NCBI GenBank assembly: GCA_039802265.1
Contig: JBDRWI010000018.1
Span: 1-36,526 of the forward strand
Source: a candidate division WOR-3 bacterium
GTDB lineage: Bacteria; Hydrothermota; Tepidihabitantia; SM23-42; JAOAFX01
Direction: 5' to 3'
Length of the DNA: 36,526 nt
Shown here piece after piece: positions 1-36,526 of this stretch (positions within the stretch are counted from its first letter, which is position 1; each line of letters begins with the position of its first letter). The position numbers and the translations under genes were made by a program. The notes under the pieces are model-generated. The model had not been told where the DNA came from. It saw only the letters and a program-made list of their open reading frames with translations, and searched no databases.

Positions 1-102
1 AAATAAAATACACAAAGCAAGCCAGGGGCGATACTGCAAATCCCGATTTCTTTTTCGGGATGATACTGCAAACGAAGTGATACTGCGATTATCTTGTTTC
101 AT
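1..102 (-). CDS. 5' portion of a gene running off the window, translationally coupled to the upstream selenoprotein gene (MKQDNRSITSFAVSSRKRNRDLQYRPWLALCILF...)
   Basis: ATG at 102-100 overlaps the TGA stop of 99..818 (ATGA); GAGGAG lies upstream; frame is open to base 1 and ends in a hydrophobic, signal-peptide-like stretch. Confidence 0.5.
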   Translation of the reverse strand, partial: MKQDNRSITSFAVSSRKRNRDLQYRPWLALCILF

Positions 103-818
103 TTTTTCTCCTCAAATTTTGTTGATATTGTTTGCATTATTTCTTTTGTATCCATATTTTGAATAAAAACGGTTGCCCGCAATTTTGAAGCAGGAATGTT
201 ATGGTTGAATTCAAAGTGCTGGGTAAGGCTGTCCGGATACTCAAGGTCTACAGGAAATTCGTATAATGCCCGACATACCCGATAAAGTGTTGTGTAGGCA
301 CCCGGCAGGCTATCTTCAGTAACAGCAATAAATCCCTTTATCTGCCCCTGTGGGATTGTATCTGCGGCGACTATCTTTAAATTAAAAAAGGCATTAGATG
401 GCTCGGTAAATGCGCTGTCAATGCTGAGGTTATAATAAGGTATCTTTGTCCGTGCGATTTGGTAATGTTCCCTGTAAACACCAACATATTTTTCTGGCAT
501 CGGTTCGAATACTGCATCATCTCCATCAAAGACGACAAAGGGGACATTAAATCCAGTATTATAAAAATCCTTACGCTCTTGTGCCTTTGGTATCATATAT
601 GGTCCATGAATATGATAACAGACAACGACCAAGGTATCTCCTGTATTATTCGCCACGCTATCAATCAATGCCCGCTCCGCGAGCATACAGAAACCTCAGC
701 CATCCTCAGTAAATAACTCCGCCAGAACAATCCGCGCTGTCGGTTTAGGGAATTTGATTTTTGGTGCATCCGAACATAAAACAACAAATAATATTGGAAT
801 CAAGACAGTCTTTTTCAT
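99..818 (-). CDS. Omp28-related thioredoxin-fold exported protein/lipoprotein; probable selenoprotein (Sec at TGA 698-696, UxxC motif), 239 aa
   Basis: ORFs 696..1019 and 99..686 are in the same frame and are joined by TGA-GGT-TTC-TGT, giving VLAELFTEDG-U-GFC-MLAERAL, which matches the Omp28/Trx ExFTxxxCxxC motif. Signal peptide MKKTVLIPILFVVLC starts at ATG 818. Omp28-like YH, PFVVFDG and VFIQN motifs follow. Confidence 0.8.
668..686 (-). promoter_or_regulatory. Candidate bacterial SECIS element
   Basis: ATGCTCGC-GGA-GCGGGCAT forms an 8-bp stem (one G-U) with a G-first apical loop; 9 nt separate the in-frame UGA from the stem and 17 nt separate it from the loop. Confidence 0.7.
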
Positions 819-825
819 AGCCAGA

Positions 826-853
826 ATTATATTCAAAATAGGATTTAAGTCAA
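826..853 (-). promoter_or_regulatory. sigma70 promoter for the selenoprotein gene (probably leaderless mRNA)
   Basis: TTGACT-N16-TATAAT, then 7 nt to ATG 818; no SD. Confidence 0.7.
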
Positions 854-861
854 TATAAATA

Positions 862-890
862 TTGACTTTTCTCTCTCCCTCAAGTATAAT
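862..890 (+). promoter_or_regulatory. sigma70 promoter for M23 peptidase-nadA
   Basis: TTGACT-N17-TATAAT; AGGGAG SD at 895-900. Confidence 0.75.
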
Positions 891-906
891 ATCCAGGGAG
901 AACTTA

Positions 907-1779
907 TTGGAAGTTATCTTATTTTCAGAAAAAAAGAATAGGGTGGTAAATCTCGTCATAAGGCAGGGCGTAATTTTTCTTGGCCTTTTGTTGGTCTTTG
1001 CCATTATAATTTTATTCATCTATGGAATATTCAAATTTACCGCCCGTGAAATTGACCAGAACCGATTAGACCAATTAACCAGAGAAAATATAACTATCGC
1101 AAGGGAAATTGTCCGGGTTGAAAAAAAAATTGATTCCTTCGGGGTATTAATTGATAGTATAAAAAAAGAAGAACAAAAAGACATTAAATCCTTTGTAATG
1201 CTTGAACCTCTGAATAAAATTTTAGCGGGTGGTAATGATACACTGATTCCGAAAAAAACCGATGATAAAAATGTCGCACAGATTTCAAGGGAACTTAACC
1301 TTATCTCAATTAGGGCGGAAAGGGTAAAAAAAGACTTTGAAACTGTTTTGCAATCACTAAAAGAAAAGGAAAATCTAAGATACCGTATCCCTTCAATCGC
1401 GCCAGTTCAAGGCTGGTTTCTTGCTGGTTTTGGTTATAGAGTTGACCCTTTCACTCAGAGCGTAAAGATGCATGAGGGTATAGATATCGGAGCACCTATT
1501 GGAACACCCGTTGTCGCCCCGGCTGATGGGATGGTTATTTCTGTTGAAAATAGATTTGGCTTTGGACTGACAATTACCATTGACCACGGTTATGGGTATT
1601 CTACACTCTATGCCCATCTTCAAAAGGCAAATGTCGAATCAGGTGAGATGGTAAAACGAGGGGATATTATTGGTTTTGTGGGCGATAGCGGCAAGAGCAC
1701 GGGTCCCCACCTCCATTATGAAATCAGAATATCCGGAATTCCGGTTGACCCAATAGATTATATATTACCAGGAGACTGA
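907..1779 (+). CDS. M23 family metallopeptidase with N-terminal TM helix and coiled coil
   Basis: HEGIDIG (HxxxD), YAHL and STGPHLHYE (HxH) motifs. Start moved to TTG 907 because the TTG at 862 is the -35 box and an SD precedes 907. Confidence 0.9.
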   Translation: MEVILFSEKKNRVVNLVIRQGVIFLGLLLVFAIIILFIYGIFKFTAREIDQNRLDQLTRENITIAREIVRVEKKIDSFGVLIDSIKKEEQKDIKSFVMLEPLNKILAGGNDTLIPKKTDDKNVAQISRELNLISIRAERVKKDFETVLQSLKEKENLRYRIPSIAPVQGWFLAGFGYRVDPFTQSVKMHEGIDIGAPIGTPVVAPADGMVISVENRFGFGLTITIDHGYGYSTLYAHLQKANVESGEMVKRGDIIGFVGDSGKSTGPHLHYEIRISGIPVDPIDYILPGD

Positions 1780-1788
1780 ATTTTAAAA

Positions 1789-2694
1789 ATGAAGGATATT
1801 ATTGAAAGAATAGGCGTGTTAAAAAAGAAGAAGAAAGCCGTGATTTTAGCGCATAATTATCAACTGCCCGAGGTCCAGGATATTGCAGACTTCGTTGGTG
1901 ATTCTTTAGAACTGGCAAGGACTTCTCATAGCATTCCGGCCGAGATGATTATATTCTGCGGTGTCCATTTTATGGCCGAAACCGCCAAGATATTCAATCC
2001 GGACAAAAAGGTCCTGATGCCCGATCCGCATGCCAGCTGTCCTATGGCAAATATGATAAGTTTGGAAAAGTTATTGAAGGAAAAAGAAAAATATCCGGAT
2101 GCTACAGTAGTAACATACATAAATTCAACCGCCGAGGTTAAGGCATATTCTGACATCTGTTGCACTTCAGCAAATGGTGTTAAAGTTGCGAAGTCTGTCG
2201 TAAATAATGAAATCTTATTTGTTCCGGATAAATATCTTGGCTCTTTTGTTGCCAAAAGTGTTCCGGAAAAAATTTTTCATTTATATAACGGCTACTGCCC
2301 TACTCACATGCTCTTCAGTCGTGAAGGAATCCTAAAATTGAAAGAAGGACATCCCCGGGCAAAGGTGCTCGTCCATCCCGAATGCAGGCTGGAAGTTCAG
2401 GAAATTGCCGATGCAGTATGTTCTACATCCCAGATGTTGTACTATGTAAAAGATTCCCCAGCCGAAGAGTTCATCATCTGCACCGAAATCGGAATTCTCC
2501 ACCGCTTAAAAAAAGAAAACCCCGAAAAGGAATTTATCCCGGGCAATCCCTATGCCCTATGTCCCAATATGAAGCTGACAACCCTTGAAAAGATCCTCTG
2601 GTCTCTGGAGGATATGAAATTTGAAATAACCGTAGATGAAGAGACAAGAAAAAGGGCATTTACCGCCATAGAAAGAATGATTGCAATAAGATAA
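1789..2694 (+). CDS. nadA: Quinolinate synthase NadA
   Basis: ILAHNYQ, GDSLEL, FCGVHFMAE, YINS, CCTS, HPEC and CPNMK motifs. Confidence 0.97.
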   Translation: MKDIIERIGVLKKKKKAVILAHNYQLPEVQDIADFVGDSLELARTSHSIPAEMIIFCGVHFMAETAKIFNPDKKVLMPDPHASCPMANMISLEKLLKEKEKYPDATVVTYINSTAEVKAYSDICCTSANGVKVAKSVVNNEILFVPDKYLGSFVAKSVPEKIFHLYNGYCPTHMLFSREGILKLKEGHPRAKVLVHPECRLEVQEIADAVCSTSQMLYYVKDSPAEEFIICTEIGILHRLKKENPEKEFIPGNPYALCPNMKLTTLEKILWSLEDMKFEITVDEETRKRAFTAIERMIAIR

Positions 2695-2755
2695 ATTCGG
2701 CCTTAAGGCAGAATCCATGGGCATCAAAGTAAAAATCCTTTTACCGCAAAAATCC

Positions 2756-2783
2756 TTGACTTTTGACATAGATTGGGTATAAT
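2756..2783 (+). promoter_or_regulatory. sigma70 promoter upstream of the oxidoreductase operon
   Basis: TTGACT-N16-TATAAT. Confidence 0.7.
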
Positions 2784-3052
2784 CCATTGCTTAACAGCTC
2801 TGTAGGGCAATGTAAGGTCTTTTTTGTGGAGCTGATGGCAAAGTTAAAAGAGGCAATGTCGCAATGTCATTCTTTGTTTCGTTCAGAATGACAAAAATAG
2901 GTTATGGCATAGCCTCTAATGGATAGAGCGCACTTGTGTGGTTTTAAAATATTTATTTTTAAACCACAAGTGATGGCAATTATTAAAATTTATGAAAAAT
3001 TGGAGTATCTGGCGAAAAAGATGCTCTACAAAAATTCTACGGGGGAGGTTTA

Positions 3053-3262
3053 ATGCCTGAGGTCAAGATTTTGGAAGAAGTATGTAAGGGATGTGGATTG
3101 TGTTGTGATAATGTCTGTCCCGTAAATATTTTAAGACTTGCCCCGGACCGTATCAACTCCAGCGGCTACCACCCGGCTGAGGTGATCGATATGGCTAAAT
3201 GTAAAGGCTGTGGTTATTGCTATATGTCCTGTCCTGAACCCGCGATTGAGGTCTATAAATGA
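3053..3262 (+). CDS. 2x[4Fe-4S] ferredoxin, delta subunit of 2-oxoacid:ferredoxin oxidoreductase
   Basis: CKGCGLCCDNVCP and CKGCGYCYMSCP motifs; GGAGG SD; operon context. Confidence 0.93.
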   Translation: MPEVKILEEVCKGCGLCCDNVCPVNILRLAPDRINSSGYHPAEVIDMAKCKGCGYCYMSCPEPAIEVYK

Positions 3263-3271
3263 GGAGATACC

Positions 3272-4336
3272 ATGGCTGAAAAACAATTGATGTACGGAAA
3301 TCATGCCTTAGTTGAAGGGGTAATCCATGCTGGTTGCCGGTTTTTTGCGGGCTACCCCATTACCCCCCAGAATGAAATTCCGGAATATATGTCCATTAGA
3401 ATGAATGAGGTTGGTGGTGTGTTTTTGCAGACCGAGAGCGAACTTGCTGCAATAAATATGCTCTTCGGTGCGGCAGCAGCCGGTATCAGGGCAATGACAT
3501 CTTCATCCTCTCCTGGAATAAGTTTGATGCAGGAAGGTCTTTCTTATATCGCCGGTGCTGATGTCCCCGTCCTCGTTGCCAATATTGTGCGGGGTGGACC
3601 CGGCCTGGGGAATATTGCCCCTGCCCAATCGGATTATTTTCAGGCAACAAAAAGTGGTGGTCATGGTGACTATCATACAATCGTCCTGGCTCCGAATTCA
3701 GCCCAGGAACTTTTTGAGTTTCCAAAACTTGCCTTTGAACTTGCGGAGAAATACCGTAATCCGGCATTGATCCTTGCTGACGGTCTGCTCGGGCAGATGA
3801 TGGAACCGGTGGAGATAAAGGGTGAACCGGTAGACCCCAGGTCTTTGCCCGAACAGGATTGGTGGCTTACCGGTTGCCGGGGCAGGGAGCGCCGGGTAAT
3901 CCGTTCCTATGACTTGAGACCCGGCAAACTTGAGGAATGGAACTGGCAGAGATGGGAAAAATATCAGAAGATAATAAAAAATGAACAGCGCTATGAGGCA
4001 ATAAGATGCGATGATGCAGAGATAATAATTGTTGCCTATGGAACATCAGCCCGTGTTTGTGAGGCGGGGTTGAGAATTGCCAGGCAGCACGGTATTAAAG
4101 TTGGATTGTTGCGGCCGATCACCCTCTGGCCCTTCCCTTCCGAAATAATTGGTGAATTATCAAAGAGGATTGAAAATTTCTTGGTTGTGGAGATGAGTCT
4201 CGGACAGATGATAGAGGATGTTAAACTGGCGATTGAAGGACGTGCCCGGGTTTATTTTATCGGTCATCCGGGCGGTGGCCTGCCCAACGCCCAGGAAGTC
4301 TACAATAAAATTCTAACGATAAGGGGTGAGAAATGA
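3272..4336 (+). CDS. vorB: 2-oxoacid:ferredoxin oxidoreductase alpha-type subunit (VorB-like, 3-methyl-2-oxobutanoate dehydrogenase type)
   Basis: GYPITPQNE, ESELAA, TSSSSPGISL and RGGPGLG motifs; substrate specificity is inferred. Confidence 0.85.
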   Translation: MAEKQLMYGNHALVEGVIHAGCRFFAGYPITPQNEIPEYMSIRMNEVGGVFLQTESELAAINMLFGAAAAGIRAMTSSSSPGISLMQEGLSYIAGADVPVLVANIVRGGPGLGNIAPAQSDYFQATKSGGHGDYHTIVLAPNSAQELFEFPKLAFELAEKYRNPALILADGLLGQMMEPVEIKGEPVDPRSLPEQDWWLTGCRGRERRVIRSYDLRPGKLEEWNWQRWEKYQKIIKNEQRYEAIRCDDAEIIIVAYGTSARVCEAGLRIARQHGIKVGLLRPITLWPFPSEIIGELSKRIENFLVVEMSLGQMIEDVKLAIEGRARVYFIGHPGGGLPNAQEVYNKILTIRGEK

Positions 4337-5082
4337 AACTACTATTTGGCAGACCTGCAGGATTGACTGAGATAAAACAACGCTATTGTCCGGGTTGCGG
4401 CCATGGTATTGTTCATCGCATAATTGGTGAACTTCTGGTTGAGATGAATATAAGGGAAAGGGCGATCGGTATTGCCCCGGTGGGTTGTGCGGTATTCGCG
4501 GATGAATACTTCAACTGTGATATGATACAGGTTCCCCATGGCCGGGCACCAGCCGTGGCAACTGGAATAAAAAGGGTAAGACCTGAATGTATTGTGTTTT
4601 CATACCAGGGTGACGGTGACCTTGCGGCAATCGGTACCGCCGAGATGATTCATACGGCAGCAAGGAATGAAAATATTACAGTTATCTTTATAAATAATGC
4701 CATCTACGGTATGACCGGTGGTCAACTTGCACCAACAACATTGCCTGGTATGAGGTCCACAACATCAGTAAAGGGCAGGGATGTGGTAAAACAGGGCTAC
4801 CCAATAAAGGTGTGTGAACTGCTGAACGGGCTTGATGGTCCCTTTTATCTGGAACGGGTTGCGGTGAATACCCCAAAGAATATAATCAAGACCAAGAAGG
4901 CAATAAAGACCGGATTCCAGTACCAGATTGACAACAAGGGATTTTCGTTAATTGAGGTTCTCTCAATGTGCCCGACGGGTTGGGGGGTAACCCCGGTGCA
5001 GGCCAAAAAATGGATAGATGAGGTAATGGCAAGGTATTACCCGCTCGGTGAATTTCGCAACCGCGCAAAGGAGGTAAAATGA
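4333..5082 (+). CDS. 2-oxoacid:ferredoxin oxidoreductase beta subunit (TPP-binding)
   Basis: YCPGCGHG, HGRAPAVATG and GDGDL...NNAIYGMTGGQ motifs. Confidence 0.93.
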   Translation: MKLLFGRPAGLTEIKQRYCPGCGHGIVHRIIGELLVEMNIRERAIGIAPVGCAVFADEYFNCDMIQVPHGRAPAVATGIKRVRPECIVFSYQGDGDLAAIGTAEMIHTAARNENITVIFINNAIYGMTGGQLAPTTLPGMRSTTSVKGRDVVKQGYPIKVCELLNGLDGPFYLERVAVNTPKNIIKTKKAIKTGFQYQIDNKGFSLIEVLSMCPTGWGVTPVQAKKWIDEVMARYYPLGEFRNRAKEVK

Positions 5083-5612
5083 CCCGGGAGTTTATTATTG
5101 CTGGATTTGGTGGTCAGGGTGTTGTGTCATCAGGAATAATCCTTGCCCATGCCGGGTTATTGGAAAATCTGAATGTCACTTTCTTTCCTTCTTATGGGGC
5201 AGAGATGCGCGGGGGCACGGCAAATTGTTCGGTTGTAATCTCCGATGAAAAGATCGCCTCACCGGTGGTGGTGAATCCGGATATAGTAATAATAATGAAC
5301 GAACCTTCTTTGTTGAAGTTTGAACCACTGGTAAAACCGGGTGGTCTATTATTCTTTAACCAGACACTGATCAAGTCCAAACCAAAGAGGTCGGACATTG
5401 AGGTCATTCCCGTGGAGGCAAACCTTATAGCGGAAGAACTCGGACAGGGCAGAATTGCCAATATGGTGATGCTCGGTGCAGTTATAAAAAAGACCGGACT
5501 TTTAAAACTGGATTCCCTGAAAAAGGCGCAGCGAATAAGATTTGCCAAGGCAAGCGAAGAGCAACTGGCATTGAATGACCAGGCACTCCAGCGCGGCAGT
5601 GAGCTATTTTAA
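5079..5612 (+). CDS. 2-oxoacid:ferredoxin oxidoreductase gamma subunit
   Basis: AGFGGQG, SYGAEMRGG and NMVMLGA motifs. Confidence 0.93.
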   Translation: MTREFIIAGFGGQGVVSSGIILAHAGLLENLNVTFFPSYGAEMRGGTANCSVVISDEKIASPVVVNPDIVIIMNEPSLLKFEPLVKPGGLLFFNQTLIKSKPKRSDIEVIPVEANLIAEELGQGRIANMVMLGAVIKKTGLLKLDSLKKAQRIRFAKASEEQLALNDQALQRGSELF

Positions 5613-5932
5613 GGTATTGGAATTCCGGTGTCTTAGATTTAAACCGATTGGGCAGGATACAAACTGAGCCGAGAGTTCTATTCGCTACCCGTGGTCTTTT
5701 AGCTGGCTGAATGTAAAGGGTATCCGAACAGAGTGAGGCTATCTTGAGCGAAGATGAGCAAAGGATTTTTCCCATTTTTATTATTTTGAGGCGATACGAT
5801 TACTTCGCTGCTACATGTAAAAGGCATTGATGCATTAATATAAATGTCTATTACTGTTTATGCGACATTAAATCTATCCGGGTGCGTTTCTTAAAAAGAA
5901 AGATGCCAACCGGCAAAAAGAGGAAATAGGAT

Positions 5933-8353
5933 ATGTACGACGAAATCCTTCCCCTGGTAAAAAGGCCAATCCGCTATACCGGTGGTGAATACAATATCAT
6001 CCTAAAGGATACACCAGCAGTTAATGTCGGTATTGCCTTTCCCGATGTCTACGAGATTGGAATGTCAAATCTGGGTATTAAGATCATCTATCATCTATTC
6101 AATCAAAATCCCCTTATTCAGTGTGAAAGAATCTTTGCCCCCTGGCCTGATTTCGGTGACAGACTAATTTCCTGTCGTATTCCGCTTTATGGACTTGAGA
6201 CAAAAAGACCGATAAAAGATTTTGATTTAATTGGCTTTTCCCTCCAGTCCGAGTTAAACTACACCAATATATTTTATCTGTTAGACTGTGCCCAAATTCC
6301 AATTAAGGCTGAGGAAAGGGATAGTCACCATCCTATAATCATTGCCGGTGGACCCTGCACACTAAATCCCAATCCCTTAAGTCCGGTATTCGATGCATTT
6401 GTAATCGGTGACGGTGAAATGGTAATTCCGGAAATAGCCAGGATACTTATCAACATTCCGAAGGAGAAAAGAGAAGATAGAATAAAAGAGCTCGCCCGAT
6501 TACCCGGGGTCTGGGTTCCCCGGATTCATCATTATACTACGGTAATCAAGAAGAACAGTGTCAGCTCATTGTCCGACGATACTATACCCCTGCCTCCGAT
6601 TCTGCCGATATGCGACATAACCCATGACCGATTCACGATTGAGGTGATGAGAGGTTGTATGTGGGGATGTCGTTTCTGCCAGGCGGGTTATACCAATAGG
6701 CCTTTAAGAATCAGACCCGAACCAACAATCCTTAAGGCAGTTGAAAGGGGAATAAGAGAAACAGGCTGGGAAGAGGTATCCCTGCTTGCCTTTTCAATCC
6801 TTGACTATCCAAATCTCTTGAATCTCATCAGGAAATTAAATGAAATCACCGGAAAAAAGGGGGCTAATGTTTCATTGCCGGCAATGCGGGGTGAAATGTT
6901 CACTGCTGAACTGGCAGTTCTACTTAAGGAAATAAAGAAGACCGGATTGACCTTTGCCCCGGAAACCGGTTCAGAGAATTTAAGAAAAAAGATAAACAAA
7001 CAATTTTCCAATGAAGATTTGATTTCGTCAATCAACACTGCCTATGCCCAGGGTTGGCGGCAACTCAAACTATACTTTATGGTGGGGCTACCATTTGAAA
7101 GAGATGAGGATGTAAAGGAAATTCACCATTTGGTAAGAGAGATATTGAAGTCCTGCCCAAAAGGAAACATTAAACTGGCGATATCCTCCTTTGTCCCAAA
7201 GCCCCATACCCCATTTGAATCGGTGGAATTCTTACCCCTTGAAATCCTGAGGCACCGAATCAATATCCTTAAGGAATTAAAGCGGGGAAGGGTAATATTA
7301 AATTATCAGAGCCCGGAGGTCTCTTTTGTTGAATGTCTACTTTCTCGGGGTGATGAAAGACTATTTGCAGTCCTATCCGAAGTGTATAAACAGGGAGGAA
7401 GATTTGAACAGTGGGAGGAGAATTTTAAATTTTCCCTTTGGGAGAGGGCGTTTGAAAAAACCGGACTGGACCCCGGGAACTACTTCAAAAAGAAAGAAAG
7501 TTATCCCTGGGATTTCATTGACATCGGCGTGAAAAAGGAATTTTTAAGAGAAGAGTATCAGCGCGCGGAAAATAGCCTTACCACCGAAAATTGTTATTAT
7601 GGCAAGTGCACCAACTGCGGTGCCTGTACCGATGGGGGTATAAAATTTAAAGAAACGGAAGAGAAGTATTTAGGGCAGAAAAGAGCCATTGAAAAGAACC
7701 CGTTACACAGGTCAATTGTTTACCGGGTGAAATATTCAATCGGTGAGCCTTATCGCTATGCCTCACACCTTGATATAACAAGGACAATCTACCGGGCCCT
7801 AAGAAGAACCGACCTGCCCATCCAGTTTACTGAGGGATTTACTCCCCTGCCCAGGGTCTCTTTCGGTCCACCCAAGAGCGTGGGGCAGATTTCAAAATGT
7901 GACTACTTTGATTTTTATCTTGTCTCAGAATATTTTGGTAATATCTCACGGGAATTGAATGCCCGATTTCCCCCGGGGGTCAGGGTCCTTGAGGTCCGGG
8001 CAATGCCGGGCAATGTACCCTCCCTTTCAAGTTCAATAAATCTCATCTACTATGAAGTGAATATTCCTGAAGCAGAAATTCGCAAGCCACTGGTTTTCTT
8101 ACCGGAAAAGCCGATCTACATTCTATCAAAGTCAGAAATGAAGAATCTGTGTGAAACCGTTGAGTCAATCAGTTATAAAGATAATACCCTAATATGCGGA
8201 CTCTACTATGGTGGAAAGAATATAAACATCTATGAGCTCTGCGCCTATCTTACCGAATTGCCGCTGCAGGAGGTACGCATTTTTAAGGTAACACGGACAC
8301 TCATGTTCATAAAGAAAAATGGGTTATTGTACACACCAATGGAGGTCAGGTGA
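5933..8353 (+). CDS. TIGR03960-type radical SAM protein fused to a C-terminal TIGR03936/DUF2344-like domain
   Basis: FPDVYEIGMSNLG, RGCMWGCRFC (CxxxCxxC), FAPETG, KLYFMVGLP; C-terminal SHLDI...RALRR...FTEGFTPLP; adjacent to rne/rng, as is typical. Confidence 0.9.
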   Translation: MYDEILPLVKRPIRYTGGEYNIILKDTPAVNVGIAFPDVYEIGMSNLGIKIIYHLFNQNPLIQCERIFAPWPDFGDRLISCRIPLYGLETKRPIKDFDLIGFSLQSELNYTNIFYLLDCAQIPIKAEERDSHHPIIIAGGPCTLNPNPLSPVFDAFVIGDGEMVIPEIARILINIPKEKREDRIKELARLPGVWVPRIHHYTTVIKKNSVSSLSDDTIPLPPILPICDITHDRFTIEVMRGCMWGCRFCQAGYTNRPLRIRPEPTILKAVERGIRETGWEEVSLLAFSILDYPNLLNLIRKLNEITGKKGANVSLPAMRGEMFTAELAVLLKEIKKTGLTFAPETGSENLRKKINKQFSNEDLISSINTAYAQGWRQLKLYFMVGLPFERDEDVKEIHHLVREILKSCPKGNIKLAISSFVPKPHTPFESVEFLPLEILRHRINILKELKRGRVILNYQSPEVSFVECLLSRGDERLFAVLSEVYKQGGRFEQWEENFKFSLWERAFEKTGLDPGNYFKKKESYPWDFIDIGVKKEFLREEYQRAENSLTTENCYYGKCTNCGACTDGGIKFKETEEKYLGQKRAIEKNPLHRSIVYRVKYSIGEPYRYASHLDITRTIYRALRRTDLPIQFTEGFTPLPRVSFGPPKSVGQISKCDYFDFYLVSEYFGNISRELNARFPPGVRVLEVRAMPGNVPSLSSSINLIYYEVNIPEAEIRKPLVFLPEKPIYILSKSEMKNLCETVESISYKDNTLICGLYYGGKNINIYELCAYLTELPLQEVRIFKVTRTLMFIKKNGLLYTPMEVR

Positions 8354-9828
8354 TAAGAAAGGATATCTTTGTGAATGTATCTCCGGCCGAGACGAGGATT
8401 GCGGTCCTGGAGAATGATCTGCTCGTTGAATATCATGTTGAGCGGCCGGACCAGAGTAGCCTTGTGGGAAATATCTATAAGGCAAAGGTCTTGAATCTTA
8501 TGACCGGACTGAAAGCGGCATTCGTTGATCTGGGTCTTGATAAGAATGGCTTTCTGCCGCTGGATGAAATCCCGTTCAAAGAATTCAGTGAACTGTTTGA
8601 AAGTGAAGATGTGGAACTTGATGAAGAATATCGCTCAAAAGAATTAAAATTGAAGGAGAACCAGGAAATTATTGTCCAGGTTACGAAGGATTCATATGGG
8701 GTAAAGGGTCCCCGGGTGACCTCTTATATTTCACTACCGGGGCGGTATGTAGTCCTTTTGGTAAATGCAAGGAATGTCGGGGTCTCCAGGAAGATTCATG
8801 ACCGACGCCAGCGTGATCACCTTTTAAAATTGGGCCGGCAGTTGAAGCCCATCGGTATGGGGTTGATCATTCGCACTGCTGCCGCCCTTGCCAAAGCCGA
8901 AGAGATTCAAAATGAAATTATCTATCTGAAGACCCAGTGGGAAAATACACTCAGTATCGCCAATAAACCAGCCCCCTATCTAATCTATGCCGAACCCGAT
9001 ACACTCATTAAGACCGTGCGCGACCTATTTAATCAGGAAGTCCGTAATCTCTACATTGATGATGAATCAAGATATCGCGAAATTCTTCAATACCTCAGCC
9101 GGGTTTCACCACGACTTCGTTCCCGGGTAAAATTATATACCGATGCCGAACCGATGTTTCTTAAATACGGAATTGAAGAGCAATGTCGAACGATATTTGA
9201 TAGAAAAATCTGGCTTCCCAGTGGTGGATATATTGTACTCGACCAGACCGAGGCGTTTTTGGCAATTGATGTAAATACCGGTAAATCTTCCCGAGAAAAG
9301 CAGGCTGAAAAACTTGCCTTAAGCACAAACCTTGAGGCATTAAAGGAAATTGCCCGGCAACTCCGTTTAAGGGATATCGGTGGACTTGTCGTCGTTGACC
9401 TGATTGACCTGGAGAAAAAGGAAAATCTTGAGAAATTGGTCAGGGAGTTCCGGATTATGATTCGTAATGACCGTGCTCATTACCGGATTGGTGGAATTAG
9501 TGAATTCGGCCTATTTCAGTTTACCCGCGAACGTTCACGCACCAGTCTGACCCAGGCATTGAGTGAAACCTGCCCGGTGTGCAAAGGCAGGGGTCGGGTT
9601 GTTGCAAAGATGAATGTAATAAGCGATATTGTTAGATGGTTTGCTAATAATGCCCGCTCTATAAAGAATAAGGTTGTGGAATTATGGGTTTCACCTCGCA
9701 TCGCCGATTTCCTAACCCTTCAACAGAGCGAGATCTTAGAAAAGCTCTCCAAGGACTACAATCTTATATTAAAATTGAAGACCGATTATTCAATGGCTGA
9801 AGAGGACTTCAAGGTAATGGCAGTTTAA
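8350..9828 (+). CDS. rng: Rne/Rng family ribonuclease (RNase G size)
   Basis: S1 domain GNIYKAKV/AAFVDLG; IDVNTG; RLRDIGG; CPVCKGRG Zn link; GTG start overlapping upstream stop. Confidence 0.92.
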   Translation: MIRKDIFVNVSPAETRIAVLENDLLVEYHVERPDQSSLVGNIYKAKVLNLMTGLKAAFVDLGLDKNGFLPLDEIPFKEFSELFESEDVELDEEYRSKELKLKENQEIIVQVTKDSYGVKGPRVTSYISLPGRYVVLLVNARNVGVSRKIHDRRQRDHLLKLGRQLKPIGMGLIIRTAAALAKAEEIQNEIIYLKTQWENTLSIANKPAPYLIYAEPDTLIKTVRDLFNQEVRNLYIDDESRYREILQYLSRVSPRLRSRVKLYTDAEPMFLKYGIEEQCRTIFDRKIWLPSGGYIVLDQTEAFLAIDVNTGKSSREKQAEKLALSTNLEALKEIARQLRLRDIGGLVVVDLIDLEKKENLEKLVREFRIMIRNDRAHYRIGGISEFGLFQFTRERSRTSLTQALSETCPVCKGRGRVVAKMNVISDIVRWFANNARSIKNKVVELWVSPRIADFLTLQQSEILEKLSKDYNLILKLKTDYSMAEEDFKVMAV

Positions 9829-9840
9829 AAAGGATGTCCC

Positions 9841-11793
9841 ATGAAAAAAAATAATAAAAGTGGTTTTACCCAGGAATTGACCAGGGAAAAGATTGAAAAC
9901 CTGCAGAATCTGGCACGTCTCTGCCGTGGTGACATTTTAAAGATGACCACATTGGCTGGCTCCGGGCATCCCGGTGGTTCAATGTCCTCAATTGAGATTT
10001 ATCTAACCCTTTTTTCCTTTGCCAATATCAATCCTCAAAACTACAATGACCCAGACCGGGATAGAATCATCGTCAGCCATGGTCATACCTCACCTGGTGT
10101 TTATGCTGCCCTTGCCCGTCTGGGGTTCTTTCCCATAGAAGAAGTAATTTTAGGATTCCGAAATATAAATAGTCCATTTGAGGGGCACATTGAACGGCAT
10201 ATTCCAGGGATTGAGTGGTCAACCGGAAATCTTGGGCAGGGATTGAGTGCCGGCTGCGGTTTTGCCCTTGCTGCCCGACTAAAAAAGATTGACTACCACA
10301 CATTTGTGGTAATGAGTGATGCGGAACAGGCAAAGGGGCAGGTTGGTGAGGCACGCAGGTTTGCGCGAAAATATAATCTAAATAATCTCACGGTGTTGAT
10401 TGACTACAACCATTTTCAGATTTCAGGCAGAACCGAAGTGGTAATGCCGGTAAACATAAAAGAGAATTATCTTGCTGATGGCTGGAAGACAGTAGAGATT
10501 GACGGGCATAATTTTGGAGAGATTTTTAATGCTTTAAGGACCGCTATCAATGACAGAGAAAATCCTTATGTGATAATCTGCAATACAACTATTGGCAAGG
10601 GTGTATCATTTATGGAAAATCAGGCAAAATATCACGGTCAGGCATTGACGGAAGGTGAACTTGCCTGGGCATTGATGGAACTGGGGATAGAAAATGACAT
10701 TGAAGACCTTAAGACAAAGAAAAAGAAGGGAATAAAATTAAACCGATATAAAAGAAAGGAAATTCCTCTGCCCTACCTTAATGTTGGAAAACCCAAGGTT
10801 TATAAGGAGACCATCGACCCGCGGCTGGTATTTGGAAATGTCCTTGAAGAAGTTGCCCGACTGAATCCCAAAAACAAAATTGCAGTCTTTGACTGTGACC
10901 TTACCGAATCGGTCAGAACCAATAAATTTGCCTCGGTCCGTCCCGAAAACTTCTTTGAGGTAGGTGTGAGTGAGCATACTACAGCTTCTATTGCCGGTGC
11001 ATTGTCAATAAATGGAATTGTAACAATCTGGGGAGACTTCGGTGTCTTTGGCATTGATGAGGTCTATAACCAGTTACGTCTGAATGACATTAATAATACG
11101 AACTTAAAAATCTTTGCCACCCATCTTGGCTACAATGTTGGTCAGGATGGCAAGACCCATCACTGTATTGATTATCTGGGGGTTTTAAGAAATCTATTTG
11201 GTTTCAAAGTAGTCCTACCCGCTGACCCGAATCAAACCGACCATATTGTTCGCTACTGTTTGAATCAGCCGGGCAACTGGGTTATCGGTGTCGGCAGGAC
11301 AAAACTTCCGATAATCAAGAATCAAGAAGGTACAATTTTCTTTGATGAAGATTATAAATTTGAGTATGGCAAGATTGATATCCTGCGTAACGGCGCTGAT
11401 TGTGCTATATTCACCATGGGCGTTATGACCCATCGGGCAATTGAAGCCTGGGAGATATTAAATAAAGAAGAAATCAAGGTACGGGTTTATAACATATCCA
11501 CACCCTTTTTAATTGACAGGAAAATTGTTCGTGATGCCGCAAAGACCGGTCTTATTGTAACTTATGAGGACCACATCGTTCATTCCGGGCTGGGCAGTAT
11601 CATTGCCCAGATTATTGCCGAAGAAAGTATAAAAACAGAGTTTATAAAGATTGGCATCAGAGAATATGGTGGGTCAGATGAACCCGAGACATTATACAGA
11701 TACTACAATCTTGATTCAAATAGTCTGGTTTCAGTCATAAAAGATTCTTTAAAAGGTAGTAAGAGAGCAATGGCTAAGAGGAAAAGATGGTAA
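9841..11793 (+). CDS. tkt: Transketolase (single-chain)
   Basis: SGHPGGSMS, DRIIVSHGH, GNLGQGLS, GVSEH, GQDGKTH and YEDH motifs. Confidence 0.9.
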   Translation: MKKNNKSGFTQELTREKIENLQNLARLCRGDILKMTTLAGSGHPGGSMSSIEIYLTLFSFANINPQNYNDPDRDRIIVSHGHTSPGVYAALARLGFFPIEEVILGFRNINSPFEGHIERHIPGIEWSTGNLGQGLSAGCGFALAARLKKIDYHTFVVMSDAEQAKGQVGEARRFARKYNLNNLTVLIDYNHFQISGRTEVVMPVNIKENYLADGWKTVEIDGHNFGEIFNALRTAINDRENPYVIICNTTIGKGVSFMENQAKYHGQALTEGELAWALMELGIENDIEDLKTKKKKGIKLNRYKRKEIPLPYLNVGKPKVYKETIDPRLVFGNVLEEVARLNPKNKIAVFDCDLTESVRTNKFASVRPENFFEVGVSEHTTASIAGALSINGIVTIWGDFGVFGIDEVYNQLRLNDINNTNLKIFATHLGYNVGQDGKTHHCIDYLGVLRNLFGFKVVLPADPNQTDHIVRYCLNQPGNWVIGVGRTKLPIIKNQEGTIFFDEDYKFEYGKIDILRNGADCAIFTMGVMTHRAIEAWEILNKEEIKVRVYNISTPFLIDRKIVRDAAKTGLIVTYEDHIVHSGLGSIIAQIIAEESIKTEFIKIGIREYGGSDEPETLYRYYNLDSNSLVSVIKDSLKGSKRAMAKRKRW

Positions 11794-12800
11794 TTGTCAG
11801 ATTGATTGCCTTGACCTCAATTATGCTCTTTGCCGACTCCCTCACCGTAATTGCTGTTGGTGATATAATGATGGGCACTACCTATCCGGAAAAGAGACTT
11901 CCCCCTGATGATGGAAGAGAAATATTCAAGGATGTAGCACCCATACTCGCTTCGGCAGACTTGACCTTGGGAAACCTTGAAGGACCGCTCACCGAAACCG
12001 GAAAATGCACAAAGAAGATAGAAAAAGGCAGATGTTATGCATTCAAGACACCACCCCATTATGCCCGGTATCTCGCTGAGGCAGGCTTTGATTTTATGAA
12101 TTTAAAGAATAATCACACCAATGACTTTGGACCCGAGGGTATCACTTCAACGATTGAAGCATTGGAAAAATTTGGACTCAAATACGGAACTGATGCAAAA
12201 AATGGAGAATTTAATATCAGGAATATGAAAGTCTGTATAATCTGCTTTTCCGCCGCGGACTGGGGGAATTCTATTTTTAATATCAAAGATGCACAAAGAA
12301 AGGTTGCTGAACTTAATCGAGCATACGACATTATCATTGTTTCATTCCATGGCGGTGGTGAGGGAACCGCCTATTTACATACCCGTGATACATTTGAGTA
12401 TTTTATGGGCTGGCCCAGGGGAAATGTCATTAAATTTGCCCACGCCGTTATAGACAGTGGTGCCGATTTAGTCTGGGGACATGGACCCCATGTTCCCCGG
12501 GCAATGGAAATTTACAAAAACCGACTCATAGCTTATAGCCTTGGTAATTTCTTTACCTGGGGTTTTAACTTAAATGATGAACGGGGTTATGCACCGATCT
12601 TGAAGGTTGTCCTTGATTCAACCGGTGCCTTTAAAGGTGGTAAGATTTATTCGGCAATACAGCAGACACTTTCTTTTCCCAAGATTGATTCCCTGCATCG
12701 TGTTGCAAAACTTGTAAAGAGACTCTCCCTTGAAGACTTTCCAGATTCAGCATTAGAAATTACCCAGACTGGTGAGATATATCCTGCTCAAAAGAAATGA
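11787..12800 (+). CDS. CapA/PGA_cap family metallophosphatase-fold protein, exported
   Basis: VGDIM, GNLEG, NNHTNDFG, SFHGG, GHGPHV and YSLGNF motifs. Confidence 0.9.
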   Translation: MVIVRLIALTSIMLFADSLTVIAVGDIMMGTTYPEKRLPPDDGREIFKDVAPILASADLTLGNLEGPLTETGKCTKKIEKGRCYAFKTPPHYARYLAEAGFDFMNLKNNHTNDFGPEGITSTIEALEKFGLKYGTDAKNGEFNIRNMKVCIICFSAADWGNSIFNIKDAQRKVAELNRAYDIIIVSFHGGGEGTAYLHTRDTFEYFMGWPRGNVIKFAHAVIDSGADLVWGHGPHVPRAMEIYKNRLIAYSLGNFFTWGFNLNDERGYAPILKVVLDSTGAFKGGKIYSAIQQTLSFPKIDSLHRVAKLVKRLSLEDFPDSALEITQTGEIYPAQKK

Positions 12801-14053
12801 AAAATAAATTTTTTGTGAGTCCCACTAAAGCATTAAGACCAATTTTTTTACTCACAGTTTTTGCTATTATTTTCATTTCAGAGTGCAAAAGAGAAGAAGA
12901 GAAATTTATTTCATCTAAAATTAAAATTGATACGCTATCGCCACCCAGGGATTCATTGGTAATGTTCAGGGGCAACCCCTGCCATACATTTTATGGCTCG
13001 GGCAAGGTGCCCAGGAAGATTAAACTGCTATGGAAATTCAAGACCGGTTATATCCTTGAAGGGGAAAAAGAGAAAAGGGGCGTTGACCCCAAGATGGTCT
13101 GGCAGGGAGTTGCCTGGAGTGGACAGCCGGCAATCCTCGGTGATACACTTCTCTTTGGCGCCTGTGATGGTTATCTATACTGCCTTGATAAAAATACGGG
13201 CAAACTGTTCTGGAAATATAAATGTGACCATTCTATTAAATCTTCACCAACAATCTATAAAGGCCGAGTATATTTTGGTTCGCGTGACAACCATATTCAC
13301 TGTGTTTATTTAAGTAGCGGGAAACCCGTCTGGAAAACTAAAATTGGCAATGATATGGACTCTTCACCCTGTATAATTAATGATACAATATATGTTGGTG
13401 GTGAGGACCATTATATTTATTGCTTTACTGCAGATAGCGGTAAGATTGTCTGGAAAACAAAGGTAGAAGGCTCGGTTGAGTCTTCGGTGGCAATAATAGA
13501 CACATTCTTATATGCAGGCTCTTCAAGGGGATATCTATATTGTCTATCAACAAAGAATGGCAATATCTTATGGAAATTTAAGACCGGTTCCGACACCGAT
13601 GTATCACCGGTGATAATAGATGATTTAATTTATGTAGGCAGTGAAGGTGGGATGATGTTCTGTTTAAGCAGACTGACCCATGAAGTAATCTGGAAGTATA
13701 AGACAAAGGGACGGGTGATTTCAACGCCGGCGATCGTTGATAACCGAATCTACTTTGGTTCTGGTGATGGACAATTTCACTGTCTGAGTGCGGATTCCGG
13801 AAAAGTCATCTGGAAGTTCAAGACTGATGGTGGAATATGGAGCTCGCCCTGTGTCAGTGATTCAATGGTGGTTGTGGCTTCAAGAAGTGGCAAGATATAT
13901 TGCCTGACAATTGATGGCATTCTTGTCTGGTATTTTCCCACCGGTGGTGTAATAAATGCAACACCGGCAGTTTTAAATGGGAGAATCTATTGTGGTTCCC
14001 ATGACGGTTATTTTTACTGCCTGACTGGTGATACGGTGACATCAGCCCAGTGA
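12797..14053 (+). CDS. PQQ-binding-like (BamB-like) beta-propeller repeat protein, exported or lipoprotein
   Basis: About eight repeats of SSP..(D)..IY.GS.DG.LYCL...G...WK(F/Y)K; N-terminal hydrophobic segment followed by Cys. Confidence 0.88.
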   Translation: MKNKFFVSPTKALRPIFLLTVFAIIFISECKREEEKFISSKIKIDTLSPPRDSLVMFRGNPCHTFYGSGKVPRKIKLLWKFKTGYILEGEKEKRGVDPKMVWQGVAWSGQPAILGDTLLFGACDGYLYCLDKNTGKLFWKYKCDHSIKSSPTIYKGRVYFGSRDNHIHCVYLSSGKPVWKTKIGNDMDSSPCIINDTIYVGGEDHYIYCFTADSGKIVWKTKVEGSVESSVAIIDTFLYAGSSRGYLYCLSTKNGNILWKFKTGSDTDVSPVIIDDLIYVGSEGGMMFCLSRLTHEVIWKYKTKGRVISTPAIVDNRIYFGSGDGQFHCLSADSGKVIWKFKTDGGIWSSPCVSDSMVVVASRSGKIYCLTIDGILVWYFPTGGVINATPAVLNGRIYCGSHDGYFYCLTGDTVTSAQ

Positions 14054-14074
14054 TAAATCCTTGGATTTACATAT

Positions 14075-15598
14075 CTACCTTTCATCAAATTTTTTAATCC
14101 TATTTAAGAGGGGCTTCAATCTTAATATCGTTGCGAATTTCTTTGCCTCTTTGAGTTCTGCTGAATAATTCAATTTCAAATATTTCTTCACTTCAGCCAA
14201 AAGTAAATATGATTGAAGACGGTAATTTATTAAACCATGTTTTTTTACCATCTTTAAATATTCCATCGCCTGCCTTAAGGCATTTTTATAATCTTTTATT
14301 TTTAACTTATATTTAATATAGACTGGTAGAATTTCAAAAACAAATTCCTTAGACCTCCTGGTCAGCAAAAGGGCTTGATTTATAAACTTCCGTGCATCCA
14401 TGATTGTATAGGTGTGCACCTTTTCATGTTTAATAATTAACTCTACAAATAGGATTAAACATTCAACATATTGATTTAAAATCTTATGTTTCCGGGTGAG
14501 TTCATAACTTTCTTTAAGACATTTTAGCGCCTTCTTGGGACAGCCGATTTCCATAAAATATTTTGTTTTATAATTCAAAACTATAGAAATAGAATATGGA
14601 TTTTCAATCTCCCGCGCCAGTGCTTCAGCGCGGTCAAAGAAATTTATACACTTTCTATACCACCCCCTCATTAGGTATATTCGGCCGATATTTACTAAAT
14701 TCTCAATCTTAACCAAAGGGTCTTTTGTTATTTTGAAGAGATTTAGACTCTTTCTATATGCCTTTATGGCTTCATCAAATTTGCCCAGGCTGGTTAAGAG
14801 CGTTCCTTTTGCAAAAAGATTATAATACATTCCATCCAAGCTGTTAATGTCTCTACTGATTTCAAGTGTCTTGTTGACACATTCCATTGCCTTTTTATAA
14901 CTATGTTGTCGCGCTAAAATTGATGCAATGCTATAAAGAAAATCTATCATAGCAGGTCTATCTTGAATTTTCTCGGCAACCCTGAGTCCTTGATTGTAGT
15001 AATTCAATGCCTTCTTGAGAATACCCCTTTCGGAATAGATATTACCGATATCGTTTAGAATAAATGATACTTTTCTTAAGTTATTCTTACCCCTGGCAAT
15101 TTTAAGGGCTTTTTTAAAGAACATAAGCCCTTTGTCATACCGCCCAAGGAGGCAGTGGACAATTCCTTCTGCTACATCAAGTGCCTCCTTTTCAATTTCT
15201 TTAGATAATTTCGGATATCTTTTTAATAGACATTTTGCCTCGGCAAGGGCCTTTATGGACTTTTTATAAAAACCCATCTTGCGTAAAATATGGGAAAAAG
15301 AGAGCAGACCTTTAATATGTTCCAAAATCAACTTGTTTTTACGCGATAAATATAGTGCCTTTTGTATGGAATTGTATGCATCTTCAATCTTGCCTGCCTC
15401 AAGACATAAATCGCTAAGTCCCGCATAGAAAAGTAGCCGGTTTTGTGTTGTTGGCAAAATCTTCAGCATTCTATAATAATCCTTTTCTGCCTCTTCATAA
15501 TTACCCAAGAGTTGAAAGACATTTGCCCGCTCATTTAGTGCATAAACGACGAGGGATTTTCTTCTAACTGTATTTATCAGTGGTGATTTCTTTATCAT
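14075..15598 (-). CDS. TPR cassette protein (intact, cassette 5)
   Basis: Multiple TPRs; N-terminal RRKSLVVYALNERANVFQLLG motif shared with the other cassettes. Confidence 0.85.
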   Translation of the reverse strand: MIKKSPLINTVRRKSLVVYALNERANVFQLLGNYEEAEKDYYRMLKILPTTQNRLLFYAGLSDLCLEAGKIEDAYNSIQKALYLSRKNKLILEHIKGLLSFSHILRKMGFYKKSIKALAEAKCLLKRYPKLSKEIEKEALDVAEGIVHCLLGRYDKGLMFFKKALKIARGKNNLRKVSFILNDIGNIYSERGILKKALNYYNQGLRVAEKIQDRPAMIDFLYSIASILARQHSYKKAMECVNKTLEISRDINSLDGMYYNLFAKGTLLTSLGKFDEAIKAYRKSLNLFKITKDPLVKIENLVNIGRIYLMRGWYRKCINFFDRAEALAREIENPYSISIVLNYKTKYFMEIGCPKKALKCLKESYELTRKHKILNQYVECLILFVELIIKHEKVHTYTIMDARKFINQALLLTRRSKEFVFEILPVYIKYKLKIKDYKNALRQAMEYLKMVKKHGLINYRLQSYLLLAEVKKYLKLNYSAELKEAKKFATILRLKPLLNRIKKFDER

Positions 15599-15627
15599 TG
15601 AATTATCAAATCTTTCACCTTTTTGAA

Positions 15628-16236
15628 CTATAATTTTGCATTAAGATTTTTAAAAATCTCCTTTGCCTTTTGTAGATATTGATTTGCCCTTTTCGTTTCA
15701 TGACTTTTCAGCATCTCGCCATAGTAATAACATGCCTTTGCCAGTCCAAATAACTGTTTCAACTCTTCAAAGATTTTAATCGCCTCTTTGAATTTGCCCT
15801 CTGCACTCTCAATCCTTGCCCATAAAAGCAATGCCTCGGCTCCTACCCTGTCTTGACTTCAACTCTTCAGCCAACTTTTGTGATAATTCAGCGTATATTG
15901 AAGCATCTTCCATTTTATTACGGATAAGTAACAGTTCCGCCAATGAAGTATAAACCATCCGCAGAACCTCTTTATGACCAATCTTTTTTCCAATCTTTTC
16001 TGCCAAGATTAAATATTTTGTTCCCTTTTTATCATCCCCTAACTCAAAATAAATTTTACCGATATTTCTAATTAACACCACTTTTCCCATCTGATCACCA
16101 ATTTCTTCAAGAATTTCTAAAGATTTATTATAATAACCAAACACATTTTGATAATCACCAAGTAGTGAATAAATACAACCAAATTCTTATCAATAAATTT
16201 ATCGATATTCACCTTCTCTTTATATGTTTTAATCAC
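15628..16236 (-). pseudogene. Decayed TPR cassette (cassette 4)
   Basis: GTG 16236 overlaps the upstream TGA and reads MIKTYKEK...DKNLVV; a different frame gives a TPR fragment (GCIYSLLGDY..., continuing into 15809..16144); a frameshift leads to the C-terminal fragment 15628..15831 (KFKEAIKIFEELKQLFGLAKACYYYG). Confidence 0.75.
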
Positions 16237-17528
16237 AGTTTCCATTTTAATTCACTCCATAGTTTTTCAATTTTTTCAAGATAATGCTTGTTCCCTATTC
16301 TTGTAAAAATTTTTTTGGATTTTTTAAGTGGTTCAATTGCTGATTTAAAGTTTCTTTGAGAAATTAAAAATTTAGAATAATAGTAATAAGTAACAGCAAG
16401 TTGATAGTTTTCATTAAGTTTTTCTAATATTTCTATTGACTTCTTGTAATCCTCTTCACTTTTCTCCAACCTTGCCTTTAAAAATAAGACTATTCCCTTC
16501 CTGCTTTCTGACCGCATTTCTTGGGCTAAATCCATTGCTAATTTTATATAAGTTCTGGCATTGTTAATTTCAGCCTTTTTAAAATAATATTGGACAAAAG
16601 TCATAAAGATATCGCATAGAAGCTCTTTTGTTCTTAATTTATTTGCTATTTTTTCAGATTTACGAAGACAGTCCAATCCTTTTTTGAAATCATCTGTCTC
16701 AATGTAAATATCGGCAATTGCCTTTAAACAGCAGGCGCTGCTCCATTTATCTCCGATTTTTTCGTATATTGTCAATGCCTCCTTAAAATATTCCAGGCTC
16801 GTATTATAAATAGAAAGCACATTGTAAACTTCACCAATACTTAATAAGCTTGTTGCTTTACCCCAGATATCTCCAATCTCTTCCTTTATTTTAAAAGAAT
16901 TTATCAAGTAGCTGAGAGATTTTTTATATTCTCCAATGCGGGCGTATATTGCACCGATATTATGTAGAGTCTTCGCCATTGTTCCCTTATCTTTCAATTT
17001 TTCTTTTAGTCTAAGTGACTTCTTATAGTAATAAAGTGCCTTGGAATACTTACCCAGGGAATAATAGACATTGCCAATATTATTTAAGGCGGCCGATGCC
17101 CTTAAACAATTTTTAACTTCCTCTGCTATCTCTAAGCTTTTATTATAATAATTAAGGGCAAAATTAAATTTACCGAGTGAGTAATAAACATTGGCAATTT
17201 GATGTAAAGCCTCTGAAATACCATTTCTATCTGATAGTTTTTTATAAATACCTAATGCCTTTTTTGATAATTTTAGCATATCTTCAAATTTTGCCATAGA
17301 AAGATAAAAATCGGTAAAATTCATAAGAAGGTCAGCTAAAACCTTTTTATCATCGGTCTCATTTGCTAAATCAATGCCCTTTTCAATATCTAAACATGCC
17401 TTCGCTTTTTCTCCAATAAAGTTATAAACAGATGCCCTTGCTTTATAAGCCCGAATCAAAAGATGCTTTCTTGAATCTCCATTCATCGGATTTCTTGGGT
17501 AATTGGTTCCTCGATTTTCTTTAGCCAC
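16233..17528 (-). CDS. TPR cassette protein (intact, cassette 3); start may be ATG 17486
   Basis: MNGDSRKHLLIRAYKARASVYNFIG motif; repeated LNNIGNVYYSLG-type TPRs; shared C-terminal LAVTYYYY...KIF motif. Confidence 0.87.
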   Translation of the reverse strand: MAKENRGTNYPRNPMNGDSRKHLLIRAYKARASVYNFIGEKAKACLDIEKGIDLANETDDKKVLADLLMNFTDFYLSMAKFEDMLKLSKKALGIYKKLSDRNGISEALHQIANVYYSLGKFNFALNYYNKSLEIAEEVKNCLRASAALNNIGNVYYSLGKYSKALYYYKKSLRLKEKLKDKGTMAKTLHNIGAIYARIGEYKKSLSYLINSFKIKEEIGDIWGKATSLLSIGEVYNVLSIYNTSLEYFKEALTIYEKIGDKWSSACCLKAIADIYIETDDFKKGLDCLRKSEKIANKLRTKELLCDIFMTFVQYYFKKAEINNARTYIKLAMDLAQEMRSESRKGIVLFLKARLEKSEEDYKKSIEILEKLNENYQLAVTYYYYSKFLISQRNFKSAIEPLKKSKKIFTRIGNKHYLEKIEKLWSELKWKL

Positions 17529-17532
17529 ACCT

Positions 17533-18059
17533 TTAGCTCGATTTTTTCAAAGTTCCATTTTGTAGATATTTTATTAACCCTTCGCCCCACTCAGGTGGGG
17601 CGCTACAATATTCACCATAGTAAAAATATGCCCTTGCTATCCCAAAGGGCTGTTTAAGTTCTTCAAAGATTTTTAGCGCAGACTTGAAATAGCTGTCAGC
17701 CATTAGCTATTAGCGGATGAGGGCCCCGCCTGTGAAGGGATCACAGCTGCCCTGCCCCGGCGGTCACCAATTTCTTCTCTTATCTTCAAAGATTTATTAT
17801 AATATTCAAGTGCTCGGTCGTACTTGCCAAACCTACTATACACAAGGCCGATTTTGTTGAGGTTTTCACCAATCCCTTTCCGTTCATTTAGTTCTTCATA
17901 TAGTTTCAGGGATTCCTGCGCAGAGTTAAACATCCCATCATACTGACTGATTAAACCGTAAATAGTTGCTAATAATTTTTTTGTGCCAGTTAAATCATAA
18001 ACCTCAGCCCTATCCATCAATGCCTTGATTAAGAGATTTTTTCTGGAAAGATTGGTCAT
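17533..18059 (-). pseudogene. Decayed, internally deleted TPR cassette (cassette 2)
   Basis: 17703..18059 has the start motif MTNLSRKNLLIKALMDRAEVYDLTG and about 2 TPRs; 17533..17703 encodes the C-terminal motif FKSALKIFEELKQPFGIARAYFYYGEY. Confidence 0.75.
17583..17606 (-). repeat. GTAG-type REP-like palindrome
   Basis: GTAG-CGCCCCAC-CTGA-GTGGGGCG: perfect 8-bp GC-rich stem preceded by GTAG, in AT-rich context. Confidence 0.5.
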
Positions 18060-19495
18060 CTGGTTATTTGGTTATTGGGTAATTGCGTAATTGAATCCCT
18101 GGTCTTTTCCAACCACAACTTTGCCCCGGCTTTTCGGAAAATTTCTCTCGCCGCTCTCAAATTTTCCTCCGCCTCTTCGTTTCCTATGCGCATTAGAAAA
18201 GTTCCATAGTGAAAATGAGCCCGGGCAAGTTCATAGATTTGATTCAATCTTTTGAATATTGAAATTGCTTTTTTGAATTTTTCCATTATCTCATCGTGAA
18301 GTCTATTTTTTTTATAAGTAGTTCTTATTACATTTCCAAGTAACTTTTGACCCAATATTCGCGCTGAAAGTAAGAATGAATCTCCTCTTGCTAATGGCGC
18401 TTGCAATTCCTCGGCAAATTTTGTGGCCGTTTTTGTCCGGATACTCGCCTCGTTTAAATTGCCTTGCATCAATGCCAATTCTGCCAGTGATAAAGTTATT
18501 CTATGCCGTAGCATTTTGTCATTTATTTGTAAAGCAATTTTTCTGCCACTATTTAAGTACTCCTGTGCTTTACCAATAATCCCCTGCTCTAAATAAATCT
18601 TACCCAAAATATTGTAGCAGTATCCAATACCGCTTTTATCGCCAATTTTTTGTGATATCTGCAGTGACTTCCCCATATGGCCTATGGCTTCTTTATATTC
18701 TCCACGAAGATAACTTAAATACCCCAAATTATATAATGTAAATGCCTCACCCGTGGGATGATTAACTTCCCTTTGAATCCGAAGTGATTCTTTGGCAAAC
18801 TTAATCGCCTTTAAATATTCTCCGTTATTGATAAAGGCAACTGCTAAATTATTAAGGGTAATTGCCTGCCCCCGACGGTCACCGGTCTTTTTTCTGACTT
18901 TTAAAGCCTTTAATAAAAACGCCATATATTTATCTGGTTTACCAATCCTTTTATACCACGAAGCAATGCTGTTCAAGCAAATTCCAATTGTTTGTAGATC
19001 CTTTAATTTTCTAGCCAATTTTAAACATTGCCAGTACTTCTTTAGTTCCCTTTCATATTGCCCGAGATAAAAATAGGTAAACCCGATGTTCAAGAAGTTA
19101 TCACTTAAATGGTCGGTAATTCCCAGGTTCCTTTTAATCCTTAAAGCCTTTATAAAACACCTGTTGGCTTGACGATAATTACCAATATAATAATAACAGA
19201 CACCCATATTATTGAAACAGGCTGCCTCAATTTTTTTATCACGAATCTTTTTACCGATTTGTAAAACACGATTAATTCCTTTGATTGCCTGCCGCATTGC
19301 ACCGAGAGAGGTATAAATTTCATATTGTTCCAGCAAACAATATGCTCTGTTTTTCAAATCGTTAAACTTTTGGGTTATATTTATCCCCCTTTTTAAATCA
19401 ATCAGTGCCTCCTCATTCCTGCCGACCAGACTATATATTACAGCCCGACTCCTTAATGAACGGAGCAGTAGTTCTTCCCTTGAATTTTCAGTCAT
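18056..19495 (-). CDS. TPR cassette protein (intact, cassette 1), 479 aa from ATG 19495
   Basis: Starts MTENSREELLLRSLRSRAVIYSLVG. The 33 extra codons in ORF 18056..19594 resemble the C-terminal tail of a previous cassette. Confidence 0.85.
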   Translation of the reverse strand: MTENSREELLLRSLRSRAVIYSLVGRNEEALIDLKRGINITQKFNDLKNRAYCLLEQYEIYTSLGAMRQAIKGINRVLQIGKKIRDKKIEAACFNNMGVCYYYIGNYRQANRCFIKALRIKRNLGITDHLSDNFLNIGFTYFYLGQYERELKKYWQCLKLARKLKDLQTIGICLNSIASWYKRIGKPDKYMAFLLKALKVRKKTGDRRGQAITLNNLAVAFINNGEYLKAIKFAKESLRIQREVNHPTGEAFTLYNLGYLSYLRGEYKEAIGHMGKSLQISQKIGDKSGIGYCYNILGKIYLEQGIIGKAQEYLNSGRKIALQINDKMLRHRITLSLAELALMQGNLNEASIRTKTATKFAEELQAPLARGDSFLLSARILGQKLLGNVIRTTYKKNRLHDEIMEKFKKAISIFKRLNQIYELARAHFHYGTFLMRIGNEEAEENLRAAREIFRKAGAKLWLEKTRDSITQLPNNQITR

Positions 19496-19659
19496 TGAGT
19501 TGTCTTGCCCTTTTAATACTTTAGCCCCGGCTTTTTTAAGAATCCTTTTTGCTTCCTTCAAATATCCCAGCGCCTTTTCGCTATTCCCTTTCATTTGATA
19601 AATCAGACTCCGCCTTTATTTGTTTGTATCAAGAGTTTTCTTCTAAAATCTTGCGTCAT
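19496..19659 (-). pseudogene. Collapsed TPR cassette remnant (cassette 0)
   Basis: 19603..19659 reads MTQDFRRKLLIQ... (start motif) and is followed directly by a cassette-tail-like segment KALGYLKEAKRILKKAGAKVL (compare NLRAAREIFRKAGAKLW). Confidence 0.6.
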
Positions 19660-19706
19660 TTGGACTGCTTGGTTATTGACTAAATTGAGTTGCGACCTTT
19701 TTTAAG

Positions 19707-22415
19707 CTATATTTTACCCTCCAATTTTTCATATGATTCAATCGCCCGGGTGAAGAACTCTATTGCCTCTTCATTGGCATAGACCTTTTTTGCCTTTTCT
19801 CCAGCCTCAACCGAATAAAGGAGAGATTTGTCATAATCTCCGCCAGCATAAAAATGGTAGGAGAGTAATCCCAGAAATTCCTCCTTGCGGTCCTTGAGTT
19901 CTGTTTCAATAAATGTGCCGACCTGGCGGTGTAACTCCTGTTTTCTTGCGAAAGAAAGTGTTCCGTAGGCAACTTCCCGGGTTAGGATATGTTTGAAGAA
20001 ATAACGTGCCTGCTTCTCACCTTTTTCTTCTTTTATCAGGTCAAGGCGCCCAAGATTATGGAGTGATTTTTTCAAAATCTGTGATTGGGGATAAATTCCA
20101 TTAAGCAAAAATTCATCAAACTCTCTCCCCAATATGGAAGCAACCTGTAGCACATCCCGGTCCTGTAAATCAAGTCGATCAATTCTTGATAATATTAATG
20201 CCTCAACAGTATCTGGTAACTGAAGTCTTTTAATATCCCCCTTGAACCGCCAGGCTCCTTTTTCTTCAACCACATATCCCTGCTCAATCATTGACTTCAC
20301 CAATTCCTCAATGTAAAAAGGATTCCCCTGTGATTTTTCAACGATTGCCTTTTTTAAGTCGTCAGGGATATCTTTCATGCCAAGCAGGTTCTTAACCAGT
20401 TCAATGCTATCTTCTTTAGAAAGTTCTTTTAGAACTATTTCGGTTGTCCAATTCTTTTCCATAAATTCTTCTTTCTTCTTCAATGGCCGATAAACAAGTG
20501 TAAGAAGAATCGGTTTGTTTTCTATGTTTCTGCCGATGTAGTTAACAAGTTCCATTGAAGCCGAATCGGCCCAGTGCAGGTCTTCAATGATTATATTAAC
20601 CGGTTTTGATCGGGTAATGAACTTTATAAAATCAAAGATAATATCAAGGACACGTTGTTTCTTAATCTTGGCATCCAGATATTTTGTCAGCGAGGTCTCG
20701 GGAAATGGCACTCCCATAAGTTCACCAATAACCGGAAGCCAGTCAATAAGTTTCTTATCCACCCCAATACTGGTTCTTTTTATCTTTTCCGCTCTAATCT
20801 TGACCGAATCCGCAGGGAGAATACCAAAAAACTCAGTGAGGATATCTACCCAGGGATGGTAGGAAAATGCACTGCCATAAGAGATACAATTCCCTTTTAA
20901 AACCTGGAATCCGGCCTTTTCGGACAACTTGATTAGCTCCTGAGTCAACCTTGACTTTCCAATCCCTGGTTCACCAGTGATTGCAAGAATCTGCCCTTTA
21001 TTACGGGTGCATAATTCAACCAAATCTTTAATCTTGGCAAGTTCCCTATCCCGGCCAACAATCCTTTCACTTTCAGAGATCCATCTCGTTAATGCCTTCT
21101 TCTCAATCTCTTTCTTTTTGGTAAGCTTGTAAACCGGTATTTTTTTCTTCTTCCCTTTAAATTCCTTTTCGCCTAAAGATTCATAATCAAAAAGGGCAAA
21201 TGTTTTATTAAAGATTGGCTCACTTACCACAATTGTTCGATTTTCTGCCTTTGCGCCAAGACGGGCAGAAAGGTTTACTGCATCGCCAAGGGTTGTATAT
21301 TCTCGTCTTAATTCATTGCCCACCGGCGCCGCAAAGATTGAGCCCGAATTTATTCCGGCCCGCAAATTTAGCTTCTTTAGTTCCGGATGATTCAAGATTT
21401 CATAGGTAAATAGAACTGCCCGCTTTTCATCATCCTCATAGGCCTTTGGGAATCCAAATACCGCAAGGATTCTTTCGCTATCTTTATATATATCAATCGC
21501 ATTTATCCAGCCATCGTACTTTTTTATGGTGGCATCAACAATGGAATAAAAATGCATGAGTAATTCCTGAGCCTTTCTGGGATTCTCGTCATAGGGGATA
21601 CCACTAAAGTGTAAAAAGACAACGGCAATCTTCCTATGTTCACCATCTTTATGGTCAAAAAATGGCTTCAATTCAATCCTCTTTAACAACCAATCTGGAA
21701 TGTAATTCTCAAGAACTGCGAAGTTTTTCTTTACTACATCAGGTGATAATTTTTTGATCTCAATCTGCGGTTCAACCGATTTCTTCTTCATTCCTATATA
21801 TTTCCAGAGATGTGCCTTGGGTTTGAAAATAACATCCCTGAGTTCATTTTTAATCTCTGAACTGACAACAATCTCACCGGGTCCAGCAAAATCAATCATT
21901 GCCATCAGTTGATTTACTATTCTGCCCCCGAGAAAGAAATTATTCTTCAAGTCCTGAAAATAGACTGTTCCCTTTGTTAGCCCGATATGGACCTTAATCT
22001 TGAAGGTACCAACCTTTGTCTTTGTTACGGAATGGTCTCTAACGAATTTGGCAATCTCAACACCGGCATTAATCGCCCTCTCACTTGATGATTGAATCTC
22101 GGTCTCCTCAGGGAAAAAAGCCAAAAATGCATCGCCGCCGAACCGATAGATATCTCCCTGCCATTTATAGACAATTTTAATCAGAGGACCAAAGAAGTCA
22201 TTGATTATTTTATTCACCTCTTCAGCTCCTTCCTTACCCAAACGGGCAAGTTTTTCGCTCATCGCAGTAAAACCAGAGATATCAGCGAAGAGTAAGGTCG
22301 TATTAAAGGTCTCAACCGGCTTAGGTCCTTCCTTGAAAATCTTTGCTGCGACAACCTTCCGGGGTAAAAAAGTTGCCATTGAGATAAATAATTTTTCTCT
22401 TTCGGCCATCTTCAT
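19707..22415 (-). CDS. Dual class III adenylate/guanylate cyclase + AAA_16/STAND ATPase protein (soluble-AC-like), lacking the C-terminal TPR array
   Basis: LLFADISGFT...FGGDAFL (domain 1); GINSG...YTTLGDAVNLSARL (domain 2); Walker A GEPGIGKS; Walker B IIIEDLHWAD; GNPFYIEE; LILSRIDRL; FKHILTREVAY. Confidence 0.92.
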   Translation of the reverse strand: MKMAEREKLFISMATFLPRKVVAAKIFKEGPKPVETFNTTLLFADISGFTAMSEKLARLGKEGAEEVNKIINDFFGPLIKIVYKWQGDIYRFGGDAFLAFFPEETEIQSSSERAINAGVEIAKFVRDHSVTKTKVGTFKIKVHIGLTKGTVYFQDLKNNFFLGGRIVNQLMAMIDFAGPGEIVVSSEIKNELRDVIFKPKAHLWKYIGMKKKSVEPQIEIKKLSPDVVKKNFAVLENYIPDWLLKRIELKPFFDHKDGEHRKIAVVFLHFSGIPYDENPRKAQELLMHFYSIVDATIKKYDGWINAIDIYKDSERILAVFGFPKAYEDDEKRAVLFTYEILNHPELKKLNLRAGINSGSIFAAPVGNELRREYTTLGDAVNLSARLGAKAENRTIVVSEPIFNKTFALFDYESLGEKEFKGKKKKIPVYKLTKKKEIEKKALTRWISESERIVGRDRELAKIKDLVELCTRNKGQILAITGEPGIGKSRLTQELIKLSEKAGFQVLKGNCISYGSAFSYHPWVDILTEFFGILPADSVKIRAEKIKRTSIGVDKKLIDWLPVIGELMGVPFPETSLTKYLDAKIKKQRVLDIIFDFIKFITRSKPVNIIIEDLHWADSASMELVNYIGRNIENKPILLTLVYRPLKKKEEFMEKNWTTEIVLKELSKEDSIELVKNLLGMKDIPDDLKKAIVEKSQGNPFYIEELVKSMIEQGYVVEEKGAWRFKGDIKRLQLPDTVEALILSRIDRLDLQDRDVLQVASILGREFDEFLLNGIYPQSQILKKSLHNLGRLDLIKEEKGEKQARYFFKHILTREVAYGTLSFARKQELHRQVGTFIETELKDRKEEFLGLLSYHFYAGGDYDKSLLYSVEAGEKAKKVYANEEAIEFFTRAIESYEKLEGKI

Positions 22416-22429
22416 CTCTTTTCCTTTTT

Positions 22430-22457
22430 ATTTTACTCCAAAATGATAAAAAGACAA
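22430..22457 (-). promoter_or_regulatory. Putative sigma70 promoter for the cyclase-TPR locus
   Basis: TTGTCT-N16-TAAAAT. Confidence 0.5.
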
Positions 22458-22467
22458 TAAATGATTT

Positions 22468-24534
22468 TTATACTGTCCAGTTTCTCAAGATTATTTCCTT
22501 CTGGGCAAGAACCATTTTTAATAATGGCGTTCTATCAACTTCTACACCCTTCTGTCTTGCCCTTATGACAAATTCTACACTCTCATTATTCCCAAGATTC
22601 AAGAGCGATAAGGAAATTGCTACCTCGGCGATTTCATCAATCTTATAATTGACCTTCTCCATATCTTGTCCCAATGTAATTTTCATACCAACTGGTTTTT
22701 CAAAGTCAATTTCAAACTCATAATTATTGATATTCTGATTTGAGATATCAAACCGGATATAGAGGTTATGATCATCAAAACCATAATAAACGCCAGAAAA
22801 TAGTCCGGCAAACCGTTGCATTGTCCCCCCAACCCTCTGTACATCCATAAACCCGGCATTATACCATTCATAAAAATAGGTAATTTTACCATCAATTTTG
22901 GGGGAGATTTTATCAATTGGCTGTGTTCCATAGGCTTCAGTCTTGGAGCAGATTGGTGTAAATAATTCATGGGGTGGTTCTTCACCAATTTTTTTGTATA
23001 GCCATATTGCATTCTCTCTGAATAGTTGGTCAAAGACCTCGGTTGCGACAGAGAAAAATTCATCACCAAACCACCAGAACCAATCACTACCTTCTAAGAT
23101 ATAAAATCTTTCCCAAATTTCTGTATCTGTAATCATCTTTTCTGAAAGTTTTTCTCTCAATTTTTTAATCACCTGCCATGCCTTCTGGTCTTCGGAATGG
23201 CCGATCCAGATATTAAAGTTGGCGCCAATCCAGGAACCAGGAAAGATGCTGGTCAAACTATTATCACTCTTGTTTTGTTGCAAAAAATTTGTAAATGTGG
23301 TGGTAGGAATCTTCTCTTTAATCAATGCCTTATAGAGCCCCTCAATGAACTCTACACCATCATTGTCAAAATATTCCCAGGCATTCTCACCGTCAAGTAT
23401 TACCGGAATGATAAAATTCTCATAGGGTGAAAGTGTGTGGGCAACCTGTTTAATACGATTGATAAAATCAATTACTGCCTTTTGGGGTTTCAATCTATTA
23501 TACACAAATGCAATTTGGTCTGAAAGAATATGGTCCCGGAAGAAAATTCTTAAATTGCCATAACACCAGGGTTTATATAAAAGATGGGCATGGGAGGGAA
23601 TGCCTTCCTCATTCCTTTTGAATGAGAGATTTATTGAACGAGCCAGGATTTCTTCATCGGTAGCAATCCAGTTTATCTTTGTTTCTAAGAGGATATTTAG
23701 TAATTCCTGGCATACTGCTCCCTCAGAAGGCCAAAGGCCATTTGGGCTGAAACCAAACACCTTCTCAAAGACTTCAATCCCCTTTATAATCTGGGCACGG
23801 GCATCATCCGGATGGCAGAATTCAAACGATAATGTCAAATTGGGATTGGAGACCTTTGCCAGGTTAGCATTTATGAGCAGGGGTAAAATTGGGTGAGCGA
23901 ATGGAGATGTAGTAATTTCTATCTGACCGCTCGCTGCTGTTCTTTTGTATTCTTCTATAATCTGACCGATAATTTTTTTCTGTAGATTGACAATTAGGTC
24001 TTTATCTTGCTCACGAAAATTTTTACCACGATTGTATAACTCTTTGATCTCATCACGAAATATCGGATCAATCCAGACCAGGTTTGACCAGACCTGCAGG
24101 TCTCTAAATTCCTCATTCGTAAAGGTCTGGGCAACCTGAGGGAGTTCTTCCATGACAAGCTTCTTTCCCCTCTTTAAAAGTAGGGAAAAGTAGCGAGGAT
24201 AAGGTTCAATCATCTTTTCCCAGTTTGCCAGAAAGAAGTCTTTTAAGATTTCTATCTTCTCTTCAAGGGTGAGGTCCTCGGCCCTTTTTCTAAACAACAG
24301 AAACTGTCGGTCCTGACACATTTCGTTCTGATAATTTAAAAGTTGAAGCAACAATGAAGGCGTAAAATTGAATGTCACCCGAATTTCGGGGAATTTCTTA
24401 ACTTGATACAACATATCAAGATAATCCTTTATCGCATGGAATCTCACCCAGGGCAATGGAAGGATATTATCCTCAGGACGGCAGTAGAATGGTTGATGGA
24501 AATGCCACAAAAAGGCAATTGAAATGTTATTCAT
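22468..24534 (-). CDS. Glycoside hydrolase family 57 protein (amylopullulanase-like)
   Basis: WHFHQP, PWVRFHAIKDY, HPILPLL, WPSEG (nucleophile), LDGENAWE (acid/base) and EGSDWFWW motifs. Confidence 0.93.
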   Translation of the reverse strand: MNNISIAFLWHFHQPFYCRPEDNILPLPWVRFHAIKDYLDMLYQVKKFPEIRVTFNFTPSLLLQLLNYQNEMCQDRQFLLFRKRAEDLTLEEKIEILKDFFLANWEKMIEPYPRYFSLLLKRGKKLVMEELPQVAQTFTNEEFRDLQVWSNLVWIDPIFRDEIKELYNRGKNFREQDKDLIVNLQKKIIGQIIEEYKRTAASGQIEITTSPFAHPILPLLINANLAKVSNPNLTLSFEFCHPDDARAQIIKGIEVFEKVFGFSPNGLWPSEGAVCQELLNILLETKINWIATDEEILARSINLSFKRNEEGIPSHAHLLYKPWCYGNLRIFFRDHILSDQIAFVYNRLKPQKAVIDFINRIKQVAHTLSPYENFIIPVILDGENAWEYFDNDGVEFIEGLYKALIKEKIPTTTFTNFLQQNKSDNSLTSIFPGSWIGANFNIWIGHSEDQKAWQVIKKLREKLSEKMITDTEIWERFYILEGSDWFWWFGDEFFSVATEVFDQLFRENAIWLYKKIGEEPPHELFTPICSKTEAYGTQPIDKISPKIDGKITYFYEWYNAGFMDVQRVGGTMQRFAGLFSGVYYGFDDHNLYIRFDISNQNINNYEFEIDFEKPVGMKITLGQDMEKVNYKIDEIAEVAISLSLLNLGNNESVEFVIRARQKGVEVDRTPLLKMVLAQKEIILRNWTV

Positions 24535-25190
24535 CTATTGAAATAGCCAATGTAGTATTTTGCATCACTTATAACATCATAGGGAGGGTTCTGTTTGATA
24601 AGTTCTTCTAATATTTCAATTGCCTTCTGGGGATTTCCGCACAGGCCGGTTAATCTGCCCCAGGCAAGCATACCCCAGAAGTAGAATGGTGAATCTTTAT
24701 TCCGGGCAATCTTTTCGTAGTATTTCATTGCCCGCTCATAATCCTTGAGCCCCTCAGCCGCACATCCGGCACCAAAATAGGCCGATGGTGTTAGCAGGTG
24801 GTCATTGCTTACTTTTCCTAAGAAACGGTTGAAATAATCAAGGGCTTCGGCAAATCGGCCGGTATGGTAGTTTATAATTCCGAGATAATAGAGCGCAATC
24901 TTACCCGGTCGGGTGCCGAGATATTTTTCGGTCAATTCGCGAAAAACATTCTCAGCCTCCTGAACCCTACCCATACTCAACATACTTATTGCCTGCGTAT
25001 GAAGTAAATCTGCCTCGGGACTATCCGCCTCGGTGTTGGTAAGAAAATAGACCAGAAAAACAATTCCTCCAATAATTCCAATACCGAGCCAAATTGAGGT
25101 CTCTTTATGCCGGACAATATATTTAATAACCCTCTCCACAAACTGTTGGAAAGAGTCTTCACTCTTAATTCCCCTTTTCATATCACGCAT
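24531..25190 (-). CDS. Membrane-anchored TPR protein (YfgM-like)
   Basis: One N-terminal TM helix followed by TPRs; GGAG SD. Confidence 0.8.
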   Translation of the reverse strand: MRDMKRGIKSEDSFQQFVERVIKYIVRHKETSIWLGIGIIGGIVFLVYFLTNTEADSPEADLLHTQAISMLSMGRVQEAENVFRELTEKYLGTRPGKIALYYLGIINYHTGRFAEALDYFNRFLGKVSNDHLLTPSAYFGAGCAAEGLKDYERAMKYYEKIARNKDSPFYFWGMLAWGRLTGLCGNPQKAIEILEELIKQNPPYDVISDAKYYIGYFNR

Positions 25191-25286
25191 AATGCTCCTT
25201 TGTTCTTCGTTAAAAATTGCGCCGCATAGCTCTCAGGATAAACTATTTTCTTATATCTTATGACCATACCAACAACCATTCGTAGA

Positions 25287-25360
25287 TACCCCTGACCCGA
25301 TTTGAACGGGTGACCTGCGGTTTAGGAAACCGCTGCTCTATCCTGCTGAGCTACAGGGGC
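25287..25360 (-). tRNA. tRNA-Arg(CCT)
   Basis: GCCCCTG/CAGGGGT acceptor stem, D arm GCTC/GAGC, anticodon arm GCGGT-TTCCTAA-ACCGC, T loop GTTCAAATC; CCA not encoded. Confidence 0.95.
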
Positions 25361-25491
25361 TAAAACAAATGGTCTATGGTCAAAAGGTTTGGATGCTGGT
25401 ATGGTCCTTGGTTTATTGTTAATGGTATTTCTAAATCAATTTACTACTGCCTAATAACCAGACCAGCCTCTCAACCCAAACCCACTGACCA

Positions 25492-26127
25492 TTATTTTTT
25501 AAATATCCCAAACAACCCACCCTTTTTTTCCTCTTTTTTTTCTTGTTTATCTTCTCCCAAGGGTGTTGCCTTCTTCTCCTCAGCGGTCTTTTGAATAATC
25601 TTCACCAATCCGGATGAGATAAGCCCATAGAGGATACGGCCAACTTCAAACTCTGAGAGATTAACGCGCCGGGCAATCTGTTCAATGGTCAATGACCCAT
25701 CCACAAAGGCAAGAACCTTCCACTCCTCGGGTCTCAAGTTTATCTTTTCCACTCCCACATCCGGCACTTCAACAATCTTGACAATCAGGTCAAAAGAGGG
25801 AATCAATTTTTGAATTTTATTAAATTCATCAATCCTGCGGGCGGCATCAATTATGACCTGTTGAATCGGTAATTCTACAGTCCTTTCCATTGTCTCCTCG
25901 CCGGGTCTGAAGACAAAACGCCCGGTTCGCCATCTCAATATTGAATCAATTGCCTGTTCACCCACCAGATAATTTGTCTTGGCATGAACCACCATTCCTT
26001 CTTTAAAATAAACCACGCCCACATCATTGGGTGATTGAATTCTTAAACTGCCATCCTTAGCACCGAGTTGAATCAATTGAAAGACATCGGTCAACTCAAA
26101 GTCTTCTAAGTTTCCTTCCAGCGCCAT
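25492..26127 (-). CDS. DUF4388 (PatA N-terminal-like) domain protein with C-terminal winged helix
   Basis: LEGNLEDFELTDVFQLI...G.L.I...G.VYF.EG.VVHA; W.TG.F.F; EEWKVLAFVDG. Confidence 0.85.
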   Translation of the reverse strand: MALEGNLEDFELTDVFQLIQLGAKDGSLRIQSPNDVGVVYFKEGMVVHAKTNYLVGEQAIDSILRWRTGRFVFRPGEETMERTVELPIQQVIIDAARRIDEFNKIQKLIPSFDLIVKIVEVPDVGVEKINLRPEEWKVLAFVDGSLTIEQIARRVNLSEFEVGRILYGLISSGLVKIIQKTAEEKKATPLGEDKQEKKEEKKGGLFGIFKK

Positions 26128-26129
26128 AT

Positions 26130-27068
26130 TTATCTATATGCCCCCATATTCTGAAATTTTTTGATTCTCATCTCAATCAATTCTGAAATCGGTATTTTCT
26201 TGAGTTCAGTCAGGTTTCTTAAAATTGCCTCTTTGACATTGTCTGCAGTCTTTTGATAATCCATATGTGCACCACCCAGCGGTTCGGGAATTATTTCATC
26301 AATGATCTTGAATTGATACAAATCCTGGGCAGTAAGTTTTAATGCCTCCGCTGCCTCTTTGTTTTTTGCTGCATCACGCCACAAAATTGAGGCGCAGCCC
26401 TCAGGAGAAATAACCGAGTAAATGGCATTTTCCAGCATCAAGACCCTATCACCAACAGCCAGCGCCAGCGCACCTCCGGAACCCCCTTCACCAATTACAA
26501 CCACGACAATTGGTGTTCCAAGTGTAGCACATTCAAACAGATTTACCGCAATTGCTTCAAACTGTCCGCGCTCCTCAGCCCCGACGCCGGGATATGCACC
26601 GGGTGTGTCAACAAGATTAATAACCGGAAGGTTAAATTTCTCTGCCATTCTCATTATCCGTAGCGCCTTGCGATAACCTTCAGGATGGGGCATACCAAAA
26701 TTTCTTCTTATCTTCTCCTTGGTATCTCTTCCCTTCTGCTGGGCAGTGATTGCGACATTGAATTTATCAATACGGGCAATACCGGCGACAATAGCGTTGT
26801 CATCTCCAAACCGCCGGTCGCCATGAAGTTCAATAAAATCACTGGCAATTGCATTTATTATGTCTACTGAATACGGACGTCGGGGATGGCGTGCAAGCTG
26901 AACCCGCTGCCATCTTGTCAAATTGGAATAGATCTTTTTCTTGAGTCTCTCGGCCTGGGCCTTCAAGCGGGCGAGCTCATCTTCAACCCCGGTGAGATTC
27001 TTCAATTCCTCAATCTTCTTTTCCAGTTCAATAACCGGCTTTTCAAAATCAAGATAGATTCCGTTCAT
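26130..27068 (-). CDS. accA: Acetyl-CoA carboxylase carboxyltransferase alpha subunit
   Basis: [32 protein letters not shown] and GEGGSGGAL motifs. Confidence 0.97.
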
Positions 27069-27076
27069 TAGGGCAC

Positions 27077-27910
27077 CTAAAACTTGAAACTCAATCCCAG
27101 GGAATTTGCCAGTCCCAAATCATAAGGATAAAAGGCACCCCCGTATTTGATTTCGAGTCCGGAAAGATTAAGATTAAGATTAAATCCTGGATAGAACCGC
27201 TGACTCCGATTCAGGGCAATACCGATGGCCATCTCCTTTGTTATTGAAAAATCCCCTGACAATGAAGATTCAAATTGTCCCCTGTTTATTAGATAATGGA
27301 GGTCAAACCCAAACTTAAATTTTTTAATATCCTGGTTCAAACCCAGACTCAATTTGGTGGGCAGACTCACCTCCTCATTGCGCAGGGTAAGGGATGAACC
27401 GATATTTGCTGCACCCAGGCTGATCCCCCTGATTTCATTTGAATATGATAATGCAATATCAAATGCAAGCGTATAATCACCATACACATAGATATTCTCA
27501 CTGATATACTTCAGATTAATTCCCAATCTCCCCCGGCTTGATATCTTTCTTGCACCACAAAGGATAAAAGAAAAATTACTTGCGGTGTAATTTATTGTAG
27601 TATCTTCAGTTGGATAAGGGGGATGTAATTCAATATTTCCCGCATCAAAATTGGTAATTCCGATACCGAGCATGCCGAAACTGGTTTCTTTGCTCAATGC
27701 AAGTGAAAGACTTCTCAGACCAACATAAAGAATATTGTAAAAACAGGAAATCTTAAAATCCCTTTCTGCCTCAAACTTTGCGGGATTGTAAAATATTGCC
27801 TCATCTCCGCCACTTTTTGAATAAAAAGAGATAAACCCTCTGGGGGACATCGGTAGAAGTAATGCATCCACACCCGATAAGGAAAATAAAAAGAAAGTTA
27901 AGATATTCAT
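27077..27910 (-). CDS. Outer-membrane beta-barrel protein, PorV/PorQ-like
   Basis: Signal peptide; [21 protein letters not shown]...LPTKLSLG; C-terminal SLGLSFKF. Confidence 0.6.
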
Positions 27911-27913
27911 TCT

Positions 27914-29038
27914 TTATTCCTCAATTATCTCAACATTTGCCCGGGGAAGTTTTACCCGCTTACCACCAGCAAGTTCAACCTCCAAAATTCTCACCCGAGA
28001 TTCAGTATCAATCAACTCCAGTGGTACGGGTAGGTCAACCACCTTACCGATCATTCCAAAATAGGGTTCTCTGATTATTCTTACCTGCATACCGAGTTCA
28101 AGTCCAGAACCGGTGGAGATATGGGATATTTTTTTCTCCGGTGTCTTATCAAGGGGTACGATAACCTCGGGTCTCATTACCCCCGCACGAATCTGGGTGG
28201 CACCATTTATTGATGACTTCTTTCCACAGAGAGATTTCAGTAATTTAAATGTTCGCTCGGCCATACTCAATCTGCCAAATCCTTCGGTAATGATAAGGGT
28301 CAAACCTACCTTTTCTGAGCCCGTTATTGCCACTCCTATATCATATCCCATAAACCTCTTTAAGTCCTGGTCCTCAATGCCACCTACGATTATTCCCTTA
28401 ACACCGCAATTCTTTGCCTTCAGAAGTGCCTCATAGGTTACCATTGAACCACCGATTATCACCTTTCCTTTAAATGATTCATTTATATCATCCGGGGTAA
28501 GCACATCATCTGGTTGACTTACGCCACAGGCAAGTTCACCGATTGCCTCTCCACCAATTCCGAAAATTCCTTGGATAAAACTGCCACTGGTCCTTATAAG
28601 AACCCCTTCATTTGCAAAGACATTTTTTACCTCACCATCAATATAGGCAATTACCTCCACCGGAATTGGTGGTTCTCGCAGGATTACCTGACCGGTTATC
28701 TTTGAAATACTCTCTATCGTCCCGGTAATCGGACTTCTCACGGTGGACTTAAATAGACCGAAGAATCCTTTGCTCTGGGCAATTACCTCGTCCTTTTTTA
28801 CCTCATCCCCTGCCTTTTTTAGCATTACCTCATCTATCTCTTCCGGTAGTATCCCTAATAGCCCTGCGACATTTGAGGTCTGAACACTCCCGGGTAGCGA
28901 TGTCCGTGCCACAACCTGTTCCGCAAGGACTCTATTACCCTCTTTCACAAGTACCTCGCCTGGTAAAGGCAGGCGACGTTGTTTCTCCACAATTGTATAT
29001 TCCAGAACCTTTAAACCCGGAGTATAGGCGTGTGCCAA
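27914..29038 (-). CDS. Conserved hypothetical protein with barrel-sandwich hybrid repeats and a C-terminal KOW/SH3-like motif
   Basis: Long ORF with TTG start and AAGGGGG SD; VKEGNRV, KKAGDEVKKDEVIA and SPITGTI motifs; GMQVRIIREPYFGMIGKV. Confidence 0.75.
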   Translation of the reverse strand: MAHAYTPGLKVLEYTIVEKQRRLPLPGEVLVKEGNRVLAEQVVARTSLPGSVQTSNVAGLLGILPEEIDEVMLKKAGDEVKKDEVIAQSKGFFGLFKSTVRSPITGTIESISKITGQVILREPPIPVEVIAYIDGEVKNVFANEGVLIRTSGSFIQGIFGIGGEAIGELACGVSQPDDVLTPDDINESFKGKVIIGGSMVTYEALLKAKNCGVKGIIVGGIEDQDLKRFMGYDIGVAITGSEKVGLTLIITEGFGRLSMAERTFKLLKSLCGKKSSINGATQIRAGVMRPEVIVPLDKTPEKKISHISTGSGLELGMQVRIIREPYFGMIGKVVDLPVPLELIDTESRVRILEVELAGGKRVKLPRANVEIIEE

Positions 29039-29064
29039 ATTACCCCCTTTTTAGCCAAAAAAGA

Positions 29065-29092
29065 ATTATAATCAATTTTCTTTTCTGGTCAA
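29065..29092 (-). promoter_or_regulatory. sigma70 promoter
   Basis: TTGACC-N16-TATAAT. Confidence 0.7.
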
Positions 29093-29107
29093 GCGACATT
29101 TTTAATT

Positions 29108-29938
29108 TCAACCAACCAAGTTTTGCGCAATTTCCATATTCATTATGTCCTCTTTGGTATCGGTTCTTGGGGTTTCCATTATGAATGGTAGATGCCTCAA
29201 TCGGGGATGATTGATGATATACTTCATACCCATACCGATCTCACCTTTTGCTATGTGCCAGTGTCGGTCAATTCTTGAGCCAAGTTTAGTTTTTGAATCG
29301 TTAAAATGGACTAAATGGACCCTTTCAATTCCAATCAGTTCATCCAATCGCTTTAAAGTCGCATCAACTGCCTTCTTTGTTCTCAAATCATAACCCGCCT
29401 CAAATGCATGAGCGGTATCAAAGACAATCCCAATCCTTTTTTTATCTTTTACCCCATCAATTATTGCCTTCAATTCTTCAAAATTACAACCCAATTCATT
29501 ACCGGCACCAGCCGTATTCTCAATCAGCAGCATTACCCCATTTTCAACCTTTGCAAATGCCTGATTTATTCCCGAAATCATCCTTTCAATTCCTCTCTTG
29601 CGATTTCGGTTTGAACCCGCATGGAGTATTAAAAAATTGGTACCGAGCCTCTCGGTCCTCTTTAGATCCTCAATCACTGATTCCACTGAAGAGTTGAATA
29701 AATCTTCCCTTTCCGCCCCCAGATTGGGTAGATATGGCATATGTACAAATACCGGTGATATGGAATTTGTTTTCATATCCCTTTTGAAATGAGCAATATC
29801 CTCTTCCACCAGAGGATTGAATTTCCAGCCCCTTGGATTCCGGGAAAAAAGCTGAATTGTTTTACATTCCCTTTTCAGGGCACGGTATAAGACCTTACTG
29901 AAACCACCCGATATGGAGATATGAAACCCCAATCTCAT
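29108..29938 (-). CDS. nfo: Endonuclease IV (AP endonuclease 2)
   Basis: GFHISISGG, HMPYLPNL, ENTAG, DTAHAF, HFNDSK, DRHWHI and ETP motifs; start moved to ATG 29938, just after the topA stop. Confidence 0.95.
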   Translation of the reverse strand: MRLGFHISISGGFSKVLYRALKRECKTIQLFSRNPRGWKFNPLVEEDIAHFKRDMKTNSISPVFVHMPYLPNLGAEREDLFNSSVESVIEDLKRTERLGTNFLILHAGSNRNRKRGIERMISGINQAFAKVENGVMLLIENTAGAGNELGCNFEELKAIIDGVKDKKRIGIVFDTAHAFEAGYDLRTKKAVDATLKRLDELIGIERVHLVHFNDSKTKLGSRIDRHWHIAKGEIGMGMKYIINHPRLRHLPFIMETPRTDTKEDIMNMEIAQNLVG

Positions 29939-29940
29939 AT

Positions 29941-32091
29941 TTATTTTTTGATATCGCACACCGGGCAGAGTAGTTTTGTCTTTCTTAAGACCATTCCCTT
30001 GCCGCATTTTGGACACTTTTCCTTTACCGGCGGATAGAAAGAAGAGAATCCGCATGCCTTGCATTTATAGGTCCTGCCCCGCCGATTTGTAAAGATAATA
30101 ACCTCACCACCACATATTGGGCAGGGAACTTCATGGGTTAGATTCTTGGTATATTTGCAATCAGGATAACCAGAACAGGCAAGGAACATACCAAATTTCC
30201 CATGTTTTATTACAAGTGGATGGCCACATTTGGGGCAGGATTCATCGGTCATTTCCATTTCGTAATTCTCGGCATATTTACATTCAGGAAATCCGGAGCA
30301 GGCGAGGAATCGTCCGTATTTTCCCCATCTCAAGATAAGGGGTCTTTGACAGCGTGGACAGAGTTTTTCAACCTTCTGCTGGGTCTTCTCTTTTATCTTA
30401 TCGGTGTCGGCCTCGGCCCTGTCAAGAATTATTCTGAAGGGCTCATAGAACTCCCTTACCACGTCCTGCCAGACCTTCTTTCCTGATTCCACCCGGTCCA
30501 GCTCCTCTTCCATACGGGCAGTGAAGGAAACATCAAAGATACTGGAGAAACGCGGAATGATGATTCGGTAAACCTCCAATCCCAGTTCAGTCGGACAAAT
30601 CTTCCCGTTTTCTTTTTGGACATATTTCCGGTCAAAGAGGGTTTGAATGATATGGGCATAGGTGGAGGGCCGACCAATTCCATTATCCTCCAGCTTTTTT
30701 ATCAAACTTGCCTCAGTATACCTGGGAAGGGGTTCGGTCATCTTCTCTTCGTAGGTAACTTCTTTTAATGTAACAAAATCACCCACCTTTAAGTCGGGTA
30801 CAAATCCCCGCTGGGTAGTCTCTCCCGTGAGCAGCTGATAACCCAAAAAGACCGGATTTATCTCTTCAGCCTTGAATTCAAGCCCGGTAAATTCCAGAAT
30901 TACCTCTTTCTGTTTATATCTTGCGGGTGCCATCTGGGTGGCAACATACCTTTCATGAATTAGCTTGTAAATCTTATACTGCTCGGGTGTAAGATATTCC
31001 TTTATAGAATCCGGCTCAATCTTCACCTTTGTTGGGCGGATTGCCTCATGGCCCGACTGACTCCCTTTACGGTCCTTATAATTGCGAATCTCTTTATTTA
31101 AATACTCAATACCAAATTTTCCGTCAATATATTCACGCAATTCCTCTATTGCCTTTTCACTGACCCGTACCGAATCGGTTCGCATATAAGTAATGAGACC
31201 AATCCTGCCACCGGGTAGGGAGATACCTTCATATAATTGCTGGGCAATCTGCATTGCCTTTTTGGCTGGAATATTATAACGCTTTGATACTTCCTGAATA
31301 AAACTTGAAGTGACAAAAGGGGGCGGTGGAATCCGCTCGGGGTTTGTAATGCGCATGCTCACCACCGCGAACTTAGTCTCGGGTTTGAGAAAGTTTTTTA
31401 ACCGGGTAAGTTCCTCTTTGGTTGTAATTTTTCTATAGGCACCATCAATCCGAAAAAGTTCCGCCCTGAATGTTTCTTTATTCTCGGTTTCAAAACTGGC
31501 CGAGGCGACCCAATAGGGCGTTGGAATAAAAGACTCAATCTCCTCTTCACGCTCACATATTAATCTCAATGCCACAGTCTGCACCCGACCGGCCGACAAT
31601 CCGGATTTCAATACCTTCCATAAAAATGGACTTGTAAAGTATCCGACAATTCGGTCCAGTACCCTTCTGGCCTTATGTGCATCAACAAGATGCGGGTCTA
31701 TTGAACCAGGATTCTGCAACGCCTTTCTGACATAATCCGGGGTAATTTCATAGAAGAGTGCTCGCTTTATCTGGGGGGTAGTTGAATTCAATTCCTCGGC
31801 AATGTGCTGGGCAATTGCCTCACCTTCCCGATCCGGATCTGAGGCGATATAAACCTTAACCGAATCCTTGCATGCCTTTTTTATCTCCTGGATGACCTTT
31901 GCCTTGCCCTTTATCCTTATATATTTTGGATTAAAATTGTTATTAATCTCCACTCCCAGTTCAGACTTGGGGAGGTCCTTGATGTGTCCCTTGGATGAAA
32001 CAACAATATATTCACTACCCAAAAAACTCTTTATGGTCTTACTCTTTGTGGGAGACTCAACAATGATTACCTTCTTGCCCTTTGGTCTCAC
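29941..32091 (-). CDS. topA: DNA topoisomerase I (type IA) with C-terminal zinc ribbons
   Basis: IVESPTK, DPDREGE, SAGRVQT, ITYMRTDS, HEAIRPT and GIGRPSTY motifs; C4 ribbons. Confidence 0.97.
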   Translation of the reverse strand: MRPKGKKVIIVESPTKSKTIKSFLGSEYIVVSSKGHIKDLPKSELGVEINNNFNPKYIRIKGKAKVIQEIKKACKDSVKVYIASDPDREGEAIAQHIAEELNSTTPQIKRALFYEITPDYVRKALQNPGSIDPHLVDAHKARRVLDRIVGYFTSPFLWKVLKSGLSAGRVQTVALRLICEREEEIESFIPTPYWVASASFETENKETFRAELFRIDGAYRKITTKEELTRLKNFLKPETKFAVVSMRITNPERIPPPPFVTSSFIQEVSKRYNIPAKKAMQIAQQLYEGISLPGGRIGLITYMRTDSVRVSEKAIEELREYIDGKFGIEYLNKEIRNYKDRKGSQSGHEAIRPTKVKIEPDSIKEYLTPEQYKIYKLIHERYVATQMAPARYKQKEVILEFTGLEFKAEEINPVFLGYQLLTGETTQRGFVPDLKVGDFVTLKEVTYEEKMTEPLPRYTEASLIKKLEDNGIGRPSTYAHIIQTLFDRKYVQKENGKICPTELGLEVYRIIIPRFSSIFDVSFTARMEEELDRVESGKKVWQDVVREFYEPFRIILDRAEADTDKIKEKTQQKVEKLCPRCQRPLILRWGKYGRFLACSGFPECKYAENYEMEMTDESCPKCGHPLVIKHGKFGMFLACSGYPDCKYTKNLTHEVPCPICGGEVIIFTNRRGRTYKCKACGFSSFYPPVKEKCPKCGKGMVLRKTKLLCPVCDIKK

Positions 32092-32096
32092 AATTC

Positions 32097-32124
32097 ATTA
32101 TACTTATTTGACTGAATAAGTCAA
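32097..32124 (-). promoter_or_regulatory. sigma70 promoter for topA (possibly leaderless)
   Basis: TTGACT-N16-TATAAT, 5 nt before GTG 32091. Confidence 0.65.
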
Positions 32125-32235
32125 GGGAGAACTTCCTGACCCCTCTCTCCTTCCTACCCCCTAATAGGAGATGGTCCTGGTTTGTTGATTTCGTTTATAA
32201 GTTTAAAAGGTCGTAATTTATCACTGAAAATAGCA

Positions 32236-32629
32236 GGGATGGTTCGTAAGCCGGGTTCTGTTTTTATCCACCAATACTGGTGAATATAGATAGCCATTTC
32301 TCTGGTTCCGATGTCGCCACCGGAATCAAGCAACCTACCTGTCCTGAGTCCGCTTCGGACGGAGCGGGCCACTCCAATCAGGACTGCTTGGTTTTGCTTC
32401 GGATGGGGTTTACCTTGCCCCTGATGTCACCACCAGGGCGGTGGGCTCTTACCCCGCCTTTTCACCCTTACCCGCCTTAAAAAAGTGGCAGGCGGTATAT
32501 TTTCTGTGGCACTTTCCGTTTCTGATCTGTTGCCAAATCAGAACCTTCCGGTTAGGAAGCATCCTGCCCTGTGAAGCCCGGACTTTCCTCCCTGACTTAA
32601 AAAATCAAGGCGGCTATCCGACCATCCCC
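32236..32629 (-). ncRNA. rnpB: RNase P RNA (bacterial type A)
   Basis: GAGGAAAGTCCGGGC, GGAAAGTGCCACAGAAA, GGTAAACCCC and ACAGAACCCGGCTTA; terminal P1 helix GGGATGGT/ACCATCCC. Confidence 0.97.
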
Positions 32630-32635
32630 ATTATT

Positions 32636-32663
32636 ATTATAATGCTAACAGAAAATCGGTCAA
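32636..32663 (-). promoter_or_regulatory. sigma70 promoter for rnpB
   Basis: TTGACC-N16-TATAAT, about 6 nt before the RNA 5' end. Confidence 0.8.
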
Positions 32664-32858
32664 GGCTTGAAATACAAAGGGATATTCAGGGAAATACCCT
32701 TAACCCCGTTATAATACAAAAACTTATTGTCAAAGGCAGTTTATCCTTTTCAGCCTGTCTGGAAAATGGTGTGGTAAAAATGACCAAAACCCCACCGACA
32801 TTGACCGGGAAAAGATTCCTTTTGGATTCAAAAAGAAGAGAACAGATTAGCTGATGAT

Positions 32859-33008
32859 TAATGAAAATTTTCATTATAGAAAAGAATATGGACAAGATAC
32901 ATCTGGGGTTTCTGATAGTCGCTGGAAAGTGCACAACTTTAAGATGGAGCGTCTCTGGGGGTTTCAGGGGTTCTCCCCTGATGTATCTTGTATTCAAATA
33001 TGAAAATT
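32859..33008. repeat. Structured repeat element (MITE-like or ncRNA), copy 1
   Basis: 32859-32971 is identical to 36414-36526; begins with the perfect palindrome TAATGAAAATTTTCATTA; 17-bp inverted repeat 32892-32908/32975-32991 with one mismatch. Confidence 0.8.
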
Positions 33009-33185
33009 GCCGAGATTGCGAGCGGGTAGATAGAGATATACGACCAGGTTGGGAGAGTCCTTGAAAGAATCAGTGTCAAAAAAGGGAAGGTAATATTCCA
33101 CTTTGTTCGGAAAGATTTCCAAGCGGGATTTATTTTTTTCAGGATAATAACACAAGGAATCAACCTCCGTGTCGTTCGCCATTGA
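33000..33185 (+). pseudogene. Possible remnant of a T9SS type-A C-terminal sorting domain
   Basis: MKIAEIASG*IEIYDQVGRVLERI...GFIFFRII...LRVVRH resembles the I.IYD..GR.V...G.YF.RI...K.V pattern; in-frame TAG. Confidence 0.3.
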
Positions 33186-33387
33186 TGAAAAATTTTTCTA
33201 TTTTATTAATGCAAACCTGAAAGGTTTGCCCTACATTTAATAAATCCTATAGTGCATCGGTTTTTTTAAAAATTCTGGAATCCATTATACTGATGGGAGG
33301 AATGAAACAGGGAATTATAGCATAAAACTCTGCCACTAAAGAATCAGATTTTAATATTCAATATACCGAAGTCTCCAATAAATTCAA

Positions 33388-34068
33388 CTACAACAGATTG
33401 TGTTCAGAAAAAGAATAATATCCTTCTTCGGCAATGATGATATGGTCAATTACTCTTATGCCGATTATAGCACCAGCATCTTTAATCCGCTCGGTGATCT
33501 TTAGATCGTCTTCTGATGGCTTTAAAACCCCGCTGGGATGGTTGTGGATAAGAAACAATCCACTCGCATTCTCTATAATCGCAAACTTAAAGACTTCTCT
33601 TGGATGGGTCAAACTCGCATCCAGAATGCCTTTGGAGATTGTGGTATCTTTTATCAAGGCATTTTTTCCATCCACTGCTGCAACCTTGAAGAGTTCTTGT
33701 TTTAAACTTCCAATGAGCGGTGCATAATATTCATATAAATCCTGGGGTTTATTGAATTTGACCTTTGTTTCCTGCTTTTTTGAATATGAGCGTCTCCCTG
33801 CCTCCAGTGCAGCAAGAACAGTGATAATCTTTGCCCTGCCCAAACCTGGAATCTTTAAGTTCTCAATTTCTTTTGCTGATTTCTCAGCAAGTTTTTTTAA
33901 ACTTCCTACCCTTGATAATATCTCTTTTGCAAGGTCAAGTGCAGAACGGTTTTTAACACCCTTGCCAATGACAATCGCTAAAAGTTCTGCATCGCTCAGG
34001 ACATAACTTCCCTGCTCATAAAATCTTTCTCTTGGTCTTTCCTGCTCGGGCCAGTCTTTTATCTTCAT
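33388..34068 (-). CDS. radC: RadC family JAB-domain protein
   Basis: IKDWPEQERPRERF, LSDAELLAI, HPREVF, HNHPSG and DHIII motifs. Confidence 0.96.
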   Translation of the reverse strand: MKIKDWPEQERPRERFYEQGSYVLSDAELLAIVIGKGVKNRSALDLAKEILSRVGSLKKLAEKSAKEIENLKIPGLGRAKIITVLAALEAGRRSYSKKQETKVKFNKPQDLYEYYAPLIGSLKQELFKVAAVDGKNALIKDTTISKGILDASLTHPREVFKFAIIENASGLFLIHNHPSGVLKPSEDDLKITERIKDAGAIIGIRVIDHIIIAEEGYYSFSEHNLL

Positions 34069-34128
34069 TGCAAGACTTCTTTTAGCACTGATTAAAAAGA
34101 ATAAAGCAGATTGTGTATATGCTACAAA

Positions 34129-36213
34129 TCACTTCATCAAGGTCGCCTTAAGCACAAACCCTGCAAGGGTGATAGAAGATGTTGCCATAAGTTTTATCAA
34201 GATATTCAAAGAAGGACCTGATGTATCCTTGAATGGGTCACCGACCGTATCACCGACGACTGCTGCCTTATGCTCTTGTGAACCCTTACCTCCCAAATTT
34301 CCTTTTTCAATATATTTTTTGGCATTATCCCAGGCACCACCGCTATTGGCCATCATCAAGGCAACAACAAATCCGGAGATCAATGCACCGGCAAGGATTC
34401 CTACAACACCACTCGGTCCCAAAAAGATTCCCACAATGAGTGGTGAAAGGATTGCCAGTAGCGAAGGTAGAATCATTTCTTTCTGGGCGGCCCTTGTGCA
34501 GATGTTGACAGCACGGGCATAATCGGGTTTTGCCTTTCCTTCCATCAAGCCCTTGAGTTCTTTAAACTGACGCCTTACCTCAACAACAATCATCCCTGCT
34601 GCCCGGCCCACGGCCTTTATTGTTAGAGAACAGAATGCATAGGGCATCATTGCGCCGATAAATAATCCGGTGATGACAGCGGGATTGGTAATCCTTAAAT
34701 CAAGCTGGACCCCGGTAAGTTCGATCTGGTCCCGATAGGCCGCGATGAGTGCCAAGGCGGTCAATGCTGCAGAACCGATCGCAAATCCCTTACCGGTTGC
34801 GGCAGTCGTATTTCCTAAGGCATCAAGGGCATCAGTTCGTTCCCGCACCTCGGGTGGTAATCCGGACATCTGGGCATTGCCACCGGCATTGTCAGCAACC
34901 GGACCATAGGCGTCAGTAGCAAGGGTGATGCCAAGGGTCGAAAGCATACCCACAGCGGCAAGTGATACACCGAACAATCCAAGATTCGGATTATGCAAAC
35001 CGCCACTCAGATAATATGCACACAAGACAGCAACTACTACTGCAATGACTGCGGGTGCAGTGGAGAGCATTCCAACACTAATACCATTGAGAATGACGGT
35101 TGCCGGACCGGTCTTTGAACTGTCTGATATACTCCGTGTCGGTGAGTAATTATCCGATGTGAAGAATTCAGTATTGAATCCAATGAATACACCCGCTCCA
35201 AGACCCGCAAGTATTGCCCAGTAAAGACCAAAATAATCAGGAAGGAGATATTTAATCACAATCGCGGAAATTATCGCAATCAAAATACTGGAAGTATAGA
35301 TTCCTCTTCGCAAGGCAGTCAATAATGCCCCTTGGGTTGCATCCTCTTTTGTGCTCACCAGGAAAGTGCCGATGATTGAGCAGAGCACACCAACAGTCGC
35401 CATCACCTGCGGGACAACCACACCTTGAATGCCCAGGCCTGCTGCCACCGCCAGTGCCATTGTGGCAATGATTGAACCGACATAGGATTCGTATAAATCT
35501 GCGCCCATTCCTGCTACATCACCAACATTATCACCGACATTGTCCGCAATGACTGCAGGATTGCGCGGGTCATCTTCAGGAATGCCTGCCTCAACCTTGC
35601 CAACTAAATCTGCTCCAACATCCGCTGCTTTAGTGAATATACCACCACCCACACGGGCAAATAATGCCTGGAAAGATGCACCCATACCAAAACAGATCAT
35701 TGTTGATGTGATATTTTGAATCTTCTGTGCCTCGGAAAGATTTCTATAAATCCAGTTTAATAATATAAACCAGATGCTCAAATCTAATAGACTCAAGCCC
35801 ACAACAACAAATCCCATCACCCCACCCGCAGCAAATGCTACCCTTAAACCACTATTCAAACTCTGTCTTGCTGCATTGGCTGTTCGTGCTGAAGAATTCG
35901 TTGCCTGGCTGAGTCCGATAAAACCCGATAACCCGGAAAAGAAGCCCCCGGTGATAAATGCAAAGGGGACATAAATTGGCAGCATTTTATTTAATGCAAT
36001 TATTAAAAGAAGGATAAATACAATTGCAAAAAATATCGTAACCACGCCATATTGTCTTTTTATATATGCCCTGGCACCTTCTCTTACTGCCCGGGCAATC
36101 ATACGCATGCGCTCAGTGCCCTCATCAAATTTCTTAGTGCTTAAGGAGAGATACCCGGCAAATAAGAGGGCAAGGATTGAGCCGATCGGTGTGAGCCAGA
36201 ACAGTGGATGCAT
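34129..36213 (-). CDS. hppA: Membrane-bound pyrophosphatase, K+-dependent, probably Na+-translocating
   Basis: GGGIFTKAADVGADLVGKVE, EDDPRNP, DNVGDNVGD and GNTTAA motifs; GGAGG SD. Confidence 0.96.
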   Translation of the reverse strand: MHPLFWLTPIGSILALLFAGYLSLSTKKFDEGTERMRMIARAVREGARAYIKRQYGVVTIFFAIVFILLLIIALNKMLPIYVPFAFITGGFFSGLSGFIGLSQATNSSARTANAARQSLNSGLRVAFAAGGVMGFVVVGLSLLDLSIWFILLNWIYRNLSEAQKIQNITSTMICFGMGASFQALFARVGGGIFTKAADVGADLVGKVEAGIPEDDPRNPAVIADNVGDNVGDVAGMGADLYESYVGSIIATMALAVAAGLGIQGVVVPQVMATVGVLCSIIGTFLVSTKEDATQGALLTALRRGIYTSSILIAIISAIVIKYLLPDYFGLYWAILAGLGAGVFIGFNTEFFTSDNYSPTRSISDSSKTGPATVILNGISVGMLSTAPAVIAVVVAVLCAYYLSGGLHNPNLGLFGVSLAAVGMLSTLGITLATDAYGPVADNAGGNAQMSGLPPEVRERTDALDALGNTTAATGKGFAIGSAALTALALIAAYRDQIELTGVQLDLRITNPAVITGLFIGAMMPYAFCSLTIKAVGRAAGMIVVEVRRQFKELKGLMEGKAKPDYARAVNICTRAAQKEMILPSLLAILSPLIVGIFLGPSGVVGILAGALISGFVVALMMANSGGAWDNAKKYIEKGNLGGKGSQEHKAAVVGDTVGDPFKDTSGPSLNILIKLMATSSITLAGFVLKATLMK

Positions 36214-36235
36214 CAGACCTCCTTAATTAGCCAAT

Positions 36236-36263
36236 ATTTTATTGATTTTTAAATAGAAATCAA
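36236..36263 (-). promoter_or_regulatory. Putative sigma70 promoter for hppA
   Basis: TTGATT-N16-TAAAAT. Confidence 0.5.
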
Positions 36264-36300
36264 GGGTTATTGCAAACCGCCTACACCGGCAATCTCGGAC

Positions 36301-36328
36301 TTGACTTTAAACAGAAACTGGGTATAAT
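36301..36328 (+). promoter_or_regulatory. sigma70 promoter divergent from hppA
   Basis: TTGACT-N16-TATAAT. Confidence 0.7.
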
Positions 36329-36379
36329 AGTTCATCCACTAATTCAGATGCGCTCAACCGGTTGCGTGCCGGGTATTTA

Positions 36380-36410
36380 TTGTATAGGAATTTGAAAAAT
36401 TCCTATACAA
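36380..36410. repeat. Perfect 14-bp hairpin
   Basis: TTGTATAGGAATTT-GAA-AAATTCCTATACAA. Confidence 0.8.
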
Positions 36411-36413
36411 GAA

Positions 36414-36526
36414 TAATGAAAATTTTCATTATAGAAAAGAATATGGACAAGATACATCTGGGGTTTCTGATAGTCGCTGGAAAGTGCACAACTTTAAGAT
36501 GGAGCGTCTCTGGGGGTTTCAGGGGT
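36414..36526. repeat. Structured repeat element, copy 2 (truncated by window end)
   Basis: 113/113 identical to 32859-32971 by eye. Confidence 0.85.

Follow-up and report, generated by a model that had tools for sequence, protein, structure and literature searches.

The mammalian cyclase sAC (ADCY10) has C1 and C2 domains in tandem, which form a pseudo-heterodimeric class III cyclase, and behind them a STAND domain. Bacterial relatives with the order cyclase-STAND-TPR, presumably of the SWACOS type, are single chains (e.g., in Chloroflexota, with 1,230–1,470 amino acids). The order NBD-HD-WHD-arm-TPR is found in MalT and PH0952. Both regulate transcription as single chains, each with one fixed sensor, and in PH0952 the NBD is clamped by the two hairpins with which the arm begins (PMC6468293). 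In the STAND and NLR receptors of the literature read here, sensor and switch form one chain, and a new specificity needs a new full-length gene.

The window analysed here, i.e., 36,526 nucleotides of contig JBDRWI010000018.1 from a candidate division WOR-3 bacterium, encodes a core that has the same domains as sAC and the same junction register as the bacterial single-chain proteins. Unlike these, the core chain terminates within the arm, and a family of separate genes encodes the TPR part. It also follows the domain order of MalT and PH0952, but with a cyclase as effector and with the sensor encoded apart. The literature searched, which included few subscription papers, holds no description of a STAND protein split from its TPR sensor and accompanied by multiple free sensors. 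The reading proposed below, with a probability of about 0.65, is a two-chain STAND receptor, with an autoinhibited core onto which alternative TPR sensor subunits would dock in trans.

Results

Domains and cyclase chemistry of the core

The features of the locus are collected in Table 1. The core, with a mean pLDDT of 85.8 in its AF2 model, has an sAC/ADCY10-like tandem class III cyclase (aa ~1–437), a STAND NOD (aa ~446–820) and two arm hairpins (aa 822–900). Two stretches of it match human AC10 in a PDB sequence search, and sAC is its best PDB match both by sequence (E 1e-25) and by fold (Z 38.9, rmsd 3.0, 416 aligned). The NOD region has a Pfam match to AAA_16 (E 5.5e-23) and fold matches to ZAR1, MalT and PH0952; the core aligns to residues 12–413 of MalT (Z 14.1) and to residues 102–470 of PH0952 (Z 13.2, rmsd 22, 347 aligned), which places its end inside the PH0952 arm (394–496).

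Table 1. Positions of the core gene, the cassettes and their repeat in the window
Feature	Position	Strand	Evidence
Core, 902 aa, ends in TAG	19707..22415	-	Pfam, PDB sequence and fold matches, AF2 model
Terminal helix pair of the core, aa 861–900, predicted docking surface	19716..19835	-	Column identity; predicted interface residues 862–898
Relic c1: 18-codon cassette start (19659–19603) and 33-codon C-terminal scar (19594–19496), in frame with c2	19496..19659	-	
Cassette c2, 479 aa, intact; stand-alone TPR subunit with its docking helix at aa 6–25	18056..19495	-	Motif 36 bits
Relic c3: docking helix present, internal part deleted, C-terminal tail frameshifted	17533..18059	-	Motif; contigs of two studies
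Cassette c4, 417 aa, intact; stand-alone TPR subunit	16233..17486	-	Motif 31 bits; TPR_12
Relic c5: cassette 3' half in shifted frames, without docking helix	15628..16236	-	
Cassette c6, intact, 507 aa, most divergent	14075..15598	-	Motif 28 bits
89-nt 3'-end repeat, three copies, 61–73% identical	15716–15804, 17612–17700, 18201–18289	.	Codes for the shared C-terminal tail

Residues D45, D95, N381 and R385 are invariant in all 72 split cores compared; D45 and D95 are taken to be the metal-binding Asp pair in C1, and N381 and R385 the transition-state Asn and Arg in C2. The switch is intact as well, with G486, K487, D612, G697-N698-P699 and H809 invariant (Walker A, Walker B, GxP motif and winged helix). 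Positions 306 and 374 presumably correspond to the adenine-selecting Lys and Thr sites of an sAC-like cyclase. The pair at these sites is K/T in 37 of the 72 cores, A/A in 25 and A/T in two, and the window core has Ala306 and Thr374. Since the adenine-selecting Lys of sAC is here replaced by Ala, cAMP is a doubtful product of the window core, and Ala at both sites in a third of the cores is a pointer to a changed messenger.

The most conserved stretch of the core is its terminal helix pair, with a column identity of 0.90 compared to a mean of 0.66 over the 72 split cores. This pair is the top-conserved 36-aa window of the split cores but only average in the fused outgroup proteins. It ranks highest to the same degree in a capped subclade and in fused forms within the clade, and the conservation may for this reason mirror contact with the NBD.

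A conserved split between switch and TPR part

The original prediction was that the core ends in a stop directly behind the terminal helix pair, which is what the sequence has, and it named a private stop or an assembly error as part of one way in which the idea could fail. Contigs of X2, X3 and X6, from two studies, span the core stop with every difference accounted for elsewhere, the X4 contig spans it and has no change listed, and the stop has the same position in orthologues from other genomes, so that both an assembly error and a private stop are ruled out. Among the 97 closest homologues, 88 end after the same helix pair, seven are nested fusions and two are incomplete. This split clade, mostly labelled WOR-3, is surrounded by fused proteins (23/23 of the next-ranked proteins and 62/68 of the out-of-clade loci), and the presumed usual form, i.e., a single chain, is thus borne out outside the clade. 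The sensor repeats are not in the same polypeptide as the STAND domain, since the conserved stop lies inside the arm. The split of the STAND switch from the TPR genes is real and conserved.

The fusions inside the clade (e.g., P0029 and P0083) run straight from the core into the cassette motif and take four separate positions within it with support 1.0, where the order of split and fusion is read from one FastTree tree of 107 sequences (P0001–P0108 without P0086). The start register is shared with fused homologues, as each intact cassette begins with the helix that comes after the core end in these.

The cassette array in the window

Six units had been described behind the core. Three of them, c2, c4 and c6, are intact cassettes, while c1, c3 and c5 are relics, which have gap-free matches in contigs of both studies. 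The ATGA and GTGA overlaps, at 18059–18056 and 16236–16233, are present. The common N-terminal motif is found at 19495 (c2), 18059 (c3), 17486 (c4) and 15598 (c6) with 28–36 bits; the proposed start of c5 at DKNLVV scores 3 bits, overlaps an internal repeat in a different reading frame, and was rejected. The common C-terminal tail corresponds to a coding repeat in three copies, and c6 is without it. In relatives, comparable 3' ends mark gain or loss in cassette arrays. The model of c2 is all-helical with a pLDDT of 93.5. As c2, c4 and c6 are mutually 25–30% identical and belong to distant branches of the tree, a recent tandem duplication as their origin is ruled out. A scan of the promoters and terminators gave counts at chance level (43 versus 36.7 ± 5.6, and 12 versus 9.1 ± 3.2).

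Cassettes in other genomes

Of the uncapped split cores, 36 have 1.5 kb or more of sequence downstream, and 28 of these adjoin 1–4 near-full-length TPR genes, whereas the capped subclade has an adjacent cassette in none of six cores. Many genomes have one adjacent cassette only. Stand-alone matches to the motif occur in 37/46 genomes with a core and in 1/225 without, where the motif profile was trained on sequences from 25 of the 46 core genomes and the genomes counted are partly related to each other; such matches are also found in 12 of the 21 core genomes that supplied no training sequence. In the three genomes with a fused core only, there are none. A single genome may have up to 5–6, and unlinked cassettes sit amid housekeeping genes, as does C13 in the genome of the window. 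The variable set foreseen for the array thus extends to cassettes elsewhere in the genomes.

Cassettes are exchanged between close relatives while the core stays similar. To exemplify, the cores of G147 and G020 are 91% identical and their first cassettes 26%, the corresponding values for G038 and G037 are 90% and 34%, and G008 equals G010 minus two cassettes. A conserved split core with a cassette complement that varies in number and sequence is accordingly what the relatives display. The cassettes are under purifying selection, with dN/dS of 0.11–0.41 in ten pairs, three of them unlinked, and no whole-gene positive selection was seen in the cassette pairs. In the tree, they intermix with the tails of fused paralogues, and C13, 59% identical to the TPR tail of the fused paralogue C105, could be a partial duplicate of it.

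General searches were of little help. The ESM Atlas gave generic TPR clusters only, matches of the motif profile to protein representatives were dominated by long generic TPR proteins and said nothing about the range of the motif, and a fold search with c2 led to peptide-binding TPR solenoids (LGN, TSK and APPBP2), too generic to name a ligand.

Predicted docking

Docking through the conserved N-terminal helix, as the original prediction had it, was modelled for the core and one cassette, c2, with alignments made here. The predicted complex has a score of 0.73 against 0.00 for the best control, where the mark is reached by 116/157 solved pairs and 2/215 mismatched pairs, where the controls are natural proteins that are unrelated and had not been picked as TPR proteins, and where the halves of a split gene can pass such a prediction by likeness to solved TPR packing. 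The runs agree on at least 97% of the contacts with a partner pLDDT of at least 89, and the predicted interface joins residues 862–898 of the core to residues 1–24 of c2, i.e., the conserved positions on both sides.

Gene context

A possible defensive role had been suggested, and gene context gives it no support. The neighbours of the array in a Pfam scan of the window are metabolic, and elsewhere housekeeping genes surround the unlinked cassettes. With PADLOC, 3 of 38 downstream neighbours (taken from 78 listed) were matched, with every match covering only a portion of a mad2 or subtilase profile; there were weak matches to PycC profiles (best E 2e-19) and no matching profile for Avs. The four cNMP-binding domains of the genome are in short ORFs on other contigs.

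Discussion

Proposed mechanism and alternatives

In the proposed two-chain receptor, the core retains the cyclase as effector, together with the nucleotide switch and the two hairpins at the start of the arm, and its resting state would therefore be expected to be closed and off. Each TPR gene would give a protein of its own, and the conserved helix at the start of this protein would pack onto the last helix pair of the core, so that the docked subunit completes the arm and adds a sensor solenoid of ~340–580 aa. Binding of the subunit's ligand, judged by fold probably a peptide or a protein, would open the switch and alter the cyclic-nucleotide output, which stand-alone cNMP-binding proteins would read. 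If several kinds of subunit are present in one cell, encoded both behind the core and elsewhere, a single core would be wired to multiple inputs. The repertoire would change with time as cassettes are gained, replaced, deleted between 3' ends that are similar, or decay. A tentative extension is an NLR-like plug-in receptor, in which a vertically kept core is programmed after translation by trans-acting TPR subunits for combinatorial pattern recognition; strains would exchange these subunits, which would come from the tails of fused paralogues or go back to them, phage proteins would possibly be recognised, and a cyclic nucleotide other than cAMP would be made in the Ala/Ala subclade.

Suppose instead that the core has one partner at a time, with a single working cassette per genome and the rest as birth-and-death passengers, which would make interchangeability evolutionary and not physiological. 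Half of the window's units are relics, c6 has two indels in runs of the second study and is broken in that population, and the many genomes with one adjacent cassette fit as well. This account is nevertheless unlikely: unlinked cassettes keep the docking motif, with dN/dS of 0.18–0.34, in genomes that also have an adjacent cassette, and the genomes with 5–6 stand-alone matches point the same way. Somewhat less probable still are subunits that act as guards or inhibitors, keeping the core off until removal, cleavage or titration (e.g., by a phage protein) frees the cyclase. The core still has the arm hairpins, which are the main source of autoinhibition, cores are present in genomes without any cassette found (G054 and G056), and long, diverse solenoids exceed the needs of an inhibitor, although contact between NBD and sensor holds MalT and PH0952 off, TPR sensors add autoinhibition in STANDs (PMC6468293), and truncated sAC is more active than the full-length protein according to PMC12802110.

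The core might also work independently of TPR proteins, with the free genes derived by fission or duplication from the many fused STAND-TPR paralogues and their proteins serving other partners. The capped cores without neighbouring cassettes, the mixing of cassettes with paralogue tails (C13 and C105 included) and G107, 98% complete with two cassettes and no core found, which breaks the co-occurrence, favour this. It is made improbable by the co-occurrence itself, even though non-core relatives are also rich in fused paralogues, by the tight linkage, and by re-fusion that has happened repeatedly and in register. The least probable is a joining of core to cassette at the level of DNA, RNA or translation, through recombination, read-through or ribosome bypass, for which one may cite the few loci whose first cassette follows the stop in frame (G021 and G004) and the seven fused in-clade proteins. 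The core stop varies between TAG, TAA and TGA, and the gaps between it and the first cassettes range between -14 and +211 nt, with every frame represented, by which read-through and frameshift fusion are ruled out. The repeats shown include none common to core end and cassette starts, the 28 window ORFs scanned include no recombinase, and many cassettes are unlinked; recombination into the core, once offered as a working mechanism, finds no support in these observations. Unlike DNA cassette switching of the shufflon or silent-cassette type, the cassettes have start codons of their own, with a candidate at the motif or just ahead of it in 38/38 motif-bearing ORFs examined.

Comparison with known systems

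The receptor is here cut at the arm with a conserved socket retained and, if docking holds, exemplifies how one switch can serve many inputs. The predicted natural interface is small, one helix on one helix pair, and would be usable for modular cyclic-nucleotide biosensors. The system can be reconstituted to study the role of the STAND-TPR region in sAC-type cyclases, which is still open for human sAC (PMC12802110).

Pycsar and Pucsar have an adjacent cNMP effector, whereas the window has no cNMP-binding TIR or membrane effector next to the cyclase. STAND-fused cyclases are mentioned as a predicted immune clade in 10.64898/2026.08.12.744502. Avs and other defence STANDs combine, as here, a STAND, a TPR sensor and an enzymatic effector, but their sensors, as described in PMC13581612, are in cis, and no defence island surrounds the core. 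In plants, ZAR1 with its ZRK pseudokinase adaptors is likewise a conserved STAND hub, the recognition of which is widened by variable, separately encoded partners (PMC9539561). ZAR1, however, has retained its LRR, and its partners are unrelated kinases, while in the split receptor it is its own sensor domain that is detachable, and the likeness is one of analogy and not of membership.

Conservation of the Split

Among 271 genomes from the phylum, 46 encode a close homologue (E ≤ 1e-115) of the core, the 902-aa tandem cyclase and STAND protein; most of the 46 are labelled candidate division WOR-3. The stop is not private to this genome: the 97 best protein matches, the query among them, have 37–100% identity, and the chain terminates between −2 and +43 residues of one point in 88, continues into TPRs in 7 and is incomplete in 2. 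The next-ranked proteins, at 33–35% identity, are fused in 23 of 23 cases, and 68 more distant loci comprise 62 fused, 3 open at a contig edge, 2 apparently frameshifted and 1 capped clade member (capped cores carry an additional helix at the C-terminus). FastTree recovers the split clade with support 1.0 from 107 STAND regions, and fused members branch inside it at four separate places; we read this, from these sequences, as one ancient split followed by re-fusions.

Cores of a sister subclade (L040, L081–L085; P0087–P0094, P0096, P0097) have the extra helix, lack an adjacent cassette and may be self-capping; both core types occur together in five genomes. At loci L033 and L032 (genomes G007 and G013), core dS is saturated versus 0.18–0.81 for neighbours and cassettes, suggesting that one lineage acquired a replacement core.

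The Cassettes as Separate Genes

The original prediction placed six units behind the core. TPR reading frames do follow it on the minus strand of the window, but only c2, c4 and c6 are intact, and c1, c3 and c5 are relics.

Core and cassettes in the source genome (window positions unless a contig is named; c1–c6 from six-frame reading)
Feature	Position	Strand	Description
Core, 902 aa	22415–19707	−	Two class III cyclase domains + AAA_16 ATPase; TAG after terminal helix pair
c1			Relic; start + tail scar
c2, 479 aa	19495–18056	−	Intact
c3			Relic; deleted + frameshifted
c4, 417 aa	17486–16233	−	Intact
c5			Relic; 3′ half, start motif absent
c6, 507 aa	15598–14075	−	Intact
Fourth intact cassette, about 448 aa	Contig C13:32587–33990	+	STAND gene not found nearby

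Four runs from two hot-spring studies yield contigs that span the core stop, the place of the proposed read check, with no change listed, and that match the relics gap-free. Indels are listed in c6 alone: there are two, both from the second study, the first with a predicted stop at codon 267; in that study's population (runs X4 and X6) these one-base indels, at 14239 and 14802, break c6. In run X2, one contig links a diverged core end to the c4 start (17478–19700); with depth 5.3, a shorter side of 30 nt and 6 differences in 54 nt it is a weak hint that a relative carrying a shorter array co-occurs.

The predicted shared start register is borne out by fused proteins of the clade, such as P0029 and P0083, in which the cassette motif (consensus LLxxALxxRAEVYxLIG) directly follows the core's last helix; the TPR tails of fused in-clade proteins cluster with free cassettes in the tree. 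We examined 51 loci: 36 are split, uncapped cores followed by 1.5 kb or more of sequence, 6 are capped, 4 are fused and 5 are too short to judge. Adjacent cassettes occur at 28 of the 36, with 1–4 near full length per cassette-bearing locus and often relics alongside, and at none of the capped or fused cores. A possible start codon lies near the motif in 38 of 38 motif-bearing ORFs examined, and the distance from the core stop to the start of the first cassette ranges from −14 to +211 nt, with every frame represented. From these start codons, and from the varied gaps and frames, it follows that the cassettes are separate proteins.

At L080 (genome G253) the core is followed by four tandem TPR genes of 500–600 aa with a divergent start and then by a 181-aa gene resembling, by eye, a cNMP-binding protein. 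The first cassettes of G008 and G010 (L027, L028) have a common in-frame TAA 1129 nt past the core stop, before the last ~76 codons, yet dN/dS is 0.16.

Turnover and Unlinked Cassettes

The array had been seen as one sensor amplified. The intact cassettes c2, c4 and c6, however, share only 25–30% identity and occupy distant branches of the tree, so the array is a collection rather than a fresh amplification. Variable cassettes behind a conserved split core were found as expected: genomes G147 and G020 have cores 91% identical versus first cassettes 26%, with DNA likeness breaking off at the core stop codon and returning at the next cassette, and for G038 and G037 the values are 90% versus 34%. 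G008 equals G010 minus two cassettes, the junction falling inside a repeat of 164 nt, 87% identical, found at the 3′ ends of cassettes. Other close pairs retain the same cassette at 88–94% identity. The ranges of dN/dS are 0.11–0.41 for ten cassette pairs, 0.07–0.14 for eight core pairs (one further pair saturated) and 0.03–0.17 for six neighbours.

The cassette on C13, between nitroreductase-like and nrdR-like genes (named from their translations), shares 59% identity with the TPR tail of a fused paralogue on contig C105, a single-cyclase protein. A cassette-start profile run against 271 genomes gave 150 listed matches at E ≤ 1.4e-9, with 282 weaker ones beyond. Among those listed, 85 count as stand-alone by profile position (≤ 6) and open-frame length (270–600 aa) and are present in 37 of 46 core genomes versus 1 of 225 others, where the profile was trained on 25 of the 46, kin are not independent and some matches lie at contig edges. 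Of the 21 non-training core genomes, 12 have listed stand-alone matches; among the other nine, three have no core except a fused one, a fourth has a broken core, a fifth a frameshifted cassette and a sixth four adjacent TPR genes that are divergent. Housekeeping genes surround the stand-alone cassettes in twenty fetched regions. In G107, two cassettes are present and a core was not found; at L099:5250–8247 they face two fused STAND-TPR genes head-to-head. The 2.3-Mb source genome has at least seven fused STAND-TPR genes (contigs C1, C7, C9, C24, C31, C58, C105), six with a cyclase-domain match and one GGDEF-like; relatives have similar expansions.

Proposed Docking, Mechanism and Messenger

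In 72 split cores the terminal helix pair is the top 36-residue window for conservation (0.90 versus a mean of 0.66); it also ranks top in capped and re-fused members and is unremarkable among 23 outgroup proteins of fused type, where 488 of 867 windows score above it. The proposed docking of the core C-terminus with the conserved cassette N-terminal helix is reproduced in a predicted complex of core 730–902 and c2 1–200, which scores 0.73 versus 0.00 for the best of three controls; the mark for this score was met by 116 of 157 solved versus 2 of 215 mismatched pairs, in rough counts using our own alignments. At least 97% of contacts are common between runs, partner pLDDT is at least 89, and the predicted interface joins core 862–898 to c2 1–24, mostly conserved motif positions. 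Since the parts of a gene that has been split reach the mark by likeness, the prediction supports geometry rather than binding or specificity. Taken together, genomics and modelling make the putative docking well supported.

Residues 1–437 of the core model match human sAC (Z 38.9); the model also aligns weakly, with large rmsd, to residues 102–470 of PH0952 and 12–413 of MalT, single-chain STAND proteins carrying a TPR sensor. According to PMC6468293, the PH0952 arm (394–496) consists of three hairpins; hairpins one and two, packed on the NBD, provide the main autoinhibition. The core, as modelled, retains two arm hairpins and would rest closed; a cassette would add the third hairpin and the sensor required for ligand-driven opening.

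The Walker motifs and D45, D95, N381 and R385, which we take to be catalytic, are invariant in the core. Of the presumably base-selecting positions 306 (21498–21500) and 374 (21294–21296), the first has Ala here in place of the presumed adenine-selecting Lys; among 72 cores the pair is K/T 37 times and A/A 25 times. For this reason the cyclic-nucleotide product is not fixed as cAMP. The positions co-vary across these cores, in which D308 is invariant and the catalytic residues are preserved; this may mark a change of nucleotide. The source genome contains 11 matches to cyclase domains, along with four short ORFs of the cNMP-binding type.

Context and Relation to Known Systems

Neighbours are metabolic genes, and a PADLOC check of 38 downstream neighbours gave only partial matches, in 3. 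A DUF4388 protein (25492–26127, minus strand) gives weak PADLOC hits, at E about 1e-4, to CARF/Csa3 profiles; these fall in the helix-turn-helix part and are probably generic. A defence role is possible but unsupported, and general intracellular sensing is as likely.

In the available parts of PMC13581612, PMC7159879, 10.64898/2026.08.12.744502, PMC13236601, PMC6468293, PMC12802110 and PMC9539561, effectors or adaptors are sometimes separate genes, and a STAND protein cut from its own TPR sensor with a free-sensor repertoire was not found. One methods sentence of PMC13581612 mentions split proteins, and the available text of its seven supplements has no match for cyclase, WOR-3 or split. We consider the split core with free TPR sensors real and new as an arrangement of known parts, its function being a proposal. 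The parts themselves are those of sAC-like cyclase-STAND-TPR proteins and MalT-type switches; in contrast to these, the STAND protein is here severed from its own TPR part and accompanied by a repertoire of putative free sensors.
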